Source: a virus (taxonomy: Duplodnaviria > Heunggongvirae > Uroviricota > Caudoviricetes). Taken from it: 27,260 nt of DNA. Location of the stretch: the IMG/VR virus record IMGVR_UViG_2541047905_000014. One strand, given 5' to 3'. The notes under the pieces are model-generated. The model was not told where the DNA came from and made no database searches. It saw only the letters and a list, made by a program, of their open reading frames with translations. The translations under genes and the position numbers were made by a program. This document shows, one piece after another, positions 1-27,260 of this stretch (the first letter of the stretch is position 1; the number at the start of each line of letters is the position of its first letter).

Positions 1-1131
1 TCAAATGACCAGTTTTTTCCACTCCTTACCGCGTACATCGTTGTAAATATCGGTCATTTTTTGATTCGAATGGCCTAGCAAAATTTTGGTATCAACCCCC
101 TGCTCTCTGAACAATCGCTCTGATAAAGATCTCTGCTCATGGAAAGAGGGTGGGGTGCCATTAGCACGCCAGTTGTAATCCACAGAATCCCGGGCTTTTT
201 TAAATGCAACGGTTAATGTTGCTGGCTTAACCATCCCGCCGCGCTTAGCTGTCCCTTTCGCGTGATGGTGGTGCAATAGCCACGGACTAAGAACGCAATC
301 GCGGCAGGATGACACTACATCATCCAGGGTGAGATTTAATTTATCGCAACGCAGAGCCAGAGGGATGGCAATCCGGGTTCCTGTTTTTTGCTGTTCGACA
401 TGAAGATAACCATCCCGGATATCCGAAAATTGCATTTTGCAAATATCTGAAAGGCGCTGGCCTGTCATCAGTGCCAGCAGCATACCGCGCTGTAAAAAGT
501 AACCATTCTTTTCCGCTGCGTTATAAATCATCATCCACTCATCAAAAGTCAGTCGCTGTCTTGATATCCGCACCTGCGGTTTTTTTGCCGATTCTGCAGG
601 GTTAAAGCCTGGCGGGACATCGCCCGTTTGCTGAGCTTCCCGGAAAACATCGATCAGTACTTTCCTGAAAATTTGTCCCATTCTGTTATGTCCTCTGGCC
701 TTGTACTCTTCCAGTACTGATACCACATCTTTTACGGTTATGGCATCTAACGGTCTGGTGCCAAAACGTTCATCAAATACCCTGAGAGGGGCCGCTTTCT
801 GTTTCAGCGTGTTGAGTTTGATCTCGCCGTTTTCATATCTTTCCTGTTGAATTTTTCTGTAATTATTCAGAAAAATGGTAACGGTTGATGAACCGCCGGT
901 ATCACTAATAATTTTCTCCTGCAGACTGAGCATTTGTTCCATTTGCTGCCGGGCAAGACGGCTGTTCGCTTCTGCTGCAATAGTTTCTGCCAGTTTCTGG
1001 TCAATACTGCCGAGACCGTGATTTTTGCCTGTTATGGGATGCCTGTAACGCCAGTAAACTTTGTTATTTCTTTTGTCAAAATACGGAGATAATCCCGGAA
1101 CATCGGTTTTATATTTTCGCGGGCGCGCCAT
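1..1131 (-). CDS. int: Phage integrase, tyrosine recombinase family
   Basis: 376-aa ORF on minus strand at the prophage edge. C-terminal region carries the Arg (TGQRLSDI), His-x-x-Arg (HEQRSL), LGHS and Tyr (TDIYND) motifs typical of tyrosine recombinases. Overlapped at its 5' end by a small Xis-like ORF. Confidence 0.9.
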   Translation of the reverse strand: MARPRKYKTDVPGLSPYFDKRNNKVYWRYRHPITGKNHGLGSIDQKLAETIAAEANSRLARQQMEQMLSLQEKIISDTGGSSTVTIFLNNYRKIQQERYENGEIKLNTLKQKAAPLRVFDERFGTRPLDAITVKDVVSVLEEYKARGHNRMGQIFRKVLIDVFREAQQTGDVPPGFNPAESAKKPQVRISRQRLTFDEWMMIYNAAEKNGYFLQRGMLLALMTGQRLSDICKMQFSDIRDGYLHVEQQKTGTRIAIPLALRCDKLNLTLDDVVSSCRDCVLSPWLLHHHHAKGTAKRGGMVKPATLTVAFKKARDSVDYNWRANGTPPSFHEQRSLSERLFREQGVDTKILLGHSNQKMTDIYNDVRGKEWKKLVI

Positions 1132-1357
1132 CTTCCAGTATCCTCTTCAAAGCAGGGTGATCTGTGGCGATCACCTCCGGCTTGTTTACCATTCCGACAA
1201 AGCGAGCTTGCGGATCCACTCGCCAGCGTCTTCCAACTTTTTTGGGGAGAGGAAATATCATTCCGGCTTTAGCGTATTTACTTAACGTACTCGGAGTAGG
1301 GACCGGTTCACTGAATTCCTCTTTTGCCCACTCAGTGAGCAGAATAAGTCTTGCCAT
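1109..1357 (-). CDS. xis: Excisionase-like small basic protein
   Basis: 82-aa ORF immediately upstream of int, overlapping its start by 23 nt, same strand. Size and position are classic for xis; the sequence itself was not matched to a named family. Confidence 0.55.
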   Translation of the reverse strand: MARLILLTEWAKEEFSEPVPTPSTLSKYAKAGMIFPLPKKVGRRWRVDPQARFVGMVNKPEVIATDHPALKRILEDGAPAKI

Positions 1358-1421
1358 GAGCGTCGTTCGCTAATCATGGTCGCCGCCACTATAGCTGGTG
1401 GGCAACGACCGGGGTTGAACA

Positions 1422-3893
1422 TTAAAAATCAGCCTGATTTGGGATCAGTTTTTGCCAGATAGCTGAAACGTATTTTGCCTGGTAACGGGCGTCATCAAGT
1501 GCATTATGGCGCTCACCTTCGAATGGAATAGCCGTTCTGGCATCGAAGTCTATGGCTTTCCCCAGCTCAACGATTGTGCGTACATCGCGATCGTTGTAGT
1601 AACGCCACGGGCAGGGGATCCCCTGCCGTTCGTATGAACGGCGCAAAATCGTGTTGTCGAAGTTGGCTCCATTTCCCCAAACCTGAACAAAAAATTCACC
1701 GGAGTTTTCGTCGATAAATTCCCGCAATTGTAACAGTGCATCATCTAACGGGATTTCATCGGTCATAATGGCAGATTGCGCTTCGCGTGATTGCTTAAGC
1801 CACCATTTAATGGTGTCCCGATCAATGACTCCGCCAGCAGTTTCCAGATCGATAGTCTTACTAAATTCCGGTCCCATATCTCCGGTTTGCGGATCGAAAA
1901 ATATTGCACCTATTGAGATGATCGGGGCATCAGGATTTTTTCCCATGGTTTCAAGGTCGATCATTAGATGGTCACACGTCCTGCTGGTGGATGTGATTTC
2001 TTGATGACCGTTCACCTTAATTGAGTGATCTGCCGTCTCGCCAGTTTCATTATCGCTATCGTGATGCTGATTGCCGCCAGTGTTCTCCTTGTGTGGATGT
2101 TCAGCGCCTTCCATTTCCTCCGGATCATCTTCCTGAACTTCAGGCTGATACTCTTCATCGAATGTTTCCTGGTATGTTGCGTCGCCCATTACCGCGCCAC
2201 AATCAGGGCAGTTGCCGCCGCCGGTCTGACCGCAGGCGGTGCAGACTTTTTCCACTTCCTGTTGCGCCACTGATTCAGGCTGTTTCGTTTCTGGCTCGTT
2301 TTGTAACGCATTTGGGTTGTTTTGTTCCGCTTTCTGGTCGTTCTGTTCCGTTTCTTGCTGGTTCTGGTTCACAGAATCGCGGGTCTGGTTCCCCTTAACC
2401 CATTTCGGATCATTCGGGTCGCTAATCCCTTCAACAAATTCACCACGTGATACTGCAAGCAGTTCATCGGCGTCAGGCTGGCTGATATTGGCTGCCTGCA
2501 TAATTTTGTTTACTTCGTCAGCGGTAACTTTTACTGACCCTGGTTGTGCGGTCGTGTCAGATGCACCAGTATTTTGTTGTGAACCTGAGTATGTACCGTT
2601 TTTGCGGGCGAAATATTCTTCTTTCGTGATTTCAGTAGCCCCAGCAGACAGCGCCTTATCCAGACCAGAAAGTTTGTTTGCGCGACCGTATTTTTCGCCA
2701 TCCTTGTCGGTGAAGAGGAAGTAGAACGGCCCCTCACGTTCTACAGATGGTTCGACTTCCACTTTGCATTCGGTTTTTTCGTTGTCCGGAATTGCCGTTT
2801 CCACTGCATCAGTTTCTGGTACTGGCGACGAGAGAGTATCAGTTGCGCTCTGATTTGTTCCTTCATCTTCAAACACGCCCTTTGTAGTCAGGTATTCAGT
2901 AATGTATTTGTTCAGTGCCACAGGGTCTTTGTGAATGTCGATCGGACGTTCACGGACAAGGCCAAAAATAGTCTGGCGGTCGTAGCGAAGGGCATCAGGC
3001 TGTTTGCGCATTGATGCCGAGATACGCTTCCAGTCTTCGCGGTCGTTGTCGATAACTTCATTTTTTGCCCAGCGATGGATGCTGCCGTCAATGTTTCCGG
3101 CATCCACATCACCAGGCCAGAGAGCGTAGGCCAGTTCGTCATCCAGTGTTTTCCATGTCTGCTTGTATTCGCGATGAATGGCAGCAATGACCGGGTTGAT
3201 TTTTCCTGTTGAATTTTCAGTGTGCTGTTGATTGGCTCTGGCGCGGGCGAGATCAACAACAGACGTGTATTTTCCGGCTTCCTTGCGTTCACCTTCGCGA
3301 CGTTTTTTCCAGATGCGCATCTCTGCCTGAATTTCGGGCCATTTGGCACCAGGCTTACATTTATGCTTAACCCACCCGATGGCATGCAGCTTAAGCTCCG
3401 GATACATGGCGTTAACTTCTGGCATTTTCATCAACGCTTCAACGATATGTCCGTCGAATGTTGCCATGTCTTCCTGCAACAGTTCCTGCGCGCTAATCAC
3501 CATATCAACGGTGATGTTTTCACATGTGTCGAACTTAACCATGACAGCGTTCTGTACTTCAGGGGCCAGCTTGTCAAAAGTGACGTTCATCGGATCTGAT
3601 TCAGTCTCAACCGGGACAAAGGAAGCAGACGCCTCATCCCAGCGGTTTTCCTGCATATATTCAGCATCCCAGGAATCTAGGGCAGGGCGGGGTATACCGG
3701 GTTTATCCTCGCAGACAAGAAATTTATAAGCGCAGTCCTGAGCAGCCGGATAATGTTCCAGGAATTGCCAGTGAAATTTTGCGCGGGCGCGACGTTCATC
3801 ACCGGCTTCAATGGCAGTGGCTACAGCGACTGCACCTTCTTCCTTTATTGCCTGTTCGTCCGGAATGGCGGCGCAAATAAAGACTTTACTCAT
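1422..3893 (-). CDS. Large prophage protein with C-terminal DEDDh 3'-5' exonuclease domain (YdfE-like putative exonuclease)
   Basis: 823-aa ORF. The C-terminal ~180 aa show Exo I (MIDLETMG), Exo II (WGNGANFDNTIL) and Exo III (HNALDDARYQAKY) motifs of the DnaQ-like family. Centre is a Q/N/E/T-rich low-complexity linker containing CTACG...CPDCG, a Cys4 zinc-ribbon-like motif. The N-terminal ~400 aa are unassigned. Confidence 0.85.
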   Translation of the reverse strand: MSKVFICAAIPDEQAIKEEGAVAVATAIEAGDERRARAKFHWQFLEHYPAAQDCAYKFLVCEDKPGIPRPALDSWDAEYMQENRWDEASASFVPVETESDPMNVTFDKLAPEVQNAVMVKFDTCENITVDMVISAQELLQEDMATFDGHIVEALMKMPEVNAMYPELKLHAIGWVKHKCKPGAKWPEIQAEMRIWKKRREGERKEAGKYTSVVDLARARANQQHTENSTGKINPVIAAIHREYKQTWKTLDDELAYALWPGDVDAGNIDGSIHRWAKNEVIDNDREDWKRISASMRKQPDALRYDRQTIFGLVRERPIDIHKDPVALNKYITEYLTTKGVFEDEGTNQSATDTLSSPVPETDAVETAIPDNEKTECKVEVEPSVEREGPFYFLFTDKDGEKYGRANKLSGLDKALSAGATEITKEEYFARKNGTYSGSQQNTGASDTTAQPGSVKVTADEVNKIMQAANISQPDADELLAVSRGEFVEGISDPNDPKWVKGNQTRDSVNQNQQETEQNDQKAEQNNPNALQNEPETKQPESVAQQEVEKVCTACGQTGGGNCPDCGAVMGDATYQETFDEEYQPEVQEDDPEEMEGAEHPHKENTGGNQHHDSDNETGETADHSIKVNGHQEITSTSRTCDHLMIDLETMGKNPDAPIISIGAIFFDPQTGDMGPEFSKTIDLETAGGVIDRDTIKWWLKQSREAQSAIMTDEIPLDDALLQLREFIDENSGEFFVQVWGNGANFDNTILRRSYERQGIPCPWRYYNDRDVRTIVELGKAIDFDARTAIPFEGERHNALDDARYQAKYVSAIWQKLIPNQADF

Positions 3894-3985
3894 TTTGTTT
3901 TACCTCATTACAGATTTAAGGGTGAACAAATCCCTGCCATTGCTGGCATATAAGAATGAAACCGGATATTTATTACGGAACTGTT

Positions 3986-4177
3986 TTAAAGACCTGCCGG
4001 GATTTCGTTATTATCCTGGTGAATAACTTTATCGACCGGGTAACAGTTACCGGGAATTTTCTGTTCGGTTGCTGCAGTCACACACTCCTGCATTGTCCTG
4101 TGAACACTGACTGCAATATCAACTGGCTCTCCGGAAACAAGAAAAACTGTCAGAACAAGTGCAAATGCTGTATTCAT
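3986..4177 (-). CDS. ydfD: YdfD-like small protein with N-terminal hydrophobic segment (63 aa)
   Basis: Internal ATG at 4177 is preceded by AAGGA at 8-nt spacing. The ATG overlaps the dicB stop (ATGA), indicating translational coupling. Size and position directly downstream of dicB match Qin ydfD from memory. The six-frame ORF extends further 5' but that stretch lacks an RBS. Confidence 0.65.
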   Translation of the reverse strand: MNTAFALVLTVFLVSGEPVDIAVSVHRTMQECVTAATEQKIPGNCYPVDKVIHQDNNEIPAGL

Positions 4178-4362
4178 TGTGCACATCCTTTTTGTATCGG
4201 ACGTAAACGGGCCAGCATTGAAAGAATGCATATTTTATTTAATAACTCCCGTTCGTGTTTTCTCTTGTTAATGGCATCTTCAGTAAATACAGGGTTACTG
4301 ATAGTGACACCAATTTCAAAACAACCTTCAGACGTATTAACGTTTGGTAATAACGTTTCCAT
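4174..4362 (-). CDS. dicB: Cell-division inhibitor DicB
   Basis: 62-aa protein METLLPNVNTSEGCFEIGVTISNPVFTEDAINKRK...KGCAQ is near-identical to my memory of E. coli Qin DicB. GAGGA RBS lies 7 nt upstream of the ATG. Confidence 0.85.
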   Translation of the reverse strand: METLLPNVNTSEGCFEIGVTISNPVFTEDAINKRKHERELLNKICILSMLARLRPIQKGCAQ

Positions 4363-4540
4363 TATCGCGTCCTCAACAATGAATTTTGTGATGCAGTGCC
4401 TGGTGCCTCCAGGTGACGTTAACCAGTTAACAATTAACGCCGGGTTAGTTGATGCTCGTTACGCCCGTAAAATACCGCCTTACTGCTTTAACTGTTCCGC
4501 GTGCGCATAGCCGCATTCACCGCATCACAAAATTCACTTT

Positions 4541-4598
4541 AAAAAGGGCGGCAGAGCAGTCACGGAGTAAAACTGATACCGCCAAATGTCACCAGAAA
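4541..4598 (-). ncRNA. dicF: DicF small RNA (antisense regulator of ftsZ and other targets)
   Basis: Minus-strand sequence TTTCTGGTGACATTTGGCGGTATCAGTTTTACTCCGTGACTGCTCTGCCGCCCTTTTT matches remembered DicF with one substitution, including the GGCGG...CCGCC terminator stem and U-tail. It lies about 180 nt upstream of dicB, as in Qin. Confidence 0.8.
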
Positions 4599-4933
4599 AT
4601 TGATAACAGAGGGCGTTGTAGCGGGGTTGTCACTTAAGCGTATGGTCAACCTGACAACCCGGTGCATTTTCTGGAGCAATGGAGGAAACCCCAGCCATAC
4701 TTACCGCCGCGCCATTTCGCGGAGTGCCACAACCGGAAGCGCACGGTCGAACTAAATTTAACGACACCGTACAGAGAGACCAATTTCGCCGTGCGCTTTC
4801 GCGTTATGCCCTGACTTTTCAGGGACATATCCTTTCAGTAAACTGTCAGTGCCGGATGCTCACCCGTGTCCGGCGCACGCACTCCACCTGACCAGTGGAG
4901 AACTCCTTAATTACCAACCCTCAGGAGGGTGAA

Positions 4934-5212
4934 ATGGATAAAAAGCAAATTGAGGCCCTGCAATCTATTATTGAAGAACAAGATGAAGCTATCAGGATTC
5001 TTTCATATCGCACTGATATGATACTAAATATGCTTTCTGCATTAACGGCTGCGCTTGGTGGTACAAAAACAAACGTATACCGCGAAGTTGTTATTCAACA
5101 GATAGATAAATTTGAAAAAACCATACCAGGTATTAATGCTCATCTTGCAGAACAAGAGAAAGACCATGCTCTTATGGCAATTTCTTCAGTAGCTCTCCCG
5201 AAAGTTGAGTAG
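4934..5212 (+). CDS. Hypothetical small protein (92 aa), low-GC, antisense to the early-left operon
   Basis: Strong RBS AGGAGGGTGAA immediately before the ATG at 4934. The ORF is markedly AT-rich compared with its flanks. Its 3' end overlaps the convergent 133-aa gene by 41 nt. The six-frame ORF starts at a GTG at 4895 with no RBS. Confidence 0.45.
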   Translation: MDKKQIEALQSIIEEQDEAIRILSYRTDMILNMLSALTAALGGTKTNVYREVVIQQIDKFEKTIPGINAHLAEQEKDHALMAISSVALPKVE

Positions 5213-5573
5213 TTTTAATTGTTGTTTTGAAATAATCACTGCTTTCACATTTGAGTGATTTCATGGCAATCCAAATGCGGGCCTCTGTGCCTGCATTTGG
5301 TTCCAGTTGCTGTAGACGTTTTGCGTCTTCCAAAAGTAAGGCGATAATGTGTTTCAGCTTCTCATCATTTGCTTGATTCTTGTTTTCAGGCGAATTCTGT
5401 CCGCCGAATAGGCGCTTCTCTTCATACAGACCTATAAAGGCACGACGCACGTTACCGGATATAGTATCGATGGTTTCCTTTTCTACAGTACTCAGGTCAA
5501 GAGTCGCCAGTTGAGAGCGAACCACATTCGCTGCCATTTCCTGGAATGGCATTGGTAAATCTTTAAATTCCAT
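5172..5573 (-). CDS. Hypothetical protein (133 aa)
   Basis: ORF in the same orientation as the ydfABC-dicF-dicB operon, with a GAGG RBS 7 nt upstream of the ATG at 5573. No recognisable motif. Confidence 0.6.
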   Translation of the reverse strand: MEFKDLPMPFQEMAANVVRSQLATLDLSTVEKETIDTISGNVRRAFIGLYEEKRLFGGQNSPENKNQANDEKLKHIIALLLEDAKRLQQLEPNAGTEARIWIAMKSLKCESSDYFKTTIKTTQLSGELLKKLP

Positions 5574-5595
5574 TATTAGCCTCGTTGGTTAGCTA

Positions 5596-5814
5596 TTAAC
5601 GTGGGTATGTAACCATTCTGGCAATGCTTAATGCCGCTGCTTTTTCCAGCCTGGTGATATCCTGCTCCAGAGCGGACAGATTTTCAGCCTGCTTAGTCCT
5701 GGCTTCATTGGCCCATTTCAGATCCTGCACTGCATTAATTTTCTGGCGCATCCACTCATAAAGTTCATCATCGGTATAGTCTGGCGCGATGATGACGGGT
5801 TCTCGTTTCTGCAT
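5596..5814 (-). CDS. ydfC: YdfC-like small protein (72 aa)
   Basis: 72-aa ORF with GAGGA RBS. Size and position (third gene of a ydfA-ydfB-ydfC run upstream of dicF/dicB) match Qin from memory. The sequence identity is not verified. Confidence 0.6.
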   Translation of the reverse strand: MQKREPVIIAPDYTDDELYEWMRQKINAVQDLKWANEARTKQAENLSALEQDITRLEKAAALSIARMVTYPR

Positions 5815-5843
5815 ACTGATTCCTCGCGGTGCTGTTTCGCTTA

Positions 5844-5972
5844 TCAGCCGTTAGATTTTCCCGAACTGGAAAGCGCCTGTTTAAATTCACTGAAGCTGAG
5901 AGCTTCTTCGCCTTCGGCAAGACCATCGAAGTATTCTTCGTAAGCCTTTTCCATGATTGTGTCGAAATCCAT
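5844..5972 (-). CDS. ydfB: YdfB-like small acidic protein (42 aa)
   Basis: Not in the ORF track because it is under 60 aa. I translated it by hand: MDFDTIMEKAYEEYFDGLAEGEEALSFSEFKQALSSSGKSNG. GGTGAG RBS-like sequence upstream; 1-nt gap to the upstream ydfA-like stop. Size matches ydfB (42 aa). Confidence 0.55.
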   Translation of the reverse strand: MDFDTIMEKAYEEYFDGLAEGEEALSFSEFKQALSSSGKSNG

Positions 5973-5973
5973 A

Positions 5974-6129
5974 TCACTCACCTGAGTTTCTTTCCAGCCA
6001 GCGACGGGCACCATTTTCGGTTTTAAACGTTTTGCTTTTGGTATACGTCATCGCGGTGAATGTGCCGTCCTGGTTGGGAAACACGCCGTACACCAGAGAT
6101 TCGTTGTTGCCAAGCTCGATAGTATCCAT
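5974..6129 (-). CDS. ydfA: YdfA-like small protein (51 aa, DUF1391-like)
   Basis: Not in the ORF track. Hand translation: MDTIELGNNESLVYGVFPNQDGTFTAMTYTKSKTFKTENGARRWLERNSGS. GAGG RBS 5 nt upstream of the ATG at 6129. Size and first position after the repressor gene match Qin ydfA. Confidence 0.6.
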   Translation of the reverse strand: MDTIELGNNESLVYGVFPNQDGTFTAMTYTKSKTFKTENGARRWLERNSGE

Positions 6130-6326
6130 GCTGACCTCATTTCCCCTTAACGCCGGGTGGCGGAACTAAAACCTACAGCGCCGTGCTGTTCTTGATAGAA
6201 ATATTAGTAATGCGGATATTTTAAGTCAACAGTATGGCGTATGATATTTTTGATTTGGTAACTATGTAAATGTTTTTTCAAGGGAAAAATATTAGTTATA
6301 CAGCTGATTTGCAGAAGTTATGGCAC

Positions 6327-6357
6327 AAAAAAACCGACTAAGACGTCGGTTTTTTTG
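6327..6357. terminator. Bidirectional intrinsic terminator between the repressor gene and the ydfA operon
   Basis: AAAAAAACCGAC-loop-GTCGGTTTTTTT: a GC stem flanked by an A-run on one side and a T-run on the other. It sits 26 nt downstream of the repressor stop on the minus strand. Confidence 0.5.
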
Positions 6358-6382
6358 TTGTGGATGGGGTAGTGAGCGGTGG

Positions 6383-6844
6383 CTACTGGTTACGTTTCTT
6401 TAGTGCCAGCATGTTCTCGAAGGCTTCCTCGTAGAGCTTGTTTAGTCCACGTAGCTGGTTAAGGAGTTTGGCTTTTTCTGACGCAGGTAGAATCTCGAAG
6501 AGGTTAAGTAACTCTGCCTGTTCTTCATTGACCAGCCTCCATCCTTTGCCTGAAAAGTTATCATCATAAGTATCTGATGATCTTACATAATTCATTAAGT
6601 CTTTAAGGTCTTCTCGAATGTCCTCTGGTTTTACCTTTAACAGAGCCGCAAATTTTAGCGCAGCGTCGGTATTTACCGGTATCTTGCCGTTCAGATACTG
6701 GCTAACGGTGCCTTGAGATTCGAATCCCAACAACTCAGCCGCCAGCTCTTGAGTCAGCTTCAGCTCTTTTTTTCTTGCATTCCATGCGGCTTTTAAATTC
6801 TTGCTCGCTTCTGGAGTTGCAATCACTTCGCGTGTTTTTTTCAT
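6383..6844 (-). CDS. HTH (XRE-family) prophage repressor, RacR/DicA-like, no LexA-type peptidase domain
   Basis: 153-aa ORF with an N-terminal helix-turn-helix (LTQELAAELLGFESQGTVSQYLNG). It is divergent from a Cro-like gene across a 107-bp AT-rich intergenic region. The C-terminus has no S24 peptidase motifs. Confidence 0.8.
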   Translation of the reverse strand: MKKTREVIATPEASKNLKAAWNARKKELKLTQELAAELLGFESQGTVSQYLNGKIPVNTDAALKFAALLKVKPEDIREDLKDLMNYVRSSDTYDDNFSGKGWRLVNEEQAELLNLFEILPASEKAKLLNQLRGLNKLYEEAFENMLALKKRNQ

Positions 6845-6892
6845 ACATAGAGTTTATTTGTTTTACCAATATTATCAAAGATAGTCTGGCTA

Positions 6893-6921
6893 TTGATCTT
6901 TAAAATTAGCGGGGCTAATAT
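6893..6921 (+). promoter_or_regulatory. Candidate sigma70 promoter for the rightward (cro-like) transcript inside the divergent operator region
   Basis: TTGATC (6893-6898), 17-nt spacer, TAATAT (6916-6921), about 30 nt upstream of the cro-like ATG. Operator repeats were not resolved. Confidence 0.4.
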
Positions 6922-6951
6922 TTGCTCGAGGCATAACGTAGAAGGTTGGCT

Positions 6952-7227
6952 ATGAACTTAAGAGACTATTTAAAAGAGAAACATATCACCCAGCTACAGT
7001 TTGGGAAGCTAACGGGTTTATCTCAGGTGCATGTAAGTCGAGTGCTGGGGGGCTATGAAAGATTCAGCCCTGAAAAAGCATTACGTGTTGCTGAAGTAAC
7101 GAATTTCGAGGTTACACCTCATGAACTCCGGCCTGATATTTACCCGAATCCAACCGACGGCTTACCTGTTGGATTCAAGGCTAACACACCAAATGCATCG
7201 GAGTTGATTCATGAAAATCAGGCATGA
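6952..7227 (+). CDS. Cro-like HTH regulator (YdaS/DicC-like)
   Basis: HTH motif LQFGKLTGLSQVHVSRVL. GAAGG RBS 6 nt before the ATG at 6952; the track's 6946 start is a TTG. Divergent from the repressor gene. Confidence 0.65.
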   Translation: MNLRDYLKEKHITQLQFGKLTGLSQVHVSRVLGGYERFSPEKALRVAEVTNFEVTPHELRPDIYPNPTDGLPVGFKANTPNASELIHENQA

Positions 7228-7636
7228 GCACATCCGCATGGCGATGAATGCCTGGGCGCATCCGGACGGTGAAAAAGTTCCGGCAGCTGAAATAACCCGG
7301 GCTTATTTTGAGCTTGGTATGACGTTCCCGGAATTATATGACGACAGCCATCCGGAAGCCCTGGCTCGCAATACCCAGAAAATTTTCCGCTGGGTGGAGA
7401 AAGACACTCCTGATGCGGTTAAAAAAATTCAGGCGTTGTTACCAGCGATCGAAAAAGCAATGCCGCCTCTGCTGGTGGCCCGAATGCGCAGCCACAGTTC
7501 AGCTTATTTTCGGGAGCTGGTGGAGACGCGGGAACGACTGGTGAGAGACGCTGATGATTTTGTCGCAGTGGCGATCGCTGGTTTCAACCAGATGAATCGT
7601 GGTGGCCCTGCAGGAAATATTGTGGCTGTGCATTGA
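7211..7636 (+). CDS. YdaT-like / CII-position regulatory protein (141 aa)
   Basis: ATG overlaps the stop of the cro-like gene. It occupies the cII position, and its size matches Rac YdaT (about 140 aa). Family assignment is from memory only. Confidence 0.55.
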   Translation: MKIRHEHIRMAMNAWAHPDGEKVPAAEITRAYFELGMTFPELYDDSHPEALARNTQKIFRWVEKDTPDAVKKIQALLPAIEKAMPPLLVARMRSHSSAYFRELVETRERLVRDADDFVAVAIAGFNQMNRGGPAGNIVAVH

Positions 7637-7707
7637 CTCGCAATATTCATACCGGATCACTTCCGGCAATTTGTGAGTAAAAAGATTCGGTATCAGAAGA
7701 GGTGAGT

Positions 7708-8748
7708 ATGGCTAACGCCTGGCTCAGATTATGGCATGACATGCCAAATGACCCTAAGTGGCGAACAATTGCCAGGGTGTCAGGGCAGCCAATTGCAACA
7801 GTGATGGCAGTGTATATCCACCTTCTGGTGAGCGCGTCACGAAATGTCACGACATGTCACGGCGTGTCACTACGTGGTCACATTGATGTCACGACGGAAG
7901 ATTTAGCAAGTGCGCTTGATGTGACGGAAGAAGTAATTGATTCAATTTTACAGGCAATGCAGGGGCGGGTACTTGATGGAGATTTAATCACCGGATGGGA
8001 AAAACGCCAGGTACTGAAAGAGGACAATGGCAACGTTTCACAAACCGCGAAATCCCCGGCAGAGCGCAAGAGAGCGCAGCGCGAGAGGGAAAAATTACGA
8101 AAACAGAATGAGGGGTGTCACGACGAGTCACGCATATGTCACGACATGTCACGACGAGTCACGACAGATAAAGATACAGATAAAGAATTAAACCCCACAC
8201 ATAACGCGCACGTGCGCGAGAGTGCTCCGACCAGTGAGTCGAGTGGTACGCCGTTGCAGGCAGCAGAACCTGCATCCCTGGATGGACTGAGCGAACCCAT
8301 CGGGAAATTTCCGATGGTCGATGACTGGCATCCGTCGCCGGATTTTCGACGACGGGCTGCGTTGTGGGGGATGGCTTTGCCGGAGCCGGAATTTACACCT
8401 GCTGAACTTGCCGCTTTCCGGGACTACTGGGCAGCGGAGGGGAAAGTTTTCACGCAGGTTCAGTGGGAGCAGAAATTCGCCCGTCACGTAAATCACGTCA
8501 GGGCGCAGGTTAAGCCAGTCAGCAAGGGGGTAAACCATGCAGCAGCACCAGGTGGCACCGCATCACGGGCAGTTCAGGAAATTCGGGCAGCACGTGAGCA
8601 GTGGGAACGTGAAAACGGATTTATCAGCGACGGAAACGGTCTGGAAGCTGTGGGAACTCATGGGGGAGGTTTATTCGAACCGCTGGACCCAGAAGAACGG
8701 GGCCGCACCTTCGAAGCTCTGGATTGCACAGATTGGCGCGATGACTGA
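7708..8748 (+). CDS. Replication initiator, O-like, with origin iterons embedded in the coding sequence
   Basis: GAGGTG RBS then ATG at 7708 (the track start 7702 is a GTG). The gene contains two clusters of 10-bp iterons and an AT-rich tract. The C-terminal region (DDWHPSPDFRRRAALWGMALPEPEFTPAELAAFRDYW) resembles a DnaT-like domain. The 3' end overlaps the P-like gene. Confidence 0.75.
   Translation: MANAWLRLWHDMPNDPKWRTIARVSGQPIATVMAVYIHLLVSASRNVTTCHGVSLRGHIDVTTEDLASALDVTEEVIDSILQAMQGRVLDGDLITGWEKRQVLKEDNGNVSQTAKSPAERKRAQREREKLRKQNEGCHDESRICHDMSRRVTTDKDTDKELNPTHNAHVRESAPTSESSGTPLQAAEPASLDGLSEPIGKFPMVDDWHPSPDFRRRAALWGMALPEPEFTPAELAAFRDYWAAEGKVFTQVQWEQKFARHVNHVRAQVKPVSKGVNHAAAPGGTASRAVQEIRAAREQWERENGFISDGNGLEAVGTHGGGLFEPLDPEERGRTFEALDCTDWRDD
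7834..7895. repeat. Origin iteron cluster 1 (about six copies of rTGTCACGAC, 10-bp period)
   Basis: GCGTCACGAA ATGTCACGAC ATGTCACGGC GTGTCACTAC GTGGTCACAT TGATGTCACGAC read directly from the sequence. Confidence 0.7.
8115..8192. repeat. Origin iteron cluster 2 (about five copies) plus adjacent AT-rich tract (putative ori core)
   Basis: GTGTCACGAC GAGTCACGCAT ATGTCACGAC ATGTCACGAC GAGTCACGAC, followed by AGATAAAGATACAGATAAAGAATTAAA. Architecture parallels lambda ori inside gene O. Confidence 0.7.
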
Positions 8749-9202
8749 GCAGCAAATCCGACAGGTCTGCCGCCAGTGCATGGACCGCTGCCGGGCGGGT
8801 GAAACATGGCCTCCGGACCTGGCTGAGTTTGTGGCGCTGATTTCAGAAAGCGGGGCCAATCCATTTGGCCTGACGGTGGATGCTGTGATGGAGGAGTACC
8901 GCCGCTGGCGTGATGAGTCCTGGCGATATGACGGAAGCGACAAATATCCGTGGCCTCAGCCTGTGCTGTACCACATCTGCCTCGAAATGCGTACCAGAGG
9001 GATTGAGCGCCAGATGACGCAGGGTGAGTTAAAACGACTTGCGGAACGGCAACTGACGAAATGGGCAAAGCATGTTGGTAACGGGATGAGTGTTCCGCCA
9101 GTGCGACGACAACTGGAAGGGGCGAAACACCCGCAAGGGCCAACGCCAATTGAACGGCTGAAACAGGAATACGAACGCCGGAAGGCAGCTGGTTTTATTT
9201 GA
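8537..9202 (+). CDS. Replication protein P-like (DnaB helicase loader)
   Basis: Alignable by eye with lambda P: WPPDLAEFVALISE versus PSPGQFVAWCREE, and YPWPQPVLYHICLEMRTRG...GELKRLAERQL versus YPWKSNAHYWLVTNLYQNMRA...AELRRKAADEL. AAGGGGG RBS 6 nt before the ATG at 8537. Confidence 0.75.
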   Translation: MQQHQVAPHHGQFRKFGQHVSSGNVKTDLSATETVWKLWELMGEVYSNRWTQKNGAAPSKLWIAQIGAMTEQQIRQVCRQCMDRCRAGETWPPDLAEFVALISESGANPFGLTVDAVMEEYRRWRDESWRYDGSDKYPWPQPVLYHICLEMRTRGIERQMTQGELKRLAERQLTKWAKHVGNGMSVPPVRRQLEGAKHPQGPTPIERLKQEYERRKAAGFI

Positions 9203-9235
9203 ATCTGAGAAACGATTTTGTCGGAGGAAATTTTA

Positions 9236-10006
9236 ATGGAAACCGTATTTGACGCACTGAAAGCAATGGGAAAAGCCACATCGGTAGAACTGGCCGCGCG
9301 ACTTGATATCAGTCGTGAAGAGGTTCTCAACGAGCTGTGGGAACTCAAAAGAAATGGCGTCGTTGATAAAACTGGTCACACCTGGTTTCTGGCTGGCGAA
9401 GGTGAATCCCGGGTAACCGAAGAGCGGCCAGTAAAATCTGAAGCACAGGATATGCTGACCGGGGAGGTCGAACAAAAAGTTACCGCAGACATGATGATTG
9501 AGTTTATCGGTCAGGATGGGGCTAAAACGTGTGAGGAACTGGCGGGTAAGTTCGGTGTCAGTACTCGCAAGGTTGCTTCCACGCTGGCGGTGGTAACCGC
9601 AACGGGGCGGCTGGCACGCGTTAATCAGAACGGTAAATTTCGTTACTGCATGCCGGGCGATAATTTACCAGCAGAGCCGAAAGCCGCGCTGGTAACGGAA
9701 AGTGATGGTAAGGCCTTTCCTCAGCCAGCAGGTGCTGCGTTACCAGTCCGGGAAGCCGCAACACAGGAAGAAATTAAAACAGAAACTGTGGCGGACATTG
9801 TGCAGCCGTTGCCATCGTTTACCGAAACGCAAGCAGATGAGCTGATTTTTCCGTCCCTTCGCAGGGCAAACCTGGCGCTGCGCAGGGCGAAAAGTGATGT
9901 TCAGAAGTGGGAGCGAGTCTGCGCCGCGCTGCGGGAGCTGAACAAGCACCGGGATATTGTTCGACAGATTACTGATTCTTCCCGCCGTGTTGTATCGGAA
10001 AAGTGA
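9236..10006 (+). CDS. Hypothetical protein with predicted winged-helix regions (DUF1627-like)
   Basis: GGAGG RBS 8 nt before the ATG at 9236 (track start is a TTG at 9218). Two segments resemble winged-helix DNA-binding regions ([26 protein letters not shown] and [19 protein letters not shown]). Confidence 0.65.
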
Positions 10007-10021
10007 TTGCCGGAGGCGCTT

Positions 10022-10414
10022 ATGGCAAAAGTATTTACACCAGAAGAGCGGGAAGAAGTGAAGGCGCGCATTGTGGAATTCGTGCGCCTGAGCGGACGAG
10101 AAACTTTTCGACAACTGGCAGATAAAACGGGTGTCAGTAAGACCGCTATTCGTCGTTTATCTGGTGCGCTTGCGGCCAGTGGTGATGTCTGGCTCTCTGG
10201 TTGCGGGGTATTTCCATCAGAGCAGGCGTATCGCGTATGGCGTAAGACACCGGAGAAGGCTGCTGACCCGACACTGATTCGAAAGTTACCTGACGGAGAA
10301 ATACGTCGTTACAACAGACGGCAGAACATAATTTGTCGTGAGTGCCGCCAGAGCGAAGTTATGCAGCGTGTGCTGGCGTTCTATCGGGGAAACTTTCAGG
10401 AGGTGATGGAGTGA
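10022..10414 (+). CDS. Hypothetical protein (130 aa) with HTH-like segment
   Basis: GGAGG RBS 4 nt before the ATG at 10022 (track start is a TTG). Contains FRQLADKTGVSKTAIRRL. Confidence 0.6.
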   Translation: MAKVFTPEEREEVKARIVEFVRLSGRETFRQLADKTGVSKTAIRRLSGALAASGDVWLSGCGVFPSEQAYRVWRKTPEKAADPTLIRKLPDGEIRRYNRRQNIICRECRQSEVMQRVLAFYRGNFQEVME

Positions 10415-10707
10415 GGGTCAGAGTTTATATTGCCGGTCCAATGACGGGATATGAAAATTTCAACCGTGAGGCGTTTCACAAGGCGGAAGAGGAACTGAAA
10501 CGGGAAGGGCATACCGTCTTAAACCCGGCAGTACTTCCGGACGGGCTGACACAGCCGCACTACATGGATATTTGCATGGCAATGATTCGTTGTGTGGATG
10601 CGATTTACATGCTGAATGGCTGGCAGCGGTCAGCGGGCGCTAAGGCAGAGCTGGCACTGGCGGAGAAACTGGGGCATGCAGTGATTTATCAGGAGGTGGC
10701 TCAATGA
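10411..10707 (+). CDS. DUF4406-like protein (nucleoside 2-deoxyribosyltransferase-like fold)
   Basis: GTG start at 10411 after GGAGG at 8-nt spacing, overlapping the upstream stop. N-terminal VYIAGPMTG motif is typical of this family. Confidence 0.6.
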   Translation: MRVRVYIAGPMTGYENFNREAFHKAEEELKREGHTVLNPAVLPDGLTQPHYMDICMAMIRCVDAIYMLNGWQRSAGAKAELALAEKLGHAVIYQEVAQ

Positions 10708-11165
10708 GAGAGGTTAACTATGAGGCGCTTCGTGAGGCAGCACAAAACTATCAGTCGACGCTGGCGTGGTATCAGGCTATCCCGGACAGCCCAAATGCTG
10801 AACGGGATTGTGATGCGGCTCTTGCTGCGTTTAAGCGTCACATCCGTCATCGGGAAGCGGATATTATCGCTGATTTGCTGGATGGACTGGAAGAAGCAAA
10901 ATCACAACTCAAAGAGCAGCGTGAGTATTACGAAGGCGTTATCTCTGATGGGAGCAAGCGTATTGCTGAACTGGAAGCGCGGGAAGTTCAATTACCGACT
11001 CGCTACGACCTTCGATATGGACACCCGATAAATGCAGATGAGCGACATGTCATGATACCTAAAGAAAATGGCAGTTGGCTTTACCTGATTGACCTAGAAC
11101 ACGCATTACGCGTCTCTGGCATTCGCATCAAAGGAGAGGAGCATGGAAATAAAACCAGAGGATGA
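10704..11165 (+). CDS. Hypothetical nin-region protein (153 aa)
   Basis: ATGA overlap with the upstream gene; GGAGG RBS. Confidence 0.65.
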   Translation: MREVNYEALREAAQNYQSTLAWYQAIPDSPNAERDCDAALAAFKRHIRHREADIIADLLDGLEEAKSQLKEQREYYEGVISDGSKRIAELEAREVQLPTRYDLRYGHPINADERHVMIPKENGSWLYLIDLEHALRVSGIRIKGEEHGNKTRG

Positions 11166-11499
11166 GTTAAGCAATATCGTTTTATTTCCGGTAAAAGAGG
11201 ATGACCCTCGTAATCAGGTTAATTTTCTTTATGAGCCATCGGAAAGACCATATTGTCATCACGCCTCTGTCCGGGTTGACGAAAAAGAGCGTCAGGTCCG
11301 CTGTAAAATCTGCGGTGCAGTTGTGGAGCCATTTGACTGGATGCTCTCTGTGGCGAAAAGAGAAACCAGACTGGCAGATGATGTAAGGCACTTGCGCCAG
11401 GAGGAGCGGGAAAGGCGAAAAAATATAGAAAAGCTAATTCAGATTGAGCGTAACGCGAAAGCGCGGATACGCAGGGCGACAAAATCCAGAACTGAATAA
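11143..11499 (+). CDS. Hypothetical protein with putative zinc ribbon (118 aa)
   Basis: CHH...CKIC motif and a basic C-terminus; GGAGAGGAG RBS. Confidence 0.6.
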   Translation: MEIKPEDELSNIVLFPVKEDDPRNQVNFLYEPSERPYCHHASVRVDEKERQVRCKICGAVVEPFDWMLSVAKRETRLADDVRHLRQEERERRKNIEKLIQIERNAKARIRRATKSRTE

Positions 11500-11592
11500 T
11501 TAAATTTAGCTCTGTTAAAAATTTAATCCTTAACCGGAGGGATTTCTGCACCCTCAGAACATCAGGAGGCCGCCCGAAAGGGCGGTAGTTAA

Positions 11593-11775
11593 ATGCGAAA
11601 GTTTAAAATAATTATTGAAACGGAAATAGCCGGTGGAGATTTCGAGGATGAATTCGAAGTGGATGATGATGCGACGCCTGATGAAATACATGACGAAGCA
11701 AAAGATATTTTCTTTAACTACTGCAATTACTCATATCACGAAATAAAAGACGAAGAGGAAGAGCAAAATGGCTGA
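11593..11775 (+). CDS. Small acidic hypothetical protein (60 aa)
   Basis: ORF with very acidic composition. An AGGAGG lies 23 nt upstream, separated from the ATG by a GC hairpin (11570-11585). Confidence 0.45.
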   Translation: MRKFKIIIETEIAGGDFEDEFEVDDDATPDEIHDEAKDIFFNYCNYSYHEIKDEEEEQNG

Positions 11776-11790
11776 TTTTGGTTCAACTAA

Positions 11791-12985
<1,195 letters not shown>

Positions 12986-13139
12986 CTAAATACAACGTCA
13001 GTTTTGAAGCATGGCATGAACTGTTAATGGACTATGCAGAGTTACGTGGTGGCAGTGCTGCTGATGCTGAAGCATGGCGTGATGATTATGAAGCAGGAAA
13101 AACTCCGGTCGAAGCATATTGTGATGAGTGGGGCGATGA

Positions 13140-13655
13140 ATGAGCGAGATTAATTATCAGGAAGGGCATGAAACGGCAGGGCAGGCAAAACCAGTTGCAT
13201 GGCGATATCGCTACGTGAAAAAAGACGTTACAGACTTTCAGGGGAAGCCGTGGGCTGGTGACTGGAAATATGTACCGACAAAAGAGGATTGTAACGACAG
13301 GCCGAACTATGAAATTCAGGCCTTATTCATCGGCCCGCCAGTCCCGGTGACATCAGAAGGACTGGTTAAAGCCGTGCGCTTTTATGAACAGGTAAAGCGT
13401 GAGAATCCGCCAGTCGAAACAGGAGCATGGAAGGATGCTGTTGACTGGGTGCTCAGAGAGGCCTGCTGCGCTGCCATTCTGGGTAAAGCCGACAATCCAC
13501 CAGCATCCGGCAATCAGGTTAGCGAATTAACAATGTGGGTTAAACGACTGGTCAGTCAACTGAAAAAAGCTCAGCCGGACTGCAAATTACCGGAGAAGGC
13601 GATAGATTACCTGAAACGAAATGGACTGATAAGCGTGGAGGATGTTTTACGATGA
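13140..13655 (+). CDS. Hypothetical phage protein (171 aa)
   Basis: ATG coupled to the stop of the IS5-disrupted gene. No recognised motif. Confidence 0.65.
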   Translation: MSEINYQEGHETAGQAKPVAWRYRYVKKDVTDFQGKPWAGDWKYVPTKEDCNDRPNYEIQALFIGPPVPVTSEGLVKAVRFYEQVKRENPPVETGAWKDAVDWVLREACCAAILGKADNPPASGNQVSELTMWVKRLVSQLKKAQPDCKLPEKAIDYLKRNGLISVEDVLR

Positions 13656-13775
13656 ATATTTAGACTAAAGAGTTTGTAACGCTATGTAAGTGATTTTTTC
13701 TGGTTTAGATATTTATATGTCCGGCCAAATTGAGGTGTGTTTAAATGTTATTGCACATTGATTGTAGGGGGAATA

Positions 13776-13955
13776 ATGAAAAACGCATTGCAGTTTTTGT
13801 TTGTTGCGTTCTGGTTGTTCGCATCATGTATGCCCATCATCTTCACAGCAAGGTATATGGAAAAAATTGATGTTTTGATATTAATGTTTGGACATATAAA
13901 TGCCCTTTTTTTAGGGGTGTTCATGGCGGTCATGTGCATTGAATACTGGCGGTAA
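13776..13955 (+). CDS. Small two-helix hydrophobic membrane protein (59 aa) in an AT-rich island
   Basis: GGGGGA RBS 5 nt before the internal ATG at 13776. Two hydrophobic helices (ALQFLFVAFWLFASCMPIIF and VLILMFGHINALFLGVFMAVMCI). Local sequence is AT-rich. Confidence 0.4.
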   Translation: MKNALQFLFVAFWLFASCMPIIFTARYMEKIDVLILMFGHINALFLGVFMAVMCIEYWR

Positions 13956-14157
13956 ATACAGCGAACGCCATTGGTTTAGTTGGATATTTACTGTGCCGGA
14001 CAAAAACGGTTTGCGGGGAAATCTTAGTTAAGTAGAATAACTGCGGGTGCTTGAGGCTATCTGTCTCAGGCATGAACACCAAAAGGCAGATAGAGAAAAG
14101 CCCCAGTTAACATTACGCGTCCTGCAAGACGCTTAACATTAATCTGAGGCCATATCT

Positions 14158-14217
14158 ATGCGACACATAGAGATTAGCCTCTTACGGACCGAAAGGTCAA
14201 GGAGAAGCAGGCTATGA
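14158..14217 (+). CDS. mok-like leader ORF, translationally coupled to hok
   Basis: 19-codon ORF whose TGA overlaps the hok ATG (ATGA), as expected for mok/hok coupling. Too short to confirm by sequence alone. Confidence 0.35.
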   Translation: MRHIEISLLRTERSRRSRL

Positions 14218-14369
14218 AGCAGCAAAAGGCGATGTTAATCGCCCTGATCGTCATCTGTTTAACCGTCATAGTGACGGCACTGGTAACGAGGAAAGACCTC
14301 TGCGAGGTACGAATCCGAACCGGCCAGACGGAGGTCGCTGTCTTCACAGCTTACGAACCTGAGGAGTAA
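14214..14369 (+). CDS. hokD: Hok/Gef family type I toxin (HokD/RelF-like)
   Basis: Hand-translated 51 aa: MKQQKAMLIALIVICLTVIVTALVTRKDLCEVRIRTGQTEVAVFTAYEPEE, matching remembered HokD/RelF. GGAG RBS. mRNA 5'/3' complementarity is present: CTGCGGGTGCTTGAG at 14041-14055 versus CTCAACGCACCCGCA at about 14420-14435 (ucb/fbi-like). Confidence 0.9.
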   Translation: MKQQKAMLIALIVICLTVIVTALVTRKDLCEVRIRTGQTEVAVFTAYEPEE

Positions 14370-14437
14370 GAGACCCGGCGAGGGAGAAATCCCTCGCCAC
14401 CTCTGATGTGGCAGGCATTCTCAACGCACCCGCACTT

Positions 14438-14469
14438 AACCCGCTTCGGCGGGTTTTTGTTTTTATTTT
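14438..14469 (+). terminator. Intrinsic terminator at the 3' end of the hok mRNA
   Basis: AACCCGC-TTCG-GCGGGTT followed by TTTTGTTTTTATTTT. Confidence 0.7.
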
Positions 14470-14585
14470 CAACGCATTTGAAGTTCTGGACGGTGCCGGA
14501 ATAGAATCAAAAATACTTAAGTAGCGCGCAGGGATAAGAGGGATGGTCCCTTAAAGGGGAGAGCTAATTATCCGGAAGGATTCTG

Positions 14586-14837
14586 ATGATGAACATCGAA
14601 GAACTGCGTAAAATTTTTTGTGAAGATGGCCTCTATGCTGTGTGCGTTGAAAATGGAAATATTGTTAGTCATTACCGCATTGTGTGTTTGCAAAAAAATG
14701 GGGCTGCGTTAATTAATTTTGTGGATGCCCGAGTGACGGACGGATTTATCTTGCGCGACGGTGAGTTTGTCACTTCATTACAGGTATTGAAAGAGATCGG
14801 AATAAAAGCTGGCTTTTCTGCTTTTTCAGAAGAATAA
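14586..14837 (+). CDS. rem: Rem-like small protein (83 aa)
   Basis: 83-aa ORF directly downstream of hok, between hok and the DUF968 gene, as for rem in Qin (rem is 83 aa from memory). GGAAGGA RBS. Confidence 0.55.
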   Translation: MMNIEELRKIFCEDGLYAVCVENGNIVSHYRIVCLQKNGAALINFVDARVTDGFILRDGEFVTSLQVLKEIGIKAGFSAFSEE

Positions 14838-14903
14838 ACTCATCTACAATCTTGCGCGGGGCTGAACTCCCGCTGAGTAACACCGTGCCACCGGAGAAAA
14901 CCG

Positions 14904-15182
14904 ATGGCACGCAACGCAAAATATTACAAACATGATAATTCGACCGTTCTTGCCCACACGCACGAGCGGTATTCTCACGCATTTAAGTCAGACTGGTACC
15001 AGCATCCCCCATGCACTGAAGAACAGGCCGAATGGCTCATTCAGTGTTACCGCAGGCGCGGATGCGAGGTTAAAAAAGCCCTTAGCCTCGACTACCGTCA
15101 CTGGATAATCTCCGTCAGGCTTCCTTACTCCGAACGCCCACCGCGTCTGTCCCGCACATTCCAGCAACGCATCTGGAGGTAA
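14904..15182 (+). CDS. Hypothetical Cys/His-containing nin-region protein (92 aa)
   Basis: ORF with GGAG RBS; its stop overlaps the start of the downstream DUF968 gene. Confidence 0.55.
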   Translation: MARNAKYYKHDNSTVLAHTHERYSHAFKSDWYQHPPCTEEQAEWLIQCYRRRGCEVKKALSLDYRHWIISVRLPYSERPPRLSRTFQQRIWR

Positions 15183-15183
15183 C

Positions 15184-16230
15184 GTGCGGGTATTACTTCG
15201 ACCTGTTCTGGTACCGGAACTCGGGCTGGTGATCGTTAAGCCGGGCCGTGAATCCATGCCGGTATTCCACAATACCCGGGTACTGGTGGAGCCGGAACCG
15301 AAAAGCATGCGTAATCTGCCGTCCGGGGTCGTTCCTGCCGTTCGCCAGCCGCTGGCGGAGGATAAATCATTACTGCCATTTTTCAGCGACGAACGAGTGA
15401 TTCGTGCTGCTGGTGGCGCTGGCGCATTGTCTGATTGGTTACTGCGCCATGTTAAATCCTGCCAGTGGCCACACGGCGATTATCACCACAGTGAAACCGT
15501 CATTCACCGTTATGGTACCGGCGCAATGGTGTTGTGCTGGCACTGCGACAACCAGCTGCGCGACCAGACCTCCGAATCACTCGGGCAACTTGCTCACCAA
15601 AACCTGTCTGCATGGATGATTGACGTCATACGCCATGCAATGAATGGCTCGCAGGAACGGGAATTATCGCTGGCTGAATTATCCTGGTGGGCGGTCCGCA
15701 ATCAGGTGGCGGACGCGCTACCGGAAGCGGTATTACGTCGTTCGCTGGGGTTGCGTGCGGAAAAAATCCGCTCAATGTACCGTGAAAGCGACATCGTACC
15801 GGGAGAGCAGACCGCCACCAGCATACTGAAGCAGCGCACAAAAAATCTTGCGCCGCTGCCTCACGCCCACCAGCAAAACCCGCCACAGGAAGAGACGGTG
15901 GTCAGCATTGCCGTTGATCCTGAGTCTCCGGAATCTTTCATGAAACGACCTAAACGTCGCCGCTGGGTTAACGAGAAATACACACGCTGGGTGAAGACAC
16001 AGCCGTGTGCGTGTTGTGGTAAGCCAGCCGACGATCCCCATCACCTGATTGGTCATGGTCAGGGCGGAATGGGGACAAAATCTCACGATATTTTCACGCT
16101 ACCGCTGTGTCGGGAGCATCACAACGAGCTTCATGCGGATCCTCTGGCGTTCGAAGAAAAGCATGGTTCTCAGGTTGATTTAATTTTTCGTTTTCTTGAT
16201 CACGCCTTTGCAACTGGCGTGCTTGGGTAA
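15184..16230 (+). CDS. DUF968/YdfU-like protein with C-terminal HNH-like Cys/His motif
   Basis: 348 aa. GGAGG then GTG start. C-terminus CACCGKPADDPHHLIGHGQGGMGTKSHDIFTLPLCREHHNELH resembles an HNH nuclease zinc-binding motif. Size matches Qin YdfU (349 aa). Confidence 0.8.
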   Translation: MRVLLRPVLVPELGLVIVKPGRESMPVFHNTRVLVEPEPKSMRNLPSGVVPAVRQPLAEDKSLLPFFSDERVIRAAGGAGALSDWLLRHVKSCQWPHGDYHHSETVIHRYGTGAMVLCWHCDNQLRDQTSESLGQLAHQNLSAWMIDVIRHAMNGSQERELSLAELSWWAVRNQVADALPEAVLRRSLGLRAEKIRSMYRESDIVPGEQTATSILKQRTKNLAPLPHAHQQNPPQEETVVSIAVDPESPESFMKRPKRRRWVNEKYTRWVKTQPCACCGKPADDPHHLIGHGQGGMGTKSHDIFTLPLCREHHNELHADPLAFEEKHGSQVDLIFRFLDHAFATGVLG

Positions 16231-16242
16231 AAGAGGTGACTG

Positions 16243-16617
16243 ATGCTCATAGATTTGGTTTTACCTTACCCGCCGACGGTGAACACTTACTGGCGACGCC
16301 GTGGCAGCACATATTTTATCTCGGAGGAGGGAAAGCGTTATCGCCGGGCTGTGGCGCTTATTGTTCGCCAGCAGCGGCTGAAATTAAGCCTGTCCGGAAG
16401 GCTGGCGATAAAGGTGATTGCAGAGCCACCGGATAAGCGTCGTCGCGACCTGGACAATATCCTGAAAGCACCGCTGGATGCGCTGACGCATGCGGGAGTG
16501 TTAATGGACGATGAGCAGTTTGATGAAATCAATATCGTTCGTGGTCAGCCAGTATCTGGTGGACGTCTGGGGGTGAAGATTTACCCCATAATGCATGAAG
16601 AGCAGGTCAAAAAATGA
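16243..16617 (+). CDS. rusA: Holliday junction resolvase RusA
   Basis: 124 aa with RusA-like RRRDLDN, DALTHAGVL and GGRL motifs. GAGGTG RBS. Confidence 0.9.
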   Translation: MLIDLVLPYPPTVNTYWRRRGSTYFISEEGKRYRRAVALIVRQQRLKLSLSGRLAIKVIAEPPDKRRRDLDNILKAPLDALTHAGVLMDDEQFDEINIVRGQPVSGGRLGVKIYPIMHEEQVKK

Positions 16618-17435
16618 AACTGGAAGATTTACCGAAATACTACTCCCCAAAATCCCCTGGCCTGACCGATGCATCGGCCTCAACGTCAAAAGATGCGCTG
16701 AGTATCACTGATGTGATGGCCGCGCAGGGCATGACACAGAATCGGGCTGAGATGGGTTTTTCTGCGTTCCTGGGGAAAATGGGCATCAGTATGAATGACA
16801 GGGTGCGGGCAACAGAATTACTGGCAGATTATGCACTCAGTCGGTGCGATCGTGTGGCGGCGTTGAGAAAACTTCCGGCAGAAATAAAACCGGTAGTGAT
16901 GCGCATTATGGCTTCGTACGCTTTTGAGGATTATGCCCGCAGCGCAGCGAGTAAAAAGCAGTGCCCTTGTTGCTATGGGGAAAAATTTATTGAAAGCATA
17001 GTTTTTACAAACAAGGTCCAGTATCCGGATGGTAAGCCGCCGGTATGGGCAAAGTGTACGAAAGGTGTGTATCCGTCTTACTGGGAAGAATGGAAAAAAG
17101 TCAGGGAGGTGGTAAAAGTTGCCTGTCCGGAGTGTGGCGGAAAGGGTGAGGTTTCCACCGCCTGTAAGGATTGCCGTGGGCGTGGTGTCGCCATTCACCG
17201 TGAAGAGTCGGTAAAACGTGGTATGCCTGTTATCAGAGACTGCCAGCGTTGTGGTGGTCGTGGCTATGAAAGACTACCATCAACGGAGGCATTTAATGCT
17301 ATATGCGAGGTGACAAACCAGATAACACGCGCGTCATGGGAAAAAACAGTTAAGAAATTCTATGATGCGCTGGTGACCCGGTTTGATATTGAAGAAGCAT
17401 GGGCTGAGCGGCAGTTAAAAAAGGTAACTAGGTAA
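16614..17435 (+). CDS. Late-gene antiterminator Q-like protein with CxxC zinc-finger repeats
   Basis: 273 aa, ATGA-coupled to rusA. Contains CPCCYGEK, CPECGGKGEVSTACKDCRGRG and CQRCGGRG motifs. Followed by a promoter-like element and a short-transcript terminator, as expected for Q / PR' / tR'. Confidence 0.75.
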   Translation: MKLEDLPKYYSPKSPGLTDASASTSKDALSITDVMAAQGMTQNRAEMGFSAFLGKMGISMNDRVRATELLADYALSRCDRVAALRKLPAEIKPVVMRIMASYAFEDYARSAASKKQCPCCYGEKFIESIVFTNKVQYPDGKPPVWAKCTKGVYPSYWEEWKKVREVVKVACPECGGKGEVSTACKDCRGRGVAIHREESVKRGMPVIRDCQRCGGRGYERLPSTEAFNAICEVTNQITRASWEKTVKKFYDALVTRFDIEEAWAERQLKKVTR

Positions 17436-17440
17436 CAAGG

Positions 17441-17468
17441 TTGATTTTTCCGGAATCTGTGGTAAATT
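17441..17468 (+). promoter_or_regulatory. Candidate late promoter PR' (with presumed qut region)
   Basis: TTGATT (17441-17446), 16-nt spacer, TAAATT (17463-17468), located just after the Q stop. Confidence 0.4.
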
Positions 17469-17515
17469 CGTCATAACGATGGGCCTTTTATGCCTGACGT
17501 TAGAAGAGTTTCTAC

Positions 17516-17542
17516 AACCCGCCGCCGAGCGGGTTTTTTATT
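17516..17542 (+). terminator. Intrinsic terminator (tR'-like) about 60 nt downstream of the candidate PR'
   Basis: AACCCGC-CGCCGA-GCGGGTT followed by TTTTTTATT. Confidence 0.6.
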
Positions 17543-17578
17543 GCGGAATTAATTACGGACCGTTATTATTCTGCTCCC

Positions 17579-17654
17579 GGCCCTTTAGCTCAGTGGTGAG
17601 AGCGAGCGACTCATAATCGCCAGGTCGCTGGTTCAAATCCAGCAAGGGCCACCA
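17579..17654 (+). tRNA. ileZ: tRNA with CAU anticodon, ileX/ileZ-like (tRNA-Ile2, lysidine-modified) rather than tRNA-Met
   Basis: Cloverleaf: acceptor GGCCCTT/AAGGGCC, anticodon loop CTCATAA, T-loop GGTTCAAATCC, encoded CCA. Close to E. coli ileX by memory. Confidence 0.85.
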
Positions 17655-17754
17655 TCACAAACCGCCATTAGCTTATCAGGAAGAGCAGACGACGCGATAA
17701 CAGGGTTGTTGGTGCGGGGGCGGGTCCCCGATGGCGGTCCATTATCGGTATTCA

Positions 17755-17828
17755 GCGTTGTTAGCTCAGCCGGACAGAGCAATTGCCTTCTAAGCAATCG
17801 GTCACTGGTTCGAATCCAGTACAGCGCG
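17755..17828 (+). tRNA. argN: tRNA-Arg (UCU anticodon)
   Basis: Acceptor GCGTTGT/ACAGCGC, anticodon stem ATTGC/GCAAT with loop CTTCTAA (anticodon TCT), T-loop GGTTCGAATCC. Confidence 0.85.
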
Positions 17829-17941
17829 CTATATTCATTCTTCCAGATTCCTTCCGGCAGAGCCTTATACTGAAATATACCTGGCTCAGGATATTGTTGA
17901 AAATATTATATGTTTGTCAAAAATAAAAGTTCTGTTAAGTA

Positions 17942-18295
17942 TTGATTGAGTGTTTGTTATACGGTCTAATGGTTTTTTCAGCATTAAATATTTATCATTC
18001 ATATGGTGTGGGTAGAGTGAATATTGATGAGGCGTCGGGGTGTTTCATCCTTAGGCAGCGTATTGATATAGTCAATGCAGCACGAGCAAAGGCCTTCAGC
18101 CGTTTGACAGTTTTGTTCTGTACTCCTGATCGTCTTTCGGGAAGAGACGTTATTATTCTGAATAGTGATGCTATTCAGAGGGTTTGCGATGAGTTCATGG
18201 TTGCTAATTCAGAATTATTTGCTCTTGTTCAGGAGTACAACAGAATAGCCAGGACCTGTGGTATGGATGAACTTCGGATTACTCATCTGGGGTAG
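17942..18295 (+). CDS. Hypothetical protein in the Q-tRNA downstream cargo position
   Basis: ORF in an AT-rich context. The track start is a TTG with no RBS; a GTG at 18016 preceded by GGTGTGGG is a more plausible start (about 92 aa). No motif recognised. Confidence 0.3.
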   Translation: MIECLLYGLMVFSALNIYHSYGVGRVNIDEASGCFILRQRIDIVNAARAKAFSRLTVLFCTPDRLSGRDVIILNSDAIQRVCDEFMVANSELFALVQEYNRIARTCGMDELRITHLG

Positions 18296-18688
18296 ATACA
18301 TATCTGGATTATCACTTGTTACGGTAAAAAGTGATTGCTTACTGTTTTTGTGAGTGGCATTGCAGCAGCCGGATAATGTCAGTGCTGGCTGACGGTGTGC
18401 TGGTGGCGGGTGTGGTGGTTGTTGCTTTCCCGTTGCTGAAAAAGAAAACGCCAGACTGTTAGCCGGGTATCAGTTAGCGGGAGAAATTTTTAAATACTTC
18501 ACAATTCAGGCGGTTGACTGTTGTCTGGTTTGCGGGGAGTTTGTTAAAAGAAACTGGCATGGTGAATCCCCCTGTGCGGAGGGGCAATCAGCGAGTAGGT
18601 ATATGGGATAATCGCGGATTCAGGTGCTGGTACTGAATTCACCGGGAGGCACCCGGCACCATGCAATGGCACATAGCGCCACTCTCCA

Positions 18689-18725
18689 GCCCCTCTCCGG
18701 AGGGGCTGTTTATATTGATTTTGTC
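18689..18725 (+). terminator. Intrinsic terminator closing a roughly 400-bp ORF-free, GC-richer segment
   Basis: GCCCCTC-TCCG-GAGGGGC followed by TGTTTATATTGATTTTGTC. Confidence 0.5.
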
Positions 18726-18742
18726 AGATGTGAGTAAACTCC

Positions 18743-19078
18743 TTATGGACTTTGTTGTTTTAGTCCATAAGGACATATTTGCAGAGTGCAACGGTTATTA
18801 AAGCATTCATTCAATACGTTATCTGTATTTGTAGGACATTCCTGGCTGTTTTTGATTAAATTCCAGAATGTTTTATTGAATGGTGCTACGTTGTAAATGG
18901 TTACAGGTAGCACTTTGTTATTGAGCATGATACCTGTGTGAGTCAGTGTAAATATACTTTCAGGAGGTAAGAAAGCATCCGATTGATACCAGATTATTAA
19001 TTTTATTTTACTCCATATGACTGAAAAAGATATTCCGCATGATGGCTGGATAACTGTATCAATCACAATCCACTTCAT
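18743..19078 (-). CDS. Hypothetical Cys-containing protein (111 aa), AT-rich, antisense to the late operon
   Basis: AAGGAAA RBS 5 nt before the ATG at 19078. Low GC. An 11-bp perfect inverted repeat (CCTTATGGACT...AGTCCATAAGG, 18741-18775) overlaps its stop codon. Confidence 0.45.
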
Positions 19079-19338
19079 TTAGTTTCCTTGTTTATGTCTT
19101 GCTGGTGATGTTCTGAAAAGTATAAATGATATTTTTGAATGTAAACCATAGAGCAGAATTATTTTTCTGATGTTGTTTATTGTTTATTTAAATGCAGGGT
19201 GGTTTATATCTCGTCTTGTAGTTTATCCATGCATATCTGCTTGATGATGAGGTTTTTATTTAAGGTATGGTTTTGTGTTTTTTCTGTATTACATGTCAGG
19301 TATTTTAAAGAATTATTTTTCAGATGGTGGAAAGAACC

Positions 19339-21300
19339 ATGGCATTTAAACACTATGATGTTGTCAGGGCGGCATCGCCGTCAGACCTTGCGAAACGACT
19401 GACACAAAAACTGAAGGAGGGGTGGCAGCCATTTGGCAGTCCGGTGGCCATCACGCCTTATACCCTGATGCAGGCCATTGCGGCGGAAGGTGATGTCACC
19501 ACACCTGTGGTGGTGAAGCCGTCGGATGGAGAAGGCGCAGTTATCAGCACCACCAGCAACCCGGAGTATTACTTTGTTGTTGCCCTGGCCGGGCAGTCAA
19601 ACGGTATGGCGTATGGTGAAGGGCTTCCGCTGCCGGAGACATATGACCGTCCGGACCCGCGTATTAAACAGCTGGCGCGTCGCAGCACTGTCACGCCGGG
19701 TGGTGCGTCCTGTAACTACAATGACATTATTCCTGCGGACCACTGCCTGCATGATGTTCAGGATTTGAGTAAGTTTTCACACCCGAAAGCCAGCGCAGCT
19801 CAGTATGGATGCGTGGGGCAGGGATTACATATCGCGAAGAAATTGTTGCCGTTTATTCCGGCGAATGCCGGTATTCTTCTGGTTCCGTGCTGCCGTGGTG
19901 GTTCTGCATTTTTGGCGGGCGATGAAGGTACCTTCAGCGAATCCACCGGCGCAAGCGAGACCTCGGCACGCTGGGGTGTTGATAAGCCACTGTACAAGGA
20001 CCTGCTTACCCGTACTCAGGCCGCACTGAAGGCCAACCCTAAAAATATTCTGCTTGCAGTGGTCTGGATGCAGGGCGAGTTTGATTTGAAACAGGGTGCA
20101 TACGCCACTCAGCCGGGGCTGTTTGATTCCATGGTGGAAAAATATCGTTCTGACCTGTCGGAATTCGGAGGTCAGTGTCTCGGGGGCTCTCCGTCATCGG
20201 TTCCCTGGATTTGTGGCGACACGACCTACTACTGGAAGCAGACTTATTCTTCGCAATACGATGCGGTGTATGGTGCATACAAGACGAAATCCGCAAAAAA
20301 AATCTTCTTTGTGCCGTTTATGACGGATGAAAACGGGCGAAATGTGGGTACCAACGAGCCGTCAGAAGATCCGGATGTTGCGGATATTGGGTATTACGGA
20401 GCCGGTGGTCGAACGGACGCCAAAACCTGGACGACGGCCGACCGTAAAACGCATTTTGGATCATGGGCACGTCGTGGGATTATTTCCGACCGTCTGGCAA
20501 CGGCGATTCTTGTGCATGCCGGGAGAAACGCTGAATTCATTACCGGAAAACAGCCTGATACGGTGAAGCCCACCGGACCTTCCGGTGAAGGTACGGAGAG
20601 AGAGCCGGAAGCCCCGGTCAGTAACCGAACCCTGATGAGTCTGCTGGCGTCCGGCGAAGACCTGGCATCACAGGGCTGGCGCTATTATCACAAACCGGCG
20701 AGCGGAGACAATGTTAACAAAAACATTGCTGAAGCGGTGGTCAGTGATGCGGGGGCTACGGGAGGTAAGGCCCTGCAACTGAATAAACCGGAAAACCACA
20801 TCTGGTTTCTGGAGCATGATGCAGCCGGACAGGGAGTGGAGTTACTGAAGAAGGGGGGACGTGTGAGCGTACGGTTTAAGTTGCCGGGTTCACTGGTGCC
20901 GAATCAGTTTGCCCTGGGCATTTACTGGCAGTTGTCGTCCCTGCCGGAGGGAGTGACGCTGGCAGAGGAAGGCAACGACATGCTGATGTCCTTCTTTCTG
21001 CAGACGGATGCGACGAACCTGAACGCGATGCACCACAAGAAGCCGAATGCGAAGCTGGAAACGTTCGGGGTCTTTGATAACGGATGGCACACACTGGCTT
21101 TTGAGTTTGCCGGAAACAACAGCATTCAGGTGACGCCGGTACTGGATGAGAAACGGGGGACGCCGTTCACACTGGTGAAATCTCCGGCATCAGGGGCGGC
21201 GGACAAACTGCAACTGACAGGCATATCAAAGGCGGCGACATATACGCTGCTGATTGACAGTGTGAAGGTGGAAGTGAACAACGCGGACATCGCGGCATGA
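19339..21300 (+). CDS. nanS: Prophage sialate O-acetylesterase NanS-p (DUF1737 N-terminal domain plus SASA/SGNH esterase)
   Basis: N-terminus MAFKHYDVVRAASPSDLAKRL (DUF1737-like) and the catalytic-serine block VVALAGQSNGMAYGEG (GQSN motif). Size and position downstream of Q-tRNA match nanS-p of EHEC prophages. ATG at 19339 follows GGTGG; the track start at 19324 has no RBS. Confidence 0.85.
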   Translation: MAFKHYDVVRAASPSDLAKRLTQKLKEGWQPFGSPVAITPYTLMQAIAAEGDVTTPVVVKPSDGEGAVISTTSNPEYYFVVALAGQSNGMAYGEGLPLPETYDRPDPRIKQLARRSTVTPGGASCNYNDIIPADHCLHDVQDLSKFSHPKASAAQYGCVGQGLHIAKKLLPFIPANAGILLVPCCRGGSAFLAGDEGTFSESTGASETSARWGVDKPLYKDLLTRTQAALKANPKNILLAVVWMQGEFDLKQGAYATQPGLFDSMVEKYRSDLSEFGGQCLGGSPSSVPWICGDTTYYWKQTYSSQYDAVYGAYKTKSAKKIFFVPFMTDENGRNVGTNEPSEDPDVADIGYYGAGGRTDAKTWTTADRKTHFGSWARRGIISDRLATAILVHAGRNAEFITGKQPDTVKPTGPSGEGTEREPEAPVSNRTLMSLLASGEDLASQGWRYYHKPASGDNVNKNIAEAVVSDAGATGGKALQLNKPENHIWFLEHDAAGQGVELLKKGGRVSVRFKLPGSLVPNQFALGIYWQLSSLPEGVTLAEEGNDMLMSFFLQTDATNLNAMHHKKPNAKLETFGVFDNGWHTLAFEFAGNNSIQVTPVLDEKRGTPFTLVKSPASGAADKLQLTGISKAATYTLLIDSVKVEVNNADIAA

Positions 21301-21301
21301 T

Positions 21302-21338
21302 AAAAAAAGCCGCCAGCGGCAGGAATGGAAGCTGGCGG
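21302..21338. terminator. Hairpin after nanS-p; looks like an intrinsic terminator only in the minus orientation
   Basis: CCGCCAGC-13 nt loop-GCTGGCGG. An A7 run precedes it on the plus strand (a T7 run follows on the minus strand), and there is no U-tract on the plus side. Confidence 0.35.
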
Positions 21339-21656
21339 AGGTAATCCCAATGGAGAATGTAAAGAAAAGATGCTTTCGACATCAATCATTTCTAAATGAA
21401 AACAGTTCTCATTGTCAACCATAACGGTAAGAAATTATGACATTTATTCATCAGGTAATGCTGTACTTCTGTATGGCAGTCTGTGTTATGTATCTTCTTT
21501 CGGGTGGATACAGGGCAGTGCGCGATTTCTGGCGCAGGCAGATTGATAAAAGGGCCGCTGAGAGAATCAGCGCCAGTCAGTCAGCCGGAAGCAAACCCGA
21601 AGATCCGCTCATTCCGTAGTCACTTTCTTGACAACACCTTTCAACGAGAAAATCCC

Positions 21657-21902
21657 ATGTCAGAAATCACATCCCTGGTCACTGCTGAGGCAGTGAAGGA
21701 AGTCCTGCGCTCTGAAGAAGTCCTGAGCGCACTGAAACAGAAACTCCGCCAGAACCTTGAGTCGCGTCTTGATGCAGAAGTGGATGCCATTCTGGATGAG
21801 CTGCTGGGCGTACCAGCGGTTCCGGAGCCGGAAGGTATCGCGGGTGACGGGAGTGCTTCAGATGGCGGTGAACCCACACCTGACAGCGACATGATGATGT
21901 AA
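21657..21902 (+). CDS. Hypothetical acidic protein (81 aa)
   Basis: Internal ATG at 21657 in the 21483..21902 ORF; weak RBS. Placement between nanS-p and the holin. Confidence 0.4.
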
Positions 21903-21978
21903 GCCTGCGCAAGGGACCATCGGTGTGTGCCGGTGGTCTTTATATTGTTGTGAGCTTCCGGATAACGGGAGACGGGGT

Positions 21979-22194
21979 ATGTACCAGATGGAAAAAATCA
22001 CAACAGGTGTGTCATACACCACGTCAGCGGTGGGAACGGGCTACTGGTTCCTGCAGTTGCTGGACAGGGTTTCCCCGTCTCAGTGGGCGGCAATAGGCGT
22101 GCTGGGGAGTCTGCTGTTTGGGCTGCTGACGTACCTGACTAACCTGTATTTCAAAATCAAAGAGGACCGGCGTAAGGCGGCGCGGGGAGAGTAA
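21979..22194 (+). CDS. Holin S (71 aa) with dual-start motif
   Basis: MYQMEK... gives Met1 and Met4 starts. Hydrophobic segments and a charged C-terminus ([13 protein letters not shown]). GGAG RBS. It heads the lysis cassette. Confidence 0.85.
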
Positions 22195-22198
22195 AGTG

Positions 22199-23089
22199 AT
22201 GAATAAAAAATATGAACTGGTTGTTAAGGGGATAAATAATTACGGGGATAAGGTTACTGTTACTGTGAAGCCGGAAGGTGACGGGCAAGCGTCGCTGTTG
22301 TTGCCAGATGTGGCGATTAGTCTTGACCGTACTGAAGGTGCCACGCTGGAGTTTTACGAAGCTGAGGCGAAAAAGCAGGCGAAGCAGTTTTTCATGGATG
22401 TTGCTGCCGGGTTATGTGAATGGAACGAACCGTTGCCGGAAAAGCGCCCCGTAATTTTAGAGGCGCAGGATGTGTTGATAACCTACAAAGGAAAGCTACC
22501 GGGAAGAATTACTTGTTCTCTGAAGATGCCGCCGTCAACACTGCGGTCAGAAAAAGATGATGTTGAATCACGTATTGAAAAACTGGAGAGCTACGTCGTT
22601 GAGCTGAATAAGAAATGGTCGATATTGGTGCCTTCTGGCGATGAAAAGCAGTTTGCTGCGTTTGACGATTATTGTCGGAAAGTGATGAGCAGAAATCTCG
22701 CAGAGTGTTTCAGTATTCATAATGATAATTTCAGTGAGCTGGAATGGGAGTGTAACCGGCCATCCTTTGTTGTATCCGGTGATGCTGGGAAAATAACCAT
22801 CTCAGAAAATGGGAAAGTAACACCTCCATCGCACCAGCACAGTGAGGAGCTCATTGAATTTGCCATTGATTACCTGAAGAACAATAAAAAGCAGGGGCTG
22901 ATGAAGCGCGTTGGCCGTTGCATGGGATATCTTCAGGTAGCCGCTGAGATTGAAGCGCTGGCCAGTGGTGCTGATAAGGATGCAATTGTGCGGGAGGCTC
23001 TTCTTCGTGATTTTAATACTCCACCCTTTAAAAAAGTGCCGGCTTACTGGCTTCATCCGGGGCTGACTTATCTTAAAGTGCGTATTTAG
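22199..23089 (+). CDS. Hypothetical protein (296 aa) inserted between holin and endolysin
   Basis: ORF begins 4 nt after the holin stop and ends 36 nt before the endolysin. Moderately AT-rich. No catalytic motif recognised. Position is analogous to ydfR in Qin, but this gene is about three times longer. Confidence 0.65.
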   Translation: MNKKYELVVKGINNYGDKVTVTVKPEGDGQASLLLPDVAISLDRTEGATLEFYEAEAKKQAKQFFMDVAAGLCEWNEPLPEKRPVILEAQDVLITYKGKLPGRITCSLKMPPSTLRSEKDDVESRIEKLESYVVELNKKWSILVPSGDEKQFAAFDDYCRKVMSRNLAECFSIHNDNFSELEWECNRPSFVVSGDAGKITISENGKVTPPSHQHSEELIEFAIDYLKNNKKQGLMKRVGRCMGYLQVAAEIEALASGADKDAIVREALLRDFNTPPFKKVPAYWLHPGLTYLKVRI

Positions 23090-23125
23090 TGGGCCAGGGA
23101 CAGCGGCTGAATATTTAATATATCC

Positions 23126-23659
23126 ATGAACACCAAAATCAAATACGGCCTGTCGGCTGCCGTTCTGGCGCTGATTGCCGCTGGTGCGCCTGCGCCTGAC
23201 ATTCTCGACCAGTTTCTGGATGAAAAGGAAGGCAACCACACCACAGCATACCGTGATGGTGCAGGTATCTGGACCATCTGCCGTGGTGCCATCATGGTGG
23301 ATGGCAAACCTGTCGTTCCGGGCATGAAGTTGTCGAAGGAAAAATGCGACCAGGTTAACGCCATTGAGCGTGATAAAGCGCTGGCGTGGGTGGAGAAAAA
23401 CATCAGAGTGCCGCTGACCGAACCCCAGAAAGCGGGGATCGCGTCATTCTGTCCGTACAACATTGGTCCCGGTAAGTGTTTCCCGTCGACGTTTTACAGA
23501 CGAATTAATGCTGGTGATCGAAAAGGTGCCTGCGAAGCGATTCGCTGGTGGATTAAGGACGGTGGCAGAGACTGCCGTATTCGTTCAAACAACTGTTACG
23601 GTCAGGTATCCCGTCGTGACCAGGAGAGCGCGCTGGCGTGCTGGGGTATCGACAGATAA
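23126..23659 (+). CDS. SAR endolysin R (T4-lysozyme-like, GH24)
   Basis: N-terminal signal-anchor-release segment (LSAAVLALIAAGAPAP) and the catalytic E...D...T spacing (EGNHTTAYRDGAGIWT). Confidence 0.9.
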   Translation: MNTKIKYGLSAAVLALIAAGAPAPDILDQFLDEKEGNHTTAYRDGAGIWTICRGAIMVDGKPVVPGMKLSKEKCDQVNAIERDKALAWVEKNIRVPLTEPQKAGIASFCPYNIGPGKCFPSTFYRRINAGDRKGACEAIRWWIKDGGRDCRIRSNNCYGQVSRRDQESALACWGIDR

Positions 23660-23815
23660 GCAGAATATTTTGCTGAAAAATGAGGAATGGCCACGCGGGC
23701 GGATAACACGAAATCCTGCGAACTGGCGAAACGTAAGTGAATAAAAGTAAAAACCCCGTTTGTTGGCACCAAGCGAGGTTTTGTGTTTCTGACCTTGAGT
23801 AAGGCAAGGGAGAAC

Positions 23816-23998
23816 ATGGCGAAGTGTAAACGAATTCTGTTGAGGTTGACTATGAAAAATGGCCTTGAACTGAAAGCGCCTGTAACTGATGACATCAGCA
23901 GAGCACTGGCTTTTGCCATTAAGTGGGTGGCGGTCGGTGTTGCTGTGTCCCCGATGCTGTATGGGCTGGCAAAACTGGTCATTGCGTTGAAATCGTGA
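23816..23998 (+). CDS. Hypothetical small protein with C-terminal hydrophobic helix (60 aa)
   Basis: GGGAG 3 nt before the ATG at 23816. Lies between endolysin and Rz. Confidence 0.3.
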
Positions 23999-24012
23999 AG
24001 GGAGGATTAAGC

Positions 24013-24144
24013 ATGTCAGACAAACTCATAACGCTGGCGAAGATCCTCTGTGTAATTGTCGGCATTTCATTTTCACTAATGCTGGTTGCTCTTTTTCTTT
24101 CCATGGCCTGGATGATGTTGTCTTCGTCGGGGTTGCTGGGGTGA
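24013..24144 (+). CDS. Small hydrophobic membrane protein (43 aa), translationally coupled to Rz
   Basis: GGGAGG RBS 6 nt before the ATG at 24013. Its stop overlaps the Rz GTG (GTGA). Almost entirely hydrophobic ([26 protein letters not shown]). Confidence 0.4.
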
Positions 24145-24614
24145 ACATAAACCGAATGCTTTCCGCGTTTATCGTTATTCTGCTGGTGGCCTGTGGTGCG
24201 CTGTGGATGGCAACAGACCATTACCGTGATAACGCGATTACCTACAAAGCGCAGCGCGATAACAAAGCCAGTGAACTGAAGCTGGCGAACGCAACCATTA
24301 CTGATATGCAGGTGCGCCAGCGCGATGTTGCTGCGCTCGATGCAAAATACTCGAGGGAATTAGCCGATGCGAGAGCTGAAAATGAAACTCTTCGCGCTGA
24401 CGTTGCCGCTGGTCGTAAGCGCCTGCGGATCAACGCCACCTGTCCAGGCTCCGTGCGTGAAGCCCCCACCACCTCCGGCGTGGATAATGCAACCGGCCCC
24501 CAACTGGCAGACACCGTTACACGGGATTATTTCACCCTCAGAGAGCGGCTGATGACGATGCACAAGCAACTGGAAGGGGCACAGGACTATATCCGCACTC
24601 AGTGCCTGAAATAA
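24141..24614 (+). CDS. i-spanin Rz
   Basis: Strong similarity to lambda Rz by eye ([14 protein letters not shown]...[19 protein letters not shown]). The true start may be the ATG at 24156 rather than the GTG at 24141. Confidence 0.85.
24367..24552 (+). CDS. o-spanin Rz1 (lipoprotein embedded in the +1 frame of Rz)
   Basis: Lipobox LVVSAC and proline-rich [14 protein letters not shown], as in lambda Rz1. Confidence 0.8.
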
Positions 24615-24924
24615 GTTTTGTTGATGCGCCGTATCGTCGCTATATTCCCTCATTAACAGAGACCGCAGCCCGACAGGGAGACTCCTCTGCGCGAGTGTGC
24701 GGGGATAATTAAAAACGATGCACACCGGGTTTTTACCGCGTTAATGATTCGCGGGTTTATCCCGGTGCGATGGTGGAAGAAACAGGAAGCTGTATTACAG
24801 AAAGTGCTACTACTGTATCCCGATGCGATGTATGTAATGTGAGTCAGATAATGGCACAGGATGTGGTGATGTGGCAGTCTGGAACACAGGATATATTGTC
24901 AGAATAAGACCCGTAGGAATAAAA

Positions 24925-25251
24925 ATGAAAAGACGCCTTTTACTACTTTTTCTGTTATCTGTCCTGGCAGTGGGATGCTCGCAGCAAAAAGCTGATGAGC
25001 CCCGGCAATTAGTGACGGTGTATCCACGATATCCGGAATATGCTGCAGCAAATTATATCAAGGGGCTGGTTGAGGTTAAGTTCGATATTGGTGCTGATGG
25101 GACTGTGACACGGATCGTTTTTCTCCGCTCAGAGCCTCATAATTTGTTTCGTGATGAAGTGGTGAAGGCCATGGCGAAATGGCGATTTGAAAAGAATCGC
25201 CCCTGTCAGGGAGTGAAGAGACAATTTATCTTTACGCCGTCACGTCCCTGA
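24925..25251 (+). CDS. Lipoprotein with TonB C-terminal-like domain
   Basis: Signal peptide plus lipobox (LLSVLAVGC). The mature part aligns by eye with E. coli TonB C-terminal domain: PRYPEYAAANYIKGLVEVKFDIGADGTVTRIVFLRSEPHNLFRDEVVKAMAKWRFEKNRP versus [60 protein letters not shown]. AGGAA RBS. Confidence 0.7.
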   Translation: MKRRLLLLFLLSVLAVGCSQQKADEPRQLVTVYPRYPEYAAANYIKGLVEVKFDIGADGTVTRIVFLRSEPHNLFRDEVVKAMAKWRFEKNRPCQGVKRQFIFTPSRP

Positions 25252-25345
25252 TGCTTCCAGGTAGAGAGGGGCTGGACGCAGGAGAAAAATGAAAGAGCCA
25301 GCGGTTATATTTTTGTCATGGCTGACGAGGAATGATGGAAGAAGG

Positions 25346-25395
25346 CGTTGTATGCCACACAACGCCTCACTGTTCATTTCTTCTTTTTCTCTGGT
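25346..25395. terminator. Hairpin plus T-tract terminator, possibly bidirectional
   Basis: GGCGTTGT-ATGCCAC-ACAACGCC followed by TCACTGTTCATTTCTTCTTTTTCTC. Confidence 0.5.
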
Positions 25396-25727
25396 GGAAC
25401 CCGATGAATAAGAGTTGCACTGGTTTCCGATGAGATGGCGATATACTCGGGCAAAGTATGCTGGCAGTTTTCCAACTGGTCAAAAATACCTGCTCTCGTC
25501 TGTTGCAATGCCTGCAGCATGCGGCGGCAATGCGCCTTGCTTTTACTAACCATCTTTCCTTCCTCTATCAGTCGCTGCGTGAACTCATCATGTAATACCA
25601 GGTAAATGCGGATGTTATCGGTTTTGGCTACGCAGCATAGTACAAAACGGACAGGTGCATCCCGGGACGGGGGAGGCGTCACATGTCCCTGTGATGGTTG
25701 TTCCGGGTAATGCACTGTGTGGGGCAT
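25374..25727 (-). CDS. Hypothetical ORF near the cos region (117 aa)
   Basis: Its C-terminal KKKK is encoded by the terminator T-tract. It overlaps a second minus-strand ORF in another frame. Possibly a frameshifted or remnant gene. Confidence 0.3.
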   Translation of the reverse strand: MPHTVHYPEQPSQGHVTPPPSRDAPVRFVLCCVAKTDNIRIYLVLHDEFTQRLIEEGKMVSKSKAHCRRMLQALQQTRAGIFDQLENCQHTLPEYIAISSETSATLIHRVPPEKKKK

Positions 25728-25866
25728 AAAAATGTCCGATAATTTTACTTTCTACCGCAGTTAGTTGATTCGTTGGTCCTGGTAGCACATTGGGCGAGGA
25801 TTTAAATGCCAGGCAACTGAAGGATGATGTTGCAAGGGAGATAGCGAGAATATTTCTGATTTTCAT
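25615..25866 (-). CDS. Hypothetical secreted protein (about 83 aa) with signal peptide
   Basis: Internal ATG at 25866 gives MKIRNILAISLATSSFSCLA signal peptide; GAGG lies upstream. Overlaps the other minus-strand ORF. Confidence 0.3.
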   Translation of the reverse strand: MKIRNILAISLATSSFSCLAFKSSPNVLPGPTNQLTAVESKIIGHFYAPHSALPGTTITGTCDASPVPGCTCPFCTMLRSQNR

Positions 25867-26014
25867 TTGATGATGCCTCTGTGTGAAATGACGGTAAACG
25901 ACGCACTTGTGCCGGCACATAATAGCAAGCACCATAATAGATCAGATTCGATTCTTGCTGTAAGTGATAATCATTCTCGTTTTCGGGTCCTTTCCGTCGA
26001 TCCAACAGGTTACG

Positions 26015-26026
26015 GGGCGGCGACCT
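26015..26026. other. cosN, 12-nt cohesive-end sequence identical to phage lambda
   Basis: GGGCGGCGACCT preceded by GGTTACG and followed by CGCGGGTTTTCGCTATTTATGAAAATTTTCCGG. This matches the lambda genome termini as I remember them for about 45 nt. It lies 184 nt upstream of the terminase small-subunit gene. Confidence 0.8.
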
Positions 26027-26063
26027 CGCGGGTTTTCGCTATTTATGAAAATTTTCCGGGAAC

Positions 26064-26162
26064 CATGTCCGGTTTCTCTTCAAGTTAACTATATGAAAAA
26101 TAAAAAAAGAGGTCTTCTGTGAACCGGACATGCACAAAAAATAGACATGTAAGCCGGACATG
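26064..26162. promoter_or_regulatory. cosB-like region: three CCGGACATG elements (one inverted, two direct) with an intervening A-tract
   Basis: CATGTCCGG at 26064-26072 (inverted), CCGGACATG at 26124-26132 and 26154-26162, with an A-rich tract (GAAAAATAAAAAAAGA) between the inverted and direct copies. Arrangement parallels lambda R3, I1, R2, R1. Confidence 0.5.
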
Positions 26163-26209
26163 ACCGGTTTTGTTGTGATTGTGAAGTGAGAGTTTTTGCG
26201 AGGTGAGGA

Positions 26210-26719
26210 GTGGCTACGCAGACTGAAGTTGCCAGGCATTTAAGTCTGACCGATCGCCAGCTTCGCAGATTGCAGAAATTGCCGGGTGCCCCGATATCGA
26301 ATAAGCGAGGGCAACTGGATCTGGATGCCTGGCGCGATTTTTACATATCGTATCTGAGAAGAAGTAAAAACGATGTGCCTGATGGTGATAGCGAAGACGA
26401 CTATGAGGAGAAATTGCTTATTGCCAGATGGGAACTGACAGCAGAACAGGCTGTTACACAGCAGTTAAAAAATGAGGTGTCAAAAGGAAAACTTATTGAT
26501 ACCGGGTTCTGTATTTTTGCTCTCAGCAAGCTGGCAATGGCGTTATCCAGTACGCTTGATTCCATCCCTTTATCCATGCAGCGACAGTTTCCTGATTTAA
26601 CACCGCGCCATCTTGACCATCTGAAAACCCTTATTGCGAAGGGGGCAAATCAGTGTGCGCGGGCGGGGGATAAATTACCGGATTTACTCGATGAATATAT
26701 CAGAGCAACAACTGAATAA
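26210..26719 (+). CDS. Terminase small subunit (Nu1-like)
   Basis: C-terminal half aligns by eye with lambda Nu1 (DTGFCIFALSKLAMALSSTLDSIPLSMQRQFPDLTPRHLDHLK versus ETAFCTFVLSRIAGEIASILDGLPLSVQRRFPELENRHVDFLK). GTG start directly after an AGGTGAGGAG purine tract. Confidence 0.85.
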   Translation: MATQTEVARHLSLTDRQLRRLQKLPGAPISNKRGQLDLDAWRDFYISYLRRSKNDVPDGDSEDDYEEKLLIARWELTAEQAVTQQLKNEVSKGKLIDTGFCIFALSKLAMALSSTLDSIPLSMQRQFPDLTPRHLDHLKTLIAKGANQCARAGDKLPDLLDEYIRATTE

Positions 26720-26720
26720 T

Positions 26721-27260
26721 ATGATGAGTGCTGTCACAACAGCATTACAGCCCCTGATAAGGGCATTGCCGGTGACGCCAGTTGAATGGGCTGATCAAAA
26801 TTATTATCTGCCTAAAGAATCTTCATATGGTGAGGGAGAATGGAAAACGCTGCCGTTCCAGATCGCCATCATGAACAGCATGGGGAATGATCAGATCCGG
26901 ACTGTTAATCTGATTAAATCTGCCCGTGTTGGCTATACAAAGATGTTGCTGGGGGTGGTCGGGTATTTTATTGAGCATAAATCCCGAAACAGTCTGCTTT
27001 TTCAGCCCACGGATTCTGCCGCTGAAGATTTTATGAAGTCTCACGTGGAGGCGACGATTCGGGATGTGCCATGTCTGAAAGACCTTTCTCCATGGCTGGG
27101 GCGTAAACATCGTGACAATACTCTCACGCTGAAACGCTTTTCATCGGGTGTGGGCTTCTGGTGCCTGGGCGGCGCTGCCGCCAAAAACTACCGTGAAAAA
27201 TCCGTGGACGTGGTCTGCTATGACGAACTTTCCTCGTTCGAACCGGATGTCGAAAAAGAG
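26721..27260 (+). CDS. Terminase large subunit (lambda A-like), 5' partial, runs off the window end
   Basis: Not in the ORF track because no stop falls inside the window. Hand translation MMSAVTTALQPLIRALPVTPVEWADQNYYLPKESSYGEGEWKTLPFQIAIMNSMG...KSARVGYTKMLLGV aligns closely with lambda gpA N-terminus. Confidence 0.9.
   Translation, partial: MMSAVTTALQPLIRALPVTPVEWADQNYYLPKESSYGEGEWKTLPFQIAIMNSMGNDQIRTVNLIKSARVGYTKMLLGVVGYFIEHKSRNSLLFQPTDSAAEDFMKSHVEATIRDVPCLKDLSPWLGRKHRDNTLTLKRFSSGVGFWCLGGAAAKNYREKSVDVVCYDELSSFEPDVEKE

Follow-up and report, generated by a model that had tools for sequence, protein, structure and literature searches.

Small open reading frames of unrelated sequence plug in exactly at one shared start site at the end of the dicF region, within a slot bounded by a structured leader on one side and by a mosaic early gene on the other. 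The leader precedes DicF-type sRNAs on the minus strand, and on the plus strand it ends in a helix between anti-Shine-Dalgarno (anti-SD) and Shine-Dalgarno (SD) sequences and a start site. In the 27,260-nucleotide stretch of Caudoviricetes DNA analysed here (the window), the slot holds a gene for a 92-aa protein. We read this gene, with about an even chance of being right, as a lysogeny-phase accessory allele, silenced by the early operon, of a polymorphic slot, which is set in antisense within the early operon that the repressor controls in temperate phages of enterobacteria.

The neighbour of the slot is the DicF sRNA (4546-4597, minus strand, with terminator hairpin), which lies outside the insertion described below and belongs to the DicF family by its full-length match (1-52) to Rfam RF00039, where the covariance model gives 77 bits and the gathering threshold is 48. 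Next to it, the Qin-type ydfC-dicF untranslated region, a structured leader without a conserved ORF (4598-4921), forms the fixed left flank; the conserved right flank is ydfC (5596-5814, minus strand; RefSeq annotation, phrog_1744). At the head of the region lies a helix-turn-helix protein gene (6383-6844, minus strand; ORF and RefSeq annotation), whose product is presumed from its position, and by analogy with DicA and RacR, to be the repressor of the early-left operon. A four-way alignment of the window, K-12, strain 2013C-3033 and E. coli 042 delimits a clean insertion relative to K-12 Qin of ~656 bp (~0.66 kb, at ~4922-5577), which spans the cargo SD to 4 nt past the start codon of a 133-aa gene. 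The initial annotation had put the extra DNA at about 1 kb, which is wrong: the ydfC-dicF interval measures 998 nt in the window versus 341 nt in K-12 (locus L003). The convergent gene pair it described is real. The 92-aa gene (4934-5212, plus strand) and the 133-aa gene (5172-5573, minus strand) overlap by 41 nt at their 3' ends (5172-5212), and an identical 41-nt overlap occurs in Salmonella (L005) and in P2/186-like prophages (L010, L144, L145), with other partners there. The GC-rich stretch beside the pair (GC 0.546 over 4640-4930; 0.536 for the leader; 0.489 for the whole window) does lack a conserved ORF, as had been noted, but it is not extra DNA; it is the ordinary ydfC-dicF spacer, and positions 4598-4919 are 86-87.5% identical to that of K-12.

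Of the two genes, the 92-aa one is true cargo. It has a RefSeq CDS annotation that starts at the same ATG (WP_000358769, phrog_18692), and a strong SD, AGGAGG, stands at 4923-4928. The GC content of 4934-5171 is 0.366 (37%), against the 0.489 of the window and 0.536 of the leader. The gene had rightly been described as compositionally deviant, as having a ribosome-binding site to itself and as running antisense to the operon of early-left genes. The ORF is also conserved, with a dN/dS of 0.23 relative to the Salmonella homologue, and is a real gene under purifying selection. The family comprises ~45 clusters, restricted to Enterobacteriaceae and without annotation, whose members are invariably 90-98 aa long; even distant homologues (24-44% identity) retain the length and the motifs. 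An AF2 model (pLDDT 76) has helices at residues 3-41, 49-59 and 69-84, and the product is predicted to be a small three-helix protein. With this protein, Pfam, NCBIfam, PADLOC and fold searches returned no match at threshold, nor did tblastn against 50,697 GenBank phage records return any match. When both proteins of the pair and the other cargo alleles were compared with Pfam, PHROGs, PADLOC and NCBIfam, the only matches were to PHROGs of unknown function, and a literature search on the protein accessions gave no result. Neither protein thus matches a toxin-antitoxin or defence family of the sort first suggested. Among candidate relatives of the 92-aa protein, e14 YmfI (113 aa; NCBIfam YmfI_phage) and the 74-aa cargo were rejected because the sequences are unrelated, and membership of the SieB superinfection-exclusion proteins of Rac, lambda and P22, whose sequence is likewise unrelated, was rejected because neither the Pfam nor the NCBIfam SieB model is matched.

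That the 92-aa gene occupies a slot is apparent from what replaces it. Behind the shared leader end and SD, TCAGGAGGGTGAA, there is either no ORF or a small ORF from one of at least five families that are unrelated to each other. The ORFs that follow this SD encode proteins of 92/91, 77, 73/74 or 63/69 aa, and all of them run into the convergent early gene, overlapping its 3' end. Among 5426 complete E. coli genomes, 4310 carry the leader, and a plus-strand ORF follows it in about one-fifth in total: the 77-aa allele in 650, the 91-aa allele in 198, the 92-aa allele in 127 and the 73-aa allele in 88. The full pair of 92-aa and 133-aa genes is found in 124 genomes, which bears out the expectation of a presence/absence island across E. 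coli. The leader extends to P2/186-like Salmonella prophages, where it is 72-76% identical. In the Qin-like, Rac-like, P2/186-like and other elements in which its setting was examined, the 92-aa family always lies antisense to the early operon or convergent with cI or integrase. A tRNA scan of the related loci for att sites found none.

The ydfC-dicF region has been described as a long untranslated region that contains dicF and from which DicF is processed by RNase E and RNase III (PMC5069750, PMC9438474); in the literature searched, we found no plus-strand role for it. A 60-aa ORF within it (4646-4828, minus strand; phrog_8854 family) is intact in only ~20 of ~120 copies of the stretch and was for that reason rejected as a gene. 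What the leader contains is structure. A long hairpin (4731-4804) pairs AAGCGCACGG (4737-4746) with CCGTGCGCTT (4789-4798) around a variable loop, shows compensatory changes at 4 pairs, and folds with z-scores of -4.9 and -2.4 on the plus and minus strands, respectively. Closer to the cargo are three hairpins that fold better on the plus strand, B (4809-4814/4819-4824), C (4849-4859/4866-4876) and D (4882-4887/4895-4900); we propose that they make up the 5' leader in the mRNA of the cargo. This cargo-proximal part folds significantly on the plus strand only: the plus strand of 4800-4936 reaches an MFE of -51.3 kcal/mol (z -4.25), a value attained by 0 of 200 shuffles, while z on the minus strand is only -1.29. 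Hairpins B and C include G.U pairs valid on the plus strand only, hairpin D covaries at 2 pairs, and hairpin C, with an A-U to G-C change, is also found upstream of a 40%-identical homologue (locus L014). Finally, in the initiation region that all cargo alleles have in common, RNAalifold predicts a plus-strand helix (4903-4928) between the anti-SD CUCCU (4903-4907) and the AGGAG of the SD (4923-4927). This helix covaries, its closing pair being A-U in 5 of the sequences but U-A in 4. The covariation throughout the leader is drawn from few, related sequences, and the helices are symmetric between strands, their strand being assigned by G.U pairs and z-scores only. Since many prophages without cargo keep the leader, its conservation may stem entirely from DicF biogenesis. 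Rfam searches found DicF alone over 4480-5260 at E up to 5, with no antitoxin RNA, and no match in eight related loci at gathering thresholds. A structured leader with SD sequestration is a trait that the locus merely shares with type I toxin-antitoxin systems.

The convergent partner is of a different nature. The initial annotation had taken the two genes together as an acquired cargo module, a description that suits the 92-aa gene and not the 133-aa gene (WP_000394529, phrog_1363), which, judged from the distribution and similarity of its parts, is not foreign but an ordinary mosaic gene of the early-left operon. DNA encoding its N-domain (aa 1-55, nt 5409-5573) is present in ~1400 genomes. 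Its YmfJ-type core (aa 69-108, nt 5250-5369) is 75% identical (30/40 residues, E 3e-20) to the first 40 residues of e14 YmfJ, and the frame of its tail runs antisense across the cargo gene's 3' end. Membership in the YmfJ group applies to the core only, the N-domain and tail not being shared. The PHROG matches of the protein divide by protein half, with phrog_12693, phrog_30817 and phrog_32391 matching aa 69-117, and an alignment of its variants shows a constant N-domain joined to variable C-terminal halves. The AF2 model of this protein has a pLDDT of 58, too low for a fold search.

Signals for transcription of the cargo were sought by consensus scanning. The scan of 4400-4934 found no plus-strand sigma-70 promoter, but it is crude and may miss weak or non-sigma-70 promoters; promoter and terminator scans of the window and four related loci likewise found no plus-strand promoter. 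There is no plus-strand terminator directly after 5212, the only terminator-like site on that strand lying ~400 nt downstream (5619-5636), and none between the convergent 92-aa and 133-aa genes. At locus L014, a 10/12 pL-like promoter is directed into the 92-aa-family gene and a plus-strand terminator follows the gene. Neither of two candidates picked out by eye is strong enough to be called a promoter: one is TTTTCA-17-TAAACT, the other the stretch 'GTGGAGAACT', aligned with the extended -10-like TGGTATGAT (L014) and TGGTATCTT (L011).

Several known systems resemble this arrangement in part. In K-12 Qin the leader abuts ydfC directly, whereas in the window a plus-strand ORF starts at the leader end. 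The order in Rac is repressor, small early-left genes (DUF1391), overlapping plus-strand gene, KilS and cell-division inhibitor: sieB (plus) overlaps ydaF (minus) and adjoins the KilS sRNA and kilR, and so sits in the same slot and orientation. KilS is a DicF-like sRNA accompanied by part of the leader, but sieB is preceded by a different sequence, without hairpins C and D and without the shared SD. The K-12 prophage e14 likewise has a convergent pair, ymfI-ymfJ, at the start of the early-left operon, with 3' ends that overlap by 63 nt (L009); its YmfJ lacks the N-domain of the 133-aa protein and has another tail, and a dicF-type leader was not seen. From RNA-seq, ymfI-ymfJ and sieB-ydaF have been listed as convergent excludons (PMC12288877), and induction of ymfJ comes late in the SOS response (PMC11002266). 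Like the lambdoid morons (bor and lom of lambda), the 92-aa gene is an extra gene present at one position in only some related prophages, with a base composition that differs from its neighbours, and expression from the prophage would be expected of it as well. Unlike them, it has no promoter and terminator of its own in our crude consensus scan, borrows a fixed leader and SD common to unrelated alleles, and is embedded antisense in an operon instead of standing between two. Immunity genes for pore-forming colicins are also small, on the opposite strand and convergent with an SOS-induced gene, a layout that permits constitutive expression independent of the induced partner. The 92-aa gene differs from these in that it shows no signs of cognate specificity, does not encode a membrane protein and has no sequence similarity to them.

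In the reading we favour, repression of the early operon in the lysogen would allow the cargo to be transcribed through the structured leader, with its level of translation set by SD sequestration. Upon induction, strong convergent early transcription would silence the cargo, following excludon logic, both through transcriptional interference and because RNase III would cleave the duplex. The 92-aa protein would be a small helical binder that benefits the lysogen. Because sieB holds the same slot in Rac, interference with superinfecting phages would be its likeliest role, and a function in exclusion or defence is plausible only by position. The 133-aa protein would be an ordinary early-left protein, with a tail merely fixed by the gene overlap.

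We consider it unlikely that the cargo is instead a lytic-phase gene, serving for example in anti-defence or host takeover, which read-through or a promoter that escaped recognition switches on after induction and whose antisense orientation is incidental. Such a gene would fit with the scan, which found no lysogenic promoter, and small helical proteins are typical among phage inhibitors of host systems; against it, sieB, the only characterised occupant of the slot, is expressed from the prophage. The rise of ymfI by ~2 log2 late in the SOS response (PMC11002266) also speaks for a lytic-phase role, but the 92-aa gene faces the early operon in every phage type examined, an orientation that brings head-on transcription exactly when a lytic-phase gene would be needed. 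Still less probable, in our view, is a cognate toxin-antitoxin or toxin-immunity module in which the variable C-terminal part of the 133-aa protein is the effector and the 92-aa protein an inhibitor specific to it, produced constitutively off the other strand in the manner of pore-forming colicin immunity. The locus does resemble polymorphic toxin loci in having a conserved N-domain, variable C-terminal halves and then a variable small gene; 126 of the 127 E. coli genomes with the 92-aa gene carry the same C-terminal variant, and there is a weak match to a RelB-like antitoxin model, at 15.6 bits well under the cut-off of 50. Yet the YmfJ core accompanies cargos of 92, 74 and 69 aa as well as YmfI and also occurs without any of them, an 'EKYFLDLMD' core is found with 91-aa and 73-aa cargos, and the C-domain occurs without the 92-aa gene in ~43 genomes. 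Members of the 92-aa family in turn have at least three unrelated partners (a 133-aa, a 71-aa or a 109-aa protein, or a helix-turn-helix protein of 171 to 214 aa), or have no overlapping partner. Partner cores and cargos therefore combine freely, which does not support a cognate pair. Furthermore, the genes are convergent and do not form an operon, unlike the co-directional layout of type II toxin-antitoxin systems, and no toxin or antitoxin family in Pfam, NCBIfam or PADLOC is matched at threshold. Nor does the 92-aa protein, with three amphipathic helices in the model, look like the small hydrophobic membrane toxin, typically <60 aa, of type I systems.

Two further accounts move the function away from a lysogeny protein of the kind we favour. 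It is very unlikely that RNA is the main product, with a plus-strand transcript through the leader and slot acting as a cis-antisense brake on leaky early-left transcription, so that dicF and dicB are kept silent and the ORFs are secondary. In favour of such a brake are the complementarity of the highly structured plus-strand leader to the DicF precursor, the overlap of all cargos with the 3' end of the early gene, and the toxicity of dicBF expression (PMC5069750). However, the dN/dS of 0.23 and the retention of length and motifs at 24-44% identity show selection at the protein level, and most dicF-carrying prophages have no cargo. We give almost no weight to the idea that the 92-aa protein is a diverged member of the AroQ-type chorismate-mutase fold, whether enzyme or pseudoenzyme. 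It arises from family member P0143, which matches NCBIfam NF005894 with an E of 6.4e-5 (4 of 8 members hit this model), from the length of ~90 aa and predicted topology of long, short and long helices, and from hhalign, which pairs an N-terminal L-x-x-L-R-x-x-I-x-x-x-D motif with PheA and TyrA. On NF005894, however, the window protein scores 13.4 bits and P0143 22.7 bits (13-23 among members), far under the cut-off of 73, the hhalign probability is just 1.6-3%, and the window protein has Gln at the position of the motif's Arg. Pfam CM_2 is not matched, and no chorismate mutase of solved structure matched the 92-aa protein in fold.

DicF and DicB have been studied in depth, but the long untranslated region before dicF has been treated only as a precursor. 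Our analysis shows that the end of the dicF region is in addition a common start site for swappable, backwards small genes in about one-fifth of E. coli genomes, and it corrects the annotation of the surroundings, where the 133-aa gene proves to be an early gene of mosaic, YmfJ-type make-up and the 60-aa phrog_8854 ORF no gene at all. The arrangement recurs in Rac-like and P2/186-like prophages, and of its occupants only the exclusion gene sieB has been characterised. The slot is thus a defined place to look for new prophage functions that benefit the lysogen, and it gives a testable model of how cargo is switched off at induction. More speculatively, and with a rather low chance of being right as a whole, the conserved ~330-nt leader may serve both strands as an expression platform and travel among temperate phages that are unrelated to each other. 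From the minus strand it would mature interchangeable DicF/KilS-type sRNAs, and on the plus strand it would act as a structured, SD-sequestering 5' UTR that controls interchangeable small lysogeny proteins. If so, the 92/91-aa family would be a new prophage-encoded class of proteins for exclusion, defence or lysogeny maintenance, which read-through of the early operon would switch off.

The window is an E. coli prophage of the lambdoid, Qin/Rac-like type; strain 118UI carries a sequence identical to it over this region, and the prophage adjoins ompW there. The early-left operon lies on the minus strand, starting with the gene for an HTH protein (6383-6844) and continuing through a DUF1391 protein, ydfB, ydfC (5596-5814), a 133-aa protein (5172-5573), DicF (4546-4597; 77 bits in Rfam), dicB, a DUF1482 protein and a large exonuclease. 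Further Rfam matches in other parts of the window, at 14045-14216, 18528-18717, 17579-17651 and 17755-17828, are a sok antitoxin RNA beside hokD (106.7 bits), STnc100 (132 bits) and two tRNA genes. Against the operon runs a plus-strand gene for a 92-aa protein (4934-5212), with a strong Shine-Dalgarno sequence (AGGAGG, 4923-4928); RefSeq calls both it and the 133-aa protein hypothetical. The initial annotation had described a convergent, overlapping pair with a low-GC plus-strand member, and this much is correct: the genes share 41 nt, and the 92-aa gene has 36.6% GC, versus 48.9% in the window as a whole and 54.6% in 4640-4930. The claimed extent of about 1 kb of extra DNA is not. A four-way alignment of the window, K-12, strain 2013C-3033 and E. 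coli 042 places one clean insertion of ~656 bp (~4922-5577) against K-12 Qin; it begins at the Shine-Dalgarno sequence that serves the 92-aa gene and ends 4 nt past the 133-aa start codon. From ydfC to dicF there are 998 nt in the window and 341 nt in K-12. The proposed reading as an acquired cargo module is right for the 92-aa gene but wrong for the 133-aa gene, an early-left gene of mosaic make-up, and for the GC-rich stretch, which had been counted as extra and is the ordinary ydfC-dicF spacer.

That spacer (4598-4919; 86-87.5% identity to K-12), which we call the leader, is carried by 4310 of the 5426 complete E. coli genomes. In the literature it is the long untranslated region that harbours dicF, namely the 3' UTR of ydfC, from which RNase E and RNase III excise DicF (PMC5069750, PMC9438474). 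A 60-aa ORF within the leader (4646-4828, minus strand) has a full-length match to phrog_8854 (E 5e-34), and some genomes annotate it, but it is intact in only ~20 of ~120 leader copies and its indels are not multiples of three, which rules it out as a gene; phrog_8854 therefore probably arose from spurious calls in non-coding DNA. The leader is 72-76% identical even in P2/186-like Salmonella prophages that have a different terminator hairpin instead of DicF, and is therefore a module in its own right, with a variable small RNA on one flank and a variable plus-strand ORF on the other. Across phage types (window 4598-4933; L143 2866-3180; L144 4560-5003; L146 3590-4003), the interchangeable RNA at its minus-strand end is DicF in the window, KilS in Rac and the hairpin GGCGGGAATGGAATCCCGTACTTTTT in the P2/186-like Salmonella prophages. 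Non-DicF variants have a common ATTGCTGTGTGTAGT stretch before the hairpin, from which the Salmonella Rac-like copy differs by one base.

The plus-strand flank is a polymorphic slot. We scanned IMG/VR for a conserved leader hairpin (hairpin C, 4849-4876 in the window) and parsed the downstream content at 131 places. The conserved leader end, ...GGAGAACTCCTTAATTACCAACCC-TCAGGAGGGTGAA, is followed directly by the ydfC stop region, as in K-12, at ~75 of these, and otherwise by at least five unrelated plus-strand ORF families with one common Shine-Dalgarno sequence. The families include the 92-aa gene with its 91-aa relatives (MSTEN..., MGFDV...), a 77-aa gene (phrog_10348), 73/74-aa genes (phrog_7249) and 63/69-aa genes (phrog_2605), all of them PHROGs of unknown function, and no defence model matched any slot cargo. 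Among the 5426 complete E. coli genomes, the 77-aa allele occurs in 650 (O157:H7 included), the 91-aa allele in 198, the 92-aa allele in 127 and the 73-aa allele in 88. Where the convergent partner is readable, the 3' overlap is 11-41 nt; the commonest occupant, the 77-aa gene WP_000920491 (L015 1835-2068, plus strand), overlaps by 23 nt a 135-aa partner with its own C-terminal core (L015 2046-2453, minus strand). Strain 2013C-3033 has a homologue of the 133-aa gene without the 92-aa gene (L004 2700-3000), and its slot is occupied by ~300 nt of unrelated sequence, probably a decayed cargo allele, in which a GGAGG-ATG start leads into a broken frame (MQVDIISPVTDPYACAH, a stop, then another frame). 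Additional plus-strand genes occur in the slot area of other prophages: YmfI in e14, a 57-aa gene, a GhoS-like gene and a DUF1883 gene. In one Rac-like prophage (L021 388-1759), genes annotated as a GhoS-type antitoxin and a DUF1883 protein lie on the plus strand between a truncated YmfJ-core gene and kilR, and a RelE/ParE pair lies farther up the early-left operon.

PHROG matches divide the 133-aa protein into an N-terminal half (aa 1-62) and a C-terminal half (aa 69-117), and its homologues have aa 1-55 in common, followed by at least three different C-terminal cores. The DNA of its N-domain is found in ~1400 genomes versus 124 for the whole pair, and the AF2 model (pLDDT 58 overall) is confident solely in this domain (~80). 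The core (aa 69-108) shares 75% identity with the N-terminus of YmfJ from the e14 prophage of K-12 (E 3e-20). In e14, ymfJ heads the early-left genes, and the SOS response induces it late (PMC11002266). The YmfJ core is found with 92-aa, 74-aa or 69-aa cargos, with YmfI, or without an intact cargo, and an "EKYFLDLMD" core occurs with 91-aa and 73-aa cargos. Members of the 92-aa family in turn face the 133-aa protein in the window and, in Salmonella Rac-like prophages, a 71-aa protein that consists of the YmfJ core only. In P2/186-like prophages they face a 109-aa protein or HTH proteins of 171-214 aa, and beside cI-type repressors or an integrase they have no overlapping partner. Because cores and cargos combine so freely, the 92-aa/133-aa pair does not behave as a cognate couple, and the suggested toxin-antitoxin function is unsupported. 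Likeness among the partners is confined to their last residues, because these are encoded antisense to the conserved cargo C-terminus (...SSVALP). What is constant is that a 92-aa family gene always opposes a repressor-controlled early operon. At L014, where the homologue is 40% identical, a pL-like promoter (10/12) is directed into this gene, and a plus-strand terminator lies behind it.

The 92-aa gene is a genuine gene from a small orphan family. Word-indexed searching of 5.8 billion proteins returned 22 clusters, every one from E. coli or Salmonella; four more distant relatives (90-93 aa, 33-44% identity) came from a full HMMER scan of 1.84 billion representatives, and a profile search extended the family to ~45 clusters, including Klebsiella oxytoca, none of them named or with a Pfam domain. 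The family also takes in, as a distant member, the 91-aa slot protein that begins MSTEN... (hhalign probability 96%, E 2e-9). Purifying selection acts on the 92-aa cargo: against the Salmonella homologue (72% amino-acid identity), dN/dS over non-overlapping codons is 0.23, and differences by codon position (20, 11, 32) are enriched at third positions. Invariant residues include R26, R50, E75-K76 and S85, and the AF2 model (pLDDT 76) has three helices (3-41, 49-59, 69-84). The protein matched nothing at threshold in Pfam, NCBIfam or PADLOC, and nothing among 50,697 GenBank phage records. An AroQ chorismate mutase identity was considered, as four of eight members matched NF005894 (one at E 6e-5) and the helix topology is the same, and was rejected: hhalign probability is ≤3%, Pfam CM_2 is unmatched and fold searches returned no chorismate mutase. 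Residues ~5-30 of three distant members (P0143, P0144, P0147) read L-R-x-x-I-x-x-L-D-x-x-L-K-H-L-x-V-R, resembling the AroQ N-terminal signature, whose first Arg is lost in E. coli and Salmonella members. P0144, a 40%-identical member from Klebsiella oxytoca (L012 5001-5276; L013 415-690), is encoded convergently with the integrase of an island that also bears a TacA1 antitoxin and a type II restriction-modification system, and ~1.4 kb without a called gene precedes it.

Folding of the leader differs between strands. The cargo-proximal part (4800-4936) has a z-score of -4.25 on the plus strand (0/200 shuffles as stable) versus -1.29 on the minus strand, and the central hairpin (4731-4804) -4.9 versus -2.4; the DicF-proximal part (4598-4735) has +0.62 versus -1.80. 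Hairpins B (4809-4824) and C (4849-4876) contain G.U pairs whose minus-strand equivalents would be C.A, and at one pair in this set U.G forms occur as intermediates linking C-G and U-A. The homologue at L014 also has hairpin C upstream, with an A-U to G-C change and the U.G pair kept. With more diverged sequences included, compensatory changes support the central stem at four pairs and hairpin D (4882-4900) at two. They also support a helix between CUCCU (4903-4907) and the Shine-Dalgarno AGGAG (4923-4927), which five sequences close with A-U and four with U-A. This covariation is supportive but not decisive, since the sequences are few and related, and helices are inherently strand-symmetric.

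The arrangement is of a known kind, in which a prophage accessory gene such as sieB or ymfI lies antisense within the early-left region, and the 92-aa gene is a new, uncharacterised allele of it. K-12 Rac has the order racR, ydaG, ydaF (DUF1391), sieB on the opposite strand, the small RNA KilS and the division inhibitor kilR. The slot position is equivalent to that of sieB, its best-known occupant, which overlaps ydaF by 4 nt; KilS is an experimentally verified small RNA (PMC8175672), and together with its flank it shows homology to the DicF region and part of the leader. In e14, plus-strand ymfI overlaps ymfJ by 63 nt, and both sieB-ydaF and ymfI-ymfJ are listed from RNA-seq as convergent excludons (PMC12288877). 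We found no description in searchable papers of a shared-leader, swappable-ORF organisation beside dicF.

The slot, the shared leader with its Shine-Dalgarno sequence, the overlap, the purifying selection on the cargo, the constant antisense orientation and the equivalence in position with sieB are established. A mechanism can be proposed. While the early operon is repressed, the cargo would be transcribed through the structured leader, and sequestration of the Shine-Dalgarno sequence would limit its translation; upon induction, convergent transcription and duplex cleavage would shut off its expression. The main weakness of this scheme is that no plus-strand promoter was detected for the 92-aa gene in the window. 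Conservation of the leader could also stem wholly from DicF biogenesis. Public EHEC transcriptome and ribosome-profiling data could reveal expression of slot genes in lysogens. Our guess is that the 92-aa protein is a small binder from which the lysogen profits, most likely as protection from superinfecting phage.

Follow-up and report, generated by a model that had tools for sequence, protein, structure and literature searches.

Replication origins that lie inside the gene of their own initiator are textbook cases in phages lambda and SPP1, where they are described with a single repeat array. In ori-lambda, a palindrome follows the A/T-rich tract. In iteron plasmids, copy-control loci are classically laid out as an additional array of the origin iterons, placed beyond the minimal origin: in P1 (incC/incA) and at oriS of F, two arrays of the same repeat flank the rep gene, the second being a proven negative regulator. 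The satellite phage P4 carries a bipartite origin, ori/crr, made of two clusters of the same short repeat that are bound by the initiator, stand about 4.5 kb apart and are both needed in cis, and its initiator is a primase-helicase (the alpha protein). Two clusters of about 10–11 bp head-to-tail repeats are also seen in plasmid centromeres such as parC of R1.

The lambda origin was defined experimentally within the O gene, as iterons followed by an A/T-rich tract, with four iteron copies in lambda and six in Stx phages (PMC7466680). In SPP1, oriL is composed of 'AB boxes' and an adjacent A/T-rich DNA-unwinding element (DUE) within gene 38, which encodes the organizer G38P, and the other G38P site, oriR, forms a distinct locus at a great distance in the genome (PMC5737612). 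In SaPI/PICI origins, two sets of short iterons flank an A/T-rich melting region downstream of the rep gene (PMC6092414). Lambda O, checked in the same way as the locus described below, holds one array of four 20-bp repeats at 20–24 bp spacing and no second cluster, which bears out the single four-iteron origin that the initial annotation of our locus had taken as its point of comparison.

The initiator gene and its repeats

The window, i.e. the whole stretch of DNA analysed (27,260 nucleotides), is a lambdoid prophage of E. coli inserted beside ompW. A nucleotide comparison of its segment 7600–8800 gave 100% identity to E. coli strain 118UI. The initiator gene is preceded by a repressor gene, a cro-like gene and a cII/YdaT-like gene, and its end (8748) is overlapped by the start (8741) of the helicase loader gene. 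The features are as follows.

7708–8748, + strand: replication initiator gene, 346 aa (ORF call; annotation in RefSeq, from the identical prophage of E. coli 118UI)
7834–7895, + strand: distal iteron array, six head-to-tail copies, GTCAC cores at 7836, 7846, 7856, 7866, 7877 and 7888
7852–7872, + strand: 21-bp expansion of two iterons, aa 49–55 TCHGVSL (alignments; IMG/VR relatives)
7919–7927, no strand assigned: seventh, variant copy GATGTGACG, whose core GTGAC is an inverted GTCAC (V72 codon fixation)
8115–8165, + strand: proximal iteron array, five head-to-tail copies, GTCAC cores at 8117, 8127, 8138, 8148 and 8158
8166–8192, no strand assigned: A/T-rich tract AGATAAAGATACAGATAAAGAATTAAA, 27 bp, 18.5% GC, presumed DNA-unwinding element (stability scan)
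8205–8218, no strand assigned: perfect 14-bp palindrome CGCGCACGTGCGCG, G+C-rich, shortly after the A/T tract
8308–8508, + strand: region encoding the DnaT-like ssDNA-binding domain, aa 201–267 (Pfam PF17948)
8741–9202, + strand: lambda-P-like helicase loader gene (Pfam PF06992, E 5e-16; PHROG 109 'P-like helicase loader'; RefSeq start)

On the grounds of gene position and of PHROG family, gene 7708–8748 is an initiator, its product belonging to PHROG 1408/3729 'replication initiation protein' (phrog_1408, phrog_3729). It had been called O-like, a description that suits its position and role but not its sequence: BLASTP against lambda O gave an E value of 2.4, i.e. no sequence similarity, and the sole Pfam match of the protein is the DnaT domain, with no lambda O domain (Phage_rep_O). 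The protein is laid out as an N-module (aa 1 to ~135), a disordered linker (aa ~137–190) and a DnaT-like C-domain. PF17948 scores 64 bits on the latter against a cut-off of 25 (E 9.6e-18), and Foldseek superposes it on the DnaT-ssDNA complex 4ou6 with an E value of 2e-5, 59% identity and an rmsd of 1.1 Å. Equivalence to full-length DnaT fails, with 97 bits against a cut-off of 201 for NCBIfam NF002770 and a match restricted to aa 192–278.

The N-module was placed in no named family by Pfam and PDB sequence searches, and Phage_rep_org_N (PF09681) had no match on the initiator even at E <= 10. A weak likeness was found to phrog_4880 'replisome organizer' (E 4.5e-5) and phrog_10469 'DnaD-like' (E 4.8e-7), and some relatives of the N-module are annotated as 'phage replisome organizer'. 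An AlphaFold (AF2) model of the initiator, built on 73 homologs, has a confident helical N-domain (aa 1–100, pLDDT > 90), a less confident loop or hairpin (aa 46–62, pLDDT about 70) and a disordered linker, with pLDDT < 50–60 where the proximal array encodes it. The fold predicted for the N-module is winged-helix-like, without a significant structural or Pfam match, the best winged-helix protein matches in Foldseek being non-significant (E > 0.3).

Two iteron clusters and an A/T tract had been annotated in this gene from the outset, and all three were recovered, with six cores in the distal array (cluster 1) and five in the proximal array (cluster 2). The variant seventh copy and the palindrome did not figure in that annotation. 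Successive cores are spaced by 10, 10, 10, 11 and 11 bp in the former and by 10, 11, 10 and 10 bp in the latter, and Tandem Repeats Finder delimits period-10 arrays at 7836–7881 and 8116–8166. Of the 10-bp motif first proposed, rTGTCACGAC, the GTCAC(G) core stands; only 5 copies match the full motif exactly, and 3 more have one mismatch. Both arrays are on the same strand and are separated by 219 bp of ordinary composition (7895 to 8115), in line with the 220 bp given at first, and over a 30-bp stretch their identity reaches 90%. They contain 9 of the 15 GTCACG hexamers of the 27-kb window. As many as 6 GTCAC copies are found in 60 bp, the highest number in the window, against a chance expectation of 1.5 on average and 3 at most in 300 Markov simulations. 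Both arrays are far above chance, and the reading of a chance cluster was dropped.

At the protein level, the distal array encodes aa 43–63, a loop or hairpin between helices 3 and 4 of the N-domain, and the proximal array encodes part of the disordered linker (CHDESRICHDMSRRVTT), both of which are structurally permissive segments in the AF2 model. The iterons had been expected to create peptide repeats in the initiator. Similar short peptides do occur in both clusters (SRNVT; CHDESR/CHDMSR), but they make up no simple tandem repeat, because the 10-bp period rotates the reading frame and the cores are read in turn as SR, VT and C/G-H. These dipeptides correspond one by one to the three frames in which GTCAC(G) can be read.

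The A/T tract directly abuts the proximal array and is the least stable 30-bp window in 7600–8800, at the 99.4th percentile of the whole 27-kb window. No conserved A/T tract is found next to the distal array; the stretch 7935–7965 is moderately A/T-rich and is lost in high-GC homologs such as L027. A sequence similar to the 14-bp palindrome is also present in the O157 and Rac-SA53 copies, and apart from this palindrome a scan for promoters and terminators gave nothing meaningful within the initiator gene. Exchangeable N- and C-modules meet at the A/T tract, which encodes linker. The initiator gene is a mosaic, whose N-half (to ~8186) is 87–90% identical to phages 689R5, Evi and Tritos and whose C-half (from ~8166) is 92–93% identical to Rac-SA53 ydaU/ydaV and PPompW phages; the A/T tract forms the joint and is common to all of these. 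Of 5426 complete E. coli genomes, 2564 contain a match to one or the other module of the region, and in 658 of these the match covers >=80% of the region length; among the matches are O157:H7 prophages and prophages adjoining Stx2a phages.

Conservation of the arrays across the initiator family

A homology search returned at least 1000 proteins with the N-module. The census at the DNA level covered 56 loci from alpha-, beta- and gamma-proteobacteria, Acidobacteria and others, among which 52 full-length genes were counted. About 46 of these 52 harbor two arrays at equivalent gene positions. In about 25 loci, from hosts of 42–68% GC, GTCAC is found at gene positions of about 129, 139, 149 and 160 and, further on, at about 387–427, with GTGAC in between at about 193. 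The GTGAC corresponds to the variant copy GATGTGACG, which stands 33 bp past the last direct distal copy in the window and is kept family-wide, giving a '++++-' distal pattern in most GTCAC-group genes. The iteron core itself differs between subgroups (GTCACG, CGAACGC, GTAACG, GTGACGC, TGTAA or CTACG), and in census genes with two arrays a single core is always common to both arrays of any one gene. The arrays exist across the family and their sequence co-varies between subfamilies. In nearly all homologs, irrespective of iteron type and host GC, the last proximal iteron is followed after about 9 bp by a tract of the GATA[AC]AGA type. The C-modules of the homologs are highly diverse and are always joined at the A/T tract, and the 'AS.N...RG' loop framework is kept in all subgroups.

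The spacing between the arrays varies from about 157 to 320 bp among homologs, and a search across them for helical phasing between the arrays found none, so that a fixed or rigid loop geometry is unlikely. Between the arrays, no hidden conserved DNA elements were found: synonymous sites are scrambled there, except at the variant copy, where V72 is encoded by GTG in 17 of 17 homologs and other valine columns have scrambled codons. A two-site layout was also looked for in the unrelated N-module of Rac YdaU, which gave only a suggestive match of 8–10 bp.

In most homologs, arrays are gained or lost together. The proximal array and the A/T tract are lost in L053/54, and the distal array is absent there too; multi-copy homologs in a beta-proteobacterial MAG lack both arrays and the A/T tract. 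In the low-GC homologs L031, L037 and L044, no more than one or two degenerate copies remain and the distal array is absent. An Edaphobacter gene, L041, has no distal array and carries seven proximal copies instead of the usual 2–5. The number of distal copies also changes within E. coli. The expansion at 7852–7872 is lineage-specific, the ground state of the family being four distal copies without it, and the IMG/VR relatives from E. coli are polymorphic, with 6 or 4 distal copies. The IMG/VR scan gave close E. coli relatives only and served for this polymorphism, not for the wider census. Recent expansion within cluster 1 is limited to these 21 bp, and the two-array layout is, on the comparisons made here, old and family-wide rather than a local recent duplication.

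Conservation at the codon level was measured in 20 non-redundant GTCAC-group genes from hosts of 42–68% GC, as the top-codon fraction of each conserved column, with the following results.

Other conserved residues (reference class): 56 columns, top-codon fraction 0.51
Cluster 1 cores: 10 columns, top-codon fraction 0.97, p = 4e-7 against other conserved residues
Cluster 2 cores: 5 columns, top-codon fraction 0.91, p = 3e-4 against other conserved residues
A/T tract: 3 columns, top-codon fraction 0.96, p = 2e-3 against other conserved residues

The residues encoded by the cores (S44, V47, T48, R56, G57, H58, V61, T62, H145, S148 and V151) are among the most conserved of the protein, and the fixed codons of the A/T tract are D154 GAT, K155 AAA and D156 GAT. 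Codons ending in A or T (TCA, GGT, AAT, GAT and AAA) are retained even in hosts of 65–68% GC. The same test in the CGAACGC subgroup gave 0.94 against 0.56 (p = 5e-4). Since core codons are fixed while those of other conserved residues are scrambled, selection acts on the DNA, and both arrays are under purifying selection at this level.

Proposed role of the two arrays

The presumed binder of the GTCAC(G) repeats is the N-domain of the initiator. Of the proteins encoded within 1.5 kb, the N-module alone recurs at every one of 18 GTCAC-group loci from other genera; over the same distance, a Cro-like protein is found in 2 of 18, a cII-like protein in 1, a P-like protein in 2 and the DnaT C-module in none. 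A majority of the distant N-module homologs have no P-like loader gene. Iteron type tracks the N-module subgroup, and phage Tritos, whose genome is complete, has tandem iteron pairs in the two array clusters only.

The reading that we favour, and hold to be probable, is that the two arrays and the A/T tract form a bipartite replication origin embedded in the initiator gene, in which the distal array probably acts cooperatively. The winged-helix-like N-terminal domain would most likely bind the 10–11 bp head-to-tail GTCAC(G) repeats with one protomer per helical turn. The proximal array and the A/T tract (8115–8192) are taken as the unwinding core, given an anatomy as in ori-lambda and SPP1 oriL, and melting would take place at 8166–8192. 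The DnaT-like C-domain, tethered by the linker, and the lambda-P-like loader would then act on the melted strands and recruit host DnaB, as suggested by the known ssDNA binding of DnaT (PDB 4ou6). About 220 bp upstream, the distal array (7834–7927 including the variant copy) would offer a second set of sites to the same protein. It would most likely cooperate with the proximal array, either by looping or within one larger nucleoprotein complex, and so build or stabilise the initiation complex; it may be regulatory instead. Points against this reading are the variable, unphased spacing of the arrays, the low-GC homologs L031, L037 and L044 with their degenerate copies, and the want of a significant match of the N-domain to a DNA-binding fold. 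The identity of the binder, the site of melting and the positive action of the distal array are what we infer here from sequence comparison.

A less likely though still serious alternative is that the proximal array and the A/T tract make up the whole origin, with the distal array in a negative role. It might titrate or handcuff the initiator, in the manner of P1 incA and F incC, or it might be a roadblock operator, by which the initiator shuts off transcription of its own gene and of the downstream loader gene. Several traits of the locus fit such a control site: a second array of the same iterons stands outside the unwinding core, in a copy-control-like layout; its place is near the start of the transcription unit, before the greater part of the initiator gene and before the P-like gene; it holds a conserved copy in opposite orientation; and no A/T tract accompanies it. 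The comparative data, however, favour cooperation. The arrays are lost together (L053/54). L041 is devoid of the distal array and has additional proximal copies, which would fit a role for the overall number of sites. In the E. coli lineage, 21 bp have been added to the distal array, which thereby went from 4 to 6 copies; the proximal array stays at 5. Finally, a brake would be of little use to a lytic replicon, as a phage replicating lytically gains little from limiting its copy number. A positive role of the distal array would draw on one compensating homolog, L041, and on this general reasoning about lytic phages.

It is improbable that the repeats are bound by another protein and serve, for instance, in partition (as a centromere-like site), in packaging or as an array for a host factor. 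Two clusters of about 10–11 bp head-to-tail repeats do resemble parC of R1, but no other gene co-occurs with the repeats across genera, the repeat type follows the N-module subgroup, and the A/T tract always adjoins the proximal array where the two domains meet, an arrangement also seen in known embedded origins. More improbable still is the duplicated origin considered in the initial annotation, i.e. a recent duplication that yielded two independent origins. The motif and orientation that both clusters share, and the 30-bp stretch of up to 90% identity, speak for such an event. It is contradicted by the family census, in which the layout recurs at equivalent positions in distant homologs; moreover, the distal array is followed by no conserved A/T tract (7935–7965 is not kept in high-GC homologs, as in L027), and the recent expansion amounts to only 21 bp of cluster 1. 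Least credible of all is that the repeats are a by-product of selection for a conserved peptide motif with no role as DNA: the encoded residues are indeed among the most conserved, and the 'AS.N...RG' framework is common to all subgroups, but the codon test contradicts this reading, synonymous positions being fixed only at the cores and A/T-ending codons being kept at 65–68% GC, and the same core occupies all three reading frames and is found both in a folded loop and in a disordered linker.

A stronger form of the bipartite origin, in which the distal array is an obligatory cooperating half throughout this large family of phage initiators, can be put forward tentatively, at somewhat less than even chances. 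If true, the two halves of the origin would bracket the DNA that encodes the helix-turn-helix and wing of the initiator itself, the binding specificity and both target arrays would form a single cassette of about 450 bp in evolution and recombination, and the target sequence would dictate conserved residues of the protein that reads it.

In the literature on phage and prophage iteron origins, no description was found of the origin of this N-module family, and neither origins nor repeats are treated in the Eru paper on the replication types of Stx phages. Embedding of an origin in the initiator gene is known as such, and it is the two-array embedded architecture that appears to be new, no prior description of it having been found. 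A conserved, co-varying and codon-fixed second array in the region encoding the DNA-binding domain would constitute an uncharacterised origin architecture and a clear case in nature of a protein code that overlaps with a DNA-site code. The iteron types, at least six in number, are ready-made specificity classes for the co-evolution of initiator and origin, and a distal iteron array in a lytic replicon raises the question of whether it is a helper or a brake.

Comparison with known origins

The closest likeness is to ori-lambda. In both, the origin, a proposed one in the window, is in the middle of the initiator gene, at the joint of an origin-binding N-domain and a loader-interacting C-domain, with a gene for a P-type loader downstream; the iterons are directly followed by an A/T tract and then by a palindrome; and iteron copy number varies between relatives. 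However, lambda O and the initiator of the window are not homologous. The lambda iterons are about 19–20 bp long, have internal dyad symmetry and form one array, whereas those of the window are 10–11 bp long, head-to-tail and arranged in two arrays, the distal one within the region encoding the DNA-binding domain. SPP1 oriL likewise has repeats and an A/T-rich element embedded in the gene of its own initiator. The window differs in that its second array is 220 bp upstream in the same gene, that the C-domain of its initiator is DnaT-like, and that PF09681 is absent.

Other systems resemble the locus in having two sets of repeats. As in the iteron plasmids P1 and F, a second array with the same core stands outside the unwinding core and is tied to the initiator gene. 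In the window, however, the arrays are inside the gene, the initiator is of another family, and a negative role is only a candidate. P4 ori/crr also has two clusters of the same short repeats, as does the window, where binding by the initiator is predicted, but neither P4 cluster is embedded in the coding sequence of a DNA-binding domain. Finally, SaPI/PICI origins share with the window two sets of short iterons and an A/T-rich region; by contrast, both arrays of the window are upstream of the A/T tract and inside the initiator gene.

The joint of the mosaic initiator gene

Two sequences of different ancestry meet in the mosaic initiator gene, and their exact joint is the A/T tract at 8166-8192, the presumed DNA-unwinding element. 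The N-terminal half (7600-8186) shares 87-90% identity with phages 689R5, Evi, and Tritos, and the C-terminal half (8166-8800) is 92-93% identical to ydaU/ydaV of Rac-SA53 and to the PPompW phages. Because the tract is common even to genes carrying unrelated N- or C-modules, it may, besides its presumed role in unwinding, also serve as a recombination joint. Two further features of the gene lie on either side of this joint:

7852-7872, a 21-bp in-frame expansion adding two iterons to cluster 1 (the distal array), within an N-domain loop
8205-8218, a G+C-rich stretch of 14 bp, CGCGCACGTGCGCG, that is perfectly palindromic and lies a short way beyond the A/T tract

Variation in the iteron arrays

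The expansion at 7852-7872 inserts seven extra residues (TCHGVSL) into the loop and occurs only in the clade of E. coli and E. albertii. Copy number varies across some 77 relatives in IMG/VR: it is either 6 or 4 in cluster 1 and ranges from 4 to 6 in cluster 2, the proximal array. One homolog only, from an Edaphobacter MAG (L041), combines a normal proximal array, made up of seven copies of CGAACG at gene nt 346-407, with an absent distal array. A single beta-proteobacterial MAG contains at least four N-module homologs (L053, L054, L055, and L057), and neither iterons nor an A/T tract are present in the two full-length copies examined (L053 and L054). These copies may represent a branch of the N-module family that has been domesticated or repurposed.

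Neighboring genes of the early region

The P-like protein, a helicase loader of the lambda P type, can be read from a long ORF at 8537-9202, the first 210 nt or so of which lie within the initiator gene in a different reading frame; RefSeq places the start of the gene at 8741 (8741-9202). A single PHROG profile, phrog_15931 (482 positions), spans the initiator as well as the P-like protein, as if the two were fused in some records. Upstream of the initiator, the cro-like and cII-like genes (6946-7636) match the Pfam families 'YdaS toxin' and 'YdaT toxin', names that are unexpected for genes positioned as early regulators. The early-left region harbors an imperfect 21-bp tandem repeat of about 3.7 copies (2280-2366), under a gene annotated as an exonuclease in the identical prophage of E. 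coli strain 118UI.

Comparison with the Rac and O157 copies

A sequence similar to the palindrome at 8205-8218 is also found in the O157 and Rac copies. The ydaU gene of Rac-SA53 (positions 1016-1560 of its locus, L003) encodes an N-module unrelated to that of the window, and the same A/T tract follows it. Directly upstream of this tract lies a perfect 10-bp inverted repeat (TGTTCAAACA/TGTTTGAACA), and ATGTTCAA occurs at gene nt 148. These two elements possibly constitute a parallel two-site layout.

Follow-up and report, generated by a model that had tools for sequence, protein, structure and literature searches.

A very probably intact hok/mok/sok module, the full-length form of hokD, in a lambdoid prophage sequence

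Positions 14010..14465 of the window (the whole 27,260-nt stretch of viral DNA that was analyzed) very probably constitute an intact type I toxin-antitoxin module (hok/mok/sok) that belongs to the hokD/hokW lineage and occupies the early-right (nin-like) part of a lambdoid Escherichia coli prophage, with rem, rusA, and the Q antiterminator gene downstream of it. This locus is the full-length form of hokD, which E. coli K-12 keeps as a stump only. The module is already known and is ordinary: its lineage is annotated in phage 933W and was characterized experimentally in phage Sp5 in 2021. An earlier reading made from the DNA letters alone (the sequence-only reading) had proposed that hok/sok-style control is retained here. 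That proposal is upheld by a match of the leader to Rfam family RF01794 and by a fold-back stem conserved with compensatory substitutions in 39 loci, and the data support the presence of all the sequence elements for hok/sok-style post-transcriptional control.

Results

The 51-aa ORF that the sequence-only reading had assigned to the Hok/Gef family was recognized as such by Pfam HOK_GEF (PF01848), with a match over the full profile (positions 1-42) at E=1.2e-23 and 82.9 bits (cut-off 22), and by the PHROG profile "MokW-like host killing" (2.8e-33). Hok toxicity and its neutralization by Sok have been demonstrated for the homolog hokW-sokW (PMC8621323). The hok Shine-Dalgarno (SD) sequence is part of a CAAGGAG motif conserved in nearly all homologs, and the TTACGAA sequence around the Tyr47 codon is invariant in 39 homologs. 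TadA A-to-I editing resulting in a Tyr-to-Cys change has been reported for hokC, hokD, and hokE, at a level of 6% for hokD in K-12 (PMC12214031). The positions of all elements discussed below are collected in Table 1.

Table 1. Observed and predicted elements of the hok/mok/sok locus in the window
Element	Position	Strand	Sequence, pairing, or basis
Putative hok promoter	14010..14038	+	-35 TTTGCG 14010..14015 (3/6, weak); 17-nt spacer; -10 TAGAAT 14033..14038
Predicted full-length hok mRNA, about 417 nt	14045..14461	+	Both ends predicted, from the RF01794 start, the terminator, and the fold
tac (translational activator element)	14045..14056	+	GGGUGCUUGAGG; pairs with fbi in full-length mRNA, with ucb in processed mRNA
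Inner stem-loop of the 5' tac-stem domain	14057..14093	+	10 bp, 14057..14066 with 14084..14093
ucb (anti-SD)	14098..14104	+	AAGCCCC; pairs with mok SD (closed) or tac (open); invariant in 39 homologs
Sok-target hairpin	14105..14145	+	Complement is the Sok terminator hairpin
mok SD	14146..14149	+	GAGG; invariant in 39/39 homologs
mok-like leader ORF, 19 codons	14158..14217	+	MRHIEISLLRTERSRRSRL; TGA 14215..14217 overlaps hok ATG as ATGA
Predicted Sok antisense RNA, 69 nt	14164..14096	-	Mapped from sokW of AF125520
Predicted Sok promoter	14200..14171	-	-35 TTGACC (14200..14195); 18-nt spacer; -10 TAATCT (14176..14171); start G opposite 14164
dcb (downstream complementary box)	14177..14181	+	GCCUC; pairs with mok SD GAGGC in open form; 100% of cells paired
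hok SD	14199..14204	+	AAGGAG
hok toxin CDS	14214..14369	+	51 aa, MKQQKAMLIALIVICLTVIVTALVTRKDLCEVRIRTGQTEVAVFTAYEPEE; nucleotide sequence identical to K-12 hokD (relF)
UACG at Tyr47, candidate TadA A-to-I editing site (Tyr to Cys)	14352..14355	+	Matches reported hok sites
9-bp GAAA-loop hairpin directly after hok stop codon	14377..14398	+	From the fold
fbi (fold-back inhibitory element)	14419..14431	+	UCUCAACGCACCC; C14425 bulged
Intrinsic terminator	14438..14465	+	7-bp stem, UUCG loop (stem-loop 14438..14455), T run

Copies of the 511-nt region that are 100% identical occur in many complete E. coli genomes, and copies with at least 80% coverage were found in 3,824 of 5,426 E. coli genomes, at up to 9 places per genome. 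RefSeq labels the hok CDS as hokD and annotates only this CDS under the 511-nt copies. In strains 55989 and LC-1302-2020 the locus lies within a lambdoid prophage, flanked by early genes on one side and by rem, DUF968, rusA, and the Q antiterminator gene on the other, and hok is oriented in the same direction as the flanking early genes and rem-rusA-Q. Elsewhere in the window, the Rfam scan matched DicF (4546..4597, minus strand), STnc100 (18528..18717, plus strand), and two tRNAs (17579..17651 and 17755..17828, both plus strand), which lie downstream of the Q antiterminator gene and are annotated as Ile and Arg in a matching genome; the DicF, tRNA, and STnc100 matches fit a Qin-like or lambdoid prophage. 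Sequences of the hokD type with 96-100% amino-acid identity were also seen on tiny contigs labeled Acinetobacter idrijaensis and Xanthomonas pisi (L017, 275 bp, and L022, 431 bp), and an "Actinobacillus phage" record (H28) carries a locus 94.6% identical at the DNA level. These matches probably represent E. coli contamination or mislabeling and not true hosts.

The AT-rich island with a small membrane protein that had been noted upstream of hok is present, with a GC content of 0.345 across 13600..13900 and a 59-aa hydrophobic ORF (13776..13955) lying in this patch of 34.5% GC, just before the hok promoter. The ORF gave no family match in the Pfam or PHROGs searches and was treated as unrelated to the locus. 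In strain 55989, IS1 is inserted into it (L001 13151..13848).

A search of the whole window with Rfam, one of the checks suggested by the sequence-only reading, placed RF01794 at 14045..14216 on the plus strand with 106.7 bits (gathering score 59), covering model positions 1-157 of 157. Control searches gave 113.5 bits for the phage 933W locus and 111.1 bits for the Rac locus, and no RF01794 match in the K-12 Qin region. Although RF01794 is named "sok antitoxin," it in fact models the hok mRNA leader strand from the 5' end to the hok AUG; therefore, the match identifies the leader and not the Sok RNA itself. The predicted transcript (14045..14461) folds with -167.7 kcal/mol (z = -7.2). In the 39-sequence alignment described below, 92% of cells in the inner stem of the tac-stem domain are paired, and 3 pairs have changed on both sides. 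The hairpin that directly follows the hok stop codon is conserved (majority fraction 0.91) and likely protects the 3' end of the processed mRNA, by analogy with R1 (PMC9841398). Further downstream is an intrinsic terminator, as had been read from the sequence.

The start of the hok mRNA at about G14045 is supported by a -10-like hexamer whose distance to the tac GGG downstream of it is exactly 6 nt in 39 of 39 homologs. In a consensus promoter scan the hok promoter fell below threshold and was not called (-35 only 3/6), nor was any minus-strand promoter called at the locus. Missed promoters were not taken as absence, because the hok -35 and the Sok -10 are below the thresholds yet positionally conserved. 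The sole site called by the scan was TTGAAG-18-TAGAAT at 14478..14507 on the plus strand, between the hok terminator and rem (14586..14837), and it is possibly the rem promoter.

The fixed position of the hexamer also bears on whether hok is mainly a passenger of the prophage early-right operon, like relF of relBEF in K-12, with leader elements that are irrelevant. Co-orientation of hok with the flanking early genes and rem-rusA-Q would be in keeping with such a role, as would the reported co-transcription of K-12 hokD with relBE (PMC3598666). However, the 6-nt spacing between hexamer and tac is kept in all 39 homologs across unrelated contexts, the locus has its own terminator, and tac works only at a 5' end, with the complementarity stopping at 14045 in distant homologs. 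We consider it very unlikely that hok is simply carried along by the operon.

Conservation of the pairings was assessed in homologous loci. A scan of one genome per species yielded 53 hok loci, of which 38 had both the leader and the 3' UTR; these 38 and the window formed an alignment (A2) of 39 sequences, with members from Escherichia, Kluyvera, Pseudocitrobacter, Citrobacter, Photorhabdus, Pantoea, Erwinia, and Kalamiella. L005, L006, L015, L027, L043, L045, and L047 were left out of A2 at this selection step as leaderless or disrupted loci with one partner element missing, so the figures below describe loci that possess both partners. For the closed form (tac/fbi plus ucb/mok-SD), 88.8% of cells were paired, compared with 33-53% when the partners were slid against each other; for the open form (tac/ucb, inner stem, and mok-SD/dcb), the corresponding values were 96.3% and 38-57%. 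The ucb/SD helix showed compensatory changes at 4 pairs in the 39 loci. Since most pairs of both forms are invariant and clear covariations are few, conservation carries more of the support than covariation does. The pattern agrees with what has long been published for the hok family.

The minimum-free-energy fold of the transcript contains the tac/fbi stem, which is 12 nt long and includes the C14425 bulge and a G14056-U14419 wobble. The sequence-only reading had described a 15-nt complementarity between the two ends of the mRNA (14041..14055 with about 14420..14435). This complementarity is real over 12 nt (14045..14056 with 14419..14431) but not over the further 3 nt: 14042..14044 with 14432..14434 were rejected as part of an RNA stem, being upstream of the likely start at G14045 and conserved only in the closest relatives. 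The name that had been given to the pairing, ucb/fbi, also needs correction, as the 5'-3' stem is tac/fbi and ucb is the anti-SD element that masks the mok SD. The tac/fbi stem is an experimentally established stem of the hok family, in which ucb sequesters the mok SD in the closed form (PMC9841398).

The stem is short, with one bulge and one wobble pair, and might on that account be regarded as a chance inverted repeat with no role. When 12-mer/68-mer pairs with the same spacing were taken from the window, however, only 12 of 17,912 attained its duplex energy of -19.2 kcal/mol, as did 9 of 6,527 pairs in a GC-matched background; the stem is thus stronger than 99.9% of background pairs. Per-sequence duplex folding gave tac/fbi energies of -16.7 to -25.0 kcal/mol, with 10-12 bp, in every one of the 39 aligned sequences. 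At tac position 4 the pairing is U:A in 25 loci, C:G in 11, and U:G in 2, with a mismatch in 1, and positions 11 and 12 have also changed on both sides of the stem. Lack of conservation of the fold-back in homologous loci had been named beforehand as part of what would overturn the reading; the fold-back was kept in 39 of 39, with compensatory changes, and together with the established status of tac/fbi in the family this refutes a chance origin, to which we give virtually no credence. Cells scored as "not paired" in the second half of tac/fbi in the pair count were dismissed as a register artefact, as E. coli-type loci have a 1-nt bulge that Photorhabdus-type loci lack.

The mok-like ORF of 19 codons, ending in a stop that overlaps the hok ATG, was correctly recognized by the sequence-only reading. 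A start codon is found 6-10 nt downstream of the mok SD in 38 of the 39 loci (8 nt in the window). Compared with the closest full-length loci, the window has a 2-nt deletion just after the mok ATG, by which its mok is frameshifted, and among the A2 homologs (L004-L054) the mok frame takes all three values relative to hok. In the first class, which comprises the window, L014, L016, and L050-52, mok has 19 codons and ends at ATGA; in the second, to which most loci belong, it has 68-70 codons and is in frame with hok (a Mok-Hok fusion), as in mokW and mokC; and in the third, as in R1, its 55-69 codons overlap hok in another frame. The 19-codon form turns up repeatedly in distant lineages (Escherichia ruysiae, E. 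whittamii, Erwinia, and Kalamiella). The window allele is a common variant, since 1,549 E. coli records match it with at least 99% identity over the surrounding 101 nt. Conservation of the mok SD and start alongside a variable frame suggests that the act of translating mok matters and not the Mok peptide. We assume that coupling of mok and hok translation is kept through the AUGA overlap despite the 2-nt deletion.

The GenBank record of 933W (AF125520) annotates mokW, hokW, and a 71-nt sokW antisense RNA. Mapping of sokW onto the window predicts a Sok RNA that agrees with the minus-strand RNA that the sequence-only reading had expected at about 14100..14170. The predicted RNA would consist of a 5' tail of about 13 nt, a long hairpin, and UUUU (-29.3 kcal/mol, z = -5.0), and the mok SD and start codon lie within the region to which it is complementary. 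In Sp5, sokW is a 71-nt antitoxin RNA that is transcribed from its own promoter and lost after mitomycin C treatment in a RecA-dependent manner (PMC8621323). Promoter prediction, which had also been suggested as a check, did not help here: the simple scan called no minus-strand site (-10 3/6), so the case for the Sok promoter is built on homology, conservation, and the sokW experiments and not on the consensus. Its layout, CTCCTTG[A]CC ... GTAAGAGGC-TAAYCT, recurs in homologs. The Sok RNA of the window itself is predicted from homology.

The segment complementary to the Sok 5' tail and start site (14151..14172, A2 columns 142-167) is the most variable part of the leader, with a majority fraction of 0.63-0.66 versus 0.89-1.00 for the flanking SD, ucb, and dcb. 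This segment could set Sok specificity among the several copies present in a genome.

Discussion

A model of the locus is proposed, in which we infer the order of events from R1 and hokW. The weak promoter would start a hok mRNA of roughly 417 nt at about G14045. In the full-length RNA, the 5' tac would pair with the 3' fbi and ucb would mask the mok SD, such that neither ribosomes nor Sok could engage. Slow 3' trimming would then take away fbi and the terminator until it reached the hairpin at 14377..14398, after which tac would pair with ucb and the mok SD with dcb, exposing the Sok target and allowing mok translation. Ribosomes on the 19-codon mok would stop at the UGA overlapping the hok AUG, and hok translation would thus be coupled to that of mok. 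As long as the short-lived 69-nt Sok is supplied, it would pair across the mok SD and start codon, blocking translation and leading to cleavage of the duplex. Once the supply ends, for example upon prophage loss or induction, Hok would enter the inner membrane and kill or lyse the cell. The locus could serve in prophage retention, could assist lysis on induction as for hokW, or could do nothing at all.

An intact sequence is no guarantee of activity, because chromosomal hokA, hokB, and hokC have been reported to be unable to mediate post-segregational killing, and they also failed in rifampicin activation (bioRxiv 10.1101/2025.08.07.668861). The module might accordingly look intact and yet be a physiologically silent relic, its elements kept by recent common descent and prophage hitch-hiking, that neither kills nor stabilizes. 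The description of K-12 hok loci as inactivated (PMC12214031), hok and Sok promoters that both fall below the consensus threshold, and a mok shortened by a 2-nt deletion are all compatible with such decay. Nevertheless, every regulatory element is intact and covaries across genera, and hokW-sokW, at 90.7% identity, is functional (PMC8621323). Furthermore, the short-mok allele is present at 99% identity or more in 1,549 records, and distant lineages (L014, L016, and L050-52) have the 19-codon ATGA arrangement as well. We regard a silent relic as unlikely and favor an intact module.

It is conceivable, though in our judgment speculative and on balance improbable, that this intact module has been rewired for prophage biology and not for post-segregational killing. 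If so, induction would be followed by N-antiterminated transcription running on from the early operon into the opposing Sok promoter; this collision would deplete Sok and time Hok-assisted lysis, and such depletion would explain the RecA-dependent loss of sokW in Sp5. The drift of mok among three frames would then show that only the act of translating mok matters, and the hypervariable complement of the Sok tail would keep up to nine copies per genome from cross-talking.

The locus adds little new biology and opens no new question. The "hokD" that RefSeq annotates alone in thousands of E. coli genomes is mostly part of a complete hok/mok/sok unit, of which the Sok RNA and the mok ORF go unannotated, and the relBEF arrangement of K-12 is the derived, leaderless state. 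These results should be useful for annotation as well as for work on prophage-borne type I toxin-antitoxin systems, including lysis timing, prophage retention, and cross-talk among multiple copies.

Comparison with known systems

The locus shares with hok/mok/sok (parB) of plasmid R1 the tac/fbi, ucb/mok-SD, and mok-SD/dcb pairings, a GAGG mok SD that lies about 100 nt from the mRNA 5' end, an antisense Sok (predicted in the window) that overlaps the start of mok, and a hairpin on the 3' side. However, R1 Hok and the HokW lineage have only about 44% identity, mok and hok of R1 overlap in different frames, and R1 is a plasmid system with a role in post-segregational killing, whereas the window locus resides on a prophage. 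hokC/mokC/sokC (gef) has a homologous leader that aligns throughout (L018-L021), with the same tac and fbi; its Hok is 80-82% identical to that of the window, its Sok-target hairpin is about 18-20 nt shorter, and its mokC encodes 69 aa in frame with hokC in a core-chromosome context.

hokD (relF) of K-12 Qin matches the window exactly over a stretch that begins about 15 nt before the hok ATG and takes in the CDS; it is near-identical thereafter, through fbi and the terminator into rem, and it lies in a similar prophage neighborhood (dicB/dicF ... hokD-rem-Q). The homology breaks about 15 nt upstream of the hok ATG, in accordance with the sequence-only reading, which had found no relBE upstream in the window, unlike in K-12. 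In Qin, relE abuts the hok SD, and because of this junction with relBE the promoter, tac, ucb, mok, and Sok are missing, with fbi retained as an orphan. Such a loss of the leader is in line with a published account in which the hok loci of K-12, hokB excepted, were inactivated by insertion elements or by rearrangements that removed canonical components (PMC12214031). Downstream of the CDS, the window differs from K-12 (L002) by 3 substitutions (14381, 14419, and 14476), one of which replaces a G-U pair of the 3' hairpin by A-U and another the basal tac/fbi G-C pair by G-U. Other E. coli also have the relE-abutting, leaderless hok junction, as does a Kluyvera sp. with a Hok of only 70% identity (L006, L027, and L043), so that the relBE-hok fusion is not a peculiarity of K-12.

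hokW/mokW/sokW of the Stx2 phages 933W and Sp5 (AF125520; Takada et al. 2021, PMC8621323) has 90.7% identity to the window locus over 440 nt and shares with it the 51-aa toxin family, the RF01794 leader, the tac/fbi sequences, the Sok hairpin (predicted in the window), and carriage on a lambdoid prophage. The two differ in mok, which has 70 codons in frame with hokW in 933W; in the Sok 5' tail (GUCGCAUAGAUAUGG versus GUUCAGCAUGGAUUGAG) and the Sok -35 and spacer (TTGACC/18 in the window versus TTGCCT/17 in 933W); and in the toxin C-terminus (VDYESEK in HokW versus TAYEPEE in the window). They also differ in their place in the phage genome, the window locus lying near rem and Q and hokW of 933W near the right end.

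Follow-up and report, generated by a model that had tools for sequence, protein, structure and literature searches.

What does a lambdoid prophage carry in the place where Stx phages carry stxAB, if it has no toxin genes? We addressed this question in a 27,260-nucleotide stretch of Caudoviricetes DNA (IMG/VR record IMGVR_UViG_2541047905_000014; 'the window'), in which a 1,508-bp segment (17831-19338) follows the tRNA genes of the late region. The original prediction, made from the letters of the DNA, was that this segment is an uncharacterised module and the likeliest place in the window for an undescribed function. This proposal failed. The segment is already known and mostly ordinary: its moron is iraL, its RNA is STnc100, a broken DUF3927 remnant lies beside them, and the unit is common in E. 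coli; ORF92 alone, clustered as PHROG 2873, is without a described role. Very probably, these four elements form a mosaic that constitutes the late-operon-leader cargo ('moron') of a non-Stx lambdoid prophage, and that is essentially the unit found in the potB prophage of CFT073 (Table 1).

Table 1. Features of the segment and of the scaffold around it, in window coordinates.
Feature	Position	Strand	Basis
Late antiterminator Q, 273 aa	16614..17435	+	Pfam PF03589 Antiterm, E 2.2e-54
Presumed PR' and short leader to the tR' intrinsic terminator	17436..17543	+	Scan (terminator), sequence reading (promoter)
tRNA with anticodon CAT, ileZ-type tRNA-Ile2 of Stx-phage scaffolds	17579..17654	+	ARAGORN; Rfam tRNA 72.5 bits
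Degenerate argN-type tRNA	17662..17738	+	Alignment to CFT073 tRNA-Arg (45.5 bits) and Sp5 argN
tRNA-Arg(TCT), argO-type	17755..17829	+	ARAGORN; Rfam 68 bits
ORF92, gene for a 92-aa protein (predicted helical hairpin), PHROG 2873	18017..18295	+	GTG start
43-aa DUF3927/TciB-like ORF, 5'-truncated frame-shifted remnant	18331..18462	+	Pfam PF13064
STnc100-family sRNA including its intrinsic terminator	18528..18717	+	Rfam RF02076
Perfect 12-bp hairpin over the last iraL codons and stop	18740..18773	-	Repeat search
iraL, 111-aa RssB anti-adaptor gene (IraM/IraL/RssC family)	18743..19078	-	NCBIfam NF007393
iraL 5'UTR (33 nt), start site 19111 and sigma-70 promoter (-10 TATACT)	19079..19160	-	5'RACE sequence match
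nanS-p-type sialate O-acetylesterase	19324..21300	+	Pfam DUF1737, SASA, DUF6645

The surrounding scaffold is the one in which Stx phages carry stxAB, as had been proposed and as comparison with the Stx2 prophage Sp5 bore out. The late region of Sp5 runs Q, ileZ-argN-argO, stx2AB, STnc100, AsxR, nanS-p, and the window shares with it the order of tRNAs, cargo slot, STnc100, minus-strand element and nanS-p. Q, which PGAP labels 'antitermination protein' in the identical record, and nanS-p, which it labels 'SASA family carbohydrate esterase' and starts at 19339, are context: the late-operon scaffold begins with the former and has the latter as its downstream anchor. The Q proteins differ in type, the PF03589 protein of the window contrasting with a 144-aa Q in Sp5. 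Downstream of Q, a terminator scan found the tR' stem at 17516-17535, followed by a T-run. The candidate PR' promoter would be TTGATT-N16-TGgTAAATT, which a promoter scan did not call (8/12 matches). An Rfam similarity of 17436-17542 to Trp_leader (25 bits; gathering score 41) was set aside as a chance resemblance of a terminator-containing leader. By alignment, the tRNA(CAT) gene is identical to Sp5 ileZ; PGAP labels the identical gene tRNA-Ile. Unlike its Sp5 counterpart, the argN-type gene is degenerate, and neither ARAGORN nor Rfam called it. Alignments to CFT073 and Sp5 showed that it retains the acceptor and T arms but has a rearranged central part; because the anticodon arm is scrambled, we regard this copy as a pseudo-tRNA.

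No stx-like ORF had been noticed, and searches agreed. Stx2A and Stx2B of Sp5 gave only noise in tblastn against the whole window (best E 0.35), and blastn alignment of the window with Sp5 skipped stx2AB, with no match to Sp5 5108-6348. Genes for an A-subunit RIP and a B subunit are thus absent between the tRNAs and STnc100/nanS-p. The strict stx slot, 17831-18527, holds the 92-aa gene and the DUF3927 remnant instead. This places the segment precisely against the Stx2 layout: ORF92 and a tciB remnant stand in place of stx2AB, and iraL in place of AsxR, the minus-strand anti-sRNA that precedes nanS-p in Sp5.

The AT-rich opposite-strand gene had been predicted to have a strong ribosome-binding site and to be an independently transcribed moron, and both statements held. 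The ORF is preceded by the Shine-Dalgarno (SD) sequence AAGGA, and its GC content is 0.30-0.35, against 0.46-0.56 for 18300-18700. Its product matches the NCBIfam model along its full length and above the cut-off (162.4 bits where 121 is required; residues 1-110 aligned to positions 1-113 of the 114-position profile), the IraM family match having an E of 4e-48, far beyond chance; IraM in PDB 8twd matches with E 2e-32. The protein is identical to CFT073 IraL at 110/111 residues, the one substitution being A65 in the window for V in CFT073. It is an ortholog of the experimentally characterised IraL by the standard used in PMC4045071, at least 95% identity together with an iraL-type promoter. Over 306 nt around the iraL start (267 nt upstream and the first 39 nt of coding sequence) the two DNAs are 99% identical, with three substitutions in the region of the start site and UTR, and the CFT073 5'RACE sequence ACATCACCAGCAAGGCATAAACAAGGAAACCA (PMC4045071) matches the window with two mismatches. 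Gene length, promoter, 5'RACE start and SD are all shared with CFT073 iraL, as is the location in the prophage, between STnc100 and the nanS-p/DUF1737 gene.

CFT073 IraL is an RssB anti-adaptor that stabilises RpoS (Hryckowian et al., 2014, mBio; PMC4045071); its function, RssB binding and 5'RACE start all come from that study. [quoted passage not shown] The K-12 IraM protein (YcgW), a PhoPQ-induced anti-adaptor, belongs to the same NCBIfam family and is a full-length homologue of IraL (63% identity, cysteines kept), but its gene differs from iraL in regulatory region and in chromosomal context, adjoining icdC and e14. [quoted passage not shown] At the end of the gene, the original prediction had placed an 11-bp inverted repeat at 18741-18775. 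The repeat was confirmed with perfect 12-nt arms, at 18740-18751 and 18762-18773, and the minus strand of 18680-18790 folds with -42.5 kcal/mol (z -6.8). [quoted passage not shown]

Convergent with iraL lies the STnc100 RNA. A structured noncoding RNA ending at an intrinsic terminator had been suspected here, and covariance and folding checks agreed, limiting the RNA to the STnc100 interval. The match to RF02076 spans the full model (positions 1-206) and scores 132.4 bits (gathering score 47; E 2.4e-30), which is far beyond chance and assigns the RNA to the family. Across six copies, 7/35 consensus pairs carry compensatory double changes, which supports a conserved structure, and the RNA folds with -74.6 kcal/mol (z -2.26). 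At its 3' end the scan found a terminator stem at 18687-18708 followed by the T-tract TTTATATT, confirming the terminator that had been read at 18689-18725. Two conserved candidate promoter motifs in the upstream region of STnc100, TCACAAT at 18490-18496 and TTGTCT-N18-TAAAAG at 18521-18550, fit different start sites. We also considered a coding role, and rejected it because the longest internal ORFs vary in frame, length and sequence between copies. The Sp5 copy, at 6423-6628, directly follows stx2B (75 nt). It has the same helices and terminator as the window copy, both conforming to the Rfam family, and likewise lies 5' of nanS-p in the late region. In contrast, the window copy is a 190-nt variant with a deletion that shortens the variable loop (132 bits, versus 208 for Sp5), and it comes after the DUF3927 remnant rather than after stx2B; its targets may therefore differ.

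Known relatives of STnc100 are EcOnc27 and sRNA103, both downstream of stx2B, and PasD, PasD1 and PasD2 being related EPEC sRNAs. STnc100 copies in EDL933 are transcribed, one of them, STnc100_4, verified by northern blot (PMC5331693). The Hfq-binding sRNA EcOnc27 overlaps STnc100 in part (PMC12711010), and the relationship of PasD to STnc100 has been described together with RIL-seq data (bioRxiv 10.64898/2026.05.13.724894). Relatives are transcribed and Hfq-bound in EHEC and EPEC (PMC5331693, PMC12711010, bioRxiv 10.64898/2026.05.13.724894). By analogy with the homologous EDL933/Sakai copies, the window STnc100 would accumulate as a discrete, terminator-ended transcript that binds Hfq and pairs with mRNAs.

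PGAP places a minus-strand 'hypothetical protein' pseudogene over STnc100; since it overlies the RNA, this feature is probably spurious.

STnc100 could alternatively be mainly a cis-acting boundary and terminator of late-region cargo cassettes instead of a trans-acting regulator, serving as a transcription insulator in the lysogen and as a homology patch for moron swapping, with the cellular RNA as a by-product. We consider this unlikely, though it deserves some weight. The RNA follows unrelated cargo: stx2AB in Sp5 (in Stx2 phages it comes after stx2B), tciAB in JLK-2012 and 640R1, a TerB/TolA-like gene plus ORF92 in locus L006, and ORF92 in locus L010. Two copies are present in 640R1, L006 and L010, and the mosaic breakpoints of mEp460 and JLK-2012 lie just past the invariant core ...CACCATGC. 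Moreover, no function of the family is established in PMC5331693, PMC12711010 or bioRxiv 10.64898/2026.05.13.724894. However, the helices keep their pairing by compensatory changes, which would not be needed if the element served only as homology for recombination, and for relatives, binding to Hfq, chimeras with mRNAs in RIL-seq and discrete bands on northern blots have been reported (same three sources). Cis and trans roles are also not mutually exclusive. A modest possibility is that STnc100 copies are portable 3' boundaries for the exchange of such cassettes, stxAB included.

The stretch 18300-18690 had been described as GC-richer and free of ORFs. The first part stood, as the GC values above show; the second did not, since the stretch contains the 43-aa DUF3927 ORF. 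This ORF scores 95.6 bits against its Pfam model (gathering score 25) and falls in PHROG 1470, 'TciB-like'. Protein alignment showed that its second transmembrane helix is kept and its N-terminal hydrophobic helix is absent, eleven unrelated residues standing in place of approximately 22. Homology to the tciB DNA of JLK-2012 starts at 18363, the C-terminal half being 93% identical, and through a net 20-nt deletion the ancestral tciB start is no longer in frame. The tciA-tciB cassette (TerB-like plus DUF3927) is annotated in JLK-2012 and was also found in loci L014 and L021. In the window tciA is absent, and the remnant departs from the TciB architecture of two helices, about 50-54 aa and a native start overlapping tciA, having lost its first transmembrane helix and original start. 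It may nevertheless be translated as a single-pass peptide. A literature search for TciA/TciB returned only unrelated Trypanosoma papers and no paper testing these genes, so the 'tellurite/colicin/cell-division' names are annotation only.

A possible gene of 92-117 aa had been noted at 17942-18295. It exists, and what is conserved of it is the 92-aa form that begins with the GTG; the 108-aa (from 17969) and 117-aa (from 17942) readings add N-terminal extensions that are not conserved. ORF92 belongs to PHROG 2873, matching it along its full length (E 3.8e-70, profile positions 1-108 of 108), and homologues at 21-63% identity are all approximately 91-106 aa long, with R23, P37, N64, Y74 and N75 invariant. 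The GTG start is kept in three lineages, and an SD precedes the start in three homologues. Differences concentrate at third codon positions (43 versus 19-24 at the others), and pairwise dN/dS across three lineages is 0.22-0.32, far from the value near 1 that would have spoken against a gene. AlphaFold2 gave a confident fold (mean pLDDT 84). By these patterns of conservation, ORF92 is a real gene under purifying selection.

It is very unlikely that the plus strand of 17831-18527 is instead non-functional, decaying recombination filler in which ORF92 is a chance frame. In favour of this reading, the identical record, CFT073 and the listed records carry no PGAP feature at 17831-18330, the neighbouring DUF3927 gene has plainly decayed, the second of the three tRNAs has degenerated, and the SD of ORF92 is weak in the window copy (GGGT). 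But in three lineages, at 68-70% nucleotide identity, the frame has stayed open and free of indels with the dN/dS values given above, relatives at only 21-40% identity keep its length and motifs and have good SDs, and the predicted fold is confident.

We therefore continue with ORF92 as a selected gene. Its protein had no match in Pfam, NCBIfam, PADLOC, PDB or BFVD, and a Pfam search of its distant relatives gave only sub-threshold noise. Foldseek comparison of the AlphaFold2 model with PDB and BFVD returned generic helical hairpins, none with E <= 0.3. We also considered GapR/UPF0335 (DUF2312), the top PDB profile matches, but rejected it: the E values were 0.05-0.25, no more than the first helix was aligned, the hhalign probability with an approximate GapR sequence was 16%, and Pfam DUF2312 matched neither the ORF92 protein nor its relatives. 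In other phages ORF92 homologues usually lie directly upstream of the tciA-tciB pair. The order is Q, AraC-like, ORF92, TerB-like, DUF3927, holin in loci L021 and L022; L014-L016 lack the AraC-like gene and have Q ... ORF92, TerB-like, DUF3927, holin. Of this pair, the window retains the tciB remnant. The selected gene is missing from RefSeq: PGAP gives it no feature in the identical record (L001), in CFT073 or in any of the listed records among 1,186 genomes. The fuller reading, a real gene that RefSeq misses and that comes first in a conserved ORF92/TciA/TciB cassette after Q in several enterobacterial lineages, is possible but rather doubtful. ORF92 could, for example, regulate the membrane-stress pair or act together with it, or be a lysogen-benefit factor.

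Expression of the segment would differ between the two states of the phage. In the lysogen, PR' transcripts would end at tR', and the plus-strand late genes would consequently be largely silent; iraL would be transcribed from its own sigma-70 promoter, starting at 19111. Upon induction, following the lambdoid paradigm, Q-modified polymerase would read through both tR' and the terminator of STnc100 and continue to nanS-p and the lysis genes, with the tRNAs and ORF92 included in the transcript.

BLAST comparison with prophages, which had been suggested as a check, showed 17537-19395 of the window to be 97.4% identical to the E. coli CFT073 potB prophage. Other matches were partial: sharing is limited to 17800-18665 with mEp460, to 18363-18673 with JLK-2012, and to 18363-18710 and the sequence from 18499 on with 640R1. 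Independent assortment of the four elements among prophages is thus already largely seen. Least probable of all is that the segment forms a coherent undescribed module in place of stxAB, such as a new system for toxin production, defence or virulence: ORF92 does lack database matches, is under purifying selection and recurs together with TerB-like and DUF3927 genes, but the parts have separate histories with separate mosaic breakpoints in mEp460, JLK-2012 and 640R1, two of the four are known entities and one is a broken remnant, and none of the segment's three proteins matched a PADLOC model at E <= 0.01, leaving no defence-system signature. Little in the segment is new beyond three limited points, which concern annotation, a missed gene and a spurious feature. 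What it illustrates, in the mosaic reading that we prefer, is a widespread non-Stx prophage whose toxin slot and surroundings hold a regulatory RNA and a host-physiology moron, iraL, that would raise RpoS in growing cells.

Judged by sequence comparison, the segment is widespread in E. coli and varies hardly at all there. This part of the window is carried by 1,186 complete genomes, and at least 80% of the segment is present in 863 of 5,426 complete E. coli genomes. In the CFT073 potB prophage, PGAP annotates Q, IS200, tRNAs, DUF3927, an IraM-like gene and a DUF1737 fragment; there nanS-p is truncated and IS200 follows Q, whereas nanS-p is intact in the window.

The segment at 17831-19338, described in the original prediction as an uncharacterised module lying where Stx phages carry their toxin genes, pairs iraL with STnc100, a combination that is common and already known; it also contains a decayed tciB and ORF92, a small conserved gene of unknown function. 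The window has the lambdoid late-region scaffold, and both its annotation and an alignment with Sp5, the Stx2 prophage of O157 Sakai, bore out the predicted Stx-phage order of Q, tRNAs and nanS-p. As predicted, there was no stx-like ORF: tblastn found no Stx homologue anywhere in the window (best E 0.35). The tRNA block, STnc100 and nanS-p are common to Sp5 and the window. The strict stxAB slot of Sp5 corresponds to 17831-18527, which is occupied here by ORF92 and the tciB remnant; on the minus strand, the slot separating STnc100 from nanS-p is filled by iraL in the window and by the anti-sRNA AsxR in Sp5. In the window (17655-17754), the argN-type tRNA in the middle of the ileZ-argN-argO trio has degenerated: its acceptor and T arms align with argN of Sp5 and of uropathogenic E. 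coli CFT073, its D/anticodon region is rearranged, and neither ARAGORN nor Rfam called it.

Features of the window and of related loci (L003, L006, L010) carrying two STnc100 copies
Feature	Coordinates	Strand	Details
Q	16614-17435		Pfam Antiterm, E 2e-54
Intrinsic terminator	17516-17535		closes short leader after Q
tRNA, anticodon CAT			tRNA-Ile per PGAP in identical record
tRNA-Arg(TCT)			second tRNA called in scaffold
ORF92	18017-18295		92-aa form from GTG 18017; longer reading starts at 17942
43-aa ORF	18331-18462		PF13064, 95.6 bits; PHROG 1470 'TciB-like'
STnc100	18528-18717		Rfam RF02076, full model, 132.4 bits, gathering score 47, E 2e-30
STnc100 terminator	18687-18708		stem, followed by T-tract
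Perfect inverted repeat	18740-18751 and 18762-18773		12 bp
iraL	18743-19078	minus	111 aa, AT-rich, preceded by AAGGA
nanS-p	start 19324/19339		658-aa esterase, DUF1737-SASA-DUF6645
DicF	4546-4597	minus	known prophage RNA, 77 bits
sok	14045-14216	plus	known prophage RNA, adjoins hokD, 107 bits
STnc100 pair, L003	4165-4358 and 4634-4822
STnc100 pair, L006	2344-2556 and 5650-5839
STnc100 pair, L010	5352-5547 and 5612-5718

The AT-rich, opposite-strand gene with its ribosome-binding site was found as predicted, and it is iraL. Its product scores 162 bits on NCBIfam's curated IraM model (cut-off 121), is 63% identical to K-12 IraM, matches the solved IraM chain 8twd, and agrees at 110 of 111 residues with the CFT073 protein named IraL by Hryckowian et al. 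(PMC4045071). The published CFT073 5'RACE sequence ACATCACCAGCAAGGCATAAACAAGGAAACCA matches the minus strand at all but two positions, which places the transcription start at 19111, downstream of a -10 element, TATACT, in agreement with the proposal of an independently transcribed moron. Around the iraL start, an alignment of 306 nt (267 upstream and the first 39 of the gene) shows 99% identity to CFT073, and iraL is present at 90% identity or more in 1,446 of 5,426 genomes. The perfect inverted repeat, originally given as 11 bp at 18741-18775, is 12 bp long; the hairpin covers the last codons and stop of iraL, forms a strong minus-strand fold (z -6.8), and probably marks or stabilises the 3' end of the gene. 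K-12 iraM (MG1655 1211413-1212003) directly follows the icdC remnant, at a position just beyond the annotated e14 prophage; the IraL paper placed it 'on e14' (PMC4045071). Across the 11 kb of K-12 DNA that was scanned, Rfam called nothing, not even STnc100.

The structured noncoding RNA suspected upstream of the intrinsic terminator is STnc100, identified by a covariance search. Against shuffled sequences, the fold of the single sequence has a modest advantage (z -2.3). Six copies from different phages show double changes that preserve pairing at 7 of 35 consensus pairs; small ORFs within the RNA show no conservation between copies. In Sp5 a member of the family (6423-6628) lies 75 nt downstream of stx2B and is followed by minus-strand AsxR and then nanS-p. 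In EDL933 the 11 STnc100 copies are transcribed, and a northern blot confirmed one of them (PMC5331693). Downstream of stx2B, STnc100 is overlapped by an Hfq-bound sRNA, EcOnc27/sRNA103 (PMC12711010), and STEC vesicles contain STnc100 (PMC12370729). The EPEC sRNAs PasD1 and PasD2 are structurally related to it and often lie upstream of a sialate esterase gene (bioRxiv 10.64898/2026.05.13.724894). The window's variant or close relatives occur in 2,860 genomes, at up to 12 places per genome. An alignment including 80 nt upstream contained two invariant motifs, TCACAATTC and TTG(T/C)CTG...TTGT(T/A)AAAA, either of which could be part of an STnc100 promoter. A partial 'hypothetical protein' pseudogene annotated by PGAP at 18547-18672 on the minus strand (6717-6842 in the identical record, L001) lies wholly within STnc100 and is probably an annotation artefact.

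The predicted GC-richer block was confirmed (0.46-0.56 versus 0.30-0.35 in the flanks), but it is not ORF-free: a 43-aa ORF within it matches Pfam strongly and is a DUF3927/TciB remnant. This ORF lacks the hydrophobic N-terminal helix of intact DUF3927 homologues, which are 50-54 aa long. DNA homology to tciB of phage JLK-2012 begins at 18363. Because of a net 20-nt deletion the ancestral start (ACGGTAAAAA) is no longer in frame, and the GTG start of the 43-aa ORF is therefore secondary. The TerB-like partner tciA, found 5' of tciB in JLK-2012 and two related loci (L014, L021), is absent from the window.

The possible gene of 92-117 aa is real in its 92-aa form. ORF92 matches PHROG 2873 (E 4e-70) and nothing in Pfam, NCBIfam or PADLOC. 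Homologues with 57-63% identity share its GTG start, while their N-terminal extensions vary or give way to an IS. Proper SD sequences are present in homologues. Three lineages (68-70% DNA identity, no indels) gave pairwise dN/dS of 0.22-0.32, well away from the value near 1 expected of a non-coding stretch, with about twice as many differences at third positions as at first or second. In one lineage the extension has been replaced by an IS3-family element immediately 5' of the homologue (L006 3762-4990; L007-L009); the 92-aa core is undisturbed by this insertion, which supports the shorter start. Searching 1.8 billion representatives with a profile returned only 21 proteins; the full-length relatives are all 91-106 aa and have R23, P37, N64, Y74 and N75 in common. 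The AlphaFold2 model (mean pLDDT 84) is a hairpin of two helices whose TPDR loop is conserved, and fold searches gave generic coiled-coil matches only. A weak lead to GapR/UPF0335 failed on further comparison. In other phages the gene lies 3' of Q, often with an AraC-type regulator between them, and 5' of the TerB-like and DUF3927 pair and then the holin. PGAP placed no feature at ORF92 in either CFT073 or the identical record, nor in those records that were listed from the 1,186 carrier genomes. A sigma-70-like site in the AT-rich stretch 5' of it (17897-17924, plus strand, TTGAAA-N16-AAAAAT, 9/12 matches) might give Q-independent expression; a promoter scan found no excess of such sites over shuffles.

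Many E. coli chromosomes match the 1,508-bp unit at 100% identity, 863 of 5,426 complete genomes carry 80% or more of it, and 17537-19395 is 97.4% identical to the CFT073 potB prophage. No record in the phage collection has 80% of the unit, the best being vB_EcoS-640R1 (65%) and mEp460_ev081 (55%); it is therefore a mosaic.

In a lysogen, iraL would be expressed from its own promoter and raise RpoS by blocking RssB, as shown elsewhere, and STnc100 would act as an Hfq-associated sRNA, as shown for its relatives. By the lambdoid paradigm, PR' transcripts would end at tR' until induction, when Q-modified polymerase would pass both tR' and the terminator of STnc100 and continue through nanS-p and the lysis genes, on a transcript that would also carry the tRNAs and ORF92.

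In related loci STnc100 lies 3' of quite different cargo, sometimes in two copies, and in two-copy phages each copy is directly 3' of a different small cassette. The mosaic breakpoints of mEp460 and JLK-2012 fall immediately after the invariant core ...CACCATGC. These observations are compatible with STnc100 providing a patch of homology through which cargo is exchanged, a view similar to one already proposed by Zhu et al., and suggest that the gene may double as a recombination junction.

Elsewhere in the window, a 297-aa ORF (22196-23089, plus strand) lies between holin and lysozyme. Its remaining ~195 residues match no Pfam family, while the first ~100 are DUF1327/YdfR (E 3e-40), and PGAP annotates identical DNA as a truncated YdfR pseudogene.

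Follow-up and report, generated by a model that had tools for sequence, protein, structure and literature searches.

A long-form YdfR family gene between holin and endolysin in a lambdoid prophage, with a modular anatomy and a tentative connection to RNase E or RNA

The late region and the gene between holin and endolysin

The stretch of DNA analysed here (the window; 27,260 nt from the virus IMGVR_UViG_2541047905_000014) is the left half of a lambdoid prophage. It opens with an integrase gene and early genes that are split by an IS-type transposase, continues with genes for DUF968, RusA and antiterminator Q, and after Q carries two tRNA genes, IraM on the reverse strand, and genes for a NanS-p-like esterase, DUF1378 and DUF826. 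Its end is occupied by the holin gene (S), the gene under study (the target gene), the endolysin gene (R), two small ORFs, Rz/Rz1, a TonB_C lipoprotein gene and Nu1. Q drives the late operon that holds the target gene, which lies approximately 4.8 kb into this Q-dependent operon. The main features of this region are:

16614-17435, + strand: antiterminator Q (PF03589 Antiterm, E = 2.2e-54)
21979-22194, + strand: S21/P21-type class II holin, 71 aa (PF04971, E = 7.2e-33; phrog_9876 and phrog_20 holin)
22184-22189, + strand: Shine-Dalgarno-like GGGGAG preceding the ATG at 22199 by 9 nt, within the 3′ end of the holin gene (read directly)
22199-23089, + strand: target ORF, long-form YdfR family, 296 aa, 33.4 kDa, pI 5.95, predicted to be soluble
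23126-23659, + strand: lysozyme-family endolysin with a SAR-like hydrophobic N-terminus (PF00959, E = 2.4e-24; maximum 19-residue Kyte-Doolittle value 1.74 at residue 9)
24141-24614, + strand: Rz spanin (PF03245, E = 2e-47)
24367-24552: Rz1, embedded in the Rz ORF

The target ORF is on the + strand and runs from an ATG at 22199 to a TAG at 23087-23089 (891 nt including the stop codon, 296 aa), with an in-frame GTG at 22196 as an alternative start. A gap of 4 nt separates the holin stop codon (TAA, 22192-22194) from the target ATG, and a gap of 36 nt follows the ORF before the endolysin ATG at 23126, in agreement with the preliminary description, which had placed an 891-bp ORF at these distances from its neighbours. 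The holin N-terminus, MYQM, is a dual-start motif (Met1 and Met4), an arrangement that is typical of S21.

Both the GC content (0.41-0.48) and the GC3 (0.42-0.51) of the target gene are below those of its neighbours (0.54-0.56 and 0.55-0.71, respectively), which bears out the earlier remark that the gene is moderately AT-rich. No transmembrane segment was detected in the target protein, whose top Kyte-Doolittle value over 19 residues was 0.75, compared with 1.7 for the holin and the endolysin, and no signal sequence was found. Because it has neither, the product is predicted to be cytoplasmic, and it lacks the transmembrane segment of which holins, antiholins and membrane lysis regulators have at least one. 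Searches of Pfam, NCBIfam, PADLOC and the PDB matched the protein to no catalytic, defence or structural family, so the view that it carries no catalytic or transmembrane motif held on both counts. A promoter and terminator scan around the target gene gave nothing above shuffled sequence, and no + strand promoter-like site was present between 18377 and the gene. The Shine-Dalgarno-like sequence, the 4-nt spacing from the holin and the lack of a promoter- or terminator-like site that stands out all fit the late co-expression that had been proposed from the position of the gene, which is probably translationally coupled to the holin.

Several further features of the prophage were recorded. An IS-type DDE transposase (PF01609 and DUF772; 11859-12839) is inserted in the early region. 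Downstream of Q, tRNA-Met and tRNA-Arg(tct) genes are followed by a reverse-strand ORF that matches the anti-adapter IraM of E. coli ATCC 25922 (17579-17829 and 18743-19078). The NanS-p-like esterase gene (19324-21300; DUF1737, SASA and DUF6645, 658 aa) is intact in the window, and its ATCC 25922 counterpart is annotated as frameshifted, so either the window derives from another strain or the ATCC record contains an error. A terminator-like hairpin (21912-21941; 13-bp stem with 6 GC pairs) lies within the late operon between the DUF826 gene and the holin start and is presumably read through under Q antitermination. The interval between endolysin and Rz (23660-24140, approximately 480 nt) contains two small hydrophobic ORFs, 23783-23998 (phrog_1115, without an assigned function) and 23923-24144, both annotated as hypothetical proteins in ATCC 25922; these are further uncharacterised passengers of the lysis cassette. 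Just after Rz/Rz1, a 126-aa ORF (24871-25251; 'TonB family protein' in RefSeq) features a lipoprotein-like signal (…LAVGC) and a TonB_C domain (E = 1.1e-12). Lambda bor occupies the same position.

Domain anatomy, family and coding status

Residues 1-100 of the target protein match Pfam DUF1327 (PF07041; E = 2.7e-40, 136.9 bits against a gathering cut-off of 25), a correspondence that the preliminary description had suggested checking for the N-terminal ~100 aa, and the protein as a whole matches PHROG 1085 from end to end (residues 1-296 of 296, E = 1.5e-189), a family that carries no functional annotation. Relatives are named 'YdfR family protein' in RefSeq, and mention of DUF1327 in the literature is purely descriptive. 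The small ydfR gene of about 100 aa that had been described for the same slot in Qin was confirmed: in this cryptic prophage of E. coli K-12, YdfR (P76160, 103 aa) is encoded between the essQ holin and the rrrQ lysozyme. Qin YdfR belongs to the same Pfam family and its N-domain is 46% identical to the target over aa 1-74, but it has no counterpart to target residues ~75-296 and so possesses neither the helical linker nor the C-domain. The target protein is three times longer and, with its linker and separate C-domain, does not conform to the single-domain form of approximately 100-115 aa represented by Qin YdfR and YYZ_gp44.

Module boundaries were defined from an alignment of length variants (alignment A1), AlphaFold2 models and DNA breakpoints, all of which agreed:

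22199-22420, + strand: N-domain, aa 1-74, three beta strands and a long helix; DUF1327 core; AlphaFold2 pLDDT approximately 70-87; dN/dS approximately 0.5
22421-22537, + strand: aa 75-113, second part of the Pfam DUF1327 match; conserved in E. coli; AlphaFold2 pLDDT 25-35
22547-22711, + strand: helical linker, aa 117-171, charged, coiled-coil-like and highly variable; AlphaFold2 helices 119-146 and 149-171 at low confidence; dN/dS approximately 0.9
22763-23086, + strand: C-domain, aa 189-296 (approximately 108 aa), a beta-meander and then four helices; present in no catalogue searched

The C-domain was modelled alone by AlphaFold2 with a pLDDT of 87.9 and a pTM of 0.80. Its characteristic motifs are H214, GRCMGxLQVAAEIE and DxxxPPFK..W..PG..YLK.RI, and an alignment of 50 sequences showed ten invariant columns (H214, L226, G239, G243, L245, Q246, A249, I251, P276 and K278) alongside 26 that are near-invariant. 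The family and structure searches that had been recommended for the gene returned DUF1327 for the N-terminal part and no match for the C-domain in Pfam, NCBIfam, PADLOC, the PDB or BFVD; among solved and viral predicted structures, no informative fold neighbour was detected. A Pfam scan of the 50 aligned family members yielded no second family, with DUF1327 itself matched in only 10 of them. Candidate matches to the C-terminal part were rejected as noise, namely the DagF aldolase (E = 0.01, 15 bits), PbeC (E = 0.02), LSm3 (E = 0.7) and, in a profile search, beta-lactoglobulin (E = 0.14). An internal duplication relating the N- and C-domains was ruled out (hhalign probability 0.15%).

At the DNA level, blocks of homology with relatives end or resume at nt 22203, 22534, 22611, 22638, 22741 and 23088/23120, the last of which is 6 nt before the endolysin ATG. 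The breakpoint relative to the 114-aa forms is at 22534 (blastn), and those at 22611, 22638 and 22741 fall in the linker region. In the 325-330-aa forms the linker is extended by a 33-aa insert, and in the 268-aa forms a different sequence takes its place. Such mosaicism, for which the conserved end of the holin gene and start of the endolysin gene serve as anchors, is usual among lambdoid phages.

Copies of the gene with 100% identical DNA are present in E. coli ATCC 25922 and many other strains, and the target is 85-100% identical to many E. coli alleles listed as 'YdfR family protein' from prophages and Stx phages within PHROG 1085. The 296-aa entries of PHROG 1085 show no substantive difference from it, and none has an assigned function; a 329-aa variant (e.g. 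Stx2_95) is 78% identical and carries the 33-aa linker insert. Among 5426 complete E. coli genomes, blastn placed the N-domain DNA (first 222 nt) in 3158, at 6716 places and up to eight times per genome, and the C-domain DNA (last 345 nt) in 787, at 970 places. The taxonomic range of the family is narrow: when 185,579 species, each represented by one genome, were scanned for the C-domain motif, only three Escherichia/Shigella loci were recovered, the Salmonella copies sitting in non-representative genomes. An exhaustive phmmer query of 1.84 billion representative proteins with aa 113-296 gave only 25 matches. Several of these are 35-46% identical over the final ~108 aa, and in each case this region forms the C-terminus of a protein of 125-314 aa.

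Of 71 copies on viral contigs that start at aa 1, 31 have exactly 296 aa, 26 have 268 aa and 12 have 329 aa, and three of 325-330 aa were also counted; frameshifts or interruptions affect only a few copies (L049, L050 and L081). Pairwise Nei-Gojobori analysis of 37 unique alleles gave dN/dS values of 0.36 for the C-domain, approximately 0.5 for the N-domain and approximately 0.9 for the linker, where the estimate is inflated by module replacement. The C-domain is under purifying selection, and the hundreds of homologues, together with dN/dS below 1 in both globular domains, indicate that the target ORF is not a chance open frame.

This contrasts with its treatment in RefSeq. In ATCC 25922 and strain 7/2, which carry the identical ORF, only nt 1-336 are annotated, as a pseudogene ('YdfR family protein; incomplete; missing C-terminus'), and the remaining ~555 nt of the same ORF have no feature (window 22535-23089; L001 6337-6891; L093 1291-1845). 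In a spread sample of alleles that are at least 99% identical, 16 of 17 likewise had no annotated feature under the C-domain, whereas more divergent 296-aa alleles are annotated as intact. Since the ORF is uninterrupted and PGAP calls no more than its nt 1-336, the pseudogene is an annotation artefact of evidence-based truncation. Surveys based on RefSeq thereby miss the most conserved part of the protein.

A profile search showed that the relatives recovered with aa 113-296 are Salmonella enterica prophage proteins of 225-338 aa that have no Pfam domain. Residues 19-295 of the target align with one of these (P0168) at 30% identity (E = 6e-26). Compared alone, the E. coli and Salmonella N-domains are related with an hhalign probability of 92.8% (E = 4e-7, profile-profile), and the C-domains are approximately 40% identical with invariant motifs. 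The target shows every element of the long form, with a DUF1327-like N-domain, a helical linker and a C-domain bearing H214, GRxMGxLQxAAEIE and PPFK..W..PG..YLK. The preliminary description had taken the threefold length relative to Qin YdfR to suggest a domain fusion or a different cargo, but the layout of N-domain, linker and C-domain already exists in the Salmonella prophage proteins. As both domains and their order are common to two genera, the long form is old rather than a recent fusion, and the ~100-115-aa YdfR proteins (Qin, 103 aa; YYZ-2008, 114 aa) look like reduced, N-only derivatives of it.

Three Salmonella loci share the order Q, HicAB, homologue, small reverse-strand ORF, holin, lysozyme, Rz and terminase. 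The homologue is therefore upstream of the holin, which is of the PF16080 or PF04971 type, and the constant feature is the Q-to-lysis late region rather than the S-R junction. The target gene has the siting expected of the family, in the late region of a lambdoid prophage beside the genes for a lysozyme and a class II holin. The long-form gene is directly followed, or overlapped at its 3′ end, by a small reverse-strand ORF (67-106 aa, without a Pfam match) in Salmonella and in some E. coli variants (L086 4849-5145, L088 4771-5091, L090 4913-5116, L002 3645-3959 and L004 3084-3344); the small ORF is listed as a 'DUF1823 containing protein' in PhiR5_1 and is absent from the window. Collectively, these data identify the target gene, with high confidence, as a genuine long-form member of the YdfR/DUF1327 family with real coding status and a modular anatomy.

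Occupancy of the holin-endolysin slot

The content of the holin-endolysin interval, a survey of which had been proposed in the preliminary description, was determined in viral contigs with a holin at least 97% identical to that of the window (80 contigs, in 71 of which the downstream endolysin was found). The slot was empty in 12 of the 71 loci, with a gap of 1-4 nt between the two lysis genes. Approximately 29 loci carry an N-only form (86-116 aa), five an N-domain plus linker (176 aa), and approximately 13 an intact long form with both domains (268-328 aa), with one further long form that is broken; the linker plus C-domain or the C-domain only is found in approximately 10, three of which are broken. 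C-only forms of 185-213 aa that start at the helical linker occupy the same slot in O103:H2 FWSEC0007 and Stx2_12E129. As N-only and C-only forms occur in the same position, the two domains need not act together.

A core lysis component would be expected to accompany the holin-endolysin pair obligatorily, and the target gene does not. The same holin and endolysin appear to work with or without it and show no co-variation with its form. A slot that is variable or empty next to a near-identical holin points to an accessory gene rather than a lysis component, and the target is very probably a mosaic accessory late gene that is not required for lysis. On comparative grounds an obligatory part in lysis is disfavoured, and a role in defence receives no support. 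Two findings had been named in advance as refuting the preliminary interpretation, namely that the protein is a well-known lysis-cassette component of characterised function or that the ORF is interrupted or untranslated in related phages. The former is not the case; the latter applies in part, in that relatives may be shorter, modular and occasionally frameshifted, and the slot may be empty.

A decayed version of the cassette was observed in E. coli ECMA0423 (L177 3773-5615) and Shigella flexneri (L176), where a holin is followed by a 209-aa C-only form with a frameshifted tail, a broken lysozyme, Rz and IS elements. This shows that the YdfR family also persists in cryptic prophage remnants.

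The family was already catalogued, though uncharacterised; what the present analysis sets out is the full two-domain architecture, the uncatalogued C-domain, the conservation across genera and the modular occupancy of the slot.

RNase E and RNA as candidate targets

The sole experimental data on any family member come from a study of K-12 YdfR (PMC13232886, 2026). A bacterial two-hybrid screen yielded the protein three times, and in this assay YdfR bound RNase E 1-597; it also co-purified with FLAG-tagged Rne 1-598, and the contact was mapped to YdfR aa 1-72. DNase-resistant nucleic acid (RNA) was likewise obtained together with YdfR, for which the authors could not exclude a contaminant source. 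In the same study, a full-length YdfR fusion with a short linker gave a signal with only one RNase E construct, overproduction of YdfR changed few transcripts, and ydfR was silent under standard growth, with almost no RNA-seq reads. Alignment of K-12 YdfR with the target is confined to aa 1-74 (46% identity), a stretch that spans the reported RNase E-binding segment, and the RNase E evidence consists of two-hybrid and co-purification data for this 103-aa homologue. A lead from an envelope-integrity screen was dropped, ydfR being absent from its main text (Paradis-Bleau 2014).

On this basis, the best explanation of the target gene as a whole, which we favour tentatively and with less than even confidence, is an accessory late protein of the long YdfR form that acts on RNase E or RNA. 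The gene would share the Q-dependent late promoter with the lysis genes, and its product might bind a cytoplasmic host factor through the N-domain at a late stage of the lytic cycle. Candidates for this factor are RNA and RNase E, the latter through its catalytic N-terminal half; these are the sole partners that have been indicated experimentally for a family member. The linker and C-domain could provide oligomerisation or a second binding or effector surface, and the outcome would be a modulated fate of RNA while the long late transcript is expressed. By analogy with K-12 YdfR, RNase E or RNA is a possible but doubtful target of the 296-aa protein, and no fold or family match ties the C-domain to any activity. 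In a more speculative version that we judge improbable, long YdfR proteins would constitute an unrecognised class of temperate-phage late effectors, in which the N-domain sits on the catalytic half of RNase E and a new-fold C-domain, through an invariant His/Arg/Gln/Lys/Trp surface, recruits or excludes particular RNAs. Such a protein could control how stable the long late transcript is, stx and lysis mRNAs of Stx phages included, either as an inhibitor or as an adaptor similar to RapZ.

Several other explanations, including some from the preliminary description, were weighed against this. A cytoplasmic protein could tune the lysis clock by binding either the SAR endolysin that is yet to be released or the cytoplasmic tail of the S21-type pinholin, T4 RIII and P1 LydB being examples of cytoplasmic lysis modulators. 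The E. coli gene fills the exact interval from holin to endolysin, with probable translational coupling to the holin, and in every locus examined, Salmonella included, a PF00959 lysozyme and a class II holin are encoded within approximately 1.5 kb of it. However, among holins that share at least 97% identity, the slot is empty in 12 of 71 loci and otherwise contains every combination of modules, so that the holin does not co-vary with the gene; in Salmonella the gene is upstream of holins from differing families (PF16080 and PF04971), with a reverse-strand ORF in between; and the holin has a dual-start antiholin motif of its own. We consider a lysis-timing regulator unlikely. A defence or superinfection-exclusion factor, carried as a moron to the benefit of the lysogen, would be in keeping with the lower, moron-like GC3 of the gene, with a slot that is hypervariable and modular in the manner of defence hotspots, and with other morons nearby (HicAB in Salmonella; IraM, the NanS-p-like esterase and the TonB_C lipoprotein in the window). 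PADLOC-DB 2.0 nevertheless provided no significant match (the best was PbeC, E = 0.024-0.049, ~10 bits), the gene lies inside the Q-dependent late operon with no + strand promoter-like site from 18377 onwards, and K-12 ydfR is nearly without RNA-seq reads under standard growth (PMC13232886), all of which make a defence role quite improbable.

Two further explanations rank lowest. Late co-expression beside a SASA/DUF6645 esterase raises the idea of a cargo that is freed at lysis and acts outside the cell like the neighbouring NanS-p-type enzyme, and as the protein has no export signal, lysis would be its sole exit route. This is highly unlikely given that the protein shows no enzyme, toxin or adhesin signature and no fold match, and that a family member interacts with a cytoplasmic enzyme. 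In addition, some Salmonella relatives have Ser or Ala instead of Cys241 in the C-domain (alignment A2), so a conserved disulphide is unlikely there. It is just as hard to credit that the ORF is non-functional mosaic debris, held open by chance in a recombination hotspot. The PGAP label on the identical allele, the many truncated and some frameshifted variants, and the linker dN/dS of approximately 0.9 could be read in that way, but the 296-aa frame is intact in 31 viral contigs, the C-domain combines a dN/dS of 0.36 with ~40% identity and invariant motifs relative to Salmonella, AlphaFold2 predicts a confident fold for it (pLDDT 87.9), and the PGAP call itself spans only nt 1-336 of an uninterrupted ORF.

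Few unexplained genes are as common in E. coli prophages as those of the YdfR family, which are found in the late region of many Stx-converting phages, adjoining the genes for toxin and virion release. If an accessory late protein of this type influences RNA decay or lysis timing, Stx and phage output could be affected; otherwise, the gene is simply another optional, mosaic passenger. A passenger in a lambdoid lysis cassette will not surprise a phage specialist, and the present analysis is of value for the RNase E lead, for the new domain and for correcting the annotation. The gains are a corrected annotation, a new domain to define, and a rationale for N-domain, C-domain and full-length constructs with which to probe the RNase E-binding claim in a phage context.

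As an optional, mosaic and late-transcribed passenger between lysis anchors, the target gene resembles other accessory genes of lambdoid lysis cassettes, such as Ant between R and Rz in YYZ-2008/933W-type phages and the lipoproteins at the bor position. These differ from it in protein family and in position, being located between R and Rz or after Rz, whereas the target is between S and R. With regard to the candidate target, several phage proteins are known to act on RNase E: T4 Srd binds and stimulates the catalytic N-terminal half, T7 gp0.7 phosphorylates the C-terminal half, and phiKZ Dip blocks the RNA-binding sites of the scaffold (PMC4980113). If the K-12 YdfR result transfers, the target protein would, like Srd, contact the catalytic half of RNase E. 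It has no sequence or fold relationship to Srd, gp0.7 or Dip, including the solved structures of Dip, and no match to it of any kind was found in the PDB. Srd, gp0.7 and Dip are encoded by early or middle genes of virulent phages, in contrast to the target, which is a late-operon gene of temperate phages.

Follow-up and report, generated by a model that had tools for sequence, protein, structure and literature searches.

Introduction

Does the small gene that follows the lysis cassette in this phage DNA encode a genuine TonB C-terminal domain on a lipoprotein, and, if so, what might such a domain do in the envelope of the host? The gene lies at positions 24925-25251 of the window, a 27,260-nt stretch of DNA from a virus of the Caudoviricetes (IMG/VR record IMGVR_UViG_2541047905_000014). 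The question bears on a wide range of cargo. Siderophores and siderophore-antibiotic conjugates enter through TonB-dependent transporters, as do vitamin B12, many colicins and microcins, and phages including T1 and phi80; a TonB docking domain that occurs naturally and widely, anchored at the outer membrane, would amount to a built-in modulator of TonB-dependent entry.

The sequence as such is not new, being known and annotated in databases: CPT_21_73 of phage 21 ("TonB C-terminal domain protein") is an identical protein, and RefSeq lists it as 'TonB family protein' (WP_000830178). A literature search found no study of what it does, nor of any phage protein with a TonB domain. What is new is an uncharacterised Enterobacterales family of TonB_C lipoproteins, with Fur boxes at its chromosomal members and repeated capture by phages. 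It is almost certain that the gene is real and under purifying selection, that its product is a lipoprotein composed of a tether and a complete TonB C-terminal domain and is not a fragment of tonB, that it belongs to a family whose chromosomal relatives carry Fur boxes, and that this gene has repeatedly been picked up by temperate phages between their spanin genes and terminase. The functional readings considered below are held with much less confidence.

Gene and Lipoprotein Signal

The reading frame begins at ATG 24925, ends at TGA 25249-25251, and encodes 108 residues; a Shine-Dalgarno sequence precedes it (Table 1). A GTG start at 24871 (126 residues) was discarded, as it would bury the signal peptide and is absent from both the phage 21 annotation and PGAP. 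Between alleles, dN/dS is 0.10-0.20 at dS values of about 1.4 to about 2.

The N-terminus, MKRRLLLLFLLSVLAVG followed by C18, combines the basic residues of MKRR with a hydrophobic core and a lipobox, L14-A-V-G-C18, which fits PROSITE PS51257, [LVI][ASTVI][GAS]C (pattern checked by eye). In protein alignments Cys18 is invariant among all close alleles and present in most distant relatives. The +2 residue, which by the Lol sorting rule decides the membrane to which a lipoprotein is delivered, is Ser19, and +3 is Gln; the Asp retention signal is absent, and Asp occupies +2 in no allele or relative. Lol export is thus predicted to place the protein in the outer membrane. The lipoprotein assignment made in the earlier note therefore stands at the level of sequence. 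No transmembrane (TM) segment is present in the mature protein, the N-terminus being a cleavable lipoprotein signal that ends at Cys18; the 91 mature residues comprise a 7-residue tether followed by the TonB C-terminal domain.

Table 1. Features at and around the TonB_C lipoprotein gene (positions in the window).
Feature	Position	Strand	Basis
Rz i-spanin	24141..24614	+	Pfam Phage_lysis 2e-47
Rz1 o-spanin, embedded in Rz	24367..24552	+	Pfam Rz1 4e-20
Conserved upstream segment of ~170 nt, with nested inverted repeat ~24722-24768	24625..24790		Allele alignment; blastn against phages
Candidate promoter remnant and RBS: extended -10-like TGTCAGAAT (24897-24905), AGGA (24915-24918)	24897..24918	+	Alignments; Fur-box scans
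Signal peptide (residues 1-17) and lipobox Cys18 (codon 24976-24978)	24925..24978	+	Sequence; Cys conservation
TonB_C lipoprotein CDS	24925..25251	+	ORF list and sequence; Pfam/NCBIfam; phage 21 and E. coli annotations; dN/dS
TonB C-terminal domain, residues 26-104	25000..25236	+	PDB alignment; AF2 model; Foldseek; TonB numbering from K-12 tonB
Hairpin GGCGTTGT-7 nt-ACAACGCC	25344..25366		Sequence; below the criteria of the terminator scan
cos, approximate	26014..26015		End of homology to phage 21 right end

The TonB C-Terminal Domain

The profile match on which the earlier note had made its claim depend is significant: Pfam TonB_C (PF03544) covers residues 33-99 with E=7.3e-13 and 49.2 bits against a cut-off of 24.6, and for TIGR01352 (tonB_Cterm) the score is 47.4 bits (cut-off 27.1). 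In a phmmer search of the PDB, residues 23-103 align on residues 150-230 of E. coli TonB (E ~1e-14), and identity over TonB residues ~151-230 is 32/80 (40%), in both cases without gaps. The AF2 model has a pLDDT of 87.8, exceeding 96 across the domain, and its best Foldseek matches are structures of the E. coli TonB C-terminal domain (CTD): 1u07, 2gsk_B (rmsd 1.0, TM 0.92), and 2grx_C (rmsd 0.9). Across TonB CTD structures the rmsd ranges from 0.9 to 1.5 A with TM of ~0.9, and the model lies 0.9-1.0 A from TonB in its BtuB- or FhuA-bound forms. Elements of the domain follow the order short strand, helix 1, beta1, beta2, helix 2, beta3. A fold search of BFVD at E<0.001 brought up no viral protein that shares the fold.

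The residue-level resemblance that had been proposed by eye is also borne out. Tyr36-Pro37 aligns to the YP motif of TonB (Y163-P164) and G59 to G186; the aromatic core is kept, F53/F75/W86/F88/F103 corresponding to F180/F202/W213/Y215/F230 of TonB; and beta3 (V97-T104) is present, aligned without gaps to TonB 224-231. Four TonB residues are replaced. In the alignment Tyr33 and Tyr39 stand for Q160 and R166, which genetics ties to TonB-box contact, and the outward-facing residues of beta3 are basic, K98 and R99 standing where TonB has V225 and V226. These replacements suggest that the partner of the domain may not be a canonical TonB box.

The C-domain fold is shared by the dedicated TonB paralogues HasB, FusB, and TonB2, which are energy transducers; the FusB CTD, which also binds a protein substrate (7zc8, 9hi3), is Foldseek match number 4. 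Unlike the TonB_C lipoprotein, however, these proteins are anchored in the inner membrane and have the full transducer architecture. The phage protein is distant from every full-length TonB equivalog modelled by NCBIfam, its best score being 69 bits against a cut-off of 315.

Genomic Context

Rz and Rz1 end the lysis cassette that precedes the TonB_C gene. The earlier note had placed the gene directly after them, at the bor position of lambda. It does lie downstream, on the same strand and in an accessory slot, but a 310-nt spacer separates it from Rz, so the adjacency is not immediate. Reference to bor proved too loose: in phage 21, bor comes immediately after Rz, on the minus strand, and is itself followed by the TonB_C gene, and since both are present there, one is not a positional substitute for the other. 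The window itself has no bor homologue (tblastn with phage 21 Bor gave nothing below E=1.8, and in the lipoprotein Pfam detects TonB_C only). Lambda Bor/Iss is similar in being a small lipoprotein of the outer membrane whose gene lies in the Rz-to-cos region of lambdoid phages; in contrast, it is unrelated in sequence and is read from the opposite strand with its own promoter.

By blastn, phage 21 positions 41542-42931 match window positions 24625-26014 at 98.6%. Homology to the phage 21 right end stops at 26014, which places the TonB_C gene ~0.8 kb upstream of cos and within the late transcription path; the gene reads in the direction of the late operon, and a Nu1-type small terminase follows at 26210-26719.

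The TonB_C Lipoprotein Family

Small TonB_C lipoproteins of 107-133 residues form a family in Enterobacterales, all 17 of whose 17 members examined match the TonB_C profile; NCBIfam gives domain-level matches to these proteins and has no model specific to the family. The phage protein is 45-49% identical to the chromosomal lipoproteins over the full length, compared with 40% over 80 residues for E. coli TonB, and it shares with them the motifs SEPxHLFD and KWRFE, which TonB lacks. Relatives were located by a scan with a 7-sequence alignment. When the Klebsiella, Raoultella, Erwinia, and Serratia loci were searched by tblastn with phage lysis and terminase proteins, no matches were found, so these copies lie outside recognisable prophages.

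Among complete E. coli genomes, 1221 of 5426 (~22%) carry the gene, annotated "TonB family protein", in up to 5 places per genome, and many of the carriers are clinical isolates. Phage 21, ev017, Perceval, and Stx1a phages have it as well. In at least five phage lineages it occupies one and the same slot, downstream of the spanin genes and upstream of terminase; these lineages include E. coli lambdoids with three different packaging modules, the P0037 phage, the P0089 prophage, and Klebsiella phage ST13-OXA48phi12.4. The link to Fur boxes (below) and the repeated phage capture are new, checkable observations on a protein family that has no name, and the gene is carried by the classical phage 21.

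Fur Boxes and Expression

Strong Fur boxes, scoring 14-17/19 at -25 to -64 from the start codon, were found at family members in Serratia, Klebsiella, and Raoultella, at P0041, P0050, and P0117, and in the P0037 phage, each with P<=0.02 against dinucleotide shuffles. As controls, the site of E. coli tonB itself scores 12/19 and neighbouring genes score 10-11. These boxes in chromosomal relatives make it probable that iron starvation induces the family along with the TonB system.

Phage-borne alleles mostly have a degraded box; in Stx1a-phage alleles it is borderline (13/19), and the window allele has lost it. The region around TGTCAGAAT is homologous to TGnTAG(T/A)AT with a Fur box behind it in relatives; the -10-like motif is conserved, and a deletion of ~14 nt in the window allele removes the Fur operator. 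A scan of the window allele for a Fur box gave a best match of 10/19 (P=0.9). A CRP-like site, TGTAATGTGAGTCAGA at -92, is kept among E. coli alleles, but its score of 8/10 is reached by 14% of shuffles, and it was set aside.

A scan of 24500-26300 for sigma-70 promoters and intrinsic terminators found nothing on the plus strand between Rz and the TonB_C gene. GC content dips to 44% at the locus, where a weak -10-like candidate and a downstream hairpin (Table 1) occur; any promoter activity of the former is inferred from alignment. With its Fur operator deleted, the window allele is probably expressed by Q-antiterminated read-through of the late transcript; any constitutive promoter would add to this only weakly. 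An exclusion function would need expression in the lysogen.

Possible Functions of the TonB_C Lipoprotein

The mechanism put forward here, tentatively and at somewhat below even odds, is that the protein, fixed to the outer membrane and lacking energy coupling, competes for TonB boxes or for TonB. The Lol-sorted domain would hang from the inner leaflet of the outer membrane, where its exposed beta3 edge would pair with the TonB-box strand of a TonB-dependent transporter, a group-B colicin, or a phage protein; alternatively, it might pair with the C-domain of TonB. With E. coli TonB (P02929, CTD ~150-239) it shares the fold, the YP motif, the glycine at G186, the aromatic core, and the box-pairing beta3. 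Unlike TonB, the phage protein has neither an N-terminal TM anchor nor a proline-rich rod, only 7 residues lie between Cys18 and the domain, and its lipid anchor is predicted to be in the opposite (outer) membrane. Lacking anchor and rod, it cannot couple to ExbB/ExbD, so it would be a non-energised competitor or decoy. Such a decoy would make TonB-dependent entry less efficient for colicins, for microcins, and for phages of the T1 and phi80 kind.

The suggestion in the earlier note of a TonB mimic is plausible by analogy with two precedents. Iron import through the TonB system is reported to be inhibited by a periplasmic fragment of TonB (Howard, Herrmann, Stratilo, and Braun, 2001, J Bacteriol 183:5885, as cited in PMC9841981); such fragments, being un-energised periplasmic TonB C-domains, are the closest functional analogue of the proposed mechanism, although they are soluble, over-expressed laboratory constructs of TonB, whereas the phage protein is natural, diverged, and lipid-anchored. 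The second precedent is Llp of phage T5, a lipoprotein in the inner leaflet of the outer membrane that sits on the periplasmic face of FhuA and blocks it (bioRxiv 10.64898/2026.03.26.714494). Llp and the Cor proteins of phi80, N15, and HK022 resemble the TonB_C lipoprotein as small phage proteins that protect the cell via a TonB-dependent transporter, but there is no relation in sequence or fold, TonB_C being the only domain detected. Llp and Cor are specific to FhuA, which Llp affects allosterically; the target of a TonB-domain decoy would instead be the energy-coupling step that receptors share. One fully identical carrier prophage encodes J and Lom and has no cor (n=1), and in that carrier no link to FhuA-type phages appears. 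PADLOC returned no match for the TonB_C lipoprotein among its defence models.

Extending the decoy mechanism to a biological role, a natural dominant-negative TonB domain, encoded by the prophages of about one fifth of E. coli strains, could protect its host from phages, colicins, and microcins that depend on TonB, either by interception of TonB boxes or by trapping TonB at the outer membrane; its target would be the shared energy-coupling step and no single receptor. The domain would then have come from a cellular family under Fur control, which perhaps does the same job when iron starvation de-represses the receptors. This full account is rather doubtful. Fur control of the chromosomal relatives implies co-induction with siderophore uptake, which is hard to square with a general inhibitor; the Fur link fits iron/TonB biology and argues against a blunt inhibitor of siderophore uptake. 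Carriage by ~22% of E. coli genomes, many of them clinical, likewise speaks against a block of iron uptake at high cost to the host, provided that lysogens express the gene. Were the decoy real, it would represent a defence aimed at the energy-coupling step and could alter susceptibility to 'Trojan horse' antibiotics in the strains concerned and in Stx1a-phage lysogens.

The same Fur boxes, which suggest co-regulation with the TonB system at chromosomal members and one phage member, would suit a positive or regulatory accessory of TonB-dependent uptake, docking TonB at the outer membrane or holding or priming transporters and carried by lysogenic conversion as fitness cargo for iron-poor hosts. 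Such an accessory would raise or adjust the uptake of iron instead of blocking it. High prevalence in clinical E. coli is consistent with this role, as is the presence in phage 21 of the Fe/Mn transporter sitABCD as cargo, although sitABCD is absent from the other carrier and thus unlinked to the gene there (n=1). Some TonB-dependent receptors (NCBIfam MxcH model) have an N-terminal TonB_C-like domain, so an outer-membrane-tethered TonB_C beside a transporter exists in nature. Against an accessory of this kind, there is no known way for a TonB domain without energy coupling to assist transport; in the sole experimental precedent, the free C-domain of TonB in the periplasm inhibits; and most phage-borne alleles, that of the window included, have lost the Fur box or carry it in degraded form. 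A positive role is accordingly judged unlikely; if correct, it would supply a missing accessory of the Ton system.

The constant position of the gene 3' of the spanin genes, on their strand in all of these lineages and with no terminator predicted between it and Rz, could instead point to a late outer-membrane lipoprotein that binds peptidoglycan or an envelope protein and modulates the last, spanin-dependent step of lysis or envelope integrity. The TonB C-domain reportedly has affinity for peptidoglycan, and the protein matches PHROG 1267 (5e-43), labelled 'Rz-like spanin' and filed under 'lysis'. This label is most likely a transfer by adjacency, however. An o-spanin is a short, proline-rich lipoprotein encoded in or beside the i-spanin gene, and a u-spanin has a lipobox and a C-terminal TM domain; the TonB_C protein is folded and has no C-terminal TM domain, and separate, complete Rz and Rz1 are already present in the window. 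Moreover, the junction between lysis genes and terminase is a general moron slot, as shown by bor in lambda and phage 21, and family members stand alone on chromosomes, with Fur boxes and no lysis genes nearby. A role in lysis is improbable on this evidence.

A non-functional piece of captured host tonB, as older annotation names ('partial tonB-like', 'TonB fragment') and frameshifted or truncated copies in some cryptic prophages (P0032, P0035) might suggest, is hardly credible and is contradicted by the selection and family evidence: the gene has its own signal peptide, lipobox, and RBS, a low dN/dS over long divergence, a nearer match to the chromosomal lipoproteins than to E. coli TonB, and family motifs that TonB does not have.

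Flanking Elements

Two further elements flank the gene. The conserved segment in the Rz spacer is common to all alleles, Stx phages, and lambda; its folding z-scores are weak (-1.5 on the plus strand and -2.5 on the minus strand), Rfam has no family for it, and it probably represents either a mosaic joint or a terminator acting leftward, outside the protein in either case. Downstream, the hairpin separates the TonB_C gene from a convergent minus-strand small ORF (25374-25550) that matches PHROG 4843, and from its sequence and placement it is a possible bidirectional terminator.

A Lipoprotein with a TonB C-terminal Domain

The earlier note's observation that this gene encodes a lipoprotein with a TonB C-terminal domain is correct, and lies far beyond chance in profile searches (Pfam TonB_C and TIGR01352), alignment to PDB chains, and the AlphaFold2 fold. 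The N-terminus (MKRRLLLLFLLSVLAVG-C18-S-Q) comprises basic residues, a hydrophobic core, and a lipobox, and reads as a textbook lipoprotein signal. Lipoproteins are sorted by the +2 residue, an established rule; here that residue is Ser, so the Asp signal for inner-membrane retention is absent. The Pfam TonB_C profile search that the earlier note had proposed is significant (E = 7.3e-13; 49.2 bits, cut-off 24.6), and TIGR01352 scores 47.4 bits (cut-off 27.1). Residues 23-103 align without gaps to residues 150-230 of E. coli TonB (E ~1e-14; PDB chains 1u07, 1xx3, 2gsk_B, and 2grx_C), with 32 of 80 residues identical; TonB numbering was verified against K-12 tonB. An AlphaFold2 model built from a 17-sequence family alignment has pLDDT >96 over residues 30-100, and its top PDB matches are TonB C-domains, including BtuB- and FhuA-bound ones (TM ~0.92; rmsd 0.9-1.0 Å). 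The tether from Cys18 to the domain is only 7 residues, and β3 of the domain is intact.

Every membership test places the protein in the TonB_C domain family. It cannot be classed as a TonB energy transducer, since it fails the anchor, spacer, and equivalog-score tests; having neither a transmembrane anchor nor a proline-rich rod, it cannot couple to ExbB/ExbD. Nor is it Bor, Cor, or Llp.

Annotations have long called the gene 'TonB-like', and its sequence is already in databases. The protein is 100% identical in phage 21 (OL657228, CPT_21_73, 'TonB C-terminal domain protein'), ev017 ('Partial tonB-like membrane protein encoded within prophage CP-933N'), Perceval ('TonB fragment'), and three ECOR-derived phages; the PGAP product name in E. 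coli is 'TonB family protein', and at least 80% of a 701-nt query is contained in 1221 of 5426 complete E. coli genomes. There is no NCBIfam model specific to the family, PADLOC does not include the protein, and the literature searched yielded no functional study. What is new is confined to function and to the view of the family as a whole, Fur-linked lipoproteins that phages have repeatedly acquired at a single slot; classical phage 21 offers an easy test system.

Position in the Late Operon

The window covers the left-hand 27 kb of a lambdoid prophage, which may be defective since a transposase lies inside the early/replication region. All genes from Q onwards in the gene order are on the plus strand, and a terminator scan found none between Rz and the lipoprotein gene. 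The final 1.39 kb of the phage 21 genome, ending at cos, matches window 24625-26014 at 98.6% identity, which places the gene in the late transcription path, ~0.8 kb before cos. The proposed location at the bor position is not borne out: phage 21 has bor on the minus strand directly after Rz with the TonB_C gene next, so the latter occupies a neighboring accessory position and does not replace bor, which is absent from the window.

Features of the window in gene order, and Fur matches upstream of family members (L, locus examined; P, relative or allele)
Feature	Position	Strand	Remark
Integrase	1-1131	-	first
DicF RNA	4546-4597	-	after integrase; Rfam
Repressor region, DnaT-type replication gene			after integrase
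IS transposase (DDE; DUF772 + DDE_Tnp_1)	11859-12839	+	inserted in early/replication region
sok antitoxin RNA (hok/sok module)	14045-14216	+	Rfam
DUF968			between hok/sok and Q
Q	16614-17435	+	
Two tRNA genes	17579-17651, 17755-17828	+	downstream of Q; Rfam
STnc100	18528-18717	+	downstream of Q; Rfam
NanS-type esterase		+	after STnc100
S21-like pinholin	~21979-22194	+	
DUF1327/PHROG 1085 ORF	22196-23089	+	297 aa, unknown function
SAR-type endolysin	23126-23659	+	
Two small hydrophobic ORFs	23783-24144		71 and 73 aa; between endolysin and Rz
Rz and Rz1	24141-24614	+	before lipoprotein gene
Shine-Dalgarno AGGA	24915-24918	+	of lipoprotein gene
TonB_C lipoprotein	24925-25251	+	ATG start, TGA stop, 108 residues
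Nu1-type small terminase	26210 onward	+	after lipoprotein gene
Fur, Serratia L024	L024 4925-4943; -64 from start		17/19
Fur, Klebsiella L017	L017 4973-4991; -25		16/19
Fur, Raoultella L018/L020/L021, Klebsiella L019, P0040	-35 to -29		15/19
Fur, P0041	-36		15/19
Fur, P0117	-30		15/19
Fur, P0037	-34		15/19; phage-borne
Fur, P0050	-63		14/19
Fur, Raoultella L022	-37		14/19
Fur, L006	L006 322-340		strong palindrome

The lysis cassette is interrupted by the DUF1327 ORF after the pinholin and by the 71- and 73-aa ORFs before Rz. Convergent with the lipoprotein gene is a small minus-strand ORF (25374-25550; ~58 aa, PHROG 4843, unknown function), which may be another moron of the Rz-to-cos accessory region; an 8-bp GC-rich hairpin (25344-25366) lies between the two. 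Upstream lies a ~170-nt non-coding segment (24625-24790) whose conservation across alleles exceeds that of the gene; Stx phages have it too, as does lambda near its right end. The segment matches no Rfam family and contains a nested inverted repeat (~24722-24768) followed by a T-run on the minus strand; the segment may act as a leftward terminator or mark a mosaic recombination joint.

Phage-borne copies occupy the same slot, downstream of the spanin genes, in the same orientation, and ahead of terminase, within quite different lysis and packaging modules. Carriers comprise E. coli lambdoids (packaging by Nu1/A, or by HNH plus Terminase_2/TerL), Stx1a-converting phages and JLK-2012, the Klebsiella phage ST13-OXA48phi12.4, a phage with P0037 between a DUF2514 spanin and HNH/Terminase_4, and a prophage with P0089 after holins, GH19 endolysin, and Rz and before DUF1441/GpA. 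The gene is present in 15 of 50,697 phage records, all 15 temperate; a fold search of BFVD returned no viral protein of this kind at E<0.001. Klebsiella, Raoultella, Erwinia, and Serratia (there between ycgN and dsbB) have stand-alone chromosomal members with unrelated neighbors, with further examples on metagenomic contigs. One relative (P0071, 36% identity; L030 4001-4390) sits on a contig resembling a plasmid, flanked by ParM/StbB partition genes and QatA/QatB-type defense genes, with a borderline Fur-like site upstream (13/19, P=0.04).

Origin and Selection

The gene is real and under selection: alleles P0004, P0010/P0011, and P0015 (85, 71, and 67% identity) all have 108 residues and a lipobox, and pairwise dN/dS between alleles is 0.10-0.20 with dS up to ~2. 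When 1.8 billion representatives were searched exhaustively with phmmer, relatives of 107-133 aa (31-46% identity) emerged whose alignments begin at residue 1, most of them having a lipobox. These share ANxIxG, SEPxHLFD, and KWRFE where TonB has ALRIEG, AKPANMFE, and RWRYE. Chromosomal Klebsiella/Raoultella proteins are 45-49% identical to the window protein over their full length, whereas identity to E. coli TonB is 40% and confined to the domain, which points to an origin in the lipoprotein family; recent capture of the tonB 3' end is rejected on the closer chromosomal lipoproteins and on family motifs absent from TonB. Distant single-domain relatives (P0059, P0085, and P0097) have a signal peptide and no lipobox Cys, and are soluble periplasmic TonB_C proteins, natural counterparts of laboratory periplasmic TonB fragments.

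Fur Boxes Upstream of Family Members

The 120 nt upstream of each member was scanned against the 19-bp Fur consensus (Table). Matches of 14-17/19 each have P<=0.02 in 1000 dinucleotide shuffles of their own upstream region; as controls, the Fur site of E. coli tonB scores 12/19, ten neighboring genes 10-11, and 12 of 292 ORF upstreams of the same loci reach at least 14, of which an estimated ~8 are the family genes themselves. The palindromes suggest an unnamed Fur-regulated lipoprotein family. The Klebsiella box (TATTGATAATTATTATCAATA) is preceded by a conserved extended -10-like TGnTAG(T/A)AT. Alleles of the Stx1a-phage type retain the palindrome AGAATAAGaCTTATTCT (13/19, P ~0.05-0.08), and the window/phage 21 allele has a ~14-nt deletion at the site (24897-24924; 10/19), its -10 reading TGTCAGAAT; the site is decaying in E. 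coli phage alleles. The same scan found no good box upstream of P0089 or the Klebsiella phage copies. We infer that the family was ancestrally iron-regulated with its own promoter and tends to lose Fur control on phage entry. Phage 21 also has in its b region all of sitABCD, an Fe/Mn ABC transporter (L015 21967-25416), giving it two iron-related cargo loci; this association is absent in the one other carrier prophage examined (L029).

Possible Functions

The window protein would lie in the outer membrane facing the periplasm, and could bind a TonB-box-type strand by β-augmentation, in the manner seen for TonB in 2gsk and 2grx, or else it could heterodimerize with the TonB C-domain. Without energy coupling, competition would be the simplest outcome, in line with the report that periplasmic TonB fragments inhibit TonB-dependent iron import (Howard 2001, as cited in PMC9841981). 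T5 Llp, a different protein, offers a parallel as an outer-membrane lipoprotein acting from the periplasmic side, on FhuA (bioRxiv 10.64898/2026.03.26.714494).

A competitor or decoy mechanism is tentatively favored, at somewhat less than even confidence, and the earlier suggestion of a TonB mimic or exclusion factor seems reasonable. Against a blunt inhibitor stand the apparent Fur-box co-regulation of the family, the very high prevalence of the gene in clinical E. coli, and the substitutions of TonB Q160 and R166 by Y and of V225/V226 by K/R, at positions tied to TonB-box contact. A refined version, in which the decoy would capture the TonB boxes of incoming colicins or phage proteins once iron starvation de-represses receptors, fits both sets of facts and is speculative; if the decoy idea holds, the outcome would be of real interest to the Ton and phage-defense fields.

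A positive or regulatory accessory of iron uptake, itself compatible with Fur control, is rather unlikely. A lysis or envelope role is improbable: the protein does match PHROG 1267 (5e-43; 'Rz-like spanin', lysis category), but this label is almost certainly an adjacency artifact, because Rz and Rz1 are separately present and the protein is a folded domain, not a spanin. The label looks wrong for TonB_C lipoproteins and will spread into phage annotations. The remaining probability goes to something not yet imagined.

The first ~67 positions of NCBIfam NF038079 (myxochelin TonB-dependent receptor MxcH) are matched by 13 of 17 family members, so some receptors carry an N-terminal TonB_C-like domain in cis; such receptors set a natural precedent for anchoring a TonB_C domain at the outer membrane.
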